Shown here: positions 1-64,000 of the stretch, in pieces | Numbering within the stretch: the first letter of the stretch is position 1 | How the letters are laid out: the number at the start of each line of letters is the position of its first letter | Assembly: GCA_963663165.1 (NCBI GenBank) | Contig: OY760175.1 | Location: forward strand, 5,312,001-5,376,000 | Direction: 5' to 3' | Length of the DNA stretch: 64,000 bases | From: an uncultured Desulfospira sp. | Lineage (GTDB): Bacteria; Desulfobacterota; Desulfobacteria; Desulfobacterales; Desulfobacteraceae | Program-made: the position numbers and the translations under genes | Notes under the pieces: generated by a model | Database searches by the model: none | What the model was told of the DNA's origin: nothing | The model's input: the letters and a program-made list of their open reading frames with translations, nothing else

Positions 1-1
1 T

Positions 2-385
2 GCGGCCAAGGCCGGCCGGGACCTGTCCGATTGCCAGGACCGGATTGAGCAGTGCCACCAAAGTCTTGTTGAGGCCGCCGTTAAAATGGATGAAGTGGTG
101 GCCAAGGGAACGGACGCCCATTTTATTCAACGGTTTGTCATTTACATAAACGGTCTGAACGCGGACCTGGCAAATGAAACCAGGCTCAAACAAAAGCTTT
201 CGGCCGTGTTAGCGGAAAAGGTTAAAGTTTTAAATCAGAAATCCAAAGAAAAGAAAGTAATGGAACGGCTCAAGGAAAAGCAGAGACTGGCATATAACCG
301 GGAACTTCTTCGTCTGGAGCAAAAAGACCTGGATGAAATTTCTTCGCTCAAGTCGGCAAGGGAGGTGGCCAATGCAACGGAATAA
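2..385 (+). CDS. fliJ: Flagellar export protein FliJ (5' end outside window)
   Basis: Frame is open from position 2. Coiled-coil protein ends ...KVMERLKEKQ...EQKDLDE, typical of the FliJ C-terminus, and overlaps a MotE-like gene. Confidence 0.7.
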   Translation, partial: AAKAGRDLSDCQDRIEQCHQSLVEAAVKMDEVVAKGTDAHFIQRFVIYINGLNADLANETRLKQKLSAVLAEKVKVLNQKSKEKKVMERLKEKQRLAYNRELLRLEQKDLDEISSLKSAREVANATE

Positions 386-1016
386 AAAAATAATCCCGTT
401 TCTGATTTTATTTATCACGGCCTCAATTCTGGCCGGAACAGGGGTGAAAGATTTTTTTTATGCCGGAAATGTCCTGGCGGAGGATCCCCCCAAAGAAGCG
501 GCCGCAAAAGAAGAGGGCAAGGCTGACCAGGGCGAGGCCGGAAAAGACGGAGAGGCCCCTCCCTGTCCGGAATGCCCCGAGTGTCCGGACCCGGCCAAGG
601 TAGTCTTAAAAGGGCTTGAAGAAAAAAAACAGCACATTGAAGAAGAATCCAAAGAGATTGCCCGGCAAAGAAAAGACTTAGAAAAGTACGAAGAGCAGAT
701 TGATGAAAAGCTCGCCTCCCTTGAGGCTTTAAAAAAACAGATCCAAGACGATATGGCGCTTCTGGAACAAAAGAAAACCCAGAAGGAACTTCAAGAGGAA
801 CAGGCCTATGAAGCCCAGATGGCCAAGCTGGTCAAAATGTACGCCGGGATGAAACCCAAAAGCGCGGCCCTGATCGTGGACAAAATGAGCCTGGAAACGG
901 CCCAGGAAATCTTCTCGCGCATGCGGGAAGCCTCGGCCTCGGATATCCTGTCCTATGTTGAATCTGAAAAGGCCGCCAAGATCAGCGAGTATCTGGCGTT
1001 TAAACAAACGCCTTAG
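372..1016 (+). CDS. Flagellar MotE/FlbB-like protein with MgtE N-terminal-like domain
   Basis: ATG at 372 after GGAGG. N-terminal TM/signal, coiled coil, then LVKMYAGMKPKSAA...AAKIS motif. Lies downstream of fliJ. Confidence 0.75.
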   Translation: MQRNKKIIPFLILFITASILAGTGVKDFFYAGNVLAEDPPKEAAAKEEGKADQGEAGKDGEAPPCPECPECPDPAKVVLKGLEEKKQHIEEESKEIARQRKDLEKYEEQIDEKLASLEALKKQIQDDMALLEQKKTQKELQEEQAYEAQMAKLVKMYAGMKPKSAALIVDKMSLETAQEIFSRMREASASDILSYVESEKAAKISEYLAFKQTP

Positions 1017-1035
1017 TATAACCCGAGAAAAGATA

Positions 1036-1071
1036 CGGGCCGGCTGCAGTAAAGAGACTGCAGCCGGCCCG
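1036..1071. terminator. Perfect 15-bp hairpin between convergent genes
   Basis: CGGGCCGGCTGCAGT-aaagag-ACTGCAGCCGGCCCG. Confidence 0.7.
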
Positions 1072-1115
1072 GTGGTCAGCACCAAAAGGCTTTGGTTGTA
1101 TCAGAACATCAGATT

Positions 1116-4100
1116 TTATTGCGCAACCCAGCCGAAATTCAAGGCCAGATCTTCCAGCGTAACGGCACCTGATCCCTGCAGAACATATTCAGCCAGATCC
1201 TTTCCGTCCACATCCCCGTCTTCGTCCAGATCCCCGGACGTGATGGATGAGAGGACAAAATCAAAGGTTGAAACCCCCTTGGCCGTCACAGTGAATTTAC
1301 AGGCCTGGCTGTCATCCCGGGTGCCGCCTTCCTGGGTCCAGTATTCATAGTAAACGCCTGAGCCGGAATCAGACGGATGGGCAAGGAGGACAAATTCCTG
1401 GTCAGCCGGGACAAGCAGGGAGAACCAACCGTCGGAATCCGTTCTGTAACCATAGCCGTTGTTATAGTCTTCGGCTTCAAAGGCTGTCACGTCAACTCCG
1501 GAAAGGGGCTGGGTCATCTGAGCATCCCTGTACACGGTTCCCTGAATCCACCCGCCGAGGGCAGGCGTAAAGTTAACAGTGCCATTAACAGGAACCGCTT
1601 GCTCGTACTCCTCCCACAGGTAACAGGTCTCTCCTGAATTAAAGGTCACCCGGTATCCGTTCAGGCTTGGTGCCGGCAGTCCGACAACCATAAAATACCC
1701 TCCATCGGTAAGTCCCACCCATCCGAGATGTTCGTTTGTGTTCCAGTCATGGACACTGATAAATGCGGATTCCAAAGATTCAGGGTTGTCTCCGGTTTCA
1801 CCCTGCACAGAACCGTAAATGGTGTTCCCGGGCTCTATTTCAATGTCACCCATATTTGTTGACGCCCCCTGGCTTACTGAAATGGAAACGGCACTTCCAC
1901 AAGTTCTTGTTGTTCCTGCATTGCCATCATACCATCCGTCAATGTAATTTTCCAAGTTGCAGGCAGGGCAGACATAGACATAAGCTTTCCCTGCAGGAAC
2001 ATTTGTTATGGTAAAATATCCATATTCGTTCGTATCCGTACTGCCGTAATGGGTTCCTTCCTCGCAGGGGTCGGAAAAAGCCTGAACTTGAATATTGGCG
2101 ACCCCTTCCGTACCCTCCCCGACAACTGCCGTAATCCGGCCGGTGATGCTTCCTGCCTGATCAAGGACAAAATCAATGTCCTCCTCCACCTCGTATCCTG
2201 CGGTCACATCGACGGCCACGGCAGCGTTACAGTCATTGGTGTTGCCGTAATACTCGTCTGTATAGGGAAGGGCAACGCCGTCTTCGGTACAGTCCACACA
2301 GGTTCTAAGGTATACTTTTCCCGTGGGCAGACCCGAAAGGGTATAATCGCCGTTCTCGTCCGTATATGTCCCGGCAAGCCATTCTCCTTCACAGGCAGAA
2401 TCTGCCACAGCGTAAATATACAGGCCTTGTATGGGATTTTCACTGGTATCCGTTACATTTCCTTTAATCCACCCGCCGGGTGCCAGGTAAAAATTCGCCT
2501 CTACGGTGTCTCCTGCAGTGGCGACTGTCACCCCCTCTGCCCCGTTACAATCCAAGCTTCCCCCTGTCGAAGACCAGTACTCGGGCAGGTAGTTCACATC
2601 GTTATCCCAATCGGGTCTGGCCTTTAAAAAATAAGTTCCTACCGGAACGGTTATGCTGTATAGCCCGGTATCATAATCGGTTGCATACCCCCCCATCGGC
2701 TCCTCATCACATTTATTTTCAAAGATTTCCACCCCAAGGGAGCCGAGAGGTGAACCGCCACCATATACATATCCCTGGATCTTGCCGCCTTTTACCGGGT
2801 TAAAGGAAATATCAGTTCCAGCAGCAACCGTGCCCTGATATTGTTCGGCAATGTAAAAAGTATCTCCGGATTCCAGGTAAACCGTGTATCCGCCTGTAGA
2901 TGCCTGCAGCCCAAGCACGGTAAAGGTTCCTCCGCTGCCTTCACCGTTTGACACAACTTCGGCCCCGCTCAGATAGTTCCCGTCTGAATCATAGACATTG
3001 ACCCACATGCCCGCCACCCCGGCATCACCGGTAACGGTGCCGGAAATCTGCTCTCCGGCAGAAATTGCAATTGATCCGACATCCACATCCGCGGATGCGT
3101 CAACCGCGATTGCCTCATTACAGTCCTGAGTGCCGGCAGCCCCGTCATGCCATTCACCAATATAGTTTTCACCATTGCATTCCGGGCAGACGTAAACATA
3201 AACCGTGGTATCCGAAGGTACCCCGGATATGGAAAAATATCCATCACCGTTCGTATCGGCCTGGCTGTACTGGGTACCGTTCCAGCATGAATCAGAGAAC
3301 ACCTGAACATGAACATTGGCAACGCCTGTATCCGTGGACCCGTCCAGAACGATCCGGCCGGAAACGGTATGGGCGGGCTCCAGGATAAAATCAATACTGC
3401 TTGTTGTCTCTCCTGCAGACACGGTTACGAACTGGGCCGACCCGCAGTCTAGGGTGTCTCCGTAATATTCATCTACATAGGGAAGGGCAGAATCACCTTC
3501 TTCCTGAATACAATCCACACAGGTCCTGAGGTATACCTTCCCTTCGGGAAGACCAGAAAGGGTGTATTTGCCAGTAGCATCCGTATAGGTGCCGCTCACC
3601 CAGATACCGTCACAGGCCGACGACCCGACTACTGCATAAATATGCAGGTTTGCAATGGGATTTTTGTCATCACTGGAATCTGTAACCGTACCTGATATAG
3701 TTCCGGCCGCTGTAAGGACAAAATTCACGTCGGATGCATCTCCATCAACTGCCAGTTCAAGATCCACGGCATCGTTGCAGTCAATGGAACCGGCCCCGCC
3801 CGAGCCTGTCCACCATTCGTTGATATAATCGTGGCCATTGCATTCGGCACAGGCGATGACATAAATCGGATCGCCCGAAGACGGCACCGTAATGGAATAA
3901 TATCCATCGTCGTCCGTAGAAGCCCCATTGAGGGAAGTCCAGTTGCAGGCATTGGAAACAGCCTCAACCCGCAGGTTTGCAATGCCGTTTCCATCTTCGT
4001 CGGTTACCCTGCCGGACACCGTACCGCTCTTGTTGGGATCAGTTTCTCCGTCATCCACCCGGCCGTTGCCGTTTGCATCCTCCTGGCCGTCGGAAAGGCC

Positions 4101-6227
4101 GTCCCCATCGGTATCCCAGTTTAAAGGATCGGTGGTTGTGGCCGTGTCCTGATCCCCGGTATAACCATCTGCATAAGCCGGAAGCTCGGCTGCTGCCAGG
4201 CCGATTTCAATGCCGTCAAGCACCCCGTCTCCATCGGTATCCGATTCCCCGGGATCGGTTTCAGGCCAGTCAACCCGGCCGTTGGCATTCAGGTCTTCAT
4301 TGCCGTCCATAATGCCGTCATCGTCCATATCCCCGTCTCCGGGATTGTACACCAGCCTTAATTCGTCAAAATCCGACAGAAGATCCCCGTCACTATCAGC
4401 AGGCGTTCCGGTATATACCTTGCTGACTTTAACCAGAATATGGTTTCCCGCATCCCCTGCGCTGCCAGTGGAATATGGATACGCCCTGGCCGTCACCGCA
4501 AAATACTCATTTTCATTGGGATAGGCAGGCGTAGTAATTTCGTGTGTGTGGGTAGCGGTTTTATTGTTGGTCAAGTCGATACAGGAAAAAACGACACGGG
4601 TGCCTGTAAAATTCAGGCCGAGCCGGTAAGGCTTTCCCTTTTCAAGACTAAAGCCTTCGGGAAGAGAAAAGGACTCATTTATCACCTCTTGAGAATTGCC
4701 ATCCGCCGTATACCTCTCCATATAATATTTTGCTTTTAAAAATTCATTGGTACCATCTGTCTTAAGATCAATCAGTACCTGGGCCCAGACCTGCCCTTCC
4801 TGGCCGTTATATCCCTCAAACCCGCTTAAGGTATCGTTATACAGATTCCCTTCCAGCCGGACCCTGGCGGTGTTGTCGGTTGCAAGAGAGGATCCATCAA
4901 TGGTCACGTCGGCATAGGCATGGGTCATTTTCCTGCCGAACTTGAGCTGATTGGTCTCCCTGCTTCCTTTGGACTCAGCCATTAAAACCGCATCGGTGCC
5001 GTCTATGATCCGCACGGTCTCGGTGGTGCGCCAGTTGGCTGAAGTCCAGGCGATGTCATCGGATTCATCCTCAAAATCATCGTAATCGGCATGGTTAAGT
5101 TTAACATTATCAAACGCTGCAGATATGCTGCAAAGTTCCATTTTATCAGTGTTCCGGTTCATTCCCGTGGTCAGGGCCGGATAGGAATCCTGACAGGCCC
5201 TCTGGTAGGCCGGAAGCCCTGTGTAGGTGACATTGCCGATTTCATTTTCCGCACCATCCAGTACCGTATAGGTTACCTGACTGCTCCCCTGGACATATCC
5301 AATTTCAAGGCTGTACCAGGTATTAAGATCAATGTCTCCAGATACAGGGATGATTCCATAATCAATGGTTTCCCAGTTCTCTCCGTCTTCATCCTGGCTC
5401 TGCTGAATTAAATACCAGAACTGCTTTTGACCATTGCGTTCCCTAAGATAAAGGCCCGTCCAGATATTTCCGAGCTTTGCAGTCGGTGCTTCCGCGGCCG
5501 CATTGTAAAGGCTGACCCCCAACCGGGCGAAAACCTGGTTGCCGGAGGCCGTGCCCCCGTCAGTATCCATGATTTTCACGTCCGCTTTAAATTGGGTGAC
5601 CACCCCGGAATAGGTCATGGTCATATGATTTCTTTCCTGGGAGTTGGAGCTTCTGAAACCGGATACCAGCACGCCGTTTTCCACCCGGCGGACATATTCA
5701 AGGGCATTCCAGGTCCGTTTCCATTTGTCGGCAAGAAACAGTCCCGAAGCATCGGAAAAATCGTCGTAATCCTGAAGGATTTCTGAGCTTTCATAGGTTG
5801 TACCGATGGAAAAGTTCTGGCCCGAAATATCTAAAGTTCCAATTGCAATGGGAGACCCGGGTGCATATCCCATAGCATCCCCATAGTCCGGCCAGTCGAA
5901 AAGTTCGTCCGAAGTCTTGCAGGAAGCGTTTCTATCGTAAAAGGCCAGAACAATAACCGCCTCAGGCAGCGCATCTCCCGTGAGCGTTAAACTGTATTCT
6001 TCACTGCAGGCATTGCCTGCTGTACAGGATTCCCCCGGAGTGATCATAGTTGAAGCCACCATGTCGCCTTCCAGATCAAACGCCGCCACATAAAGGTCGC
6101 CGCCACCCGCCACCTTAGTGAACCCAATGTTGCCGGAAAGCGTCAGTGCCCAGGCCGAAGCCCCCCATAACACGGCCAGACACATCAGAACAAAAATCAG
6201 TCCGTTTCTTTTAAACTTTCTTCCCAT
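1116..6227 (-). CDS. Large secreted/surface protein with carboxypeptidase-regulatory-like beta-sandwich repeats, TSP3-like Ca-binding repeats and a C-terminal dockerin/EF-hand-like motif
   Basis: ATG at 6227 with GGAGG. Signal peptide ends ASAWA. Repeated ISGTVTD...GxYTLSGL modules, DxDGDG repeats, and C-terminal GDLDEDGDVDGKDLA...LALNFG. Confidence 0.8.
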   Translation of the reverse strand: MGRKFKRNGLIFVLMCLAVLWGASAWALTLSGNIGFTKVAGGGDLYVAAFDLEGDMVASTMITPGESCTAGNACSEEYSLTLTGDALPEAVIVLAFYDRNASCKTSDELFDWPDYGDAMGYAPGSPIAIGTLDISGQNFSIGTTYESSEILQDYDDFSDASGLFLADKWKRTWNALEYVRRVENGVLVSGFRSSNSQERNHMTMTYSGVVTQFKADVKIMDTDGGTASGNQVFARLGVSLYNAAAEAPTAKLGNIWTGLYLRERNGQKQFWYLIQQSQDEDGENWETIDYGIIPVSGDIDLNTWYSLEIGYVQGSSQVTYTVLDGAENEIGNVTYTGLPAYQRACQDSYPALTTGMNRNTDKMELCSISAAFDNVKLNHADYDDFEDESDDIAWTSANWRTTETVRIIDGTDAVLMAESKGSRETNQLKFGRKMTHAYADVTIDGSSLATDNTARVRLEGNLYNDTLSGFEGYNGQEGQVWAQVLIDLKTDGTNEFLKAKYYMERYTADGNSQEVINESFSLPEGFSLEKGKPYRLGLNFTGTRVVFSCIDLTNNKTATHTHEITTPAYPNENEYFAVTARAYPYSTGSAGDAGNHILVKVSKVYTGTPADSDGDLLSDFDELRLVYNPGDGDMDDDGIMDGNEDLNANGRVDWPETDPGESDTDGDGVLDGIEIGLAAAELPAYADGYTGDQDTATTTDPLNWDTDGDGLSDGQEDANGNGRVDDGETDPNKSGTVSGRVTDEDGNGIANLRVEAVSNACNWTSLNGASTDDDGYYSITVPSSGDPIYVIACAECNGHDYINEWWTGSGGAGSIDCNDAVDLELAVDGDASDVNFVLTAAGTISGTVTDSSDDKNPIANLHIYAVVGSSACDGIWVSGTYTDATGKYTLSGLPEGKVYLRTCVDCIQEEGDSALPYVDEYYGDTLDCGSAQFVTVSAGETTSSIDFILEPAHTVSGRIVLDGSTDTGVANVHVQVFSDSCWNGTQYSQADTNGDGYFSISGVPSDTTVYVYVCPECNGENYIGEWHDGAAGTQDCNEAIAVDASADVDVGSIAISAGEQISGTVTGDAGVAGMWVNVYDSDGNYLSGAEVVSNGEGSGGTFTVLGLQASTGGYTVYLESGDTFYIAEQYQGTVAAGTDISFNPVKGGKIQGYVYGGGSPLGSLGVEIFENKCDEEPMGGYATDYDTGLYSITVPVGTYFLKARPDWDNDVNYLPEYWSSTGGSLDCNGAEGVTVATAGDTVEANFYLAPGGWIKGNVTDTSENPIQGLYIYAVADSACEGEWLAGTYTDENGDYTLSGLPTGKVYLRTCVDCTEDGVALPYTDEYYGNTNDCNAAVAVDVTAGYEVEEDIDFVLDQAGSITGRITAVVGEGTEGVANIQVQAFSDPCEEGTHYGSTDTNEYGYFTITNVPAGKAYVYVCPACNLENYIDGWYDGNAGTTRTCGSAVSISVSQGASTNMGDIEIEPGNTIYGSVQGETGDNPESLESAFISVHDWNTNEHLGWVGLTDGGYFMVVGLPAPSLNGYRVTFNSGETCYLWEEYEQAVPVNGTVNFTPALGGWIQGTVYRDAQMTQPLSGVDVTAFEAEDYNNGYGYRTDSDGWFSLLVPADQEFVLLAHPSDSGSGVYYEYWTQEGGTRDDSQACKFTVTAKGVSTFDFVLSSITSGDLDEDGDVDGKDLAEYVLQGSGAVTLEDLALNFGWVAQ

Positions 6228-6752
6228 CGTTGCTGCCTCCCTGGATAAAAATGTCAGCACAGCAATTTTGACCACACGCTTTTATCCCTGTGCCGAACGC
6301 TTTATACAACAAATTTATGTAAACACATTGAATTGCAATTAAACCACTATATTAGCAATTGTTAGCAATTATCGTACCAGGGTGTTGGTTGTTTGGATGA
6401 ACCTATTATTCGTTCAAAAAGAGAGGGGGGGATTCCCCTTTAGTGCAGTTAAAGTTGTTGGAAATAAAGCATATATTGAAAAAGAAGCGCCTCAAATTTA
6501 ATCAAACCATCCGCTGCGGCTCAAATCGACGCTGCCGGTGAAGCTGATGAAGATTTAGGAAAAAAAATACCCAGTTTTATAACCTTTTCTTCACAATATA
6601 TAATTTTTTTCCATTTTTCCATGAAGCGATGGCCAAGGAATGGGGGCAACCGTTACAAATCCACGGGAAACAAAAAGCCTTGGAAGAATTTATCAGGATG
6701 CGTATGGTGTGAAGGGTTTAATTTTAAGCCGTCAAATGATAGATCATACCAC

Positions 6753-7022
6753 ATGAAGCACTTGAATAATTTAAATGACTGGACCGTATACCTGTTAAGG
6801 TGTTCTGATAACTCATTGTACTGCGGTGTCACCAACCATCTTGAAAACAGGCTGGAGAAACACCAGCAGGGCACGGCCTCCAAATACACCCGGTCCCGTC
6901 TTCCTGTAAAACTGGCGGCGGTAAAAACAAATCTTACCAAAACCGAAGCGTACAAGCTTGAATACCGGATTAAACAGCTGCCATCAAACCAGAAAATTCA
7001 TTTTTTAAAAACCGGGGCTTAA
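6753..7022 (+). CDS. GIY-YIG nuclease family protein (YhbQ/UPF0213-like)
   Basis: VYLLRCSDNSLYCGVTNHLENRLEKHQQG..SKYTRSRLPV. Confidence 0.85.
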   Translation: MKHLNNLNDWTVYLLRCSDNSLYCGVTNHLENRLEKHQQGTASKYTRSRLPVKLAAVKTNLTKTEAYKLEYRIKQLPSNQKIHFLKTGA

Positions 7023-7028
7023 AGAGAA

Positions 7029-7244
7029 ATGAGCCAGCCTGTTGAACCCGACAAAGAAGCCTTTCTGGCCCTGAAAACCACCCGCATGCCCTTTGGCAAA
7101 TACAAAGGCGTCAGCCTGATCGACTTGCCGGAACCCTATCTGGTCTGGTTCTCCCAGAACGGATTTCCAAAGGGAAAATTGGGCGATCTGATGAGTGCGG
7201 CATATGAAATTAAGGTCAACGGGCTTGAATATCTTTTTAAATAG
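7029..7244 (+). CDS. Small DUF3820/YpeB-like protein
   Basis: MPFGKYKG..LIDLPEPYLVWF..GFPKGKLG..YEIKVNGLE. Confidence 0.85.
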   Translation: MSQPVEPDKEAFLALKTTRMPFGKYKGVSLIDLPEPYLVWFSQNGFPKGKLGDLMSAAYEIKVNGLEYLFK

Positions 7245-7343
7245 TGCTTGGGCGAAAACACACCCATCTGCCACATGGCAGAAAAATTTGCATCTGGGTA
7301 ACTTTCCTCCCTGACAGGGGGGGGCAGGCATCAGATATCACCG

Positions 7344-8411
7344 TTAATTGGTGCTGTTTCCTGTCGCTTTGGTGTCTTGTTTCTGCCAGAGGCCCAGGGT
7401 CCGCAGGGGGAGGTCTTCTTTTTTTATTTTCAGGTGATCACGGGTCAGGTAGACCCTTATCCGGTCCGGCAGGTCCAGATGTTTTCCCGGACAGGACCGG
7501 TCTTTGAAATCCCGGATGTCCCGGATATGGGTCATGGATATTTTTTTTAAGTCGCCTTTCACCCGAAAAATGGCTTCCCGGATGATCCGGCTGACCAGGG
7601 CCGGGTGATGGATTGCGAGGCCCTCTAAGGAGAGGCTCAGGCCGTGGGGAGAGCTTTCGGTCTGGATGCTGTCAAGGGCCTTAATGGCCAGGGCCTGGAC
7701 AAACTCATCTTCTTCGCGGATAATCTGGCCGGACCGGTCCAGGGAATCCCTGATTTTAGGGTTGTAGGATTGTTCCAGCAGCGGAATAAGCTGGTTTCTG
7801 ACCCGGTTGCGTAAAAACTGTTCTGTCAGGTTGCTGGAATCCAATACATAATCCTGGTCCATATGATCCAGAAAGGCCAGAATTTCTGATTTCTGGGTTT
7901 GGATCAGGGGGCGGATGATCCGTTCTCCCCGCCGGGGAGGAATCCCTTTGAGTCCGGTTGGCCCCGCCCCCCGGATAAGGGATAGAAGAACCTGCTCACC
8001 ATTGTCATCCCGGGTATGGCCAAGGGCGATTTTAGAGTATCCGAACGCCGTGGCCGTTGCCTCAAAAAACGCATACCTGGCACTGCGGCCGGCATCTTCC
8101 AGGGAAGTCCCCGTATCGGCAGCTATTTTTTTGATATCCTGATGTTCTGTAAAAAGGGGCAGGTTTAATTCTTTGGCCAGGTGGTTAACAAATGCCTCAT
8201 CCCTCTCGGATTCCTCCCCCCTGAGCATATGATTTAAGTGGGCCAGGCCAATGGTGATCCGGAACCGGGACTGCAGCGCCACAAGCCCCCTGGTCAGGGC
8301 CACGGAATCCGGCCCCCCGGACAAGCCGATCAGGACCGCATCTTTCTCACGGATCATGTCATGATTCTGTATGGTCCGGGTGATTTTTTTTAAAAAATGG
8401 TTATTGGGCAT
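7344..8411 (-). CDS. tilS: tRNA(Ile)-lysidine synthetase
   Basis: SGGPDS PP-loop, HLNHMLRG, GHTRDD, IIRPL, DSSN, RNRVR motifs. Start taken at ATG 8411 (uncertain). Confidence 0.95.
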   Translation of the reverse strand: MPNNHFLKKITRTIQNHDMIREKDAVLIGLSGGPDSVALTRGLVALQSRFRITIGLAHLNHMLRGEESERDEAFVNHLAKELNLPLFTEHQDIKKIAADTGTSLEDAGRSARYAFFEATATAFGYSKIALGHTRDDNGEQVLLSLIRGAGPTGLKGIPPRRGERIIRPLIQTQKSEILAFLDHMDQDYVLDSSNLTEQFLRNRVRNQLIPLLEQSYNPKIRDSLDRSGQIIREEDEFVQALAIKALDSIQTESSPHGLSLSLEGLAIHHPALVSRIIREAIFRVKGDLKKISMTHIRDIRDFKDRSCPGKHLDLPDRIRVYLTRDHLKIKKEDLPLRTLGLWQKQDTKATGNSTN

Positions 8412-8609
8412 AAGTTTTATCTCAACCGGCAAACTCAAAGAACGGCATATCCGGGCTGGTTACCATTATAAGATGCCTTACCATAAATTCAAGAGATTCT
8501 TGGGCATCCATTGTTTCCAGTTTTGGTTGGGGATTTCAGGGCTTTTGTATGCCTTTAATTTGTGATATACGCACTGGCTGCAACTGAACACCCACAGCAA
8601 GGAGGCCCC

Positions 8610-9329
8610 ATGTATAAAGATTTTCAAACCATCTCAACCTATTATGATGACCTGTATGTAAAAGACGACGAATATGGCCTGGAAGCATCCCGGGTCAAAG
8701 AACTTCTTTCAAAGCACGGGGCCCGGCCGGGATCGGATATGCTGGTTCTGGCCTGCGGCACCGGAGGCCATATCCCCTTTTTCAGGGATGAGTACCGTGT
8801 CACCGGCCTGGATCTCAGTGAAGATATGCTGGCCCAGGCCAGAGATAAATTCCCTGATCTTGAATTTCACCTGGGCAATCTGATTGATTTTGAGCTGGAT
8901 ATGGATTTTGACGTGATCATCTGTCTTTACGGCTCCATTGGGTTTGTGAAAACCCATGACAACCTGTGTGCCGCAATGAAGCGGATTGCCGCCCATCTGC
9001 GGCCCGGGGGAACAGCCCTGATCACCCCGTGGAGTACTATAGAAGAATTCCAGGACATGCTGGTGGTAGATGCGGCCGACAAACCGGATTTGAAAATTGC
9101 CCGCATGGAACAGGTGCGCCTCAAGGCCCCCGGGATGGTGGAGGTGACCTTCCACCACCTGATCGGAAAAGATACCGGGGTCACCTACCATAAACAGTCC
9201 ATGGAGATCGGTTTGTTCTCCCGCCGGGAATATTTGTCCGCCATAACCGGTGCCGGCTTAACGGTTGTGGAAGAATATAAGGGCGCGGATGTCCGGGGCG
9301 GTGCCTATCTGGGACAAAAGACTGTCTGA
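8610..9329 (+). CDS. Class I SAM-dependent methyltransferase
   Basis: LACGTG motif I, GLDLSEDML, HLRPGG. GGAGG precedes ATG 8610. Confidence 0.85.
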   Translation: MYKDFQTISTYYDDLYVKDDEYGLEASRVKELLSKHGARPGSDMLVLACGTGGHIPFFRDEYRVTGLDLSEDMLAQARDKFPDLEFHLGNLIDFELDMDFDVIICLYGSIGFVKTHDNLCAAMKRIAAHLRPGGTALITPWSTIEEFQDMLVVDAADKPDLKIARMEQVRLKAPGMVEVTFHHLIGKDTGVTYHKQSMEIGLFSRREYLSAITGAGLTVVEEYKGADVRGGAYLGQKTV

Positions 9330-9374
9330 AAACCAGGCGCCCCATCGATGGGACCTGAAAATAAAAGGCAACCT

Positions 9375-10370
9375 TTAATTTTGATTTGGTTTAAAGGAAT
9401 GCTGAATATCCTTCAGCCTGTTTTTCAGGTAATGCTTGGGCAGGATGCCGAACCGTTTCTTAAACGCCTCGCTGAAATGGCTGACATTGGTATACCCCAC
9501 CTGCCAGGCGGTCTGACTGACGTTGGTTTCGGTGGTGTCCAGAATTTTTCTGGCCTCCTGCATCCGGTAATCCCGAAAATAATCAAAGACACTTTTACCG
9601 TATGCCTGCCGGAATCCGGCCTGGAGCTTTGCCGGGTTCAGCCCCGTTGTCCTGGCCAGGCAATTCAGGGTTGGCGGGGACTGCAAATCATTGACCAGCA
9701 GGGCCCTGGCCTGGGAAATTTTCTGTTTATCCGTTCTGTTCAGCAATTGCCCCCCGGGGTCCCGGTGGTCAAGGCTAAGGGCAGCCAGGTGAAGGGAAAG
9801 CAGTTCCAGGCTTTTGCCCTCCAGGTAAAGAGACCAGGGGAAGGCATTGCTGGAAGCGTTTAACAGCTGGTAGACCACGGACTGGATATCGGGTGTCATG
9901 GGCCTGATGTTGACAAATTCGGCCTGGGAATCCCCTTTGAGAACCCCCTGTAATTCAGGGGGCAGGACCTTGTATTCCCGGTTCATCACCTTACGGAAAA
10001 ACGGCAGGGTCATGTGCAGGTGGAGGATCTGCTGTTTGGCCTGAGGGGGAATGGTAAAGATTCCGGTCTGCCGGTTTTCCAGCCGGACACCGCTGATGCC
10101 GCTTTTTACAGGGGGGGAATGGGGGGCTGAGCCTGCCCGGCTGGTTTGTTTTCTGATATTGCCCGAGATGACAAAGCCAAAATCAATGACCGGAACCTGT
10201 TTTTCATACTCAAGGCAGACCGGCCTGTCCGAGGAAAAGTTAATCATGGTCATCCACAACCCCGGGCGGATATATATTTCCTGGTGGCCGTTTGTCTGAA
10301 AACCGTTATCTGGAACGTCCTGGCATGACGGTTTAAAAGCAAACAATTTTTTTGGGCCGGCCGGCGGCAT
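9375..10370 (-). CDS. AraC-family transcriptional regulator (PchR-like)
   Basis: C-terminal double HTH: PPTLNCLAR..GF...VSQTAWQVGYTNVSHFSEAFKKRFG. Confidence 0.9.
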   Translation of the reverse strand: MPPAGPKKLFAFKPSCQDVPDNGFQTNGHQEIYIRPGLWMTMINFSSDRPVCLEYEKQVPVIDFGFVISGNIRKQTSRAGSAPHSPPVKSGISGVRLENRQTGIFTIPPQAKQQILHLHMTLPFFRKVMNREYKVLPPELQGVLKGDSQAEFVNIRPMTPDIQSVVYQLLNASSNAFPWSLYLEGKSLELLSLHLAALSLDHRDPGGQLLNRTDKQKISQARALLVNDLQSPPTLNCLARTTGLNPAKLQAGFRQAYGKSVFDYFRDYRMQEARKILDTTETNVSQTAWQVGYTNVSHFSEAFKKRFGILPKHYLKNRLKDIQHSFKPNQN

Positions 10371-10398
10371 CCCGTCTCCTAGTGGTAATCTGGCATAT

Positions 10399-10493
10399 TT
10401 TTATAAGAAAGTCTCACTGACAAGCCGAAAAGACTTTCATTTTTCGTTGTGGGCGGTGCTTGGTTGGATAATCCAAGCCGTCCGTGACGGTTA
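10399..10493 (-). repeat. Dispersed ~95-bp two-hairpin repeat, copy 1
   Basis: Similar to 20099-20193 and to the reverse complement of 28514-28608. Core GTTGTGGGCGGTnCTTGGTTGGATAA..CCAAG. Confidence 0.85.
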
Positions 10494-10573
10494 TAAGAAA
10501 CTGGAGACAAGAAACAAGAGGGCGAAGCACCTGAGGTGCCCAATTTATAGCCTGCCATTGCCGGTATCTTCAG

Positions 10574-10632
10574 TTTCAATATTTGTTGTGGGCGGTTCTT
10601 GGTTGGATAACCAAGACGGCCCGTGGCCGTTA
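10574..10632 (-). repeat. Dispersed repeat, copy 2 (first hairpin only)
   Basis: TTTCAATATTTGTTGTGGGCGGTTCTTGGTTGGATAACCAAGACGGCCCGTGGCCGTTA, nearly identical to the reverse complement of 28514-28572. Confidence 0.85.
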
Positions 10633-10684
10633 TTTAGATGGTTAACAAATAATCAATCCATAATCAAGCTTGCCTTTACCGGGC

Positions 10685-10988
10685 CAGGGCAATCGCATGT
10701 AACTTTCCCCACTGTTTAAGCTTACCGAATGCAATTTCAGTGCGCAGCACTGAAACTCTGTGTTTCTCTGTACCCCTCTGTGGTTAAATATAAAGAGTGG
10801 GCGAAGCCCACAATTTATAAAAACCGGGAGGTTAACGAAGAACAATTCAATCCCTTCGGGATTTCATGTTTTTAAACCACAGAGGGCACCGAGGTTTGGC
10901 TTTCGCCAAACACCACAGAGGGGCGGGCCTTGAATGCATATGTAAATAAAAATCATTAAGGATAATTTTTTTACATGCGATTGCCCTG
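10685..10988. mobile_element. 304-bp MITE with 18-bp perfect terminal inverted repeats and 9-bp target-site duplication (ISAs1-like ends)
   Basis: TIR CAGGGCAATCGCATGTAA (10685-10702) and TTACATGCGATTGCCCTG (10971-10988). TTACCGGGC flanks both sides (10676-10684, 10989-10997). No transposase inside. Confidence 0.85.
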
Positions 10989-11025
10989 TTACCGGGCCGG
11001 GAACCCATTGCGTCTTTCCCCGGCA

Positions 11026-11628
11026 TCAGGCCTGGCCAGTGGTAAATATGGACAGATAATTGTATCCAAGGTCAGTACACCCGGTTTCCCTGAATCCGCA
11101 TTCAAGGGCCAAGGCCCTGACCTCGTCCGGGGAAAGGCGCATGTGGACCGGCGGCCCAAAGGACATGTCTTCTTTTTTGCACTCCATCACGGCAAGACGC
11201 CCGCCGGGTTTCAGCACCCTGGCGGCCTCCTTGAACAGGCCTTTCCGGTGATGCTCGGAACCGAAAATATGCAGCACCGTGAATGCCATGCAAAGGTCCA
11301 TGGAATGACCCTCAACCGGCAGGGGCGGCTGGGTGATATCGGCGGTCAGGCAGCAGATCCCGGGAAGGCCGGCCGCCCGGGCGGCCGCTTTGAGGGCGTC
11401 CACAATGGGCGGCCAGTGGTCTATTGCAATGACCCGGCCGGATTCACCGGTCAAACGGGCCGCCTGAAGGGCATAGTCCCCGGCCCCGCACCCCATATCC
11501 AGGATATGCCGGCCCGGGCCGATATCCAAGATTCTGAACACCTGTTCCGGTGCCTGCATCCAGTAGCTGCTCGGCCCCTGGCCCCTTGATCCGGGATGCC
11601 CTTTGCAACGCTCTGTTTTCTTTGTCAT
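11026..11628 (-). CDS. Class I SAM-dependent methyltransferase (UbiE-like)
   Basis: [31 protein letters not shown]. Confidence 0.85.
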   Translation of the reverse strand: MTKKTERCKGHPGSRGQGPSSYWMQAPEQVFRILDIGPGRHILDMGCGAGDYALQAARLTGESGRVIAIDHWPPIVDALKAAARAAGLPGICCLTADITQPPLPVEGHSMDLCMAFTVLHIFGSEHHRKGLFKEAARVLKPGGRLAVMECKKEDMSFGPPVHMRLSPDEVRALALECGFRETGCTDLGYNYLSIFTTGQA

Positions 11629-11809
11629 CTATCGTCTTCCTTTCAACACCTGATAGGACGGCCGGTTTGGCACCGGTTTGTCTTCAGGCCCATTTGACCG
11701 CATTAATGTATTGCTTATCCTCTCCAATATACCATTATTCCCCCGGATTCTGCCCTGAGGCCATTTTATTTTGCCCCGGGGGAAAAATGCCCTCTTTTTT
11801 TATATTCTC

Positions 11810-11923
11810 ACGCAAAGGCGCTAAGGCGCAAAGAATACATTGCCCAAGGGAAGTTAAGCTTTGCGCCGTTGCGCCTTTGAGAGAGTTTTTTTTGTGGTGG
11901 TCAAGTTACATGCGGTTGCCCTG
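11810..11923. repeat. Palindromic repeat plus solo MITE end
   Basis: CGCAAAGGCGCTAAGGCGCAAAG...CTTTGCGCCGTTGCGCCTTTG, then TTACATGCGGTTGCCCTG at 11906-11923 (one mismatch to the MITE TIR). Confidence 0.65.
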
Positions 11924-12055
11924 AAATTCACCGGTATCCCGCCCGGGGTAAAAAGAAGTCCACCCGGGGTAGAATGAAAATTTTAGGCAGGCTATCTCTT
12001 TTACCATAAAACTTTGTTTCCCGGGCCGAATGGACCGGCAGTGAAAGGAGAACCA

Positions 12056-15000
12056 ATGCTTGCATTTGGAATTGATATGGGATCCGCAGCCGTTAAAACC
12101 GCTGTGATAGATAATAAAAATCAGGTGGTTTTGGCAGACTATGTCCGGCACCATGGGGATATCCGGGGGGTGGCAAATTCCCGGCTGAAATTATTAGACG
12201 AAACATTCGGGGCCGAAAACCTGTGCTTTGGTGCGGTCACGGGCAGCGGCCAGGACCTTATGCCCGACCGGATTAAGCCGGTGAATGAAGTGGCCGCCGT
12301 GGCGGCCGCGGCCCGGGCCGTGTCTGAACAGGCCGCCTCTGTGGTGGAAATCGGGGCCCAGACCGCCAAATACATCATTGGTTTGAACGGCCATGGCCGG
12401 GGAATCCGGGTGGCCATGAATGCCAGTTGTGCCTCCGGCACCGGGGCGTTTTTAGAGGAACAGGTGTCCCGGCTGAACCTGGACCTGGAAGACTTTTCAG
12501 GCTTTGCTGCCGCGGCCAAATCCGTTCCCAGGATCGCCGGCCGGTGCGGCGTGTTTGCCAAGACCGATATCACCCACCACCAGCAGGAAGGGGTCCCGGT
12601 AGAAGACATCCTTTTAGGCCTTGCCCATGCCCTGGTCAGGAATTTCAGGGTCAGTGTGATGAAGAAGCTGCCCATGGCCCTGCCCATTCTTTTTGCCGGC
12701 GGGGTGGCCCGTAACCAGGGGATCGTCCGGGCCTTCAGGGATGTGCTGAACCTTGGAAATGACGATCTCATCGTCCCGGAACACGCCGGGGTCATGGGGG
12801 CCGCCGGTGCGGCCATGATTGCCCTCAAGGAAGGGCACGAAACCAGCCTCCTGTCTTCCGGAAACCCCATGTACGGGACCAGCCAACGGCCTGCCTCAAA
12901 AAGTTTCAGCCTCCCGCCCCTGATTTCCTTTGGCTGGGACGACAGCTCCGGCAAACATGACATTCCGGTTGCCTCTGCCCCGGAAAACGGCGTTTACCTT
13001 GGCATTGACGTGGGTTCCACCAGCATTAACCTTGTCCTTACCGATCCGGCGGGCCGGGTGGTGGATTTCCTTTATTTAAGGACCCGGGGGGTACCCGCAG
13101 CGGTTGTCGATCACGGGATCAGGGAATTAAAATCAGTTCACGGCAATGCCATGAACATTCTCGGCACCGGGGTGACCGGGTCCGGCCGTTACCTGATCGG
13201 AAAACGGGTGGGTGCCGACATTGTAAAAGATGAAATCACGGCCCAGGCAACCGCAGCCATGGCCCTTTACCCTGATGTGGACACGGTATTTGAAATCGGG
13301 GGCCAGGATTCCAAATTCATCCGGATTCAGGACGGCCAGGTGACGGATTTCCAGATGAACAAGGTCTGCGCTGCGGGAACCGGCTCTTTTATTGAGGAAC
13401 AGTCTTTAAAACTGGGCATTCCCATTGACGATTTCGGCGCCATTGCCTTGAACAGCAACCATCCCATTGACCTTGGCCAGCGGTGCGCCGTGTTCATGGA
13501 AGCCACCCTGGCAGGGCATCTGGCCCGGGGTGCTGAAAAAAAAGATCTGGCCGCCGGCCTTTGCTATGCCGTGGTGAAAAATTACCTAAACCGGGTGGTG
13601 GGCGCCAAAAAAATCGGCAGCCGCATCCTGTTCCAGGGCGGTCTTGGCCATAACCAGGGGGTGGTCAATGCCTTCAGGGCCGTTCTGGGCAAAAAACTGG
13701 AGGTACCGGAATTTTTCAGCGTCACCGGCGCCTTAGGGGCAGCCCTTCTGGCCAAAGAGGCCGGGGAGAATCAGAAAGAGGATCAAACGGCCCGGTCCCG
13801 GGATTGCCGGCCAAAGCAGAATCCGGATACACCGGTGGAAAACCGGTATGCCACCCATGTTCAGGACCTGGTATTTGAAGGTTACACCGGAACCCTTGAC
13901 CCGGATAAAGAGATCGTTGGCCTTCCCCGGGCCTTGTTCACCTTTGGCATGTTTTCCATGTTTTACACCTTTTTTAAGGCCCTGGGATTCAATGTCCTTT
14001 TGTCACCGCCCTCTGATGAACAGACCATTGCACTTTGCCAGGAACACTCCCTGGACGAGACCTGCTTTCCGGTCAAGCTGGTCAACGGCCACATGGCATG
14101 GCTGATATCCCGGAATGTGGATTATATTTTTTTCCCGGACCTGTATACGGTTCACCACCCGAGGTCAAAGTCCCGGCAGAATTTCGGGTGCGCCTATATG
14201 CAGCTTGCCTTTAAGCTGATGAACCAGGCCATGGACCTTGAAAAAAGCGGCATTACCCTGCTTTGTCCCACCATTGCCTTTAGCTTAGGCCCCCAGTTTA
14301 TGAGTGATAGCTTTACCGCCTTAGGCCAACGCCTTGGCAGGACAAAGGAGCAGACCATGGCGGCCCTTGGAAAATCCATGGCAGCTTTTCAGCAATTTGA
14401 AAAACGGCTGGCAGACCATGGGAAAGCGGTCATAAAAAATCTGGACCCGGATGAAAAGGCCTTTGTGCTGATTTCCAAAATTTACGGGGTGGCCGACCCG
14501 GTACTTAACCTTGGCATCCCGGACCGGCTGGCTGAAATGGGGTATAAAACCATTTCCTTTTTTGACCTGCCCGAAGGCGATATTTTCCAGGAGCATCCCA
14601 ACATGTACTGGCCCTTTACCCAGCACATCCTGGATCCCGCCTATCTGATCAGAGAACATCCCAACCTGTTTGCCGTTTTGTTGACCCATCACGGGTGCGG
14701 GCCGGATTCGGTGGCTTCCCATTTTTTTGCTCAAATCATGGCTGACAAGCCGTTTTTGTCCATCGAAGTGGATGAACACGCCTCAAGGGTAGGGGTCATG
14801 ACCCGGTTAGAGGCATTTGTGGACCGGATTTCCCATATTCCGGTTCACAGGGCTGAACCAATTGAGGCCTATGAAAAGAAAGTGGTTCACACCCCCGTGA
14901 ACATGGTCCAAACCCTGAAAGCGCTTCCTGCCGGAACCAGGCTTTTTCTTCCCCACCTTCCCTTTTATTCTCCCATTCTCAGGGAAATCCTGGCCCGGCA

Positions 15001-16000
15001 GGGTATATCTGCCGGGCTCCTGCCCATGAGTGGCGAAAGTGCGTTGAACCGGGGACGGTGCCACACAACCGCCAATGAATATTTTTCCCTGACCGCCCTT
15101 TTGGGGGATATCCTTGAAAGCCTTGACCATGACCCGGACCCGGAAACTGCGGCATTTCTCATCCCCCAGACCGAAGGGGCCGAGGTGGATGGACAGTACA
15201 GCCGCTTTATCCGGACCAAGCTGGACCAGGAAGGATTTAAGGGAATACACCTGGTCTCCCCGTTTTTAGAAGACGGCATTGCCGGGGACCCGGATGTCCT
15301 GAATCTCTTTTTTTCAGGCATCCTTTCCGCCGACCTGATCTGGCTGGCCCCGCCCCGGCACCGCCAGGCCCATCTATCCTTTGTTTTAGACCTGATCCAA
15401 AAAGATGAACTCACCCCGGATAACCTTATCATCCTTGCCGCAATTATCCGTAAAAATATCAAGGCCCTGGACTTTAAAAGCCGGATTTTTGCAATCGGCG
15501 ATCCCCTGGTGCTGTTTAACGATTTTTTAACAGACCGCCATTTTTCGTGGCTTGAATCCCGGGGCCACCGGGTGGTTTATGCCCCGATGAGCGAATCCCT
15601 GGCAATGGTGTGGAAAGACTGGGCCGAACAAAACGGAAAAGAAAAGGGCCCGGGACTGATAGAACGGGTCCGGGGTCTGTGGGGCCTGATCCGGAATGTA
15701 GATGAGCATCTTTCCGGTGCCGGACTGTTTTCAAAGGACCCGGGCCGTTTGGCCAGGTCTGCCCATGCTGCCTTGGGATATTACGCCGGGGCCAACGGCC
15801 GGTACCGGATAGGCAAATGCCTGGACGTAAACCCTGAAGTCAACGGTATTATCGCGGTATCACCCATGTATGAGAACACGGGCATTTCCCTGAACGCCCT
15901 TAGCCGGAAGCTGAAATTTCCCATGCTCAACCTCACCCTTGACGGCAACCCGAACGCGTCGGACAAAACCCGGCTGGAGGCGTTTTTGTATTATCTGTAA
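12056..16000 (+). CDS. Acyl-CoA dehydratase activase family protein (two BadF/BadG/BcrA/D ATPase domains plus DUF2229-type region)
   Basis: GIDMGS and GIDVGSTS, CASGTG and CAAGTGSF, EIGGQDSK, TCFPVK, HGCGPDS, EVDEH. AGGAG precedes ATG 12056. Confidence 0.9.
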   Translation: MLAFGIDMGSAAVKTAVIDNKNQVVLADYVRHHGDIRGVANSRLKLLDETFGAENLCFGAVTGSGQDLMPDRIKPVNEVAAVAAAARAVSEQAASVVEIGAQTAKYIIGLNGHGRGIRVAMNASCASGTGAFLEEQVSRLNLDLEDFSGFAAAAKSVPRIAGRCGVFAKTDITHHQQEGVPVEDILLGLAHALVRNFRVSVMKKLPMALPILFAGGVARNQGIVRAFRDVLNLGNDDLIVPEHAGVMGAAGAAMIALKEGHETSLLSSGNPMYGTSQRPASKSFSLPPLISFGWDDSSGKHDIPVASAPENGVYLGIDVGSTSINLVLTDPAGRVVDFLYLRTRGVPAAVVDHGIRELKSVHGNAMNILGTGVTGSGRYLIGKRVGADIVKDEITAQATAAMALYPDVDTVFEIGGQDSKFIRIQDGQVTDFQMNKVCAAGTGSFIEEQSLKLGIPIDDFGAIALNSNHPIDLGQRCAVFMEATLAGHLARGAEKKDLAAGLCYAVVKNYLNRVVGAKKIGSRILFQGGLGHNQGVVNAFRAVLGKKLEVPEFFSVTGALGAALLAKEAGENQKEDQTARSRDCRPKQNPDTPVENRYATHVQDLVFEGYTGTLDPDKEIVGLPRALFTFGMFSMFYTFFKALGFNVLLSPPSDEQTIALCQEHSLDETCFPVKLVNGHMAWLISRNVDYIFFPDLYTVHHPRSKSRQNFGCAYMQLAFKLMNQAMDLEKSGITLLCPTIAFSLGPQFMSDSFTALGQRLGRTKEQTMAALGKSMAAFQQFEKRLADHGKAVIKNLDPDEKAFVLISKIYGVADPVLNLGIPDRLAEMGYKTISFFDLPEGDIFQEHPNMYWPFTQHILDPAYLIREHPNLFAVLLTHHGCGPDSVASHFFAQIMADKPFLSIEVDEHASRVGVMTRLEAFVDRISHIPVHRAEPIEAYEKKVVHTPVNMVQTLKALPAGTRLFLPHLPFYSPILREILARQGISAGLLPMSGESALNRGRCHTTANEYFSLTALLGDILESLDHDPDPETAAFLIPQTEGAEVDGQYSRFIRTKLDQEGFKGIHLVSPFLEDGIAGDPDVLNLFFSGILSADLIWLAPPRHRQAHLSFVLDLIQKDELTPDNLIILAAIIRKNIKALDFKSRIFAIGDPLVLFNDFLTDRHFSWLESRGHRVVYAPMSESLAMVWKDWAEQNGKEKGPGLIERVRGLWGLIRNVDEHLSGAGLFSKDPGRLARSAHAALGYYAGANGRYRIGKCLDVNPEVNGIIAVSPMYENTGISLNALSRKLKFPMLNLTLDGNPNASDKTRLEAFLYYL

Positions 16001-16112
16001 CTGCCAATAGGGACATGGGATATGGGGAAGGAGTTGCCGGGTTCTGCCCAAGTCCCAAGTCTCAGGTCCCAAGTCCCATATCCCTTATTAAACAACAAAG
16101 GAGAAGTACATT

Positions 16113-16838
16113 ATGAATTCAGAAGAAATGGAACAGCTGAAAATAAATCCCAGGCATAATTTTGACCGGGCCATCCGGGAAAAGGACGTTGCCGCCTGCC
16201 TGGTCAAGACCGCTGAAATCCACGGCCATTACTGCCCGGGAAGCGCATTCGGCGTCATGGCAACGCTTATGGGATTGGAAATCCTGGGCGGAGATACCTC
16301 CCAGGGCATGGAGGACCTCATGTCCATCGTGGAGATCAACGCCTGCTTTGCCGACGGAATCCAGGCGGTGTCCGGATGTACCCTGGGCAACAATGCCCTG
16401 GTCTTCCGGGACCTTGGAAAGATGGCCGTCACCTTTGCCCGGCGAAAGGCGCAAACCGGGGTCAGGGTGAAGATCAAGGGCCAGATCCGGGACCATGTGG
16501 ACCGGGTCCTTCCCGAATTTTTCCCCCTCATGGAAAAGGTGATCATGGCCAGACAAGGGGGGCCTGAAGATGAGAAACAGTTCAGGGAAAAGGGACGGCA
16601 GGCGGCCTTTGCCCTGATTGCCCATCCCTTTGACACCTATTTTGAGGTCAGGACCGTCAAGGCTGAGCTGCCGCCCTATGCGCCCATTGTCGAAAGCCTT
16701 GTCTGTCCGGGATGCGGTGAGACCATCATGGTCACCAAAGCCATCCGGGAAGGGCAGAAAAAAGGATATTGCAGAATCTGCGCCGGGGAGGAGATCCCCG
16801 GGGTGGATGGCCGGGGAATCGGTTTTGAAGTTCTTTAG
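16113..16838 (+). CDS. FmdE (formylmethanofuran dehydrogenase subunit E) family protein
   Basis: HGHYCPG, E.NACFADGIQAVSGCTLGN, C-terminal CxxC...CxxC zinc finger. Confidence 0.9.
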   Translation: MNSEEMEQLKINPRHNFDRAIREKDVAACLVKTAEIHGHYCPGSAFGVMATLMGLEILGGDTSQGMEDLMSIVEINACFADGIQAVSGCTLGNNALVFRDLGKMAVTFARRKAQTGVRVKIKGQIRDHVDRVLPEFFPLMEKVIMARQGGPEDEKQFREKGRQAAFALIAHPFDTYFEVRTVKAELPPYAPIVESLVCPGCGETIMVTKAIREGQKKGYCRICAGEEIPGVDGRGIGFEVL

Positions 16839-17108
16839 GGCCGGCCTTAAGGGGTGGCACTCAAGGGGCTTATAATGACACCACGAAGGTGTCCTTTCTC
16901 ACCCCGCGCCGGCCCTGAAGACCCTTTTGTCTGTTTAAACATTAACCCATAACATCGCATTTTTTACCGGAAAGATCTTCATTGTCACCCCATTTCCGGG
17001 TCAGTCAAAAACCAGCCATGAAGGCGTTCAGACACTAAATAATAATACTGATGAGTATGGTTATCTTGACAGGGCCGGGCCGCTGCTGTATCTTTCATAC
17101 TGTCGAGT

Positions 17109-18290
17109 ATGATCGTTTCAGATAACATGATAACATCAGGAAAAAATATGAATCAATTTCAAAGTTATAAAAGCAACCCGATGTACGGATACCTGGTACT
17201 GCTGGTTTCGGCATCTGCATTCGGGTTCCAGGGATGGCAGACCCTGTTCAACAATTTTGCCGTGGACACCATCGGGCTTAATTCCGTTCATGTCGGGGTG
17301 ATCCAGTCGGTAAAGGAAGTACCGGGTTTTCTGACTTTTTTTGCCGTTTTTATTTTGCTGGCCATTGCCGAACACCGTTTTGCGGCATTGGCCGTTGTCA
17401 TCCTGGGCATTGGCAGTGTCCTGGCCGGGATGTTCCCGTCCTTTGGCGGACTGCTGCTCACCACCCTGACCTTGTCCCTCGGGTTCCATTATTTTGAAAC
17501 CTGCAACCAGTCCCTTGCCCTGCAATACTTTGCCGGAGACCGGGTTCCCCTGGTCCTGGCACGGCTGAAAAGTTACACAGCCCTGGCAAACGTGACCGTG
17601 GGGGTCTTGATCTGGTTTGCGGCAGGTGTCCTGCCCATCCATCAGCTTTTTTTTATCATCGGGGGCGTTGTCATCCTTGCAGGGCTTTATTCTTTCACCA
17701 GAAAACCGGTGGACAAGACCCTGCCGCCCCAGCATAAAAAACTGGTATTAAAGAAAAAATACTGGCTGTTTTATACCCTGAACCTGCTCAGCGGCGCCCG
17801 CCGGCAGATTTTTATGGTCTTTTCCGTATTCCTGCTGGTCCAGAAATACCACTTTTCAGTAGGCTATATCACCGCACTGTTTGTGGCGAACAACATCATG
17901 ACTTATTTTTTAAGCCCCCTGGTCGGAAAGGCCATTAACCGTTACGGCGAGCGCACCATGCTGACTGTGGAGTATACAGGGCTGTTTGTTGTGTTCATGG
18001 GCTATGCCCTGGTGGAAAATCCCTATTTTGCCACAGGGATGTATCTGGTTGACAATCTGTTTTTCAGTTTTGTGATTGCCATTAACTCTTTTTTTAGAAA
18101 ATATGCCGATCCAAAGGATATTGCCCCGTCCATGTCCGTGGGGTTCACCATTAACCATCTGACCGCGGTGATTCTCCCGGTTGCCGGCGGCCTTTTGTGG
18201 ACCATTAACTGGCGCATTCCGTTTTTCAGTTCAGCCCTGCTGGCACTGATTTCCCTGTTTTTTGCTCAGATGGTTAAAACAGACCGGTAA
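17109..18290 (+). CDS. MFS transporter
   Basis: About 12 hydrophobic segments and a GKAINRYGER loop motif. Exact start uncertain. Confidence 0.85.
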   Translation: MIVSDNMITSGKNMNQFQSYKSNPMYGYLVLLVSASAFGFQGWQTLFNNFAVDTIGLNSVHVGVIQSVKEVPGFLTFFAVFILLAIAEHRFAALAVVILGIGSVLAGMFPSFGGLLLTTLTLSLGFHYFETCNQSLALQYFAGDRVPLVLARLKSYTALANVTVGVLIWFAAGVLPIHQLFFIIGGVVILAGLYSFTRKPVDKTLPPQHKKLVLKKKYWLFYTLNLLSGARRQIFMVFSVFLLVQKYHFSVGYITALFVANNIMTYFLSPLVGKAINRYGERTMLTVEYTGLFVVFMGYALVENPYFATGMYLVDNLFFSFVIAINSFFRKYADPKDIAPSMSVGFTINHLTAVILPVAGGLLWTINWRIPFFSSALLALISLFFAQMVKTDR

Positions 18291-18304
18291 ATGGGATGTC
18301 CCTT

Positions 18305-18907
18305 TTATGGTTCCCCTTTTTCTATCTCCAATGATTTAAAGAGTACTTTAACGGCTTTGTGGGCATGCGCTTTGATTTGATCTTGGGACGGAGGATCCAG
18401 GCCGGCCAGTACAGGCATTCGCAGGGAATGAAGAATGGCAAGGAAAAAACCGATCTCGTCATCAACACCCGTGATGTTGAAGCGTTCCTTGAAAAACTGT
18501 GACAGCCGGTCTCTTGTGCGCCTGGGGCCTATGGCATAAAATGCCCGGGTTATTTCCGGCACCCTGGGGCCTTCGGATACCAGCAGGCGGATATTGGCCA
18601 GATGTTTCCGGGACAGGTGTTTTTCGGTAAACCTGACCGCAAAGGTCTCTAAGGCCTGAACCGGGTCCCGAAGATCAAGGGCTGCCAGAAAATCACTGCT
18701 CGGCTCCAGCCGCTGGGCTTTCAGGGCCGCAGTGAAAAGCGCCTCCTTGGAATCAAAATACCGGTATACCGTTTGCTTGGTGACATTGGCCCGTTTGGCA
18801 ATGTTATCCATGCTGGTGTTGATGAAACCGTTGGTTTGAAACAGGTCGAGAGCCTCTTTAAGGATACGCTCCAGTGTTTGTCTTTTTTTTTGTTCTATTC
18901 TGGCCAT
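18305..18907 (-). CDS. TetR/AcrR family regulator
   Basis: LF..GFINTSMDNIAKRANVTKQTVYRYFDSKEALF. Confidence 0.9.
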   Translation of the reverse strand: MARIEQKKRQTLERILKEALDLFQTNGFINTSMDNIAKRANVTKQTVYRYFDSKEALFTAALKAQRLEPSSDFLAALDLRDPVQALETFAVRFTEKHLSRKHLANIRLLVSEGPRVPEITRAFYAIGPRRTRDRLSQFFKERFNITGVDDEIGFFLAILHSLRMPVLAGLDPPSQDQIKAHAHKAVKVLFKSLEIEKGEP

Positions 18908-18982
18908 GTGCCGTCCGGATCCCCACGTGCAGTTAAAAAATAGCAGGTGATGGCAACCATATAACCATGCCATCAGTTACGG

Positions 18983-20053
18983 TTAATCTTCGGGAGCGCC
19001 CAGTTTGGAAGCCATGTCGTTTATATCCAGCAGGTCGTTTTCCACTGTGGAAATGGTGGCCTCTTCAAGGTCCAGATTCTTGGCCGCTTCCAGGGCAACA
19101 ATAATTTCTCCGCCCACCCCCTGCATGGCAAGATTCCGCAATCGTTCACCTTCGGCTTCGGACTGTTTTACCAGCAGATGTCCTTCCGCGTCTTTTTTGG
19201 CTTCATAGACATCGGCATCCGCTTTTTTTTCAGTGGCATATTTTTCCGAATCGGCTCTAATGGCCGCAATGGTCAAGTCGGTTTCCGCTTTCATCCGGAC
19301 CAGTTCGGCATCTTTTTCTTCCTGGATGATCTTGATAAGCCGTTTGGTTTCCGCACCGATTACATCTGTTTTGCCCTGCATCTCCCTTGCCCGCTGCAGG
19401 GATTTATTCACCTCAACTTCCTGGTCGGCCAGTTTCTTGGTTTGAATTTTGCGTTCATATTCCGGGTCGAACTGAACATCACGAATCAGCAAGTCAAGTA
19501 CTTCGACATAGTTATCTTTTAACGATTCCTGTAGGGCTTGCAACGCTGTCTGAGCCACAGCCCTGCGCACATGGGGGTTATAAAAGTCTTCTGTTTTCAT
19601 CCCCCCGAACTGGGCGATACAGGTCTTTTCCGCCTCGTTTCTCACAATTGTTTTGTAACGGTTTCCGCTTCCCGTATCCACATACAGCTTATGGGCCATA
19701 CCCGGCTTTATTCTGTACTTTAAGGTCACATCCACAGATACGGCGTAACCGTCGGCCGATTGCACCTGGACGTCATCCCGTCCTTTTCTGTCCCCTTTTT
19801 GGGGATCCCGCGTCATTTCCAGGGTCTGGGCGGTGCTGTCAAAAAACTGCCAGGTATCGACGGGCCAGACAGCCCTGTGCCACCCCGGGCCAAAGTCTTG
19901 TTGAACCACCCCTTTGCTTCCGATCAGGGCATACTCCTGGGTGCGCACCCCGACAATACCCACCGGAATGTGGGTGACCGTTAACGTCAGTATAAAATAA
20001 GAGCCAATGGCGGCAACAATAATCACAATGCTGACCAGTTTTATGTGCTTCAT
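18983..20053 (-). CDS. SPFH/band-7 (prohibitin/HflC-like) membrane protein
   Basis: N-terminal TM, SADGYAVSVDVTLKYRI, Ala/Glu coiled-coil tail. Confidence 0.85.
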   Translation of the reverse strand: MKHIKLVSIVIIVAAIGSYFILTLTVTHIPVGIVGVRTQEYALIGSKGVVQQDFGPGWHRAVWPVDTWQFFDSTAQTLEMTRDPQKGDRKGRDDVQVQSADGYAVSVDVTLKYRIKPGMAHKLYVDTGSGNRYKTIVRNEAEKTCIAQFGGMKTEDFYNPHVRRAVAQTALQALQESLKDNYVEVLDLLIRDVQFDPEYERKIQTKKLADQEVEVNKSLQRAREMQGKTDVIGAETKRLIKIIQEEKDAELVRMKAETDLTIAAIRADSEKYATEKKADADVYEAKKDAEGHLLVKQSEAEGERLRNLAMQGVGGEIIVALEAAKNLDLEEATISTVENDLLDINDMASKLGAPED

Positions 20054-20098
20054 GTGATCTCCTCACATTTTGTTTTTTAATAGGTTTGTGTTAACCGG

Positions 20099-20193
20099 TT
20101 TTATATGAAAGTCTTACTAACATATTGAAAAGATTTTCATTTTTCGTTGCGAGCGGTTCTTGGTTGGATACCCAAGGCGGTCTGCGGCCGTTA
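20099..20193 (-). repeat. Dispersed ~95-bp repeat, copy 3
   Basis: Same family as 10399-10493. Its terminal TAAC supplies the stop codon of the upstream SPFH gene. Confidence 0.85.
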
Positions 20194-21306
20194 TTCGGAT
20201 TCCGGTTTTTGTTTTTGTGAAGCTGCCGCAGCATGTTCGAACCGTTCGGTCCGGCTCTCCACGGTGTATGGCTGGCCTGTGATCTTAAGGCCCTTGAGCT
20301 TTTTGGCGTATTCCATTTTAACCATGTTGCGCCCGCCTTTTCCTTCCAGGGCTTTTTTCAGGGATTCAATTCCCCTTGCCTCGCTTTTTTTCCGGGCAAG
20401 GGTAGCCTCGCCTTTTTTCTCCAGCCTGTAGAATTCTGCATCAGCACCGACGGTTGTCTTCTTATGATAGGCATCGGCCGCTCTTTTAACCCTTTCCGCC
20501 TCAGCCTTTGCCTGGATAACCAGTTTTTCCATTTCACCGCGAAACTGCTCCACCGCTACATTTTTTTTGGCTGTTTCGTCCACCTTGGCGGTTTCTTTGA
20601 TCTGTTCGGCGGCCAGTGCCTTGGACTGCTCTTCGAGCACGGCCTGGTCTGCCAGCTTCTTTTTCTTGATCAGTTCTTCATATTTTGCGTAAAACCGGGG
20701 TTTCTGGGGAACAACGATATCGTCCAACTGGATTCCAAAACGCTGCAGCCGCTCTTTGGCCTCCTGTTTGGCCTTCACGATCTGTGCGTTCCTTTTCGCG
20801 GAATCATAGAATTCTTCGGTTGTGAGTTCTCCCAAATGATCACGGCAGATGGACCGGACATAATCATGGGCCCATTTGTACTTATAGCGGTCCCCCGGAC
20901 CGGACGTGAACAGGACTTTTTCCGCCATGGTGGCATCAATGCGATACTGGACCTTGAGGGCAACATAAACATCACTGCCGTCAATGGTTTTTATTTTAAG
21001 CCGGTTATCGCCGGTCATGTCCAGGGTCTGCAATGTTTTTTCCAACACATAAAATTCATGGGAGATACCATTGTAAAGACGAACCCCGGACTGGGGGATG
21101 ACCTCCAGGCTCCCGCTCATTTTGTTCAATAGAATGCCCACCTGGGTGCCTTGTACGCGGCCCACACGAATACACAGCAGCAAAAGGACTACCAATACCA
21201 GAACAGCGGCGGCAACCCACAACAGATTGTTTCCGAAGAGGTGGCGCAGCGTCTTCAGGTCTGCCTTTTTTTTTCCGGGAGGAAAATCAACGTCAGTTAA
21301 TGTCAT
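20191..21306 (-). CDS. SPFH/band-7 membrane protein
   Basis: N-terminal TM, KTIDGSDVYV..VQYRID, LGELTTEEFYD, coiled-coil tail. Confidence 0.85.
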   Translation of the reverse strand: MTLTDVDFPPGKKKADLKTLRHLFGNNLLWVAAAVLVLVVLLLLCIRVGRVQGTQVGILLNKMSGSLEVIPQSGVRLYNGISHEFYVLEKTLQTLDMTGDNRLKIKTIDGSDVYVALKVQYRIDATMAEKVLFTSGPGDRYKYKWAHDYVRSICRDHLGELTTEEFYDSAKRNAQIVKAKQEAKERLQRFGIQLDDIVVPQKPRFYAKYEELIKKKKLADQAVLEEQSKALAAEQIKETAKVDETAKKNVAVEQFRGEMEKLVIQAKAEAERVKRAADAYHKKTTVGADAEFYRLEKKGEATLARKKSEARGIESLKKALEGKGGRNMVKMEYAKKLKGLKITGQPYTVESRTERFEHAAAASQKQKPESE

Positions 21307-21354
21307 TATTTATTCTCCATGGTTAAATGTTTGATATCAGTTTTTTTTAAAGGA

Positions 21355-22185
21355 TCAGTCATCGGGCGGCTTGTCTTTGTGCCGCCATATTTTCAGGGCG
21401 GTAATCGGGGCTGCCACCACAAAAAGGCCGAATAATAAGGGCAGGGGCACATGCATCAGGGCAAGGAGGAAAACCCCCAGCAGCATCCCGGCAATGCTGA
21501 AGATGATACGGATGAGCTTAAGCTCCATATCTTCGGCAACGGCTGCGGGATGTTGCAGGATATTCTCCATATTCTTTTGATACAGCGCTTTGGGGTAGGT
21601 GATGTCAGGAAACGTGTATAGAAGGGTTGCCGAATCACTGTCCAGGTCGATTTTGAGATAGTGCGCCAAAGCCATGGCCTTTAGTTTTTTTTGCATCCGT
21701 TTGAGCGTGTACCGGGAATATCCGGCCAGGTGGGATGCTGAATGCGGCTTTTTGCTTTTGGCGGATAAATAAAGAATCTCATGTTCGTAGACGGCTTTGG
21801 CCGGCCAGCCCGTGGATTCCGCCAGGCGGTTTGATTCCTTGTCAAGGGATTCTTCGCAGACCCGGCAAAGCATCTTTTCCCCGGGGGCCAGATTGGCGGT
21901 GCATGAAAGGCAGGTATGGGACGGATCACTACACGGTTCTTCATCTGATTCCCCGGCCCGGACAAATTCATATGCGGGGAATCCGTCCTGTTCGCCGGTA
22001 ACCACGGAATGTCCGTCTGTCATATTATCAAGGCAGGATCGAATTAAGTCCAGGGACAAGGGAAGATAAGGTGCCAGGTGGTTTACGGTAATAACGCCGT
22101 TATGGCCTTGTGACACTTGATAGGCCAGGTTTTCCACAATGTTCGCTGCCGTTTCATTGAGCATGCCGGTTGTTAGTTTATCCAT
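21355..22185 (-). CDS. Hypothetical protein with CxxC...CxxC motif and two C-terminal TM helices
   Basis: 276-aa ORF with CLSC...CRVC and a hydrophobic C-terminus. Co-oriented upstream of the SPFH pair. Confidence 0.7.
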   Translation of the reverse strand: MDKLTTGMLNETAANIVENLAYQVSQGHNGVITVNHLAPYLPLSLDLIRSCLDNMTDGHSVVTGEQDGFPAYEFVRAGESDEEPCSDPSHTCLSCTANLAPGEKMLCRVCEESLDKESNRLAESTGWPAKAVYEHEILYLSAKSKKPHSASHLAGYSRYTLKRMQKKLKAMALAHYLKIDLDSDSATLLYTFPDITYPKALYQKNMENILQHPAAVAEDMELKLIRIIFSIAGMLLGVFLLALMHVPLPLLFGLFVVAAPITALKIWRHKDKPPDD

Positions 22186-22327
22186 AAAAAGCCTGTTTGA
22201 TTGATATTCGTATGGTGTAATGGAGCCTTTTGATTAATTCCCTTTCTTGTATCGATAATTTATGAAATGGTCAAATTCATTATCCAGCCTGGCCCCAAAT
22301 TTTTATGAGAAATCTGCCAGTTTGGTG

Positions 22328-22356
22328 TTGACAGGATGGTTAAGCTGCTTTACTGT
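22328..22356 (+). promoter_or_regulatory. Sigma70-type promoter of marR overlapping a degenerate operator
   Basis: TTGACA-17 bp-TACTGT. Spacer contains ATGGTTAAGCTGCTTTAC, which resembles the palindrome at 22840-22860. Confidence 0.6.
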
Positions 22357-22363
22357 CATTGGT

Positions 22364-22825
22364 ATGAACCAGGAATTAAAAAAGAAAATTGTCAACAACT
22401 TCATGCAGGTGGCCAGAAAGTTTGCCGAAGTGGAAACAGTCCCCATCACGGTGGCCGGTGATCTCACCGTTTCAACCCGGGAAGCCCATGCCATTGAAAG
22501 TGTCGGGGAAGGCCATTGTGTCAATGTGACTCAGATTGCCGCCTATTTCGGGTTTACCAAAAGTGCGGCATCCCAGCTGGTTTCAAAATTGACCCGCCAG
22601 GGGTTTATCGTTAAAAAACAGGCCGTCCACAGCAATAAGGAACTGGAGCTGTCCCTGACCCCCCTGGGCTGGCAGGCCTTTGAAGCCCACGCCCGGATGC
22701 ACGGCCATGACCTTGAACGGGTCCTGGAAACCATGGACAGTGCTGAGATTGAAGTCCTGATGCAGTTAAACGACCTGTTGGGACGCCTTAACGGTATTAT
22801 GGACCAGCGGTTGAAAAGCCGATAA
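22364..22825 (+). CDS. MarR family regulator
   Basis: TQIAAYFGFTKSAASQLVSKLTRQGFI...LSLTPLG winged HTH. Confidence 0.9.
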   Translation: MNQELKKKIVNNFMQVARKFAEVETVPITVAGDLTVSTREAHAIESVGEGHCVNVTQIAAYFGFTKSAASQLVSKLTRQGFIVKKQAVHSNKELELSLTPLGWQAFEAHARMHGHDLERVLETMDSAEIEVLMQLNDLLGRLNGIMDQRLKSR

Positions 22826-22839
22826 ATTTTTTTGCCGTT

Positions 22840-22860
22840 ATGGTTAAGTTTCTTAACCAT
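22840..22860. promoter_or_regulatory. Palindromic operator upstream of the RND operon
   Basis: ATGGTTAAG-ttt-CTTAACCAT perfect inverted repeat. Confidence 0.7.
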
Positions 22861-22885
22861 AATAATTCAGTAACAGGAGGTGATC

Positions 22886-24007
22886 ATGAAAAAAATAATT
22901 TTATCCTTAGGCGCCTTGGCATTAGCGGCTTTTGCCCTGTTTTTTTTGAATGCCGGAACCCGGCTGTTTCCCGAACGGGTTTCGGCTCAGGATCAGGTTG
23001 GAAAAAATGTGGTCCGGCCGATCCCCACAGCCCGGGCAATACCATACCGGCCCGAACAGGTGGTGTGTTTTCCGGGCAAGGTCAAAGCGGCCCGCCGGGC
23101 AGCGCTTTCCTTCCAGATTGCAGGACAAATCGAGCAGCTCAATATCCTCGAAGGCCAGCAGGTCAAAAAAGGAGACCTCCTGGCCGGACTTGACCGGAAA
23201 AATTACCTTTACGAGGTCAGGGCGGCCAGAGCCGGATACCAGGCGGCGGAACAGGATTTCAACCGGGCATCCCAACTTTATAGGGAAAAGGTGATCAGCC
23301 GTGCCCGGTTTGACACTGCCCAGTCCGCCCATGATATTGCCCGTGCCCGGCTGGATATAAAGGAAAAGGCCCTGGCCGACACCCGGCTGGTGGCGCCGTT
23401 TAACGGCCTGGTGGCCAAACGGTATGTAGAGAAAAAAGAACATGTGAATGTGGGAGAACCGGTTCTCCTTCTCCAGGATGTTTCCGGAATAGAGGTCGAA
23501 GTCCAGCTGCCCGAGCAACTGGTTGCCCGGGGCGGGACAGATATCCTGAGCCAGTTGAGTGTCCGCTTTGACGCCGACCCGGAAACCGCCTTTTCAGCCA
23601 CGGCCATGGAACTGAGCATGGAATCAAGCCGGGATACCCGTACTTACGCCCTGGTTATCAAACTGACGTCTCCTTCAGGCATGCAGCTTCTTCCCGGCAT
23701 GACCGCCACGGTCACCGGGACCGTCAGGCCGTCAGGCCCTGAAGCGACCCCAAGCCAGACAATGCTGGTTCCGGTCCAGGCCGTGGTGTTTGACCCCCAT
23801 GCCCGGCCCTATGTCTGGATTGTGGACCCCCAAACCCAGAAGGCCCGGAAAAGGCCGGTGGGGATCGGTTCCATGCACGGCGGCAGCATCGAAGTGACCA
23901 AAGGCCTCAAGGCTGATGAACTGGTGGCCACAGCCGGGCTGCACAGCCTGAATGAAGCGCAGCCGGTCCGGCCCATGAAGGCCGGAAAGGAAGGGTTGGA
24001 AGGATGA
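22886..24007 (+). CDS. RND efflux periplasmic adaptor subunit
   Basis: LSFQIAG..EGQQVKKGDLLA, LVAPFNG, LLPGMTA. Confidence 0.92.
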   Translation: MKKIILSLGALALAAFALFFLNAGTRLFPERVSAQDQVGKNVVRPIPTARAIPYRPEQVVCFPGKVKAARRAALSFQIAGQIEQLNILEGQQVKKGDLLAGLDRKNYLYEVRAARAGYQAAEQDFNRASQLYREKVISRARFDTAQSAHDIARARLDIKEKALADTRLVAPFNGLVAKRYVEKKEHVNVGEPVLLLQDVSGIEVEVQLPEQLVARGGTDILSQLSVRFDADPETAFSATAMELSMESSRDTRTYALVIKLTSPSGMQLLPGMTATVTGTVRPSGPEATPSQTMLVPVQAVVFDPHARPYVWIVDPQTQKARKRPVGIGSMHGGSIEVTKGLKADELVATAGLHSLNEAQPVRPMKAGKEGLEG

Positions 24008-27000
24008 AAAGTTCCGGGTTATATGCGGTGCGCTACAAGGTCGTCACCCTGGTTTTCAGTCTGCTGATTGCCCTTGGCGGCATATTCAGTTTTCTTCATA
24101 TCGGACGCCTGGAAGATCCGGAATTCACCATCAAGGAAGCCGTGATCTATACATCATACCCCGGGGCCTCTGCCCGGCAGGTGGAGCTTGAAGTGACCGA
24201 GCCCGTTGAAACGGCCATCCAGCAGCTCAAACAGCTTAAAGAAGTCCGTTCCATTTCCCGGCCGGGCATTTCCATCATTTTTGCCGAAACAAAGGAAATT
24301 TACGATAAGCATAATCTCCCCCAGGTGTGGGACGAGCTTCGCCGAAAGGTGGGGGCTGTCAAAGACCAACTGCCGCCGGGATGCCGGGACCCGGTAGTCA
24401 ATGATGACTTCGGGGATGTTTACGGGGTGCTGTTTGCCGTTACCGGGGACGGATACGACAAAACCCAGCTTAAGGCCTATGCCGAGGACCTGCGCCGGGA
24501 ACTGCTTACCTGTACCGATGTGGGCAGAATTGATTTCTGGGGCCTGCCCCAGGAAGCGGTTTTTATCGAAATGGACCGGGCAAGGCTTTCACAGCTCGGC
24601 TTGAACCCCAACACCATTTTTGACACCCTCCGGGCACAAAACAGCGTCACGGTGGCCGGGGCCGTGCCGGTAGGGCCTGAATACGTTCCCTTTCGCATTA
24701 GCGGCGACTATACCGCCATGGAAGATATGGGCAGCCAGCTGATCACCGGTTCCCAGGGGCGGATGATCCGGCTCAAGGAAATTGCCCGGATCCGGCACGA
24801 CACGGTGACGCCGGCTGCCGAACTTATGCGCTACAACGGCAAAGAGGCCATCGGCATCGGTATTTCCACCGTGTCCGGCGGCAATGTCATTGCCATGGGC
24901 AGATCCATTGGCCGGCGGTTGCAGGAACTTGATGCCAGCACCCCTTTCGGGATCACCATCCACCCCGTCACCAGCCAGTCCAGAATTGTTGAAGAGGCGG
25001 TTTCCGGATTTGTCTTCAACCTGATCAGTGCGGTAGCCATTGTCATTGCCCTGCTCATTGTTTTCATGGGCTGGCGTGAAGGACTGATCATCGGTTTTGT
25101 GCTCATCCTCACCATCCTGGCCACCTTGATGGTCATGAATGCCTGGGGCATCACCCTTCAGCGGATCTCCTTAGGGGCCCTGATCATTGCCCTGGGCATG
25201 CTGGTGGACAACGCCATCGTGGTGACCGAAGGCATTATCGCCAGGCTTGCCAGGGGAATGGAAAGGGAACAGGCCGCTGATGCATCGGTCCGGGAAACCA
25301 TGTGGCCGCTTTTGGGGGCCACCGTTATCGCCATTCTGGCCTTTGCCGCCATTTCCCTGTCCAAAGACATGACCGGTGAATGGCTGGCCAGCCTGTTCCA
25401 GGTGATCTGCCTTTCATTGGGGTTAAGCTGGGTCTTTGCCATCACCACGGTCCCCTGCCTCTGTGTCCTGGTTTTGCCGGTTTCAAAAAATATGGCTGGA
25501 AATAAGCATTCACCCCGGTTTTTCAGGGTTTACAAAGCCGTTGTCGGCAAGGCCATTGACCACCGGTGGCTGACCCTGGCCGGGGTCATGGGCCTTCTGG
25601 CCGTTGCCATGTGGGGTTTTGGCCATGTCAAGCAGGATTTTATGCCCGATACCAACCGCGCCCAGTTTACCGTTGATATCTGGATGCCCCAGGGCACCCA
25701 TATTGACAGCACGGCAAAGCAGCTGGCGCAGGTCGAACAATATGTTGCCGCCCTTGAAGGGGTTAAGGGGATCACCAGCTTTATCGGCCGGGGGCCGTTG
25801 CGCTTTCTGCTTACCTTTTCGCCTGAAATGCCGGACAGTGCCTATGCCCAGCTGCTGGTGGATGTGGACGATTTTCAAAGGGTTCCCCTGTTGAAACGTC
25901 AGATCCAGCAATGGTTGGACCAAAAGATCCCCCAGGTCATCGGCAGTGTGGATGCCTTTAAACTCGGCCCCGGCGGCGGTGCGGTGGTGGCCCGCCTGAG
26001 CGGGCCGGAAACCCAAACCTTAAGGCAGTTGGCCAGCCAGGTCACGGCACTGATGGCCGCACACCCCAACTGCCGCAGCATCCGGACGGACTGGGGCAAC
26101 CAGATCAAGGTCAGCCAGGTCAATTTGGCCCATGTCCGGGCCCAGGGTCTGGGAATCCTGCGGCCCGAAATTGCCGCCTCCATTGCCATGAATTTCACCG
26201 GCTCCGTTGTCGGCCAATACCGGTACGGGGACGACCTGCTGCCCATTATCCTGCAACCGCCTAAATCCCAGCGGGACACCATTGACGCACTGGATGGCGT
26301 GCAGGTTTTCAGCCGGATGAAAAATAAGTGGGTGCCGGTCCGTCAGGTCACCAACGCCACAACCCCTGCGGCTGAAGACGGTGTCATTCATCGCCTTAAC
26401 CGGAAACGGACCCTGCGGGTGTTTTGCAAGCAGCGGGAAGGGACCACGGACGCCCTGTTTCGCCAGTTGTCCCCATTAATTGAAAAAGAACTGCCCCTGC
26501 CGGCAGGCTATTCCCTGGAATGGGGCGGCGAACATGAGGAGCAGGTTGAAGCCAATACCAAGTTGATGTCCAATTTCCCCATCGCCTTTGCCGGGATGTT
26601 CCTGGTCACGGTGCTGCTCTTTAACAGCCTGCGGTATCCCTTGATTATTTTCATGGGCCTGCCCCTGGTGGTTGTGGGGGTTGCGCCCGGGATGCTCATT
26701 GCCGATAAAGCCTTCGGGTTCATGGCCATGCTGGGATTTTTGAGCCTGTTCGGCATGCTGATCAAAAATGAGATTGTTCTTTTGGAACAAATCAGGGTTG
26801 AACTTGCCGCCGGAAAAGAGCCCTTTTCCGCAGTGCTGGATTCTTCGGCCGGCCGCATCCGGCCCGTTACCATGGCCACCTTCACCACGGTTCTGGGCAT
26901 GATCCCGCTGCTCACGGACGCCTTTTTCAGCCCCATGGCCGCCACCATTATGGGGGGCCTAAGTTTTGCCACCCTGCTGACCCTGGTGGTGGTGCCGGTG

Positions 27001-27066
27001 TTTTTCAGCACCCTGTTTTCAATCCGCCGACCTGCTGTAGACAAGTTTCAAGGACAAATCTCATGA
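24004..27066 (+). CDS. RND efflux permease (AcrB/AcrD/AcrF family)
   Basis: 1020 aa, GMLVDNAIVV, RIRPVTMAT, 12-TM pattern. Confidence 0.95.
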   Translation: MKSSGLYAVRYKVVTLVFSLLIALGGIFSFLHIGRLEDPEFTIKEAVIYTSYPGASARQVELEVTEPVETAIQQLKQLKEVRSISRPGISIIFAETKEIYDKHNLPQVWDELRRKVGAVKDQLPPGCRDPVVNDDFGDVYGVLFAVTGDGYDKTQLKAYAEDLRRELLTCTDVGRIDFWGLPQEAVFIEMDRARLSQLGLNPNTIFDTLRAQNSVTVAGAVPVGPEYVPFRISGDYTAMEDMGSQLITGSQGRMIRLKEIARIRHDTVTPAAELMRYNGKEAIGIGISTVSGGNVIAMGRSIGRRLQELDASTPFGITIHPVTSQSRIVEEAVSGFVFNLISAVAIVIALLIVFMGWREGLIIGFVLILTILATLMVMNAWGITLQRISLGALIIALGMLVDNAIVVTEGIIARLARGMEREQAADASVRETMWPLLGATVIAILAFAAISLSKDMTGEWLASLFQVICLSLGLSWVFAITTVPCLCVLVLPVSKNMAGNKHSPRFFRVYKAVVGKAIDHRWLTLAGVMGLLAVAMWGFGHVKQDFMPDTNRAQFTVDIWMPQGTHIDSTAKQLAQVEQYVAALEGVKGITSFIGRGPLRFLLTFSPEMPDSAYAQLLVDVDDFQRVPLLKRQIQQWLDQKIPQVIGSVDAFKLGPGGGAVVARLSGPETQTLRQLASQVTALMAAHPNCRSIRTDWGNQIKVSQVNLAHVRAQGLGILRPEIAASIAMNFTGSVVGQYRYGDDLLPIILQPPKSQRDTIDALDGVQVFSRMKNKWVPVRQVTNATTPAAEDGVIHRLNRKRTLRVFCKQREGTTDALFRQLSPLIEKELPLPAGYSLEWGGEHEEQVEANTKLMSNFPIAFAGMFLVTVLLFNSLRYPLIIFMGLPLVVVGVAPGMLIADKAFGFMAMLGFLSLFGMLIKNEIVLLEQIRVELAAGKEPFSAVLDSSAGRIRPVTMATFTTVLGMIPLLTDAFFSPMAATIMGGLSFATLLTLVVVPVFFSTLFSIRRPAVDKFQGQIS

Positions 27067-28448
27067 ACTCACAGCTTTTAAAAATATTACATCGGACCCT
27101 TGGGGGTGCCCTGTTGATCCTTTTGCTGCCGTTGTGTTTCAACGAGGCTTTGGGGGAAGTGGAAAAGCCCGCCCCCCTTTTAATGGAAATTCCCTGTGGC
27201 CGGCTGACCCTGGCCCAGGCCCAGAAGACGGCGCTTTCGGCGTCCCCTCAGGTGAAAGAAATGCTGGCCCGCATTAAAGAAGCCGATGCCCGCTGCCGGC
27301 AGGCCCGGGCCGCCTTATGGCCGACAGTGTCGGTTCATGCCGGCCACGACTGGCAGGATCTGTCCATGCGGCCGGACTGGCAGCCCCAGGTGCGCGTGGA
27401 AGAAAGCTTCACCCATTTCAATGCCGGGATCCAGGCCAACTGGCTTCTCTTTGACGGATTCAGCACCCGGGCCTCCATTCTGGCGGCAGAGGCTGACAAA
27501 CAGGCAGGCAAAAGCATTGCCGACGATGCCCGCCGCCTGGTGGTCCAGGCTGTGGCCACCGCCTTTTACCAGGCCCAGCTGGCCGCCCAGGGCATGCAGA
27601 TCGCCCGGCAGAACAGCCTGTTTAACCGGCGCCTGGAACAGGACGCTGAAAAACGCTGCCGGGCCGGTGTTGTGCCCCGGGCCGATTATTTAAATTTCAG
27701 CGTTAAATCCCTTCAGGCGGAAAATAACTTTCTTAAGGCCGGGCAATATCATGCCGTGGCCTGCGCTATGCTGGCCAGGCTGATGGTATGGCCGGACCCA
27801 ACGCTTTCCCGGGATATGGTCCCGGTGGCAGGGTCGCCGGTTGAAACCCTGGAGGAACTGCCGCAGTTTGACCGGGAACTGGCCTATGCCATGGATCGCC
27901 GGCCTGATCTAAAGTCCCTTGCCGCCAGGGAAGAGGCCCTGTTACATACCCGGATAAGTGACAAGGGCCGGTATTTCCCCAAGCTGTATCTGAAAGCCGG
28001 TTATGATTATGATGAATACCGCAATTACGGAACCATTAACCAGACCGAACACGGCAGCGCCATCGGCCTTTGCTTTGACTGGGACCTTTTCAGCGGCGGC
28101 CTTCGCCGGGCAAAAATTAGTGAAACCCAGGCACAGCTAATCCGGTTAAACCATGAAAAAGAACAAAAAATTCTGGAGATCCGAGCGGCTCTGGAACAGG
28201 CCCTCGTCAGGGCGGATGCCGCACGGGCCGTGTATCAGCGGGAACAGTATACCTTAACCCTGGTCCGGCAAATCCGTGACCATGTGGAAAAATCCTACCG
28301 GGCCGGGGCCACGACCCTGACCCGGCTCAACGAGGCCCAGACCGACCTGGTCACCCTGTCCGCCGCCGCAGCCACCAGCCGCATCAATTACCTTCAGCAG
28401 CTCGAAGCCCTGCGGGCCGAAAGCGGCCGGAACCTGGAAGACAGGTAA
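27063..28448 (+). CDS. TolC family outer-membrane efflux protein
   Basis: Signal peptide, WLLFDG and WDLFSGG repeats, helical hairpins. Confidence 0.9.
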   Translation: MNSQLLKILHRTLGGALLILLLPLCFNEALGEVEKPAPLLMEIPCGRLTLAQAQKTALSASPQVKEMLARIKEADARCRQARAALWPTVSVHAGHDWQDLSMRPDWQPQVRVEESFTHFNAGIQANWLLFDGFSTRASILAAEADKQAGKSIADDARRLVVQAVATAFYQAQLAAQGMQIARQNSLFNRRLEQDAEKRCRAGVVPRADYLNFSVKSLQAENNFLKAGQYHAVACAMLARLMVWPDPTLSRDMVPVAGSPVETLEELPQFDRELAYAMDRRPDLKSLAAREEALLHTRISDKGRYFPKLYLKAGYDYDEYRNYGTINQTEHGSAIGLCFDWDLFSGGLRRAKISETQAQLIRLNHEKEQKILEIRAALEQALVRADAARAVYQREQYTLTLVRQIRDHVEKSYRAGATTLTRLNEAQTDLVTLSAAAATSRINYLQQLEALRAESGRNLEDR

Positions 28449-28513
28449 ATGTCGTCAGCCAAACGGTTAGGCACAGTATAAATTTTTGTTGTTTATAAGC
28501 AACACATTTTGTA

Positions 28514-28608
28514 TAACGGCCACGGGCCGCTTTGGTTATCCAACCAAGAGCCGCCCACAACAAATATTGAAAGTCTTTTCAGGACCTTAGTGAGACTTTC
28601 ATATAAAA
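28514..28608 (+). repeat. Dispersed ~95-bp repeat, copy 4
   Basis: TAACGGCCACGGGCCGC...CCGCCCACAAC...GAAAGTC...GACTTTCATATAAAA. Confidence 0.85.
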
Positions 28609-28639
28609 TTAAGAAAGTGTTGACTATAGGTGACAAAAA

Positions 28640-28841
28640 ATGAAAATTCCGGATTATGAAGACGGGGACCGGCTGTATGTCCAGGCCGCTTACCTGATTC
28701 CCGATGACCGGGTAAGGGACCGTGAGTTTGGAAACCTCCTCATGGTTTCAGATAATTATCCCAAAAAAGTGGTCTCCATGGACCCGGTCACCGAAGGGTA
28801 TTGAGCATGTCCACCTGTCCGATTTCCTGCTGTCCATCTAA
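28640..28841 (+). pseudogene. C-terminal remnant of an AAA+ ATPase (COG1373/DUF4143-type), frameshifted
   Basis: Manual translation: LYVQAAYLIPDDRVRDREFGNLLMVSDNYPKKVVSMD, then in a shifted frame GIEHVHLSDFLLSI*. Confidence 0.65.
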
Positions 28842-28870
28842 CCTGAAGCGTTGCCGCATTTTCATACCTT

Positions 28871-29580
28871 TTATTGGCAACCACGAGGAAGATGCCCCTG
28901 GCGGCGATGCTGCTGTTTCATTATGCCCCAGTAATTTCTTTGGCTTTTGACCTGAAAGATTTTAAAATCCGGCAATAAAACAGCGCTTAAGTTTTTTCCG
29001 TAACAGCATCCGGTGTCCACAAAGAATATCCGGTCATGCACCACGGCCACTTCTCCTATTTATTTTTTGAACACCCTTTTTTGGGAGATGTCCCGGTGGC
29101 CGGCAATAATGGGTTTTTCCGGATCACAAAGGTCATACCAGGGCTTGTTGTACTGTTTTTTTAAATATTGCTCTCCGTTGCGTGTCCCCAAGAGCACCTG
29201 CTTTTTTTGTCGGTCAAGGGGAACCCCCGGTTCAAGGAAACCGTGGATCAGCAGGGCCGGCTCTGTATCCATATAAACGGGCAGTTTCCTTAGCCATTGG
29301 ATCAGGCCTTCATACCCTGTCCGTGAAAATTCCTGCCGGGTGATTTCCTGGGCCGTTGAAGGGGGAACAATGCCCTGGTGGCAGAGAAGATGCTTGTGTT
29401 CATGGTTCCCCAACAGGGAGCAGGCCTGTTCATTTTTGATAAAAAAATCAGTCGCCGGTTTGGAATCCGGCCCCCGGTCCAGCATATCCCCTAGAGAGAT
29501 GATCCGGTCCCGGAGTGAGAGGCCGGCTTTTTCAATCAAAGCCGCAAGTTCCCTGTAACAGCCGTAAATGTTATTCATGA
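28871..29580 (-). pseudogene. Metallophosphoesterase (PrpE/ApaH-like), 5'-damaged with an in-frame stop
   Basis: GDMLDRGP, GNHE, HG and GH motifs are present. The first DxH motif reads NIYG next to a REP. The same frame continues past TAA (29060-29062) with VDTGCCYGKNLSA. Confidence 0.75.
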
Positions 29581-29582
29581 AA

Positions 29583-29640
29583 GGGCGATTCATGAATCGC
29601 CCCTACGGCCGACCCAACAACACTGCCTCATCCGGTCGCC
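29583..29640. repeat. GTAG-type REP element
   Basis: GGGCGATTCATGAATCGCCCCTAC plus tail CCCAACAACAC, shared with 50489-50550. Confidence 0.75.
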
Positions 29641-29887
29641 CGTTTTCGGTCTCCGGACTCTTTTTTATATATCATAAAATTTACAACAACATCCAACCAT
29701 CATGGCGGATTATAAGTGTGGTTATCCTGGATACAAATCTTGACTTTAGGGCCTGGGGTATCCTATATCCAGAAGCATTCAAAAATCTGCAGCTATGGAT
29801 AGATCTGCAGTACCAACTTTTCGCGATCAATACCGGCTGCCTGAGAGTAAACCTGTTTTTTGATTTCAAACGGTAGGGGACAAGCGG

Positions 29888-32293
29888 GTGCCGGTATTTC
29901 CTGAGATCATGATTCTGCCTTCCATGACATGTCCGGCCTCTTGCGCCTATTGTTTCGGACCCCATGACGGACCGATAGCATCCCGGGACGTGATGGACCG
30001 GATTCTGGATTGGATTGCCTTTCTTCCCGAGATTCCGGCGGACCGGCCCGTCCGGGTTACCCTGCACGGGGGCGAACCCCTAACCCTGGGACGGCCTGCC
30101 CTTGAGTATATGTTTCAGGGCCTGTCGGACCGGCTGGGCGGGCCTCACCGGGTGGCGTGGGCCCTTCAAAGCAACCTGTGGGCCATGGACAGAACCATGG
30201 CGGGCCTTATGGCTGATTTTCACGTCCGGGTGGGCACCAGTCTGGACGGGCCTCAAGACATCACCGATGCCCAGCGGGGCAGGGGATATTTTGCAAGGAC
30301 CCGGGCGGGGATGGAATGCCTGATGTCCCAGGGCATTAAGGCGGCCTGCATTGCCACGGTGACCTCCCAAAGCGGTTCCCGCCGTCAGGAGATCTTGGAT
30401 TTTTTTATTGAAGATGAAACGGATTTCTCCGTTCATCCCGCCATTCAGGGTTTAGGGAAAACTCATGGTTACGGGCTTTCCCCGGATCAATACGGCGGGT
30501 TGCTCTGCGGCCTGCTGGACGACTATTTGCCCTTTCGCCACCGGATCCGGATTCCCACCCTGGACCGGCTGTGCCGGGCTGTGGCCTTTCAAAAGCCTTT
30601 GGAGTGTACCTTTCGTCCCTGCCTGGGACTGTTTCTGGTGGTGGACCCCATGGGATATATTTATTCATGCCAGCGGTTTGCCGGCCACAGGGAATACGCT
30701 CTTGGCCATGTCAGCCAAAATCCGGATGTGCCCGCGCTCTTGGACAGTCCGGTGGCCCGCTGGCTGAATCAATGGCAGCAGGACCGTGAATCCGGCTGCC
30801 GTGGCTGCCCGGATCTGAACATCTGCAATGGCGGCTGTCCCTATCAGGCCGTGAGCCCTAACCCGGCGTCACCATTGGCAGACCCCTATTGCCGGGCGTA
30901 TCAGCAGATATTTTCCCATATCCGCCAAAAACTGTCCCAAGAGATTGCATCGGATGAAAATATCCAGGCCATGACTGAAATCCCGTGGAACGGGCAGGGC
31001 AATCCCCTGTTTTCCCGGGGGCCGGTCATCGACCTGGTCAGAAGCCAAAGCCATCCCAAAACATGGGTCCAAAACAGCCGCACCATTCTTCGGGCCCACC
31101 GGCTGGGCTGTCACGAAACCATTTCGGCGGCAGCCAGTGCCCTGGTCGCTGAAGGGATTGACGCAACCCCTCAGCAGTCCGAAGACCGGCTGAACCAAAT
31201 GCTCACCCAGATGCGCAAACCAGGGCGGAATACCCTTTATCTGCACATTACATGGCGGTGCGGCCTGGCCTGCAACCATTGCTACGCCCAAGGGCCTGGA
31301 AAAACAAATGGACTGGACATGGCCGTGGCAGACCTGGAAGAGGCGGCGGTATCCGCAGCGGGCCTGGGCTTCCGCCAGGTCGTCCTGACCGGAGGGGAAC
31401 CCTCGGACCACCCGTTCTGGAACAGGATTCTTAAACAGTTGACCCATATCCGGCGAACCTGTCCCCATGTCAAGTGGGCACTGCGGACCCACCTGGCCGG
31501 CGACCTGACGTTGGGGGACATGGCCCTCATGGCCGCAGCCTTTGATAAGATTGTGGTCAGCCTTGACGGGGATCAGGCCGTTCATGACGCCCGCCGGGGG
31601 CCGGGCGCTTACCAGCGAACCGTGAACCATATCCGGCAGTATCAGGAACAATATGGTCCGGACAGCCCCGGCTGCCTGGCTGTCGGCACACAGGCCCGCC
31701 TGGAACTTGCCTGCACCCAGACCCCGGAGAGCCTGATGGGAGATCCCGGCCGGCATGTGGCATCCCTTGCCCGTCACATGGGAATCCAAAAGACGAGGAT
31801 GCGCCCCGTACTGCCCTTGGGCCGGGCATCCGGCACAGGCCTGGCGCTTTCGCCCATCCGGGGAATTGCCCTGGATGATCCTGAACGTGTGCTGGTGCGC
31901 GGCCTTGAACCGGTCTTAACCTGCGGCCTGGGCCAGAACCTGTCCGTGGACCCGGACGGGACGGTATTTCCCTGCCATGCGGCCCGGTCCGAAGCGTATC
32001 TTCTGGGAAACCTTTTTTCCGGGTCCATGGATATGGAACAGATCCTTGGTGGTTTAGGAAATCAGTTTGCCTGGCCTGATGTGGTGGATGGTTTCGGGCT
32101 GTGCCGACCTTGCGAGTTCCGGTACCTGTGCGGCGGCATGTGCCTGGCCTGGCATGATCTTCTGCCGGCTCCCTTTGAGCCTGAAATTCACTGCAGAAAG
32201 CAGTACGGTTTTTTCAAGCGCCTGACAGGGCAGGCCCGAGCCTGTCTGGAAGCGCATCATCTTCTAAAGACAACAAGTGAAAGGGGTTTCTGA
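29888..32293 (+). CDS. Tandem (double) radical SAM/SPASM protein
   Basis: Two CxxxCxxC motifs (CPASCAYC, CGLACNHC), each with GGEP and SLDG and its own SPASM Cys array (CRGC..ICNGGC; CRPC..LCGGMC). GTG start. Confidence 0.9.
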   Translation: MPVFPEIMILPSMTCPASCAYCFGPHDGPIASRDVMDRILDWIAFLPEIPADRPVRVTLHGGEPLTLGRPALEYMFQGLSDRLGGPHRVAWALQSNLWAMDRTMAGLMADFHVRVGTSLDGPQDITDAQRGRGYFARTRAGMECLMSQGIKAACIATVTSQSGSRRQEILDFFIEDETDFSVHPAIQGLGKTHGYGLSPDQYGGLLCGLLDDYLPFRHRIRIPTLDRLCRAVAFQKPLECTFRPCLGLFLVVDPMGYIYSCQRFAGHREYALGHVSQNPDVPALLDSPVARWLNQWQQDRESGCRGCPDLNICNGGCPYQAVSPNPASPLADPYCRAYQQIFSHIRQKLSQEIASDENIQAMTEIPWNGQGNPLFSRGPVIDLVRSQSHPKTWVQNSRTILRAHRLGCHETISAAASALVAEGIDATPQQSEDRLNQMLTQMRKPGRNTLYLHITWRCGLACNHCYAQGPGKTNGLDMAVADLEEAAVSAAGLGFRQVVLTGGEPSDHPFWNRILKQLTHIRRTCPHVKWALRTHLAGDLTLGDMALMAAAFDKIVVSLDGDQAVHDARRGPGAYQRTVNHIRQYQEQYGPDSPGCLAVGTQARLELACTQTPESLMGDPGRHVASLARHMGIQKTRMRPVLPLGRASGTGLALSPIRGIALDDPERVLVRGLEPVLTCGLGQNLSVDPDGTVFPCHAARSEAYLLGNLFSGSMDMEQILGGLGNQFAWPDVVDGFGLCRPCEFRYLCGGMCLAWHDLLPAPFEPEIHCRKQYGFFKRLTGQARACLEAHHLLKTTSERGF

Positions 32294-34290
32294 TGTGGCC
32301 TCATGAAATGCTGATGTTCTCAAAGTGGTATGTCCTGGCGGGCAGCCTTGCGGTGGGCCTGGCCTTATATGTTGTGGCTGACGGTGTTCTTTATTATGCC
32401 CGCTGGCGGGTCCTGACAAACGGATATCTGGCGGCCTGTTGTTTTTTGACCGGGCTTTTGTGTATGGCGCTGATAGTGTTTATAAACTTCGGTACGCCGT
32501 TAAAACAGATCCTGCTTTATCTTTTTTATGGGACGGTTCTGGTGTATCCGGTTTTTCTGTCCATGGCCGCAGCGGTTCGATGGGCCCTGAGGTTAAAGCC
32601 TGACGGCGATATCATCAATAACCAGTTGAATGAGGCCCTCCGGGAGAATTCAGACTATGTTTTTACAGTTTTAAAAAAGATTGTTCCAGGTATCCATATG
32701 CCCGATAAATTAGGGCTTGTCAGGGCCCTTTGCCATGATAACCCTGAAATAAGGCAAAGTGCCGTGAATGCCGCTCTGGCTGCCGGAATGAACCAGGATA
32801 TAGAAAAGGCCGTTCAGGGCGACACCGGTGATTTTGAGCGGCTGGGTGATTTGGGGGATGAAGATTTTCTTTACCGGCTGATGCCCGTTGCCGCCAAAGA
32901 CAACAAAGAAGCCATGGCCGCGGCCAGGGGGCTCCTTGCCATGGCCCAAAAGAACGGCATATCACCGGATATGGCATATGTTCTGCTCAAAATCCTTCAG
33001 GACGGTCCGTCGGGTAAAACAACGGAATTCATCCTGAACCGGCTGCTTGAGAACGAGTATGGGGGCGTAATTTATGAAAAACTGCTTCAGGATCAGGATA
33101 AAAAAATCCAGAACCTGGCGGCCCAATTTTATTTTGAGGCTCTAAAAAAAGGTTCCATGCCCGCCCACAGTTCCTGGCGTAAAGCCGACAAAATATTCCT
33201 TAACCGCCATGCCAGGGGTCTCACTGAACTTATGTGTTCCCACAAACCCAATGATCAGAGGAGCGCACTTAACATATGCAGCTTGTTGGGCGTATCCATC
33301 CCGTCGCTTCAAACCGGGAAAAGAGCCGGTGATTATTTTGTACAATTGGGCCGGTCTGAGCAGCCCTGGATTCTGGAACAGTTAATTCGCAATGCCCGGT
33401 CTAAAAAAATTGAAATTGCCCTGCCCGCCGTCAGGGGGTTGGCCGCCATGGTGGAAACAGGCCGGATTCCCGCCGGATTGCAACCCTCGCTAAAGTCCGG
33501 CCGGATCAGGACGTCTGCGCCTGAACAGGCAAACACCCTTGATGCGCCGCCGCCGGAGTTTTTACCGGTAACCGGCGAGGTGTTAAGTTTGCTCTATGAA
33601 AAGATTAAACCGTCCCTGGAGAGGGGCTTGTGCCACCCGGACGGTCAAATACGGCAGGAAGCGGCCCGTCTGGCCGTGGTCTTTGGCATGGACCCGGCCA
33701 TTACCGCCGCAGTCCGGGGGGATCTTAACGATTTTGAGCGGTTGGGAGAATCCGTGGGCGGGGAATTCCTGCTTGATCCTTTGCTCAACATCGCTCTGGA
33801 AGAAAGTCAAGCCAGTGAGCCTGCGGCAAGAGGATTGGCAGGGCTGTACCACCGCTTAAACATTTCCCAGGAATATCTTAAAAAAATGATTCTGCAGGGC
33901 AGGGCCCCGGTGCCGGATATTGCCATCGAAGCACTGGCCAAAAAAGGGGATGCCGGTGCCGGGATTCTGCTGGGTTTGCTGAAATCGAACGACGTTGGCC
34001 TGAGGAAAAAGGCGGCAAAGGCCCTGGTGGCCTGCGCACAGAAAGCTGAAAACGGATTTGGCGACCACTGGTGGACCATGAAAAACCTCATTACTGCCCC
34101 CCACACGGATACCACCGGCAGTCACCAGGACGGGTACCATTGTGATTATGACCGCGGCTGCACCATATACGGGTGTGATCCCCATACGGATATGATGGTT
34201 AAAGACAGGGATGGTTACCGGGTCCACCGCATGAATCGGACCACCCCTCATTCAGATAATATGGGGATTGGATTAAAGTTTGATCCATAG
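32293..34290 (+). CDS. Membrane-anchored HEAT-repeat protein with C-terminal His-x-Asp repeat tail
   Basis: About three N-terminal TM segments, HEAT-like units (LLKSNDVGLRKKAAKALV), an internal duplication, and five HxD motifs. TGATG coupling to the rSAM gene. Confidence 0.8.
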   Translation: MWPHEMLMFSKWYVLAGSLAVGLALYVVADGVLYYARWRVLTNGYLAACCFLTGLLCMALIVFINFGTPLKQILLYLFYGTVLVYPVFLSMAAAVRWALRLKPDGDIINNQLNEALRENSDYVFTVLKKIVPGIHMPDKLGLVRALCHDNPEIRQSAVNAALAAGMNQDIEKAVQGDTGDFERLGDLGDEDFLYRLMPVAAKDNKEAMAAARGLLAMAQKNGISPDMAYVLLKILQDGPSGKTTEFILNRLLENEYGGVIYEKLLQDQDKKIQNLAAQFYFEALKKGSMPAHSSWRKADKIFLNRHARGLTELMCSHKPNDQRSALNICSLLGVSIPSLQTGKRAGDYFVQLGRSEQPWILEQLIRNARSKKIEIALPAVRGLAAMVETGRIPAGLQPSLKSGRIRTSAPEQANTLDAPPPEFLPVTGEVLSLLYEKIKPSLERGLCHPDGQIRQEAARLAVVFGMDPAITAAVRGDLNDFERLGESVGGEFLLDPLLNIALEESQASEPAARGLAGLYHRLNISQEYLKKMILQGRAPVPDIAIEALAKKGDAGAGILLGLLKSNDVGLRKKAAKALVACAQKAENGFGDHWWTMKNLITAPHTDTTGSHQDGYHCDYDRGCTIYGCDPHTDMMVKDRDGYRVHRMNRTTPHSDNMGIGLKFDP

Positions 34291-34504
34291 TCGGGAAACT
34301 TTTTTATATTAGGGAAACAGATTCAATCTGCTAATGTTTTTACGAAAAGAAAAGGTTTGACAAAACAATGCCAGGGCAATGGGGTCCGGCCCCTATTAAC
34401 CGGCAAAACAATTGAAATTCGGGGTGTTCAAAAAGGCTTGACAGGGCACCACAAGTCCTTTAGTTAATGAGCATCTTGCGATAAACAGATGCTTAGAGGA
34501 TAAT

Positions 34505-34591
34505 ATGTTTTTTCGGTATGATTACTTTTTTATATTTACCTGCTTTGGCAGCTTCTTTTTTACCAGGTCTGCCCAGGGAGAGTTAATGTAA
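34505..34591 (+). CDS. Phe-rich leader peptide (MFFRYDYFFIFTCFGSFFFTRSAQGELM)
   Basis: AGAGGA RBS, 9 Phe and 2 Tyr in 28 codons, followed by antiterminator/terminator. Confidence 0.8.
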   Translation: MFFRYDYFFIFTCFGSFFFTRSAQGELM

Positions 34592-34617
34592 CATATCGAA
34601 AAGATAAGGGTGAACTC

Positions 34618-34667
34618 AAACCATGGGCAGACGGAAAAGCCGGCTGATCCATGGTTTTTTTATTTTT
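34618..34667 (+). terminator. Attenuator terminator upstream of the ABC operon
   Basis: AAACCATGGGCAGACGG-aaaag-CCGGCTGATCCATGGTTT followed by a T-run. The 5' arm TGGGCAGAC can alternatively pair with GTCTGCCCA (34567-34575). Confidence 0.8.
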
Positions 34668-34737
34668 AGGGGCTTTGGACAGCGGATTAAAAAACAGCCC
34701 GTGACATTTTAAACTTTATTTAAAAGGAGTAAAAACA

Positions 34738-35883
34738 ATGGCAATGAAAAAGATCTTAACCCTGCTGCTGACAATCAGTTTGTGCCTTACCCCCCTTACC
34801 GGGCTGATGGCCAAGACCGTGTACAAGGTGGGCGGCATTTTTTCATCCACGGGCCGGGCCTCTTTTCTGGGTGATCCGGAGATGAAAACCATGGAGATGC
34901 TGGTGGATAAGATCAACGCGGCCGGCGGCATTGACGGGGCCATGCTTGAGGCCGTGATCTATGATTCCGAGGGCGATCCGGCAAAAGCGGTGTCAGCGGT
35001 GAACAAACTGATCCATAAAGACAAGGTCCTGGCCATTATCGGGCCATCCACCACCCCGACCTCCATGGCCATTATCAATTTTGTAGAACGGGCCAAAATT
35101 CCGCTGATTTCCTGCGCTGCCGGGGTGAACATCACCACCCCGATCAAACCCTATGTGTTCAAGACCGCTCAGAGCGATCTTCTGGCCGTGGCCGCCGTTT
35201 ACCAGCACATGCAGAAACAGGGGATCAAAAAGATCGGAATCATCTCTGTGGCCAACTCTTTCGGGGAAAGCGGCCGGGATCAGCTGCTGAATCAGGCCAA
35301 GGATTTCGGCCTTGAGGTGGTCCAGGCTGAAAGTTTCGGGGCCAAGGATACGGATACCACAGCCCAGTTGACCAAAATCAAGTCCAAATCCCCGGATGCC
35401 ATTGTCTGCTGGGGAACCAACCCGGGACCGGCCGTGGTGGCCAAGAACGTTAAGCAGCTTAAAATCGATATCCCCCTTTACCAGAGCCACGGGGTGGGGT
35501 CTCCCAAGTTTATAGAGCTTGCCGGAGATGCGGCTGAAGGCATTATCCTGCCCACGGGCAAAATTCTGGTCACTGATCTGCTGGACCCTGCCGATCCCCA
35601 GAAAAGGATTCTGGAAGATTACCGGGCCGATTATACGGCAGCTTATAAAGGCAATGTTTCCGGGTTTGGCGGGTATGCCTTTGATGCGGTGAATCTTCTT
35701 GCCGGAGCCCTTAAAGGGACCGGGGGAGACAAGGAAAAAATTCGTGCAAACCTTGAAGCCACCCAAAATCATATCGGTGCAACCGGCGAGTTTAATTTTT
35801 CAGATCAAGATCATAACGGGCTTTCCCCGAGTGCCTTTGTTATGGTAGAAATCAAAAACGGAACATGGAAATTAATTAAATAG
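34738..35883 (+). CDS. ABC transporter substrate-binding protein (LivK/HAAT family)
   Basis: Signal peptide, INAAGGIDG, YDSEGDP, IIGPSTT. Confidence 0.92.
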   Translation: MAMKKILTLLLTISLCLTPLTGLMAKTVYKVGGIFSSTGRASFLGDPEMKTMEMLVDKINAAGGIDGAMLEAVIYDSEGDPAKAVSAVNKLIHKDKVLAIIGPSTTPTSMAIINFVERAKIPLISCAAGVNITTPIKPYVFKTAQSDLLAVAAVYQHMQKQGIKKIGIISVANSFGESGRDQLLNQAKDFGLEVVQAESFGAKDTDTTAQLTKIKSKSPDAIVCWGTNPGPAVVAKNVKQLKIDIPLYQSHGVGSPKFIELAGDAAEGIILPTGKILVTDLLDPADPQKRILEDYRADYTAAYKGNVSGFGGYAFDAVNLLAGALKGTGGDKEKIRANLEATQNHIGATGEFNFSDQDHNGLSPSAFVMVEIKNGTWKLIK

Positions 35884-35991
35884 GCTGAAGGTTTTTAGAC
35901 TGAAGGCTGAAGGAGGGGAGACTGACAAAGGATTGGTCTAAATTTCTTCAGCCTGACCGCCTTCAGTCTAAATGCCTAATAAGGAACCTCC

Positions 35992-36867
35992 ATGCAGGAG
36001 CTGATTCAATATCTGTTTTCGGGAATCACCACCGGTGCCATCTATGCCGTGATTGCCGTGGGGCTGTCCATGCTTTACGCGTCCACCGAACTGATCAATT
36101 TTGCCCATGGTGAATTTGTCATGATCGGGGCCATGGCCATGGTGACGCTTTGGGTCCATTTCGGCCTTCCGTTGCCCCTTGCCATGGCAGGGGCCGTGGC
36201 CATGGGCTGCATTATCGGTCTGTTGTTTGAACGGTTTGCCATTCGCACGGCAAAAACCCCGAACCCCATTGTCCTGGTGATCATTACCGTGGGGGCGTCC
36301 ATTTTTCTAAGGGGTGTTGGCATGATTGCCTGGGGGAAAGACCCGTTCAGTGTTCCGCCGTTTTCCAGCCATGAATCCATTGAAATTTTAGGGGCGGCCC
36401 TGCTGCCCCAGAGTATTTATATTGTGGGCGCCGCCCTGATCCTGGCAGCCGGAATCCATTTTTTCCTCAAAAAGAGCCTTACCGGAAAGGCCATGGTGGC
36501 CTGCGCCGTAAACCGGAAAGCCGCCTGGCTGTCAGGAATCCCGTCTGAAACCATGGCCGTGCTGGCATTCGGCATCAGCACAGGCTCCGGGGCCCTGGCC
36601 GGTGTGTTTATAGCCCCCATCACCATGAGTTCCTATGATATGGGCACCATCCTGGGGCTAAAAGGCTTTTGTGCCGCCATGATCGGGGGGCTGGGCAGCC
36701 TGTGGGGGGCCTTTGCCGGCGGACTGTTGCTGGGGGTGCTGGAATCTTTTGGCGCCGGTCTGATTTCATCGGGCCTCAAGGACGCCATAGCCTTTATCCT
36801 GCTGCTGCTGATCCTTTATGTCCGGCCTTCGGGGCTGTTTTCTGCGGGAGAGGCGAAACGGTTTTGA
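35992..36867 (+). CDS. livH: HAAT ABC transporter permease
   Basis: GAIYAVIAVG..INFAHGEF, GGLGS, RPSGL. Confidence 0.9.
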   Translation: MQELIQYLFSGITTGAIYAVIAVGLSMLYASTELINFAHGEFVMIGAMAMVTLWVHFGLPLPLAMAGAVAMGCIIGLLFERFAIRTAKTPNPIVLVIITVGASIFLRGVGMIAWGKDPFSVPPFSSHESIEILGAALLPQSIYIVGAALILAAGIHFFLKKSLTGKAMVACAVNRKAAWLSGIPSETMAVLAFGISTGSGALAGVFIAPITMSSYDMGTILGLKGFCAAMIGGLGSLWGAFAGGLLLGVLESFGAGLISSGLKDAIAFILLLLILYVRPSGLFSAGEAKRF

Positions 36868-36952
36868 GAAAGGATGAGGGCTGAAGGATGAAATTGGCGT
36901 GATTTATGGAATATGGCAGGGGGCTAACGGCTAACAGCTAAAAGCTACAATT

Positions 36953-37924
36953 ATGAATGAGAATGTTAAAAAAAACCGGCTGGAAGTAGTGGCCTTTGTG
37001 GCGGTTGTCTTCGGTTTAGGGCTGTTTGTCAGGAATGACTATTATCTTCAGATCATGACCTTTATCGGCATCAACACCTTGCTGGCACTGGGGTTGAACA
37101 TGCTCATGGGATATGCGGGCCAGGTTTCTTTGGGGCATGCCGCCTTTTACGGTATCGGGGCTTATACCACGGCCATTTTGTCGGCCACTTACGGGGTCTC
37201 GCCCTGGCTTGCCCTGTTCTGTGCCGTGGGCGCGGCCGTGTTCATTGCCTTTGCGGTGGGGCTGCCGACCCTGAAACTGTCCGGCTATTACCTGGGCATG
37301 GGCACCCTTGGCTTTGGCATGATTGTCAACATTGCCTTCCGGGAATGGAGTACGGTTACCGGCGGGGCATCGGGGTTTGTGGGCATTCCCGTGCTGGAGG
37401 CCGGGCCCGTGGCCTTTATGGAGGGGCAGAATTATTTTTTCCTGGTCTGGGGCGTGGTGCTGGTTGCAATTCTTATTTGCCGCCGCATTCTTTCCTCGCG
37501 CATGGGCCGGGGGCTTCGGGCCATCCATGACGGGGAAAACGCGGCCCTGGCCACCGGGGTGAACACCCATTTTTTAAAGCTTGAGATCTTCATGTTCTCT
37601 GCGGCCCTGGCCGCGGTGGCCGGGTTTTTATACGCCCATTTCGTTTTGTTTATCAGCCCTGAATCCTTTGGGTTCATGGTGTCGGTAAAAATTGTGACCA
37701 TGGTGGTCATCGGCGGCATGGCCAGTGTCTGGGGCGCTCTTCTGGGGGCCTGCCTGCTGACGCTGCTGCCGGAGGTTCTCCATGGATTTGCCGAATATGA
37801 AATGGTGGTGTTCGGCCTGATTCTTATGGTGGTCATGATATTTATGCCCCAGGGGTTGACCCGGGGATTTGTGGATATGTTTTTGCGGTACTGGAAAAAA
37901 AGCCATGACACTCTCGGAGCCTAA
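36953..37924 (+). CDS. livM: HAAT ABC transporter permease
   Basis: GYAGQVSLGHAAFYGIGAY, TGGASG, SRMGRGLRAI. Confidence 0.9.
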   Translation: MNENVKKNRLEVVAFVAVVFGLGLFVRNDYYLQIMTFIGINTLLALGLNMLMGYAGQVSLGHAAFYGIGAYTTAILSATYGVSPWLALFCAVGAAVFIAFAVGLPTLKLSGYYLGMGTLGFGMIVNIAFREWSTVTGGASGFVGIPVLEAGPVAFMEGQNYFFLVWGVVLVAILICRRILSSRMGRGLRAIHDGENAALATGVNTHFLKLEIFMFSAALAAVAGFLYAHFVLFISPESFGFMVSVKIVTMVVIGGMASVWGALLGACLLTLLPEVLHGFAEYEMVVFGLILMVVMIFMPQGLTRGFVDMFLRYWKKSHDTLGA

Positions 37925-38699
37925 GGTTGCGGCATCAGAAGACGCCCTGCTGGCGGTGGAAGGTCTGACCAAGCGCTTTGGCGGGGTAACGGCCCAGGAC
38001 AACATCAGTTTTTCCATTGAAAAGGGGATTGTCTGCGGTCTGATCGGCCCCAATGGTGCGGGAAAAACCACCCTGTTCAACATGATCACCGGGATCTACC
38101 GGCCCGATGCCGGCCAGGTGATGTTCAACGGCAAAGATATCCGTAAAAAGGCTGTTCACCAGCGGGTCAGGGAAGGGATTGCCCGGACCTTTCAGCATGT
38201 GGAGCTGTTTTCATCCATGACCTTGCTGGAAAACGTGCTGGTGGGCATGCATGTTAGAACAAAGGCAGGGTTCTGGGGGGCAATCACCCGGCTGCCCCCG
38301 GTTAAAAGAGAAGAACAGGCAGCCGTGAAAAAGGCTGAAGAACTCCTTTGCTTTACCGGTCTTGAAGCCCATGCCTTAAAACCGGCCGGCGACCTTCCCG
38401 TGGGCTTGCAGAAAACCGCCCAGATCGCCCGGGCCCTGGCATCAGATCCGTTACTGCTGTTACTGGATGAGCCGGCCGCAGGCCTTAACGCCGTGGAGAC
38501 TGAACAGCTGGGGCAGTTGATCCGGCGGATCAAGGACAAAGGGGTGACCATGATGCTGGTGGAGCATGACATGAGTCTTGCCATGGGCATTTCAGACAAG
38601 ATCATTGTTCTGGACCGGGGCAAAAAATTGGCCCAGGGTACCCCAAGGCAGATTCAGAACGACGAGGCGGTCATGTCGGCCTACTTGGGCCAGGGTTAA
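37905..38699 (+). CDS. livG: HAAT ABC transporter ATP-binding protein
   Basis: GPNGAGKTT, GIARTFQ, LLLLDEPAAGLN, VEHDM. Confidence 0.9.
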   Translation: MTLSEPKVAASEDALLAVEGLTKRFGGVTAQDNISFSIEKGIVCGLIGPNGAGKTTLFNMITGIYRPDAGQVMFNGKDIRKKAVHQRVREGIARTFQHVELFSSMTLLENVLVGMHVRTKAGFWGAITRLPPVKREEQAAVKKAEELLCFTGLEAHALKPAGDLPVGLQKTAQIARALASDPLLLLLDEPAAGLNAVETEQLGQLIRRIKDKGVTMMLVEHDMSLAMGISDKIIVLDRGKKLAQGTPRQIQNDEAVMSAYLGQG

Positions 38700-38703
38700 G
38701 AAA

Positions 38704-39450
38704 ATGCTGAGAATTAAAAATTTAAAATGCGGTTATAACAAGGTCCTGGCCCTGCACGGGGTGAGCCTGTCGGTCTCCAAAGGGGAGCTGATCTCCATTA
38801 TCGGGGCCAACGGCGCCGGGAAAAGCACGTTGCTTCTGGCCATCTGCGGCCTGCTCAAAGAGTGGTCGGGCAGCATTGTGTTTAAGGAAAATTCCCTTGA
38901 AGGCATGGCCGCACCCGCCATTGTCCGCTCCGGCATCAGCATGGTGCCCGAGGGCCGGCAGATTTTTTCCCCCCTGAGTGTGGCCGACAACTTGAAGCTT
39001 GGGGCCTATACCCGGTATAAGAAAAAAGAAAAAAAACAGATTGAACAGGACATTGACAGGGTCCTTGAGATGTTTCCTATCTTACAGGAGCGGTCAGACC
39101 AGCTGGCCGGCACCCTGTCCGGCGGCGAACAGCAGATGCTGGCCATTGGCAGGGCCCTGATGGCAAAGCCGGACCTGCTGGTGCTGGATGAGCCCTCCAT
39201 GGGGCTGGCCCCTAAGATGGTGGACATGATTTTTGCCACCATTCAGGAATTAAAGGACAAGGGGTCCACCATCCTGCTGGTGGAGCAGAATGCAAGGGCC
39301 GCCCTGAAGATTGCTGACCGGGGCTATGTGCTGGAAACCGGCAAGATCGTCCTTCAGGGCAGTGCCGATGAACTGCTGGTGGATGATGATGTCAAGCGGG
39401 CCTACCTTGGCCGGGACTATGGGGATTTTTATGACGGGAGGGATGAATAA
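38704..39450 (+). CDS. livF: HAAT ABC transporter ATP-binding protein
   Basis: GANGAGKST, VPEGRQIF, LSGGEQQMLAIGRALM, DEPSMGLAP. Confidence 0.92.
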   Translation: MLRIKNLKCGYNKVLALHGVSLSVSKGELISIIGANGAGKSTLLLAICGLLKEWSGSIVFKENSLEGMAAPAIVRSGISMVPEGRQIFSPLSVADNLKLGAYTRYKKKEKKQIEQDIDRVLEMFPILQERSDQLAGTLSGGEQQMLAIGRALMAKPDLLVLDEPSMGLAPKMVDMIFATIQELKDKGSTILLVEQNARAALKIADRGYVLETGKIVLQGSADELLVDDDVKRAYLGRDYGDFYDGRDE

Positions 39451-40697
39451 TGGCAGAACAGATCAGCCTTAACATCAGTGTTGAAGAAAAAGAGCAGCTC
39501 AAGCTGGAGCGGCTTCAAAGTACCCTGAACCGGGCCTATAAAAATGTCCCCTTTCACCGGAGCCGGTTTGAGCAGGAAGGCTTGTCCCCCCAGGATATCG
39601 GCTGCCTTTCGGATTTGCAGCAGCTGCCCTTTATGGAACGCTCCCATTTAAGCCTGCATTATCCTTACGGATTGTTTGCCGTTCCCCTGCGGGACATTGT
39701 CCGGATCCACACGGCCCCCGGAACCTTCGCCAATCCGTCCATCAGCGGATACACCAAAGCAGATCTCCTTATCTGGAAAAAATTGGTGGCCCGCGCTTAT
39801 GAGGTGGCCGGGGTCACGGACATGGACATTATCCAGATTCATCTGCCCCCGGGCCTGGCCAACTGGGCCAGGGATTACAAAGACGGCGGCGAAACCATCG
39901 GCGCCGGGGTCATCCCCAACTCAAGCCTGTCCCTGTCCAAAACCCTGATGGTCCTCAAGGATTACAAAACCACCACCCTGGTCACCACCAAAGCCTTTGC
40001 CCGCCGCCTGACCACCCACCTGTTTGAGACCTTGCACCACCCCAGCGAGTTGAACTTGAAACGGGTTATCCTGGTAGGGGAACCCGTGGATGAAGCAACC
40101 GTTCAGGAATTGAGCGGGCAGCTTCATACCGATATCTGGCGGCATTATGGGTTAAGCGAGATCCCCGGGCCCGCCATCGCCCATGAATGCCCGGACCACC
40201 AGGGATTCCACATCAACGACGACCATATCCTGGCCGAAATTGTGGACCCGGCCACGGGCGCCTCTGTCCCCAAAGGCGAAAAAGGAGAACTGGTCCTCAC
40301 CACCCTTTCGGCCCGGGCTTTTCCCCTGATCCGGTTTAAAACCGGGGACATGGCCGGATTCCTTGACCGGGACTGTGCCTGTCCCTGTCCCCTTGACCGG
40401 ATCGCCTGGTATAAGGAACGGACAGACAATATGATGATCATTTCCGGTATCAAGGTGTCCTGTGACCAGATCCGGTCCTGCCTGAAAACCGCCCTGGACC
40501 TGCCCGACATAGAATGTGCCATCAACCGCAGCGGCAACGGGGATCAGGATGTTCTGGAGGTCTCCCTTAGAATGGGGGATCAGCTGTTTTCAGATGAAAT
40601 CAGGAACCTGGAGCAGGTCATGCGCCGAACCGAGGTGTTCCTGGCAGAACAGGTCGGTGTCCCTGTCAAAATTCATCTGGTTCAGCGCATGGGGTGA
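39450..40697 (+). CDS. Phenylacetate-CoA ligase (PaaK/PaaF) family protein, divergent P-loop
   Basis: YPYGLFAVP..IVRIH, YGLSEI.GP, GELVLTTL, PLIRFKTGD, RTDNMMIISG. Confidence 0.85.
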   Translation: MAEQISLNISVEEKEQLKLERLQSTLNRAYKNVPFHRSRFEQEGLSPQDIGCLSDLQQLPFMERSHLSLHYPYGLFAVPLRDIVRIHTAPGTFANPSISGYTKADLLIWKKLVARAYEVAGVTDMDIIQIHLPPGLANWARDYKDGGETIGAGVIPNSSLSLSKTLMVLKDYKTTTLVTTKAFARRLTTHLFETLHHPSELNLKRVILVGEPVDEATVQELSGQLHTDIWRHYGLSEIPGPAIAHECPDHQGFHINDDHILAEIVDPATGASVPKGEKGELVLTTLSARAFPLIRFKTGDMAGFLDRDCACPCPLDRIAWYKERTDNMMIISGIKVSCDQIRSCLKTALDLPDIECAINRSGNGDQDVLEVSLRMGDQLFSDEIRNLEQVMRRTEVFLAEQVGVPVKIHLVQRMG

Positions 40698-40717
40698 AGC
40701 ACTTATAAGCCCAAGCC

Positions 40718-40936
40718 CTAGTGGGGGCCGTCGCCAGTGCTTAAAATGTCCTGGTAATCCACCCGGGGAGGCTTTGGGTTGGGCTGGGCAGCGGTTGTCG
40801 CTTCCATGCCTGCCGTAAAGAGGGCCTCCGCAGTTTTGGAACGGTTGCCTATGGGCAGTTTGGAGAAAAACTCGTATCCGGAAAGAAGCAGTAGCGCGGT
40901 AAACAGGATCAATACAGCCATTTTTTTCAGTCTCAT
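40718..40936 (-). pseudogene. Short N-terminal fragment of an exported protein, coupled to the upstream gene
   Basis: ATGA overlap with 40933 stop, signal/TM segment, only 72 aa. Confidence 0.4.
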
Positions 40937-41847
40937 TTTTTCGGCTCCTTTGGTGTCGGTGCTTTTCCAGGCCTTAAGCACTTGGTTCTAATGAACTGAA
41001 AATAGTCAAACAAACATGTTATCGGGCACAGGAGCCTGCACCAGGGGCGCCTGAAAACCAGGGAGGAAAGGACCACCAGGATGGTCAGCCCGAACAGCAT
41101 GGTGGAACCGATAAAGTTGAAGGCCATACCAAAGGGCTCGTAGGTGGCCTGTGAAGGGTCGCGCCAATATAACGCGGCAGACAGGACCAGCAGCGCAAAG
41201 CCCCGGGCCGCCCAGGGCATCCAGCGATAGACCGGTGGTGGAGCGCACCCGGTAATCCGGCCGAGCCCTTCCTGAAGCGCCCCAAATGGACAGATCCACG
41301 CACAATACAGATTCTTGCGGGTCACCAGAAACAGCAGCACCGCCAGCCCCAGGCAAAGCAAAGGCCCTGCCGTGGCCAGCCCCTTTTGCCAGCCGCCCCC
41401 CAGTAAAAGCGTTATGGTGGACCAGGAAAACTGACACCCGTAGACAAACCCCAGAAGGATCAGGGAGATCAGCAGGATGGCCAGGCGCGGCCATTTCTTG
41501 TTCCAGGGGAACCGCTTTCCGGAAACCAACCAGACAATGCCGAACAACATCACGATGGCCAGCAGCTTGGGCCATTCATGGCCAGGCCAGTAGTAAGGGT
41601 CTAAGGTGGCTTTCGCTGCAAGGCCGAAGCGCTCATGGCCTATATGGGCCAGTGCCCCGGAAAGCCCCTCAATGACGGCGGTGGACGAAATGGTGGCCCC
41701 GGAGACCGCATCCACCTCGGGAAGATTATCTAACCGGTGTCCCGGATAGGCGTTTAAAATGCCATGGTTCACCACCTTGCTCAAATAGGTGCGGGTGTCC
41801 GTGCTGTGTAAAATAGCGGCTTGTTCGATTAAACCCGATGGGCCAAT
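40933..41847 (-). pseudogene. 5'-truncated FMN-binding/4Fe-4S membrane protein (NosR/NirI/RdhC-like)
   Basis: VDAVSGATISS flavinylation motif, multiple TMs, two CxxxCP motifs (CAWICP, CRLLCP). Frame begins mid FMN-bind domain with no convincing start. Confidence 0.75.
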
Positions 41848-42466
41848 TCGCGAGGACCTTTACTTTAGGCTGTTTGTCTTTCCCATATATATTCCGCCCC
41901 TCAGGGAAAGGGTTCAGGATATCCCCGCACTGATTCATTTTTTTATTCAACGGATCTGTGACAGATTGAACATCAGCTCCCCGCCGGTGCTGCATCCCGG
42001 ATCACTGCCCAGGCTTTCTGCCTATTCCTGGCCTGGAAATATCCGGGAACTGGAAAATCTGGTTGAACGGGCCGTGATCCTGTCCAGCGGGGATGTTATC
42101 ACGCCGGAAAAATATTTGCCCCGGGATGCGGGCTGGTATATCCGGCCCGGAGACGAGAAGGGATATCTTGAAAAGCTCATTGACCAGAGAATTGAAGCCT
42201 GGTCGGAAGACCACCCGCAGTTCAAATTTGATTCGGCTGAGGACGCCCCGGGATTGCCGGCAAAAGATACCCGGGAAGGCCGGCTTCCCGTAAAGCCCCT
42301 GGACGATTTGGTGCGCGAAGGCATTGAACACGCCTTGCGGTCCTGCAGCGGCCGGATCAGCGGCCCCCATGGTGCCGCAGCGGCGTTAAGGATCAATGCC
42401 AGCACCTTGCGCAACAAGATGGCCAGGCTTGGCATTAACCCGTCAGATTGGCGTCCTGCCCGGTAA
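41846..42466 (+). pseudogene. C-terminal fragment of a sigma54-dependent activator
   Basis: Begins at REDLYFRL..PPLRER, has WPGNIRELEN and a Fis HTH. Walker A, GAFTGA and Walker B are missing. Confidence 0.85.
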
Positions 42467-42507
42467 GGGCCTTGGCGCTGGTCCATACTGTGAGTAAACC
42501 ACACGGG

Positions 42508-42984
42508 TCAGGGAATTTCATCGGTGTCAGGGTCCAGCAACAGGGGCTTTTTTTTCTTATGGCTGTCGATGACAAAGGCGGACTGGATGCTCTGGATGCC
42601 CTGGATCCGGGTCAGCTTCTGGTTGATGAATTCTCCGTAGGCTTTGATGTCTTTGGCAATGACCTTGAGGATAAAGTCGTTGGGTCCGGCCATCTGGTAG
42701 CACTCCACCACCTCTTCAAGGGCGGCAAATTCTTTTTTAATGGCATCCACTGAGCTGAGCTTGCTTAAGCTCAAGGAAATGCTGACAATGGAGGTGATGG
42801 AAAATCCGATTTTTTCCGGGTCCACCACCGCCGTAAAATGGGAGATCACCCCGGAAAGTTCCAGGCGCCGGACCCTTTCTAAGGTGGACGGCGCTGAAAT
42901 CCCCACCATCCTGGACAGCTTGGCATTGGTGATCTTGCCGTTCTCCTGGAGAATGTTCAGTATCTTTTTGTCAATCTTGTCCAC
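42508..42984 (-). CDS. Lrp/AsnC family regulator
   Basis: DKIDKKILNILQENGKITNAKLS..ERVRRLE..EVVECY. Confidence 0.93.
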   Translation of the reverse strand: MDKIDKKILNILQENGKITNAKLSRMVGISAPSTLERVRRLELSGVISHFTAVVDPEKIGFSITSIVSISLSLSKLSSVDAIKKEFAALEEVVECYQMAGPNDFILKVIAKDIKAYGEFINQKLTRIQGIQSIQSAFVIDSHKKKKPLLLDPDTDEIP

Positions 42985-43141
42985 TGTCTGGCCTTTCTGT
43001 GCATATAAGGGGGTTCATTTATTGCGGCCGGCCTGCCGCCCAAGCCATCCTTATCTTTTTTGGGGCCTGATGGCAAGGGGTTCCTGAATATGGTGACCGC
43101 ATTTGTAATAATACAGTTAATCCAATATAATTGAAGGGAAA

Positions 43142-43272
43142 AACACGGACGAACACGGACATTCACGGACGATCACAGACACACGGACGAACACGGACAG
43201 CCCGAGGAGTCCGTGACTGTCCGTGTGTCTGTGTCAGTCCTTGTTCGTCCGTGTCAGTCTGTGTGTCCGTGT
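43142..43272. repeat. ACACGGAC short repeats arranged as a long imperfect inverted repeat
   Basis: Multiple ACACGGAC units followed by multiple GTCCGTG units. Confidence 0.75.
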
Positions 43273-43281
43273 TTCAGTTCG

Positions 43282-43399
43282 GTAGGGCGGGCACGCTTTT
43301 TGTGCCCGCCGGTTGCCGCAAGTCCGTTTGATTTATCTTTCAAAAAACAACATGTTATAAGGAAAATGGTGGGCAACGCTGCGCTTTTGCCCACCCTAC
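43282..43399. repeat. Inverted GTAG-REP doublet
   Basis: GTAGGGCGGGCAC..GTGCCCGCC ... GGTGGGCAA..TTGCCCACCCTAC. Confidence 0.75.
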
Positions 43400-43826
43400 C
43401 GAACTTGGGACTTGGGGATTGCAGCAGCCGTGGCCTCCCCAAGTCCCATATCCCAAGTCCCAATTCTATAAAAATTTACGAACGGTATCTGAATACCATG
43501 CCGGATTATAAATTCGGGCCCTCTGGTTTCCTTAAATTCCGTGGCTTGTTTTTTTATCAAATTAATATATACTAAGAAAAATTCTCTCAATGACGATTCC
43601 AATTATTACAGCTGCATTTGAAAGCGACCGTATCCGTTTAAAATAGCCGGGCAAGATTGCCCAAAGAAAAGAAACCCGATTAATTATTATCTTATGACCC
43701 CTTGGGCGCATCCCCTCGGGCATCTGGCCAGGGCCGATTCACATTGTTCGTTGGCGAAACAGCCATAGGGCGGCCTGGTTTTCTTGGATAAACACTTTTA
43801 GGAAAATCGCAAAATAAGGAGAGCAG

Positions 43827-45833
43827 ATGAAGAAGATTAAAGATTTCAGGTTAAGCGTTAAATTGATTCTCACAGGATTGGTCGCTGTTTTGATTTCCAT
43901 GGGAAGCGTCGGGCTGATATCGGTAAAAATCGCATCGGATGCCCTGCTTACCATCGGCCTGGACAATTCAAGAAGCATTGCCGCGTATATGGCCAAGGCG
44001 ACCCAAAGTTATGTGGAACTTGAAATGCAGATTACCCGGGCCATGGGCATCAGCCCTGTCATAACCGACACCATCCGGCAGGTTGCCCGGAACGGTACAC
44101 AGAATTCCATGGACAGCCTGAAGGATTTAGACCGCTATTTAAAGGAAGTTCATGAGAAAGTCGGTAAAAATCTGGACTTGTACTTCGTGGCCGACCGGGA
44201 GGGGAACACCGTGGCCGACAGCCTTGACGGCACCATGAGGCAGCAAAAAATCAATATCATGGACAGGGGATACTTTTCCAAGGCACGGCAAACCGGCCGG
44301 CCTGTGATCGGAGAACCCATCAAGTCCCGGGCATCCGGTGCCCCCTCCATCGTTCTGGCCATTCCGTTAACCGATGATGACGGCAATTTTGCCGGGGTCT
44401 TTGGCTCTGTGCTTAAATTGGATGCCATGTCCGAGTCGTTAACCGATTTCAAGGTGGGAAAAACCGGGTATCCGTTTATTGTAGACAGCCAGGGGATGAT
44501 TATTGCCCACCCCAACAGCGATCTGCTGTTTGACCTTAATATTAAATCCCTTAAGGGAATGGAGAACATCACCGACCACATGCTTGCGGGCCAGGACGGC
44601 GGGGAGTATTATATTTACAAGGGAAAAGAGAAACAGGCCGGGTATGCCAGTGTTCCCCTGACCGGCTGGAGCATTGCCGTTACCCAGAACATGGAAGAAT
44701 TAATGGCCCATGTGAACAAGATTATCTTTTACAGTGCCCTGATCGGGATTGTGATTTTACTGGTGGTTTTCATTGTACTTTATTTTGGCACCAACGCCAT
44801 TGTTAAACCCATCAATCAAGCCGTTTCCGGACTTAAGGCCATGGCCGAAGGCGAAGGCGACTTGACCCAGCGCCTGCCCGTGTCCGGAAGGGATGAAGTC
44901 GGGATACTTTCCCATACGTTCAATATTTTTATTGAAAAATTGCAGTCCATGATTTCCGATATTTCCCAGGGGGTGCATACCCTGTCATCGTCCTCAACAG
45001 AGCTTGCCGCTGTTTCGGAAGAAATGTCGGCCGGGGCCGCCAATACCTCTGAAAAGGCCGGTTCGGTAGCTGCTGCGGCCGAGGAAATGACCATGAACAT
45101 GAATTCCGTATCGGCCGCCATGGAGGAGTCTGCCAATAATATCAACATGGTGGCCAGCGCCGCACAGCAGATGAATTCCACCATTGATGCCATTGGCAAA
45201 AATACCGGAAGGGCCCGGGATGTGGCAGCCAATGCCGTGAACAGCGTGGAGCAGTCTGCCGAACGGATGCGGGAATTAGGTGCCGCCGCCCAGGCCATCG
45301 GCCAGGTGGTTGAAACCATTACCGACATTTCCGAACAGGTCAATCTGCTTTCCTTGAACGCCACCATCGAGGCGGCCAGGGCCGGGGAGGCGGGCAAGGG
45401 CTTTGCCGTTGTGGCCAATGAAATAAAGGAACTGGCCAGCCAGACATCCAATGCGTCCCAGGATATCAAAGATAAAATAGACCATATCCAGCAAAGCGCC
45501 TCCGGTTCCATGGCCGGGATGGAAGAGGTCACCGGGGTCATTGGCAAGGTCAGTGAAATTGTATCTGAAATTGCCGCCGCCGTTGAAGAACAGTCTGCGG
45601 CCACCCATGAGATCAATGAAAATATCGCCCATGCCTCTTCGGGGATTGAAGAGGTGACCCAGAACGTGGGCAATGGCGCCCAGGTGGCCGAAGGGATTAC
45701 CAGGGATATCTCCAGGGTAAACCAGTCTGCTGAAAATATGACCCTGCGCAGTCAGAAAATTCAAACCAGCGCTGAAGAATTGTCCAGCCTTGCCGAGAGA
45801 CTCGACGAGCTGGTCGGCCAGTTTAAGATTTAG
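43827..45833 (+). CDS. Methyl-accepting chemotaxis protein (dCache-HAMP-MA)
   Basis: TM-periplasmic Cache-[42 protein letters not shown]. Confidence 0.95.
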
Positions 45834-46597
45834 TGCTCCCCAACGGGTTTGTTTGCGTAAACAATAAAGAACCGGGGGGCTTGTCCGGCCCCGTAGGGGT
45901 TGATTCTGAAATGCCGGCGGATATCCCAGGACAGCACCTGCTGGAATCCGGCGTTGTGCATCAGACGGCCCGCATCCTGAGAAGTGACGCCTTCATAAAG
46001 GGGAAGGGAGCGGATCAGTCCGGCATAATGGGAAAAGAAGCGGCATGAAATCAGGCTGCGGGACTTTAACAGCCCTTTTGCCAGTTTCAGGGCCAGGACA
46101 GGGAGCCGGGCCCAGGTGATGTTGCGCCAGTATCCGTCGGAAATGATGATGCGGCCGCCGGGTTTCAGCACCCGGTGCCATTCCTGAATGGCGGCTTCCG
46201 GGTTGGGAAGGGTCCAGACCAGGTTACGGGTGACCACCACGTCAAAGGTATTGTCTTCAAAGGCCAGGTTTTCGGCGTCGCCGGTTTGAAAATCAGCATT
46301 AAGGTTTAATTCACGCGCTTTTTGCCTGGCCCGGTCAATCATGCCGGCAGAAATATCAATCCCGGTAACCCGGAACCCTTTCTGGGCAAGGTAAAAGGCC
46401 AGTTGGCCAGGGCCGGTTCCCACATCAAGGGCCGTCAGGAGATTCCCCTTTACAGGGGAGACCAGGGCATTGATGGTGGATTCCCAGTCCTTTACCGTCT
46501 CAATGGATTTGTCACAGTCGAGTTCATAACTTGAGCTTCTCCAGTTCCAATAAGTTGCAATCCGGTTTTTGAGGCGGCCCATTTTGCTGGTTTTCAT
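45830..46597 (-). CDS. Class I SAM-dependent methyltransferase
   Basis: [31 protein letters not shown] precedes ATG 46597. Confidence 0.88.
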
Positions 46598-46641
46598 TGA
46601 TTCTCCCTTTCTGAAAATTTTTGCTAACGCCGGATGCCCAC

Positions 46642-46700
46642 AAAAAAACACGAAGGCAGACGACGCATGCGGTCAGCACGTGTTCAACCTTCGTGGTTTT
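46642..46700 (-). terminator. Terminator-like hairpin in the 5' leader of the methyltransferase
   Basis: Minus strand CACGAAGG...CCTTCGTG-TTTTTTT. Confidence 0.6.
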
Positions 46701-46707
46701 GGTTTTT

Positions 46708-46809
46708 TTAATATGGAGGGGGTGAAATTAGCCCCTTATCCCGTAAACTACTCGGCACATCAGCTTTTTTCCGGATTCTTCCGGACATTTCATACGAGAA
46801 AATCAGCAT
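46708..46809 (-). CDS. Putative leader peptide ending in SPPPY
   Basis: 33 aa MLIFSYEMSGRIRKKADVPSSLRDKGLISPPPY, lying between a TTGACG-17-TATAAA promoter (~46870-46842) and the terminator. Confidence 0.4.
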   Translation of the reverse strand: MLIFSYEMSGRIRKKADVPSSLRDKGLISPPPY

Positions 46810-47064
46810 GAAAATATTTGCCTTCAGGCAAAATTTCTGCTTTTATAATAAAACATCCGGAGGCCGTCAAGCAAAATGCGGCTTTCAATCAGGGCAGATG
46901 GTGTCTGCCATGCCGTTAGATATGCCAAAACCCATAACCGCCCGCCCCCTTCTTCATCGCTGATCTCGGTTACAGGCAAAAGACTATACGGACAATCATG
47001 TATTCCTGTTGATTGTTGACCGGGGGCTGGAACTGTTTAACCCCTTAACTCTTGGGATGATTTC

Positions 47065-48354
47065 ATGGATTTTAAATTAATGGACAGAATGCTGGCATTA
47101 AGCGATTTAATCGGGCATGCCGATATCGCATACATTGAGGCCAACCGGAAGCTGGAGGTCGTTTACTGGAACCAGGGGGCTGTCCGGATGTTCGGGCTCA
47201 GTGAAGATGATGCCATGGGGCAGTTTTTGTATGACCTGCTTTCCTTGAAGAAAAGAGAGTTAAGGGCCTGTACCGAGACCACCCTGGCCACGTTTTCCCG
47301 CCAGGACACCAAAGGCTGCACCATCCCCTATGTCCTTTATTATGCGCCCATTATGAAGGTGAACGGTGAAAAACTAGGGGTGGCTGTAATGGCAAAGGAT
47401 ATCCTGGGAAATGAAAAGGAAAAAGCGGCATTTAAGAACCGGGACAAGAATTTAGACGATATTTTCGAGTTTGCACCCATGGGAATTTACCATGTCAACA
47501 AGGAAGGCAATGTGGTTTGCGCCAACCCCGAATATGCCTGGATGCTGGGGTATGAGTCGGCACAGGCGGCAGCCGAGCAGATTTCAGATTTTGTCGATCA
47601 GACCTTTTACGACCCTGAAAAAGCGGAAGAATTCATGTTCGGGGTATACGAGGCCGAAGAAGTCATCCGGCTTCGGGCCCGGTTAAAGAAAAAGGATGAA
47701 TCCCTTGTCTGGGCCATGTGCTATGCCCGGGCCACCAAAGGTGAGGATGGCCGGATCAATGGATTTAACGGGTTTTCCATTGATATCAGCGAGATGGTCC
47801 GGACAGAGGAGCAGTTAAAGACGGCCAATGAAAAATTGAAAATGCTGTCCGTGATGGACGGCTTGACCCGGATTCCCAACCGGAGGCGGTTTGATGAGTA
47901 TCTGGATGCCGAATGGCGGCGGCATTACCGGGACAAGGAACAATTGTCCGTTATCCTGTGCGACATCGATTTTTTTAAATTGTACAATGACACTTACGGC
48001 CATCAGGCCGGCGACGACTGCCTGATCAAGGTGGCCGGTGCCATTGCCGGGAGTGCGGCCCGGGCCACAGACCTGGCCGCCCGCTACGGCGGAGAGGAAT
48101 TTGCGCTTATTTTGCCCCACACAGATGCCAAAGGGGCCATGGCTGTGGCGGAAACGGTATGGGAAAACGTCCAGAATTTAAAGATTGATCATGAAATGTC
48201 TACGGTCAATGACCATGTCAGCTTAAGCCTTGGGGTGGCCACCATGGTGCCTGATGAAGGCAATCAGGCCGAAGACCTGGTGGCCCTGGCGGATAAGGCC
48301 CTGTATGAGGCAAAGGAGAACGGCAGAAATCAGTATCGGTTCTTAGACTGTTAG
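47065..48354 (+). CDS. PAS-PAS-GGDEF diguanylate cyclase
   Basis: DGLTRIPNRR, DIDFFK, RATD I-site, RYGGEEF. Confidence 0.93.
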   Translation: MDFKLMDRMLALSDLIGHADIAYIEANRKLEVVYWNQGAVRMFGLSEDDAMGQFLYDLLSLKKRELRACTETTLATFSRQDTKGCTIPYVLYYAPIMKVNGEKLGVAVMAKDILGNEKEKAAFKNRDKNLDDIFEFAPMGIYHVNKEGNVVCANPEYAWMLGYESAQAAAEQISDFVDQTFYDPEKAEEFMFGVYEAEEVIRLRARLKKKDESLVWAMCYARATKGEDGRINGFNGFSIDISEMVRTEEQLKTANEKLKMLSVMDGLTRIPNRRRFDEYLDAEWRRHYRDKEQLSVILCDIDFFKLYNDTYGHQAGDDCLIKVAGAIAGSAARATDLAARYGGEEFALILPHTDAKGAMAVAETVWENVQNLKIDHEMSTVNDHVSLSLGVATMVPDEGNQAEDLVALADKALYEAKENGRNQYRFLDC

Positions 48355-48415
48355 ACTGAAGGGTGACAGACATTTGATTTTTCTTCAGCCTAATCCCCTT
48401 CAGCCTAATCCCCTT

Positions 48416-50320
<1,905 letters not shown>

Positions 50321-50488
50321 GTTTTACCTCCATTGTTGTTGTGGTTGTTTACGGGCTAAAGGTATGACATGGCCGATTGATGTCAATTAAATTTTCATTA
50401 TTTTTTTCATCTTTTCAAAAAAAGTAATGCAATTTGTACACAGGAGTTTCTGCCGGCTGGCCCCATTTACCGTACAGGTGATAATGGT

Positions 50489-50550
50489 GTAGGGGCAATT
50501 CATGAATTGCCCCTGCGACCGCCCCAACAACACCGCAACATCTGGTCTCC
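50489..50550. repeat. GTAG-type REP element
   Basis: GTAGGGGCAATTCATGAATTGCCCCTGC plus tail shared with 29583-29640. Confidence 0.75.
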
Positions 50551-50615
50551 ATTTATCCCGGCATTAACGTCCGTGTTTTTTTTGCCGGCAGATGGCCTTG
50601 CCGGCCAGCCGGAAT

Positions 50616-51188
50616 CTATCCGTTGATGTCGGCTTTGTACATCAGGTCCTTGTCCATTTTATAGGTCCAGGGCAGTCCCTCAAGCTTCCATCCGCCGGCC
50701 CACCGTTTGCCGTAATAGACACTGGCTTTATTTTTGTTTTTGTCGCCTTCAAAGCCGCCCATGAGGTTGAATACCTTTGCCTCGTCAAAGCCGGCCTTGA
50801 TGGCTTCGTTACAGGCGGTGCAGCTTCGGTTGCCCGAACGGCATAAAATGATCAGGGTGTCTGTTTTGGGGTCGAACCGGCTGAGTAGGTCTTTGCCGAA
50901 ATTATCGTTCATGGCTTCGGTATACCCTTTTTCCCCCGCATTGGTGGTTAAAAAACGCAACGGGACATTGTATGCATTTTCCGGGTGCCCCACAAACTGG
51001 TATTCAGCCCGTGTGCGGCAATCGACCAGAAAGGTGTGCTCCGGGTCTTTTTGAACCATTTTAAACGCGTCTTCAGGAGTCAGGTCCCCCCCGAGATGAT
51101 CTTTGTTGGCCTTGTATTCATACCCGCCCGCAAAGGCCAGGCTAGTAAAAAACAACATGCCGGTCAGCAAATAAAAAATTTTTTTCAT
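50616..51188 (-). CDS. Exported rhodanese-domain sulfurtransferase
   Basis: Signal peptide (AFA), DCRTRAEY, active-site CRSGNRS, NLMGGFEG. Confidence 0.9.
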   Translation of the reverse strand: MKKIFYLLTGMLFFTSLAFAGGYEYKANKDHLGGDLTPEDAFKMVQKDPEHTFLVDCRTRAEYQFVGHPENAYNVPLRFLTTNAGEKGYTEAMNDNFGKDLLSRFDPKTDTLIILCRSGNRSCTACNEAIKAGFDEAKVFNLMGGFEGDKNKNKASVYYGKRWAGGWKLEGLPWTYKMDKDLMYKADING

Positions 51189-51245
51189 GTCCTTTCTCCT
51201 TTTTGAATTAGATTTTTGATACGGCGGCTCAACACAGCCGCCCCG

Positions 51246-52580
51246 CTATTGTTTCAGGATTTTTTCAGGAATCCTGTCTTTGGGCACAATAGTCTTTTGA
51301 TTGGCCTTTATTTCCTCCGGGGTCAGGTCCTTTGCCTGTAAAAACAATTCCGGGTTCCCATGGCAGCTGTTACAGGTTTCGGCCTGGCGTGTTTTCAATA
51401 TAATGTTATGGGGAGAGCTTCGTTTCCAGGTGGGAACAGCCGGAAAATTCTCCAATCCCTTGGGGATGTAAAATTTAAAGGTGTCCGGCACAACAGGGGC
51501 ATGCCGGACCACCACATATTCGTAAGGGGCTTTTTGTGTGGGCTCCGGGTTCAGGCCGATTTTAAACATCACATGGGTTTTCTGGCATTTGAAATAGGGC
51601 AGCCCTTTTTTATCCGTGCCCACATGACAGGAAAAGCAGCTTTTGGAGGCCTGGGAATGGCAAACCTGGCAGGCCAGTTTTTGGACATGCCCGGTATGAT
51701 ACGGGTTTTTGCTGTCCGGTTTGAGGACATCTTCATGGCACTGAATGCATTCCGGCTTCTGGGCAAGGGCATACCGGTCGGTGGCGGCATTGGCATGCAT
51801 CTCATTGGCGTTGTGGCAGTTCATGCAGGTCATTTCTTCGTCTTCAAAATGGGTGTCGGGCGCCAAATCCTCGGTGGTCCCGGTAAATTCACCATGGACC
51901 CGTCCTCCGTGGCAGGAGGCACAGGTGGTATCCATGGGCGGCTTCTTCTTAAAGTGGTGTTTGGATAAAAAACCGCCTTTGACATAGTCCGGCCGGGAGA
52001 TGTGGCATTGTCCGCAACTGCTGTGGCAGGTCCCGCAGTGCCGGTCCATGGATTCTTTGAGGACTTTTCTGGTGTCGGGGGCACAGCATTCCCCGCCGGC
52101 CCGGCTGAAGATGGCCTGAAACATGGGCCCCAGGGTATAATGCAGGCTGTTGGTCGCCGTTTCAACGATATCGCCGTGACATTCTCCGCACACCCGATCG
52201 GCATCCCGGATGGTCGGATCGGTGACCAGTCCCTTGTGGGCGGTCTGCCAGTTATCGTCATCCGGTAAGCCGCCGTGGCATTCCTGGCAGGGGATCTGGC
52301 CATGCTCGGTTTCCAGAAAGGCCGGATCCACATAAATCTTCTGGTACAGCTCCAACGGAGCCAGCGGGCCGCCTCACCCTTCGCCGGTGGTTTCGGAGCT
52401 TTGGCCTTTCCTGGGCTTGAGTTTTTCTACCTCCCAGCACAGGCGGATCAATTTTTTCAGGTTGGTATGGCATTGGATACACTGGCTGGAAGGCTCTTGC
52501 GAAAAAGAGGCCGGGGAAATTATCGCAGCGATGAAGCCAAACGCAAAAATCAAAGGGAGAATCTTCTTTTTGAAGCGCAT
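51246..52580 (-). CDS. Multiheme (11 CxxCH) cytochrome c, predicted selenoprotein (UGA at 52374-52376)
   Basis: ORFs 52374-52580 and 51246-52355 are in one frame, separated by TGA plus GGPLAP. Signal peptide is only in the first part. Hairpin directly after the UGA. Confidence 0.85.
52341..52364 (-). promoter_or_regulatory. Candidate bacterial SECIS element
   Basis: Minus strand CTGG-CTCC-GTT-GGAG-CTGTA-CCAG. Apical loop G lies 18 nt after the UGA. Confidence 0.6.
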
Positions 52581-52730
52581 TCAAATCACCTTTTTTATAG
52601 AAACAATGTTGGGCTCTGGCTAAGTTACTTAGTACTTGACCAGTGGCCTGTCAAGGAAAAAACTTGGTCCTTGCCTTTCTGTGGCCTTCCTGGTAAATCC
52701 CAGGTTGGATTTATATTAAGGAAGGTGAAC

Positions 52731-53549
52731 ATGCAGTCAGGGCAGTCAAACGGTTCCGCGGTCTTTCATGCCCGGGAATACGGCACAGATCAAAATCGGT
52801 CACAACCCATTGAGCTGGTTGAGGAAAGCCCTCTGTTGATAACGGTTCAAGGTGGTAAATCCGTTTGTGTTATGAGAACGCCGGGCAACGAAATCAACCA
52901 TGCCGCAGGCTTTTGCCTGGCCGAAGGCATTGCCGGATCCCCTTCGGATTTTCAAACCATTGAGTATGACGGCAGAACAGATCCAAACCGCGTTACAGTT
53001 CGACTCACGCCGGGATGCCAATCAAGGGCACCTTCCCTCAGGGTCTGGGAGAACTTTCCCCCTCAGGACGGCGGCAGCCCGGACAAAGGGCAGTTGATCG
53101 GGCAATTTACCAAAGCCTTTGCTTTGCCCAGGGACGGGTTTCGTATTCATCCAGACCAGGTCTGCCAGTGCGTGGATTCCCTTTATGAGCGGCAGAGCAT
53201 TTACCCGAAGACCCGGGGAACCCATGCGGCCCTGGTGTTTGATAACCGGTTTGAAATTCTCGGGTTTGCTGAAGATGTGGGACGGCACAATGCCCTGGAC
53301 AAGGCCCTGGGAAGGGTATTGCTGGAAGGGGGCCTGGGCCGTGCCAAAATGGCCGTGATGTCTTCCAGAATCAGTTCGGCACTGGTCCTCAAAGCGGCCC
53401 GGGCCCGGCTGCCCATGCTGGCCAGTAAATCCTCACCAACGGCCATGGCCGTTGATATGGCAGCCGGGGTAAACATGACCCTGGCGTTTGTGACCGAAAA
53501 ATCAAAGCTTGTGGTTCTTTGCGGAGAACACCGGATTGTGGCGGGATAA
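52731..53549 (+). CDS. fdhD: Formate dehydrogenase accessory sulfurtransferase FdhD (divergent)
   Basis: MRTPG..AAGFCLAEG, TRGTHAA, EDVGRHNALDK, SSRIS, SSPT..AV. Confidence 0.85.
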   Translation: MQSGQSNGSAVFHAREYGTDQNRSQPIELVEESPLLITVQGGKSVCVMRTPGNEINHAAGFCLAEGIAGSPSDFQTIEYDGRTDPNRVTVRLTPGCQSRAPSLRVWENFPPQDGGSPDKGQLIGQFTKAFALPRDGFRIHPDQVCQCVDSLYERQSIYPKTRGTHAALVFDNRFEILGFAEDVGRHNALDKALGRVLLEGGLGRAKMAVMSSRISSALVLKAARARLPMLASKSSPTAMAVDMAAGVNMTLAFVTEKSKLVVLCGEHRIVAG

Positions 53550-53740
53550 CGTCAATTTTCTCCATTGTTCAAGACCGGTAAAAATCGTTACGATATTTAT
53601 GGGGACGGCTTAAATTCCAGGCCTGACCGGTAGCTGTGACGCCCGTTGATGCCCATAAAACCGGATATTTTCCTTGACAAAGCTCAAGTCACTATCCTAA
53701 TATTTCAGGACACGTCGTTGAAATTTAGGAATTTATCATA

Positions 53741-56700
53741 ATGAGACATGTTTTTTGGGGCACGGGCATTATCATACTGTTCGCATCGCTCGCAGCCGGC
53801 TTTTCATCCCGCTTCATATCCGGGGCCTTCGCCGTGGGTGAAATATCGCAACTGCCTGTTTCGGCAGAAAATATCAACTGGGGTATCCTGGCTTTGGCCG
53901 GGGTGGCACTGGTGGCTGCGGTTTACTGGAACCGCAGAATTTCCAAAGAAATCAAAGCGCGCCGGCAGGTGGAGAAAAACCTGGACGATGTAGCGGCTGA
54001 ATTAAGCAAGGTTCTGGAAAACGCCCAGGCCGGAATCCTTTTTTTACGGGGTGACAGAAGCGTTTATAAGTGCAATGAACGGCTGGCCAAAATCCTGGGG
54101 TATGAGAAGCTTGAGGACATGATGCCCATAACGGTCAGGGACATCCATCTGACCAAGGAACGGTTTGAAAATTTTGGCAAAAATTATTACGAGAAACTCC
54201 GGGATGAAACCGTTTATGTGGAGTATGAACTGTGCCGCAAAGACGGCAGTCCGGTCTGGTGTTCCCTTAAAGGCAAGGCCTTTGACGACAAACAGCCGGC
54301 GGATCTTGGCAAAGGGGTCATCTGGTTAATTGACGATATCAGCAATCGCAAGGCAGCCGAGCAGGTTGCCCAGGACCAGCTCATGTTCCAGGCAGCCCTG
54401 ATCAATACCATCCCCTATCCCATCTTTATTAAAGATATTCACAACCGGTACGTGGGCTGTAACAAAGCCTATGAAGACCTGTTCCAGACCACACGGGACC
54501 AGATTATCGGCAAAATGGTCCTTGATCTCGAACTTCTCCCCCTTGAAGTTAGGAAGACCCATCACGATGAAGATGCGGATCTGCTGCTCAAAGGCGGCAT
54601 GCTCCATCGAGAATTCCCTTATAATTATACGGATGGCCGGTGCCATCACGTCCTGTACCGGGTTTCCGCATTTGATCTTTCCGACGGCCGGCGGGCCGGG
54701 CTGATCGGTATTATCGTGGACATCACCGACCTTAAACAGGCCCAGGAAAAAGCCGAAGAGGCCACCCGGGCCAAATCGGATTTCCTGGCCAACATGAGCC
54801 ATGAAATCCGGACCCCCATGAATGCCATCATGGGGATGACCCATCTGGCCTTAAGGACCGAGCTCTCTGACAAGCAGCGCGATTATTTGGAAAAAATAGA
54901 CGGCTCAGCCAAGGCATTGCTCCACATTATCAATGATATTCTGGATTTTTCAAAAATTGAGGCCGGCCGTCTGGAGATGGAAAAGACCGACTTTTTTCTG
55001 GAGGACGTGCTGGATAATCTGGGCAACCTCATGCAGGCGAACACTGGGGAAAAGGGGATTGAACTGCTCTTTAAGGTGGCTTCCGAGATCCCTGTAAATC
55101 TGGTGGGCGATCCCCTGCGCTTAGGCCAGGTGCTGATCAATTTTACCAGCAACGCCGTCAAGTTCACGGAAAAAGGGGAAATCGTCGTATCTGTGGAGGA
55201 AGTGGAGCGGTCCTCAAAAACCACAAAACTTAAATTTTTAGTTTCAGATACCGGGATCGGGATTCCTGAAAAGAAGCTGGCCAAACTTTTCCATGCCTTT
55301 ACCCAGGCCGATTCTTCCACCACCCGAAAGCATGGCGGTACCGGCTTAGGCCTTGTTATCAGCCAGCGCCTGGCTCAGCTTATGGGCGGAGAGGTCGGGG
55401 TGGAAAGCACGCCGGGCAAGGGCAGTACCTTCTGGTTTACAGGGGTTTTCGGCCTTCAGGAGAATCCGGACAAAGAGATGCGCTTTCTGGCCGACGATTT
55501 TTACGGCATGCGGGTACTGGTGGTGGACGATAATCGGGTATCCTGTGTCATTTTAAGCGAAATGCTGACGGAAATGGGCCTGTCCCCGGAAATCGTTCAT
55601 ACCGGCGAAGAGGCCATCCGGGTGCTGGAGCAGGCCCCTGAAGATTTGCCTTTTGAGCTGGTTCTCATGGACTGGCGCATGCCGGGCATGGACGGGATTG
55701 AAACCTCTGTTAAAATACAAAATAGCGACCGGCTTCCCAAGACGCCAACGATTTTCATGGTTACGGGGTATGGCCGTGAGGAGGCCATGAAGCAGGCCCA
55801 GGATGCCCAATTGAGTGCATTCCTGGTCAAACCTGTCAACCGGTCGGTTCTGTTTGATACCATTGTCAATACCCTGGGATGTGCTGTGCCGGAAAAATCC
55901 AGAATTCACCGGACCATAGAGCCGGATCTGCCGGAAGTCGCCGCCATAAAAGGCGCCCGCCTCCTGCTGGCCGAAGATAATTTGATCAACCAGCAGGTGG
56001 CCCGGGAACTGCTGGAGCAGGCCGGATTTGTGGTCAGTGTGGCTGAAAACGGTCAGGAAGCCGTGGATATGGTGAAAACCGCATTGCAGGATGCGAAAAT
56101 AACGGGCAGTTTCGCTTACGACGCCATTCTCATGGATATCCAGATGCCGGTCATGGATGGGATCGCCGCCACCAGGGCCATTCGCAGCCTGAACGGGGTT
56201 GAAGCGCTGCCCATTATCGCCATGACCGCCCATGCCATGGCCGGAGACCGGGAAAAGTCCATTGAAGCCGGCATGGTGGACCATGTTGCCAAACCCATTG
56301 ATCCGGCCGAGCTTTATAACGCGCTGCTTAAATGGGTCAAGCCGGGTGCCGCTGCCAAGACGTCTCCCCCCGCACCTGCCCCTGAACCCGCACCGTTGCC
56401 TGGCGCCGGGCCGAAACCCGCACCTGCCCCCAAACCCCAAGCCTCTCCGGCACCCTCAAGCCGCAAGGATGATGAACTTCCCGATTTGCCGGGCTATGAT
56501 GTCAAAACCGCCCTGAACCGGGTCAGGGGGAATATCAAACTTTATATTTCCCTTCTGAACAGCCTGCGAACTGATTACATGGATGCGCCGGAAAAGCTGA
56601 TATCCCTGCTAGAAGCGGGGGCTGTTGAAGATGCGGAGCGACTGGCCCATACGGTTAAGGGGATTGCCGGAAATCTTGGCCATAATGAACTGCAACATGT

Positions 56701-57073
56701 CGCCTGTGAGGTGGAATACGGCATCCGGGATCAGGTTGAGGACATGTCCGGCCGCCTGTCCGCCTTTTCAGCGGTGCTGGCCATGGCCCTTGATGCCCTG
56801 AAACCGCTGGCCCAGAAGAAAGAGCCCCAAAAAAGGCCGGCTGTTCCCGATGACCAGGTGGATATCAGTGCCTTACGCGATGTCCTCGAAGGGATGCTGC
56901 CCTTTGTCCAGTCCCGGAAAATCATGGAATGCCGGGAGCGGATGTCGTCCCTTAAAGCCTTGCCATGGCCGTCCGGCATTTCGTCAAAACTGGAAGATTT
57001 GAACCGGTATCTGGGTAAATATAAATTCAAAGAGAGTGTGGAAATTATTGAAAGTTTACTGAAAACCATGTAG
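53741..57073 (+). CDS. Hybrid sensor histidine kinase (PAS-PAS-HisKA-HATPase-REC-REC-Hpt)
   Basis: [32 protein letters not shown], two MD..MP receivers, AHTVKG Hpt. Confidence 0.95.
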
Positions 57074-57144
57074 TGTTTTTCCATCGGCCCTAATGTTAAA
57101 CCGGCCCCCTCTAACCGGGACTCAACCCATTCAAGGTAACGTCA

Positions 57145-58200
57145 ATGAACCCAGAAGAATCGTATATGCCCCAAGTTCTTATTGTTGACGATATTGAAGC
57201 CAATATTGATGTTTTGGTGGAAATCTTGTGTGAGGACTATGATCTCCGGGTGGCCACCAGCGGGGCCGATGCTTTAGAAGCCGTGGCCGACACCCGGCCC
57301 GAGCTGATTCTGCTGGACGTCATGATGCCTGAAATGAACGGGTATGAGGTGTGCAAGCGCCTGAAGTCCGATCCCAAAACCGCCAAGATCCCCATTATTT
57401 TCGTAACCGCCATGAACGAGGCCGTGGATGAGAGCAAAGGGCTTGAAATGGGGGCGGTGGACTACATCACAAAACCCATTGTGCCGTTCATCCTTCAGGC
57501 CAGGGTCCGCAACCATCTGGCCCTGGCCGACCAGCAGCGGGCCTGTGAGCGGACCGTGGAAGCACAGGTGGCGGAGATTGAGCAGGGCCAGACCGACTGC
57601 ATTCATATGCTGGGCAACGCCAGCCATTACAATGATGATGATACCGGGGTCCATATCTGGCGGATGGCGGCCTATTCCAAAGCCCTGGCCAAAGCCGTTC
57701 ACTGGTCGGTGGAAGACCAGGAACTGCTGGTTCTGGCCGCCGCCATGCATGATACCGGGAAAATCGGTATTCCGGATGCGGTCCTGAAAAAACCCGGCAG
57801 GCTTAATGACGAGGAATGGGCCATCATGCGGACCCATTCTGAAATCGGGTATAAGATTCTTTCCATCAGCCAGACCCCCGTGTTCCAGATGGCCGCCGCC
57901 ATTGCCTATTATCATCATGAGCGGTGGGACGGTAACGGATACCCCAAAGGCCTTAAGGGCGAAGATATCCCGGAGTCTGCCCGGATTGTGGCCATCGCCG
58001 ATGTGTTTGATGCCCTGACCTCTGCCCGCCCTTATAAAGACCCCTGGCCTGTGGACAAGGCCTATGCGGTTATTTGTGAAGAAAGCGGCCAGTTTGATCC
58101 CGGGCTTTCAGACGGCTTTCTTTCCATTCGTCCTGAAATCGAACGGCTGATGGCCTACTGGCGGGATCAGGAGAATGAGGACGATGTGTTTGGGGCTTGA
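57145..58200 (+). CDS. REC-HD-GYP response regulator (c-di-GMP phosphodiesterase)
   Basis: LLDVMMP, HDTGK, HHERWDGNGYP. Confidence 0.93.
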   Translation: MNPEESYMPQVLIVDDIEANIDVLVEILCEDYDLRVATSGADALEAVADTRPELILLDVMMPEMNGYEVCKRLKSDPKTAKIPIIFVTAMNEAVDESKGLEMGAVDYITKPIVPFILQARVRNHLALADQQRACERTVEAQVAEIEQGQTDCIHMLGNASHYNDDDTGVHIWRMAAYSKALAKAVHWSVEDQELLVLAAAMHDTGKIGIPDAVLKKPGRLNDEEWAIMRTHSEIGYKILSISQTPVFQMAAAIAYYHHERWDGNGYPKGLKGEDIPESARIVAIADVFDALTSARPYKDPWPVDKAYAVICEESGQFDPGLSDGFLSIRPEIERLMAYWRDQENEDDVFGA

Positions 58201-58853
58201 GCCTGTTTCCGGGGCGTCACCCCTTTTTGGGGGCATTTTTCCTGCAACGGGCATTGATGGCACAAGGGGGAAACCGGGCGGCAGGTCCCCTGGCCGAATG
58301 CCACCAGGATGCCGTTGATTTTTTTCCAGTATTTTCTGGGCAGTTTTTTTCTTAAGGCCTGCTCGGTTTCCAGAGGGGTTTTGGTGCTGACATATCCCCA
58401 GATGTTCATGATCCGGTGAACATGGGTATCCACGCAGATGGCGTCCTTGTCAAAGGCCACGGCCCGGACCAGGTTGGCGGTTTTCCGGCCCACCCCGGGC
58501 AGGGTGACCAGGTCGTCAATTTTGTCAGGAACCCTTCCGCCAAAGGCGTCAAGGGCCTGGGGCAGCCGGGCCAGGTAACCGGCCTTGGATTTGTAAAACC
58601 CCACCGGGAAGATCAGGTTCTGGATCTGTTCCTGGGAAAGCCCGGAAAGCCCCCTGGCATCCGGGGCCGCTTTGAACAGGCGCTCTGAGGCCTTTGCCGT
58701 CACCTCATCCTTGGTCCTTGCCGATAAAATGGTGGCCACCAGCACCTTAAAGGCAGACCGGGTCTGAACATGGATCAAATCCACCACCGGTACCTGGTAG
58801 GTGGACACTTCTTTTTCTAAGGTTTCAACAAAACAGGAAATGTTAATGGCCAC
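58167..58853 (-). CDS. nth: Endonuclease III
   Basis: LPGVGRKTAN HhH, VDTHVHR, C-x6-C-x2-C-x5-C Fe-S motif. Confidence 0.93.
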   Translation of the reverse strand: MAINISCFVETLEKEVSTYQVPVVDLIHVQTRSAFKVLVATILSARTKDEVTAKASERLFKAAPDARGLSGLSQEQIQNLIFPVGFYKSKAGYLARLPQALDAFGGRVPDKIDDLVTLPGVGRKTANLVRAVAFDKDAICVDTHVHRIMNIWGYVSTKTPLETEQALRKKLPRKYWKKINGILVAFGQGTCRPVSPLCHQCPLQEKCPQKGVTPRKQAQAPNTSSSFS

Positions 58854-58865
58854 GGTCTGCTGTCT

Positions 58866-59882
58866 TCATTGGTTGGTTTTGGGCAGGGGAGCGTCCGGAA
58901 CAAAGGCCCCATGGTCGGGGGTAATGGTTTTATACCCCTGCTTGAATATTTTGAAATGGATGATGGCCAGGTAGACCACCAGGGCACCGATAATGCCGGA
59001 TCTAAGATTCTGGGACAACGGAATGATGCTCTGGGTCCACAGGGTCATGAAAAAATCAATGCTCAAAAAAACGGTAAACAGCAACAGCACGTTTCTTGGC
59101 CCGATTTTAATGGCAAAGTATGCGGCCAGAAACAGACCGGCGATGGACACCCCGGGGACCGCCGAATACCACAGGGAAAAGGGGACATCATGAAACGCAA
59201 GATTGAGCAGGGTCCCCATGATGGAAGTGGCCGCCATAATGGAAATACTGGTGACAATGGAGGCGGCCGGATTGATCCGGTAGACCATGGTTAACAGAAA
59301 ATAAAATATGGTATCAATCCCAAACCCGATCCAGCCCGAGATCAGCCCCCCGATCAGTGAGGCCATAAAAAAAATGGCGCCGTTTTTAAGGGTCAGGCTG
59401 ACGGTGCGGTTGGGGTAGGTCCGTTTAAATAAAATGGAGAAAAAAATAACCTGGGTAAAGATAAACGCAGTGGAGTTGAACACCAGGGTTAAAAATTCAG
59501 GGTTGTAAATGGGGATACAAATATTGCCCAGGACCATGCCAACAGCCCCCCCGAACAACGAGACCGGGATCACATTGGTGATGAACAAATTCCGGTTAAG
59601 GCAGAACCACCGTAATGAGCCAAGCCCCATCCCATACGCCTGGATCACCAGGCTGAACTGAACCACGGTAACCGGGTCCATATGAATCCGGGTCAGGACG
59701 GGGAAATAGACAATCCCTGCGGCAGCCGGGGTAATATTGGCAACCGTAGCCGCAACAATGCCCAGAAAGGGCATAAAATAAAATTTTTCCAGGAACACGT
59801 CTTTGAAAAATGGAAACAGGGCCCCCCAGATCCCAAAAATCACGATTAATGACAGGTAAAAATATTTATGATTGAGTTTCAT
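58866..59882 (-). CDS. TauE/SafE (sulfite exporter) family membrane protein
   Basis: Multi-TM, GGLISGWIGFG motif. Confidence 0.7.
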   Translation of the reverse strand: MKLNHKYFYLSLIVIFGIWGALFPFFKDVFLEKFYFMPFLGIVAATVANITPAAAGIVYFPVLTRIHMDPVTVVQFSLVIQAYGMGLGSLRWFCLNRNLFITNVIPVSLFGGAVGMVLGNICIPIYNPEFLTLVFNSTAFIFTQVIFFSILFKRTYPNRTVSLTLKNGAIFFMASLIGGLISGWIGFGIDTIFYFLLTMVYRINPAASIVTSISIMAATSIMGTLLNLAFHDVPFSLWYSAVPGVSIAGLFLAAYFAIKIGPRNVLLLFTVFLSIDFFMTLWTQSIIPLSQNLRSGIIGALVVYLAIIHFKIFKQGYKTITPDHGAFVPDAPLPKTNQ

Positions 59883-60139
59883 ACACGGTTAAATACAACT
59901 GCCATTAATTTTTAAGGGATACTGAGACGGAAAAAAGATCCATTCTGAATCTCCCCGGCATTGGGTTAATTGAAGCATTGTAAGATGGTCCAATGAATAA
60001 ATCAAGCACCGTTTTTCTCCTGTCCCGCCCCTTGACCTTTAAACCGCTTTTCGGTATCCATGATATCGAATTGAATGCCTGCCCGTAAACATTCGCAGCG
60101 TTCAGGGGCATTTTCATTATGTGGCTCAAAGGAATCGTT

Positions 60140-60973
60140 ATGGAACTTACCATCCTTGTGGATAACCAGACCCTGATTGACCGGTATTTTCTGGCCGAAC
60201 CCGGCCTGTCCATCCTGATCGAAGATGAGGATGTGACGATTTTATTTGATACCGGATATTCGAATATCTTTATTCAGAACAGCATCAAAATGGGAAAAGA
60301 CCTGACCAATCTGGATTATGTTGCTCTTTCCCACGGCCATCTGGACCATACCTGGGGCCTTGGCCCCCTGATCCGTTACTTCACGGAACTTTCAATAGAA
60401 AACCGGTCGTTCAACCGGCCGACCCTGGTGGCCCATCCGGAATGCCTGACCGGAATTACCCTGGAAGGTGCGGGAGAAATCGGCCCGCTGGTATCACAAA
60501 AGGAACTGGCCCGGCACGTTGACCTCCAACTGGAAAAATCCCCTGTAAGTCTGGGCAAACACTTAATTTTTCTTGGGGAAATCCCCCGTGAAAACGATTT
60601 TGAAACCTTCCCCGGGATCGGGAAAAAACACGGTTGTGACAAACAAGACATGCTCCCGGATGATTCAGCCCTGGTTTACCGATCTTCTGAAGGGCTGGTC
60701 ATTATTACCGGATGCTCCCATGCCGGGATCTGTAATATTGTTGAGTACGCCAAAACCGTCTGCAGCGACCACCGGATTCTGGACATTGTGGGCGGATTTC
60801 ATCTTTTAAATCCGGGCCGCCGCCGTATGGAAGCCACGGCCGCCTATTTTAAAGCCCTGAACCCGGGCGCGGTTCATGCCTGCCACTGTACGGATCTGGC
60901 ATCAAGAGTGGCCCTGTCAGCCGTTTCCAATGTGAAAGAAGCCGGCGTAGGGCTTAGCCTTTCCTATGCCTGA
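60140..60973 (+). CDS. MBL-fold metallo-hydrolase
   Basis: LFDTG, SHGHLDHTWG, GCSHAG, GGFH, CHCT. Confidence 0.9.
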   Translation: MELTILVDNQTLIDRYFLAEPGLSILIEDEDVTILFDTGYSNIFIQNSIKMGKDLTNLDYVALSHGHLDHTWGLGPLIRYFTELSIENRSFNRPTLVAHPECLTGITLEGAGEIGPLVSQKELARHVDLQLEKSPVSLGKHLIFLGEIPRENDFETFPGIGKKHGCDKQDMLPDDSALVYRSSEGLVIITGCSHAGICNIVEYAKTVCSDHRILDIVGGFHLLNPGRRRMEATAAYFKALNPGAVHACHCTDLASRVALSAVSNVKEAGVGLSLSYA

Positions 60974-61022
60974 AGCTTGAGGGGGGAAAACAAACAGACG
61001 TTCCCCGCAATTTTAAACCGCT

Positions 61023-61946
61023 TCAAGCCGGCCCTTTGTTTAATTCTTGGGCAATCTTTTTGATGGCATCACCGGCCTGGTCAACCGGAACCTGACAGGT
61101 GCCAACCCGTCTGTGGCCGCCGCCGCCGTATTTGAGCATTAAAGAGCCGACATCGGCTGTGGCGGTTCGGTTGATGATGCTGTAACCGCAGGTGATCACA
61201 ATATTCTGGCGTTGAAATCCCCACATGACCTGCATGGAAATGTTGGCGTCCGGGAACAGGCTGTAAAGCAGGAACCGGTTGCCGGTGTATATTTCCTCCT
61301 GATCCCGCAGGTCTGTGATTACGATTCTGCCGTCCATTTTGCTGCTTTTTAACAGCATGTCCCTGAACAGTTTGTCCTGTTCAAAGTAGCGGACCGTCCG
61401 TTCCTTGATGTCCGGAAGACTTAGAATTTCCTTATCTGTTTTTTGCCGGCAGTAATCGATCATGTCCATCATAAGGGCATAGTTGCTGATGCGGTAGTCC
61501 TTATAGCGGCCAAGGCCCGTACGGGGGTCCATGATAAATGATAAGAGGACCCAGCCTTCGGGATTGAGAATTTCTTCTTTGGTAAACTGGGCGGAATCCG
61601 CCTTGTCCACGGCAACGACCAGGGCATCCAGGTGATCGTTATTAAACTGATCGTATCCGCCGTAATATTCGTAGATCACCCGGGCCGCACTGGGTGCCGA
61701 CGGATCGCTTTTCCCTTCAAAATCCCCAAATGCCTTACGTTCAAGCTCACTGGAGTGATGGTCAAACCAGATACCGCAACCCGGAACAAAAGGAATGTTG
61801 GCCAGGATATCCTCGTCGGAAACCTCAACTTTTCCATCCTGGATGTCTTTGGGATGAACGAATTTAATGTCCTCGATGATCCCCTTTTCCTTGAGAATGG
61901 CGGCGCACCCCAGACCGTCAAAATCCGATCGTGTAACCAGTCGCAT
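61023..61946 (-). CDS. DHH-family phosphoesterase (exopolyphosphatase-like)
   Basis: RSDFDG, FDHH, GGGGH. Confidence 0.85.
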   Translation of the reverse strand: MRLVTRSDFDGLGCAAILKEKGIIEDIKFVHPKDIQDGKVEVSDEDILANIPFVPGCGIWFDHHSSELERKAFGDFEGKSDPSAPSAARVIYEYYGGYDQFNNDHLDALVVAVDKADSAQFTKEEILNPEGWVLLSFIMDPRTGLGRYKDYRISNYALMMDMIDYCRQKTDKEILSLPDIKERTVRYFEQDKLFRDMLLKSSKMDGRIVITDLRDQEEIYTGNRFLLYSLFPDANISMQVMWGFQRQNIVITCGYSIINRTATADVGSLMLKYGGGGHRRVGTCQVPVDQAGDAIKKIAQELNKGPA

Positions 61947-62108
61947 TTAGCTCTCCTTTTTTTTGCGAAAATTAAAAGATAAGGATAGAGTTACCCTAAC
62001 ATGAAACAGGCAGAAAACTCAAATAATAAGTTGATTTTTAAATTCCCGGCCTAAGCGGACGTTCCAGCCGCTATCGATAGCGGGGTGTGTTCAGTGCCTA
62101 TTATTTTC

Positions 62109-63263
62109 TCAGGCGCTTTCGCGGGCAGTGGCTTCCTCGGCCAGATAAAGATCAACCACTTCTTTGGGCGACAGGGACCTTTTTTGCTCAAGGGCGGTTT
62201 GCCTGATCAGCGATAAGATTTTCTCGCCCTGGGACCGGGTAATGGATATGCCCTGGGTCTTCATGGCATGATGGATACCGGCAAACCCGGAATGAAAACC
62301 ATTGACCAGGGCCGCTTTTTCATGGCCCACGGTTTCAGGGGTAAAGGGCTGATAGGAGAGGGGGTTTTTCAGCAGGCCGGAACAGTGGATGCCGGATTCA
62401 TGCCAGAAGACCCTGGACCCGACAATGGGTTTGGAGGGATGGAGGGGGGTGCCCGAAGCCCGGGAAACCAGGTCGCAAAGTTCTGAAAGCCCGGCAAGAT
62501 CAATTCCGGTTCCCATCTTGTCCACCCGGGACAGGGCCATTGCCACCTCTTCTAAAGCAGCATTCCCGGCCCGTTCCCCGATGCCGTTCACGGTTACGCT
62601 AAGGGTCTGCGCCCCGGCCATGGCCGCGCTCACCGCATTGGCCGTTGCCATGCCAAGGTCATTATGGCCGTGGAACCCGAGTTGAAGTGCCGGCATTTTT
62701 TTTAACAGGCCTGACACCAGCGTCATGATCGTGGCCGGGTTGGCAACGCCCACGGTGTCGGCTATGGTGACCCGGTTGACGCCAAGGCTTAAGGCCTTGG
62801 CCATAAGCAATTCCAGGAATGGTAAATCCGCCCGGGTGGCGTCCTGGAAACCAAGGGAGATCCGGTCAAAGTACGTTTTAGCGCTGTTGATGCAGTCTTC
62901 CATCCGCTCCAGGACCCAGGCCTCATCCTTGTTAAATGTCCGGAGCAGGATGGAAGATGCAGGAAAGCTGATATGTACGCCTGGAGTACCGCACTCCGAG
63001 GCTTTTTCAATGTCCTCCTTTCCCGCCCTGCACCAGGAAACAAGGGCACAAGGCAGATTTAAACGGGTTAACGCTTTGATCTGGCTGATTGCCGGCTCTC
63101 CCATGGCCGGGATGCCGGCTTCCATTTCATCCACACCGGACCCGGCCAGTGCCCGGGCGATGTCAAGCTTTTCCGAAGTGCTGAACACCACCCCGGGGGC
63201 CTGTTCACCGTCCCGGAGAGTGGTATCCGAGATCCTGATGTGAATGGTTTTTTTTTCAGCCAT
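62109..63263 (-). CDS. nifV: Homocitrate synthase
   Basis: DTTLRDGEQAPG, EAGIPAMG, HGHNDLGMATAN, GERAGNA, HESGIH. Located downstream of nifB. Confidence 0.88.
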   Translation of the reverse strand: MAEKKTIHIRISDTTLRDGEQAPGVVFSTSEKLDIARALAGSGVDEMEAGIPAMGEPAISQIKALTRLNLPCALVSWCRAGKEDIEKASECGTPGVHISFPASSILLRTFNKDEAWVLERMEDCINSAKTYFDRISLGFQDATRADLPFLELLMAKALSLGVNRVTIADTVGVANPATIMTLVSGLLKKMPALQLGFHGHNDLGMATANAVSAAMAGAQTLSVTVNGIGERAGNAALEEVAMALSRVDKMGTGIDLAGLSELCDLVSRASGTPLHPSKPIVGSRVFWHESGIHCSGLLKNPLSYQPFTPETVGHEKAALVNGFHSGFAGIHHAMKTQGISITRSQGEKILSLIRQTALEQKRSLSPKEVVDLYLAEEATARESA

Positions 63264-63341
63264 TTTAAATTCCTTGTAATTTAGCTGTTAGCCCTTAGCA
63301 TTTAGCCGTTAACTGTCCGCGACGGCCTAACAGCTAACAGC

Positions 63342-63650
63342 TTAATCCAATATATACTCTTCAGCAACTTTGCCGTCTTCCAGGGCATCGAGAATCTCGT
63401 CTATGGCATCCTCGGAATCCACGTTGCCGTACCAGATATTCTCCGGGTAGACCACCATAACGGGTCCCTGGTCACAGAGCTTAAGGCAGCAGGTGGAGGA
63501 AACGATAACCCCTTCAAGGTCCCGGTCAATGATCTCATTTTCGATATAAGGCAGAAAGCTGATGCTGTTTTTCTTGTGGCACTTGCCTTTGGGTTCTCCT
63601 GATGGCCTGAAGCTTGCGCATACTAAAATATGGTGTTTGGGTTTTTTCAT
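63342..63650 (-). CDS. Thioredoxin-like [2Fe-2S] ferredoxin
   Basis: HILVC..GKC..CLKLCDQGPVMVVYPENIWYG. Confidence 0.9.
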   Translation of the reverse strand: MKKPKHHILVCASFRPSGEPKGKCHKKNSISFLPYIENEIIDRDLEGVIVSSTCCLKLCDQGPVMVVYPENIWYGNVDSEDAIDEILDALEDGKVAEEYILD

Positions 63651-63686
63651 TTTACAATCCTTTTCTAACTTCTTGTTTCGATTTTC

Positions 63687-63748
63687 TCGTATCTCGTATC
63701 TTGTATCTCGTATCTTGTATCTCGTATCTTGTTTCTTGTATCTTGTTT
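63687..63748. repeat. Heptamer tandem repeat (TYGTATC)n
   Basis: tcgtatc/ttgtatc repeated about 8 times with decay. Confidence 0.85.
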
Positions 63749-63760
63749 CTAGTTTCTTGC

Positions 63761-64000
63761 TCACATGCACCCCATGCCCGATCCCTGGCACGCTCCTGAG
63801 CGGGTTCTTTCCCGGACTTTGAGATGGCTGATGCCGGTATTGTTTTTAATGCCGCTGATCACCTCGGAGATCAGGCCGTTGACTTCAAAAATGAGGATGC
63901 CCTTCTGGCTTAATATGGATTTTGGGGACTTTCCAATGCCGGAGACCAGGAGCATGTCACAGTCTTCGATGATGCCGGCGGTTTTTTCCCATCTGGATTC
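63761..64000 (-). CDS. nifB: C-terminus of nitrogenase cofactor biosynthesis protein NifB (NifB/NifX domain), partial
   Basis: RW..IIEDCDMLLVSGIGKSP..L..GI..EVNGLI and Cys-Gly tail CQGSGMGC. Context is ferredoxin and nifV. Confidence 0.7.
   Translation of the reverse strand, partial: ESRWEKTAGIIEDCDMLLVSGIGKSPKSILSQKGILIFEVNGLISEVISGIKNNTGISHLKVRERTRSGACQGSGMGCM

Follow-up and report, generated by a model that had tools for sequence, protein, structure and literature searches.

What does the double radical SAM (rSAM)/SPASM enzyme of this locus act on, and is the tail of the protein encoded directly behind it the substrate? The locus lies in a window (the whole stretch of DNA that was analysed, 64,000 nucleotides) from an uncultured Desulfospira sp., and its features, in the coordinates of that window, are as follows.

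28658..34292 (limits approximate), no strand: variable block that contains, besides the two genes, a broken metallophosphoesterase gene (related-strain contig; G001, a genome of the same genus)
29888..32293, plus strand: gene 1, a double rSAM/SPASM enzyme of 801 aa with a GTG start (profile matches, AlphaFold model)
29888..30964, plus strand: domain 1, about residues 1-359, a TIGR04083-type rSAM domain with eight SPASM cysteines (TIGR04083 score, cysteine conservation, fold match)
31016..31222, plus strand: four-helix linker, about residues 377-445 (AlphaFold model)
31223..32293, plus strand: domain 2, about residues 446-801, an rSAM domain with seven SPASM cysteines (cysteine conservation, weak CteB match)
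32291..32295, plus strand: TGATG stop/start overlap coupling gene 1 and gene 2
32293..34290, plus strand: gene 2, a carrier of 665 aa with three N-terminal TM segments, a HEAT/PBS-lyase-like solenoid and a C-terminal substrate-like module (sequence scan, PF02985)
33967..34101, plus strand: conserved last HEAT unit and helix before the first HxD (alignment A2, confident helices in the model)
34102..34257, plus strand: core with five HxD motifs and three cysteines in 52 residues (sequence; low mid-core model confidence)
34258..34287, plus strand: GIG(V/L)xF(P)-type follower, ordered according to the model (alignment; pLDDT 86 for the last residues)

The initial annotation had described a two-gene unit joined by a TGATG overlap, a double rSAM/SPASM protein, a partner with about three TM segments and HEAT-like repeats, five HxD motifs in about 52 residues and no separate short precursor, and all of this was borne out. 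Both ORFs lie on the plus strand with the overlap between them, and gene 1 encodes two SPASM domains, its CxxxCxxC motif occurring at residues 15-22 and again at 458-465. The hydrophobic segments of gene 2 begin near residues 14, 44 and 73 in a crude Kyte-Doolittle scan, its HEAT repeats score 29.1 bits against PF02985 (cut-off 23.5), and its HxD motifs, starting at 34102, 34123, 34138, 34183 and 34249, fall within residues 604-655. Inspection by eye of ORFs of at least 20 aa in 28400-29900 and 34000-34800 gave no convincing short precursor.

Contigs from two studies support the sequence, one (X1) spanning 29594-34800 with 0 differing letters and the other (X3) spanning 29583-34455 with 5. The surrounding block is variable: in one sample a related-strain contig connects 28657 directly to 34293 (intervening letters not known), and in G001 the same flanks enclose a different, 11.8 kb chemotaxis block. 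The enzyme has no match in 60 related genomes or in 400 genomes of the phylum, and the viral contigs searched for the system gave none either. Among 8000 candidates scored, 422 clusters of enzyme homologues were found at E≤1e-60, making at least 422 in all, and the loci span Chloroflexota, Acidobacteriota, Bacteroidota, Planctomycetota, Armatimonadota and others.

The linker between the two enzyme domains contains no β-sheet in the AlphaFold model of the gene 1 protein (pLDDT 89, pTM 0.89) and is therefore not an RRE fold; every match in an Atlas search with it was below 0.9 and none exceeded 0.85, and domain-1-only homologues terminate where it begins. Membership of TIGR04083 is borderline, since the whole gene 1 protein scores 306.6 bits against the curated cut-off of 300 (matched stretch 7-359) and the same stretch scores 284 in a six-frame genome search. 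The eight SPASM cysteines of domain 1 (C240, C245, C261, C304, C307, C313, C317 and C335), each kept in 119-120 of 120 homologues, can be read as the ligands of two fully ligated auxiliary clusters. The best fold match of this domain is anSME (4K39), followed by ChlB (9GM3), and its next-best score is to DynA. Scores for the cyclophane-enzyme families all lie far below their cut-offs (AmcB 98.9/425, YhhB 97/445, GrrM/OscB 71.8/310, FxsB 64.5/370).

Domain 2 has one SPASM cysteine fewer than domain 1. Its SPASM cysteines are C679, C696, C739, C742, C748, C752 and C769, and the position of the second SPASM cysteine of domain 1 is occupied by Asn684, present in 115 of 120 homologues, among which no replacement Cys, His or Asp column was found nearby. 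We read this position as a putative open site on auxiliary cluster I. The seven-versus-eight cysteine pattern parallels that of CteB, described with an open Aux I site, versus anSME, described with fully ligated clusters (PMC6231123), and in PapB and Tte1186 the substrate cysteine is described as binding an auxiliary cluster (PMC10177961). In the PDB, domain 2 matches CteB (5WGG) best by sequence, though weakly (E 2e-6), and its scores of 42-49 bits reach none of the cut-offs of 340-625 for the thioether-maturase families PapB, SCIFF and StsB.

Only the C-terminal module of gene 2 can be aligned across homologues. Among 8000 candidates of similar length the full-length protein found only itself at E≤1e-5, and a profile search of the source genome with alignment A2 returned the gene 2 module as its sole match. 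No fold match of the module went beyond generic ARM/HEAT proteins (Z≤5.3), and an Atlas search yielded generic HEAT clusters at 0.89-0.91. The module follows a conserved grammar, a helical unit, then HxD...Cys...HxD, then GIG(V/L)xF(P), in which the last HEAT unit and helix would serve as a leader-like recognition element. Shuffling the residues of the tail 10,000 times gave five or more HxD motifs once, and the gene 2 tail is one of just three stretches with at least five per 60 aa among 156,128 six-frame open stretches of the genome. The 202 tails collected contain 572 H-x-D, against at most 133 in 200 shuffles, an excess that is partly built in because tails were picked for at least two HxD; other H-D spacings (1, 3 and 4) occur 80, 42 and 53 times. 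In tails thus selected, Asp occupies the +2 position from His in 361 of 449 cases and Ser in 7. The repeats reach seven per tail in strict i,i+2 register, with exactly two in 59 of 125 carriers, and 111 of the 125 have one cysteine. This cysteine lies 5-18 residues after the preceding HxD and 1-11 before the next; given this variable spacing, a fixed Cys acceptor was rejected and none can be named. In the model, the HxD motifs at either end of the core lie in short strands (model residues 47-49 and 96-98).

Pairing of enzyme and module is conserved. A same-strand ORF with at least two terminal HxD accompanies the enzyme at 49 of 67 non-redundant double-enzyme loci, versus 3 of 67 when the opposite strand is counted. 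Of the 18 loci without such an ORF, 11 have less than 1.7 kb downstream, and L005, L084, L087 and L113 carry the module though outside this rule. Within double-enzyme loci, 90 of 116 complete HEAT-cluster ORFs bear the module and 20 of 65 loci hold two to four different carriers. For both orphan enzymes tested, from Anaerolinea genomes, a carrier is encoded at another place in the same genome; of 401 genomes in the Anaerolinea class, 6 have the module and 8 the enzyme, with both present in 5. Conserved flanks, hypervariable cores and multiple carriers per locus are the logic of a precursor family. The initial annotation had taken the HxD tail for the substrate and expected HxD repeats and a G(I/L)GLxF-like terminus beside homologous enzymes; HxD tails ending in a G(I/L)Gx-type sequence are indeed conserved there, on scaffolds of very different length (115 to over 1100 aa), and the conserved pairing supports the substrate interpretation, from which we infer the modification itself and its His-Asp chemistry. 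The membrane tether that it had also made part of the system did not hold up as a defining part and was rejected, a TM-like segment being present in just 6 of 125 homologous carriers. From the basic residues after TM1 and TM3, the C-terminus of the carrier is probably cytoplasmic.

Two further candidates from the neighbourhood were set aside. An AAA_28 gene, found in 20 of 95 loci and below cut-off in the source genome, is accessory rather than a core part. PADLOC, which covered 129 of the 249 ORFs neighbouring the enzyme at 33 long double loci, returned Shedu (L004), AbiE (L039 with its relative L123; L126) and otherwise generic kinase, nuclease and desulfurase matches, a signal that, with no control set, is too weak to call a defence island.

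The tail cysteine tracks the second enzyme domain, being present in 55 of 58 double-domain rows versus 1 of 14 domain-1-only rows, and this covariation recurs across several lineages. Random pairings of five well-supported independent pairs gave about 4.2 in the predicted direction and 0.0 in the opposite one (sign test, median p about 0.125), and with just five such pairs the kinship-controlled test cannot reach significance; the trees behind the pairings and clades are quick trees. Genomes found after the rule had been noted follow it: G722 has a domain-1-only enzyme and five HxD without Cys, and G926 and G1148 have double enzymes with Cys in all four carriers. A compact contrast is given by L152, a double enzyme with two HxD and one Cys in the tail, and L122, domain-1-only with two HxD and no Cys. 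The exceptions are three double enzymes with Cys-less tails in the sequence available (L027, L058, L131), a domain-1-only enzyme whose tail has a Cys (L155) and L154, which has an altered domain-2 CxxxCxxC and still three Cys tails; L141, with only 131 bp downstream, could still have a separate domain-2 gene. As a pattern in sequences, the covariation points to each domain doing its own chemistry. The cysteine between HxD motifs, and its tracking of domain 2, had been overlooked in the first reading of the tail.

We favour, with a probability of roughly 0.6, a two-component maturation in which domain 1 forms His-Asp crosslinks, domain 2 forms a Cys thioether and the loop stays on a cytoplasmic HEAT scaffold. 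The enzyme would rewrite the variable loop of the carrier, having recognised the last HEAT unit and the helix that precede it. Domain 1 would close a triceptide-like three-residue ring at each His-x-Asp, most likely by a bond from an imidazole carbon to the Asp β-carbon (-2 Da each), and domain 2 would convert the loop cysteine, bound to an open iron of auxiliary cluster I, into a thioether (another -2 Da). Both ends of the loop would be pinned, by the outermost HxD motifs and by the GIGxxFP follower, and the product would therefore most likely be retained on the solenoid as a rigid His/Asp/S-rich loop, probably binding a metal or a partner; metal binding may be what the modified loop does.

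It is unlikely that the tail is a substrate for other chemistry, such as a +8 Da change like that of HXS, links across strands or between Cys and His, or oxidation or desulfuration of the Cys. The anSME-like fold and DynA score of domain 1 would suit it, the DynA pathway being described as making a His N-C link (PMC11002830), as would the variable Cys spacing and the mass change of HxsA, given as +8 Da and not -2 Da (PMC13128918); however, the cysteine follows domain 2 rather than the anSME-like domain, and the ligand count of domain 2 is CteB-type. Less probable still is that the solenoid is an oversized leader from which host proteases excise the crosslinked core as a small RiPP. The leader/core/follower layout, the hypervariable cores and the up to four carriers per locus all resemble such a system, but the scaffolds measure 115 to over 1100 aa, the follower is predicted to be ordered, the gene 2 carrier is membrane-anchored and no protease or exporter family occurs among the 16 largest neighbour clusters (95 bacterial-type loci). 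Least probable is an unmodified His/Asp/Cys loop for Ni, Zn, Cu or Fe-S, the enzyme acting on something else or the carrier being an accessory subunit: these residues are standard metal ligands, many carriers have just two HxD (59/125) and most a single Cys (111/125), and the terminal HxD strands, if paired, would suit such a site, but it leaves unexplained both the strict register through up to seven repeats and the absence of Cys where the seven-Cys domain is missing.

The nearest analogue of the two-component maturation is the HXS anti-phage system (HxsA/B/C/D), of which the present system is not a member. HXS is described as likewise combining two rSAM catalytic units with rSAM maturation of a large protein, not a short peptide, with about five His-x-(polar) repeats (PMC13128918). 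Its motif is HxS, its substrate has a peptidoglycan-binding domain and its repeats are basic and periplasmic, whereas here the motif is HxD, the two rSAM domains are fused in one chain, the substrate is a HEAT solenoid, the tail has a conserved Cys and the repeats are C-terminal, Asp-rich and probably cytoplasmic. Against the HxsB model TIGR03978 the whole enzyme scores 81 bits (cut-off 370) and domain 2 alone 35.3. TIGR03976, which we take to be the small protein HxsD, matched nothing in the source genome, and no control matched either.

Within the uncharacterised rSAM_pep_methan family (TIGR04083; one rSAM/SPASM domain of about 376 positions), whose cut-off domain 1 passes at the borderline and whose NCBI name several double homologues carry, archaeal members are single-domain and form their own clade, whereas bacterial members add the linker, a second rSAM/SPASM domain and the HEAT-HxD partner. 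HEAT carriers are missing from the archaeal domain-1-only relatives, some of which adjoin TIGR04165 Cys-rich peptides, so an HxD substrate is not a general requirement of domain 1 across lineages. H-x-D matches the aromatic-x-acceptor register of the triceptide enzymes HaaB, YhhB, YxdB and OscB, for which i,i+2 links from His(C2) to Cβ and from an aromatic residue to Asp(Cβ) are described, so that His donors and Asp acceptors are each known; a His-to-Asp pair is absent from the links described in the available part of that source (PMC11002830). The enzyme here differs in falling under every family cut-off and in having a protein of about 100-1500 aa as its putative substrate. The thioether maturases CteB/SCIFF, PapB, Tte1186 and AlbA share with domain 2, judging from its sequence, the seven SPASM cysteines, but domain 2 is very distant from them, the model contains no RRE, and there is one Cys per substrate without fixed acceptor spacing.

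A search of mostly open papers, in their main text, found the system nowhere described, TIGR04083 and His-Xaa-Asp tails included; this enzyme family could appear in the SSN files of PMC9062424. Somewhat short of even odds, in our estimate, is that this is an undescribed, widespread class in which a two-headed enzyme writes His-Asp cyclophanes and a Cys thioether on hypervariable HEAT-solenoid loops as displayed macrocyclic binding sites. Next to HXS it would be a second example of repeat motifs matured by rSAM enzymes within a large protein, and genome mining for short precursors would overlook it because the core sits on a protein of hundreds of residues. An enzyme tolerating very variable loops would serve macrocycle engineering, and the natural domain-1-only variants with Cys-less tails make it straightforward to assign chemistries to the two domains. 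For the orphan double-domain form of TIGR04083, the tail provides a concrete, testable substrate; if the proposal is true, it would be the first for the bacterial enzymes of this family, and the displayed loops would be metal cofactor-like sites or anti-phage effectors that mirror HXS inside the cell.

The two genes that the initial annotation had proposed as a modification unit were recovered by ORF calls and a motif scan, with the TGATG overlap and all five HxD motifs of the carrier tail at the positions it reported. Their window sequence is reproduced by contigs from two studies, each gene is present in one copy in the source genome (G000), and comparison with a strain contig and with G001, a genome of the same genus in which both genes are missing, places them inside a variable block. 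The features of the region are as follows.

18983-22185 (-): tandem pair of SPFH/Band 7 genes behind a 276 aa protein that gave no family match
28512-28610 and ~29563-29625: REP-like high-copy short repeats, the first with dozens of copies in G001
28640-28804 (+): short gene remnant at the variable site
28874-29593 (-): metallophosphoesterase gene within the block, apparently frameshifted (two overlapping frames, 177 aa and a 59 aa piece)
29888-32293 (+): enzyme, 801 aa, two radical SAM/SPASM domains
32293-34290 (+): carrier, 665 aa, HEAT protein with HxD tail
34260-34290: final 31 bases of the carrier gene, ~74% match to L166:12468-12498 of G001

The G001 stretch lies outside any ORF and reads as a similar short Gly-Ile-Gly-Leu segment; it may be what is left of a carrier gene that was lost. 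A second remnant at the variable site, L166:12230-12397 of G001, has a weak AAA_14 match; the window remnant has no Pfam match and presumably resembles the end of an AAA_14-type gene.

We consider it very likely (roughly 85%) that the tail is the enzyme's substrate. Only 1 in 10,000 shuffles of the tail composition matches the five-HxD cluster, and a cluster of this density occurs in 3 of 156,128 open stretches of the genome. From 159 loci, the best 79 and best 80 of two scans, 129 remained at 90% identity; among these best-scoring, non-redundant loci, a same-strand ORF whose final 65 residues include two or more HxD was found at 49 of 67 double-enzyme loci, and an opposite-strand ORF by the same rule at three. 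The 18 double loci without such an ORF comprise 11 with <1.7 kb downstream, four with the module somewhat internal or on the other strand (L005, L084, L087 and L113) and three Anaerolinea-type orphans (L023, L063 and L147); for both Anaerolinea-type orphan enzymes examined, a carrier is found elsewhere in the genome. Across 401 genomes of one class, treating the module and enzyme samples as a single draw, 6 genomes gave the module, 8 the enzyme and 5 both; G789 and G822 resemble loci that the profile already included. Among the mismatches, a looser threshold yields a carrier in G722, the enzyme is broken in G630 and runs off the contig in G825, and in G793 the enzyme gave no match and the carrier fragment contains a stop.

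Of 95 bacterial-type loci, 69 contain HEAT-cluster ORFs. The module is present on 90 of the 116 such ORFs that are closed by a stop codon; it runs from a final HEAT unit plus helix through the first HxD, a variable loop and the last HxD to the follower. G(I/L/V/M)G stands four residues after the last HxD in 132 of 202 tails. In the module model the helices are confident, the loop is of low confidence (pLDDT 50-57), the follower is ordered, and short strands hold the first HxD and the last. A Pfam scan of 35 carriers gave HEAT/PBS/ARM-type matches in 32 and none in three. In a carrier profile search, 125 of the best 150 proteins end in such a tail; of these 125, 111 have exactly one core Cys and six a TM-like segment, so the window carrier, which is membrane-anchored with three Cys and a long loop, is atypical. 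Carriers outside the main HEAT cluster (L004, L142 and L151) have up to 6-7 HxD, and a Pfam scan of three such carriers gave no match. Those of L005, L084, L087 and P0138 bear a Cys-rich, zinc-ribbon-like extension beyond the module. Of the 95 bacterial-type loci, 20 contain an AAA_28 (kinase-like) gene, possibly a third, accessory component (for example L012:5692-6288 and L123:10914-12026, the latter fused with a TrmO-like domain).

The archaeal single-domain relatives are a result against the proposal: no HEAT carrier was found in 33 loci, and TIGR04165-type Cys-rich peptides, two of them scored against the model, lie near eight. At L066, L072, L060 and L074 the archaeal TIGR04083 genes adjoin one or two such peptides, which carry a His at their centre; in Methanoperedens loci a small single-Cys protein lies downstream instead. 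No carrier was found in the Methanobacterium genome searched.

Residues 7-359 of the enzyme match TIGR04083 narrowly over the cut-off (306.6 vs 300; 284 in a six-frame search), followed by a four-helix linker and a complete second radical SAM/SPASM domain, which shares 25% identity with domain 1. Double-domain enzymes are common (at least 422 clusters at E<=1e-60), and L012 and G789:C9 (L039/L123) each encode two of them, one L012 copy without the first Cys of the domain-2 motif. In the best 120 homologues, domain 1 has eight SPASM cysteines, each kept in 119-120 rows, and domain 2 keeps seven, with Asn at domain 1's second-Cys position in 115. A PDB sequence search with domain 2 gave CteB as top match (E 2e-6); a fold search with the whole enzyme model ranked anSME, ChlB, then CteB. 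Full ligation is described for anSME and SuiB, and for CteB an open Aux I site taken by a substrate Cys (PMC6231123); in PapB and Tte1186 the substrate Cys contacts the auxiliary cluster directly (PMC10177961).

At some bacterial-type loci the enzyme is domain 1 alone, ending where the linker begins. A first count, which left out L091, L115 and L133 (enzymes cut at contig ends, all with Cys tails) and loci with carriers not in the HEAT cluster, gave Cys-bearing tails in 48/51 double vs 1/13 single rows (L038, frameshifted, scored as double; L101 labelled by hand); with eight rows added after the rule was noted, this became 55/58 vs 1/14. The exceptions are L027, L058, L131, L155 and L154; L141, counted against the rule's support, has little downstream DNA. 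Of genomes found later, the single G722 has five HxD and zero Cys, and 4/4 carriers of the doubles G926 and G1148 contain Cys. A quick tree puts singles at about seven places with nine state changes, and of five well-supported independent pairs ~4.2 agree and 0.0 disagree (median p 0.125). The association of tail Cys with domain 2 is suggestive, not proven.

The HxD register, i,i+2 with any residue in the middle, matches three-residue cyclophane chemistry. Among the links listed in PMC11002830 are His C2-to-Cbeta (HaaB, YhhB) and aromatic-to-Asp (YxdB, OscB), with no His-to-Asp pair. Because HxD persists where domain 2 is missing, domain 1 would make a cyclophane-type link at HxD; the Cys covariation and SPASM ligand count suggest that domain 2 would act on the tail Cys. 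Among 165 single-Cys tails, Asp stands before the Cys in 77, and Cys-to-HxD spacing varies; Asp-Cys motifs also occur in other predicted radical SAM precursors, in different gene contexts (PMC9062424). Since the 16 largest clusters of neighbouring genes include no conserved protease or exporter, we favour a modified loop that stays on the scaffold. We regard this particular chemistry, divided between the two domains and acting on a loop that is not released, as somewhat more likely than not.

The system is real and conserved, and no description of it was found in the literature searched. It appears to work much as RiPP maturase pairs and HXS do, but tests for membership of the HXS, triceptide and ranthipeptide enzyme families were negative. 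It resembles defence or competition genes in its patchy distribution across genomes, its variable block and the differing cores of paralogous carriers. HXS, an anti-phage system with a radical SAM-matured protein, HxsA, is a precedent for such a defence role (PMC13128918); HxsA is described there as basic and periplasmic, whereas the tails here are Asp-rich and presumably cytoplasmic. Defence-gene neighbours are few at these loci. Anti-phage defence is an unlikely guess, and our favoured guess is that the system may serve metal or partner binding.

Follow-up and report, generated by a model that had tools for sequence, protein, structure and literature searches.

A probable eleven-heme selenoprotein cytochrome c, encoded through an in-frame UGA beside a rhodanese gene in an uncultured Desulfospira

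In the window, by which we mean the whole stretch of 64,000 nucleotides that was analysed from an uncultured Desulfospira sp., the minus strand carries a gene for an eleven-heme c-type cytochrome with a single in-frame TGA at codon 69. In our opinion it is almost certain, given the conservation of this TGA and its Cys counterparts, that it is read through as selenocysteine. The features are as follows.

51246..52580, minus strand: gene of the eleven-heme c-type cytochrome, 444 codons with read-through of one TGA (translation, motif count)
52500..52580, minus strand: putative signal peptide, about residues 1-27 of the cytochrome (by eye; low pLDDT; relatives)
52467..52481, minus strand: heme motif 1, CIQCH, residues 34-38, the sole motif before the TGA (motif count)
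52374..52376, minus strand: in-frame TGA, codon 69, probable selenocysteine (conservation, Cys counterparts)
52347..52363, minus strand: SECIS-type hairpin with a 7-pair stem and a GUU loop (fold, covariation, consensus criteria)
51249..52373, minus strand: ten-heme part after the TGA, with residues from about 90 to 444 resembling OTR, the octaheme tetrathionate reductase (motif count, OTR comparison)
50616..51188, minus strand: single-domain rhodanese, 190 aa, with a putative signal peptide (PF00581, E 2.8e-14)
50823..50843, minus strand: rhodanese loop CRSGNRS, residues 116-122, with Cys116 (translation)

The minus-strand frame from 52580 to 51246 has 444 sense codons, and its sole internal stop is the TGA at 52376-52374, in the context SSETTGEG-TGA-GGPLAPLELYQK. 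CxxCH motifs occur eleven times, at residue 34 and then at 98, 131, 182, 189, 220, 252, 278, 304, 315 and 403, that is, once before the TGA and ten times after it. Translation and motif count thus bear out the first-pass annotation, which had described one split gene of 444 codons with eleven such motifs. For this gene, a single copy in the host genome, the list of open reading frames shows the downstream 369-aa part alone, which indeed has no export signal of its own, as that annotation had pointed out. The signal peptides of the cytochrome and of the rhodanese were assigned by eye; residues 1-30 of the cytochrome have a pLDDT below 60 in the predicted structure, and its relatives have similar N-termini. 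The Sec loop had been described as flexible, and this did not hold: modelled with Cys, residues 61-80 around the GEG-U-GG loop are predicted to be ordered (pLDDT 81 and 89). A G+C-rich inverted repeat lies at 51222-51241, inside the 57 nt that separate the cytochrome gene from the rhodanese gene.

Of 401 genomes sampled from the host phylum, 44 have the cytochrome gene. One TGA is present in 46 of the 47 matches of that search, and the remaining match covers only residues 165-443. Thirty-five loci reach the TGA site: 29 of the 30 retrieved from the host-phylum search and six from a search of relatives, the closest named ones being Desulfospira (90%) and Desulfobacter (75%) assemblies. In all 35 a single heme motif precedes the TGA, which follows it in the context G-TGA-G/A. 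In Bacillota, the phylum of a Peptococcaceae record (G401), the gene occurs in 15 of 301 sampled genomes; in fourteen of these carriers the TGA occupies the same position, and the fifteenth has a shortened loop. The stop at this site is always TGA and never TAA or TAG, both in the loci of the host phylum and relatives (35/35) and in those of Bacillota (14/14). The databases hold the ten-heme part after the TGA as a whole protein. Among the best 120 database proteins 118 have ten motifs, with a median length of 373 aa; these proteins are cut at the same point.

One clade has Cys instead. There, 75 of 80 metagenome loci span the site, 74 of them with TGC or TGT and one with TAT, and the context is GG-C-GG in nearly all. 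The homologues to which the first-pass annotation had pointed as a check thus show both a conserved TGA and true Cys codons. It had also reasoned that non-Cys residues at this position would indicate a simple nonsense mutation, and here the outcome is mixed. In a set of 37 diverse stop-free relatives, 22 lack Cys both at the site and at the residues on either side of it (Trp in 6, Gly in 5, Tyr in 4, then Ala, Met, His and others), and the site is therefore dispensable in part of the family; yet 15 do have Cys, at the anchored position in 10 and one residue off in 5 more, and the TGA is conserved. Trp stands at or adjoining the Sec position, in a near-identical context, in P0118, P0338, P0160, P0413, P0131 and P0147, of which P0118 and P0338 nest within TGA clades; these are either TGA-to-TGG changes or products of gene callers that read TGA as Trp.

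The Sec machinery was a further point raised in advance, and selA, selB, selC and selD are all in the host genome, with each of the three protein genes scoring above its family cut-off and selC as tRNA-Sec; selD of this genome itself has a TGA. In the host phylum, co-occurrence with selB carries no information, since that gene is in nearly all non-carriers of the cytochrome (75 of 80) as well as in the carriers (41 of 43). In Bacillota the corresponding figures are 15 of 15 for carriers and 45 of 65 for non-carriers. The distribution of the cytochrome is patchy, since it turned up in just 2 of 36 further genomes from the host's taxonomic family.

A hairpin with a G-initiated loop had been reported 18 nt after the UGA. 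It is there, at 52363-52347, and its GUU loop begins with the 18th base downstream of the UGA. The stem has seven pairs, whereas shuffling of synonymous codons gives 1.9 on average and does as well in 1 of 500 shuffles, and a hairpin of this type follows 274 of 20,401 (1.3%) TGA-ending open stretches in the host genome. The bSECIS consensus, as given in PMC13188914, comprises a loop of 3-9 nt with G in the first two places, a stem of 4-16 bp, a distance of 16-37 nt from the UGA and an MFE of at most -7.5 kcal/mol. The cytochrome hairpin, with its GUU loop at +18 and its 7-pair stem, agrees with that consensus, and the first 40 nt after the UGA fold at -10.9 kcal/mol, a second small hairpin included.

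Across 33 distinct sequences, 84.8% of the cells of an 8-pair stem are paired, and there are 36 double-sided changes; the figure is inflated because the structure was derived from those same sequences and they are kin. None of 500 shuffles reaches it, and slid controls give 38-47%. This covariation favours the SECIS-type reading that had been proposed. A stem of at least six pairs is present in 26 of 35 TGA loci versus 1 of 74 Cys loci, and the mean stem in the 35 TGA loci is 6.6 versus 1.8 after synonymous-codon shuffling. Nine of the 35 fail the hairpin test, the 90%-identical L014 included; some of the nine have longer loops. Judging from these comparisons, the hairpin is under selection.

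Could the TGA nevertheless be a real stop, either between a small one-heme protein and a ten-heme protein or in a broken gene? A TTG start used by gene callers lies seven codons past the TGA, and in one locus, L020, the match stops after the N-terminal 63 residues. That TTG, however, belongs to the hairpin loop and stem, and the part after the TGA would be left without an export signal. Moreover, a plain stop fits poorly with the use of TGA to the exclusion of TAA and TAG in every one of the 35 and 14 loci, and with its alignment to Cys in continuous genes. We give this possibility hardly any credence. As for L020 itself (8001-8200), it is a Thermodesulfovibrionales copy that ends before the TGA, through deletion or misassembly.

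The next gene downstream encodes the rhodanese, as had been stated; its 190 aa match PF00581 with 53.8 bits against a cut-off of 22.2, and CRSGNRS with Cys116 is what we take to be its active-site loop. The two genes are nearly always paired. Of the 35 TGA loci, 32 have downstream DNA, and in 31 of them the next gene is a rhodanese, the exception being L043. The partners are of single-domain, tandem or lipoprotein type, and the pairing therefore recurs with different rhodaneses. A rhodanese was also the neighbour in all 12 Cys-clade loci sampled (71 neighbours were called), and P0138, P0127, P0348 and P0355 are fusions of cytochrome and rhodanese. Of the 14 Bacillota TGA loci, 10 have a rhodanese-like gene next (7 checked against profiles, 3 by eye) and 4 another protein. 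In four Bacillota loci, L137-L140, the gene after the cytochrome encodes a membrane protein of 403-417 aa rather than a rhodanese; by eye it is ResB-like (heme attachment), and the one in L137 has no NCBIfam match at 1e-8. In L023 and L025 an ORF 3' of the rhodanese resembles, by eye, a UshA-like selenoprotein family.

In the window the pair lies between a divergent fdhD-like sulfurtransferase gene (52719-53549, plus strand) and dnaK (48416-50320, minus strand), the latter scoring over its family cut-off. A 338-aa membrane protein at 58866-59882 (minus strand) looks by eye like a TauE/SafE-type exporter and has no NCBIfam match at 1e-8. Conserved transport or detoxification genes beside the pair were not seen in the loci, which are short.

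That this might be a distinct family had been suggested from the start, and the comparison with known systems supports it: no NCBIfam 20.0 cut-off is reached and the architecture is unlike that of Geobacter MccSep. The selenoprotein table of PMC13188914, with its 119 families, does not contain this one; three families with heme motifs are in it, namely ExtKL, GSU2204 and OTR. In the literature searched, which leaves most subscription papers outside, there is no description of it as a selenoprotein. MccSep (ExtKL, GSU2937-2936, NF040886) is the multiheme polysulfide reductase of Geobacter sulfurreducens; according to PMC13510729 it reduces selenite too, but prefers polysulfide about sevenfold. 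It has much in common with our cytochrome, being an exported multiheme c-type protein that is split in annotations by a Sec UGA, has Sec and Cys forms and is linked to sulfur. However, its five hemes all precede Sec325, which belongs to a C-terminal Ig-like domain and adjoins the heme-ligating Cys239 (PMC13510729), whereas Sec69 comes after heme 1 and before ten more hemes, and a second non-motif Cys is not conserved in our family. Sequence similarity between the two is confined to the heme motifs (profile E 0.04-0.06). NF040886 (cut-off 250 bits) does not match the window cytochrome at E 0.01, is not among the best 25 of 27 families listed for 38 family members, and finds its best place in the host genome at another gene (33.5 bits). 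On sequence grounds the cytochrome is not an MccSep member, but it would work like MccSep if the sulfur-reduction reading given below holds.

The core of the cytochrome is OTR-like in fold and heme order, although the match is distant (Foldseek E 1.5e-3, TM 0.32). OTR (PDB 1sp3, TIGR04315) has 8 hemes versus 11, and neither its heme II ligand Lys56 nor its Cys64 is matched by a conserved residue in our family; the segment 148-181 that aligns to OTR holds no conserved Lys or Cys. The window cytochrome does not match TIGR04315 (cut-off 375 bits), and 6 of 38 family members match it weakly, with a best E of 8e-8. A Sec-containing form of OTR exists (PMC13188914), but its TGA is at the Cys64 position, whereas Sec69 is in an N-terminal extension that is absent from OTR. 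By score, heme number or active-site residues, the cytochrome is not an OTR. The host genome also has an OTR-family cytochrome (G000:C1, about 2744600-2746700, minus strand; TIGR04315, 492 bits, scored over L145:1122-2678), fused behind a c3-like multiheme domain. Its gene has an in-frame TGA at the OTR Cys64 position with a G-loop hairpin behind it, and from these features is a second predicted multiheme selenoprotein, of the type listed in PMC13188914. Profile and fold searches gave no sequence or fold match between the cytochrome and TsdA or SoxA. The latter two have far fewer hemes. They would resemble it in having a heme with a chalcogen residue in sulfur transfer (as cited in PMC13510729).

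A cultured relative deserves attention here. Dethiobacter alkaliphilus has neither Dsr nor molybdopterin reductases and yet reduces thiosulfate (PMC10376724), and the available part of that paper describes DealDRAFT_1917 as a SirA-like cytochrome with ten hemes, no signal peptide and an adjoining rhodanese; selenocysteine is not recognised in that part. Our search match P0318 is WP_008516925.1, which clusters with MCW3489883.1 (OMD50_RS07060). Given 38% identity to residues 80-432 of the window protein, ten hemes, a rhodanese next to it and its nesting among TGA loci in the tree, the Dethiobacter protein is a family member, and we infer that its gene would have an upstream TGA. On thiosulfate versus ferrihydrite this homologue was 2.4-fold higher (q 0.032, 3 peptides) and SelB 2.1-fold higher; for the neighbouring rhodanese there was no significant change (0.79, q 0.37), and other cytochromes rose more (PMC10376724). 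For strain Z-1002 the comparison is between two iron conditions, and the homologue there stood about 7.6-fold higher on siderite than on ferrihydrite (same source).

We lean, by a modest degree, towards a mechanism in which the exported selenoprotein and the rhodanese act together as a reductase of sulfane sulfur. The chemistry is modelled on the account of MccSep (PMC13510729) and on general knowledge of rhodaneses, and all catalytic steps are inferred. SelB would read the hairpin and insert Sec69, and the single chain would be exported and receive eleven hemes. Cys116 of the rhodanese would accept a sulfur atom, from either polysulfide or thiosulfate, and pass it to the Sec69 selenolate, placed at a heme without a second histidine; the heme chain would then give two electrons and sulfide would be released from Sec69. 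The reverse reaction may be possible in some hosts. It is a more doubtful proposition that Sec69 is a heme-iron ligand and that the pair is the missing route by which anaerobes without Dsr and molybdenum reductases, Dethiobacter alkaliphilus among them, respire thiosulfate and sulfur; to our knowledge, no natural selenocysteine-ligated c-type heme has been described.

The same selenoprotein might instead work mainly in the oxidative direction or on free sulfur oxyanions, with Sec/Cys69 binding heme iron like the Cys of TsdA/SoxA, and oxidise sulfide or thiosulfate or interconvert thiosulfate and tetrathionate. Its OTR-like core, at least one heme without a conserved second His and a Cys-type member in a Sulfurovum sp. 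record would suit such a role, and His/Cys hemes do catalyse such chemistry (PMC13510729). On the contrary, the lack of conserved counterparts to OTR Lys56 and Cys64, the mostly anaerobic nature of the carriers examined and the origin of the sole proteomic signal in thiosulfate reduction (PMC10376724) make it unlikely in our opinion. Somewhat less likely again, in our view, is a role without catalysis: the protein would conduct electrons or sense redox state, Sec/Cys69 would do no more than tune one heme, and the rhodanese would simply share its regulation. Retention of Sec and of a peptide-constraining hairpin over many deep branches would be odd for such a role, as would the recurring pairing with different rhodanese types and the fusions, even though the residue is replaced in the 22 of 37 stop-free relatives, sometimes by Tyr, Met or His, and the homologue in Z-1002 is more abundant in one of the iron conditions (PMC10376724).

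A module for reduction or detoxification of selenite or tellurite, as first proposed for the Geobacter ext cluster, has a lower probability than either. MccSep does reduce selenite, and the model of the rhodanese-like ExtH of that cluster weakly matches some partner rhodaneses; but the roughly sevenfold preference of MccSep is for polysulfide (PMC13510729), no ext family cut-off is reached, and the short loci show no conserved transport or detoxification genes beside the pair.

It was only in 2026 that a multiheme selenoenzyme, MccSep, was shown to drive sulfur respiration. The eleven-heme cytochrome would be a second multiheme selenoenzyme architecture, on an OTR-like core. This predicted selenoprotein is widespread, mis-annotated and unnamed, and it has been hidden because databases cut the protein at the UGA. 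A cultured carrier with proteomic data exists in Dethiobacter alkaliphilus, and the family may bear on the route of its thiosulfate respiration.
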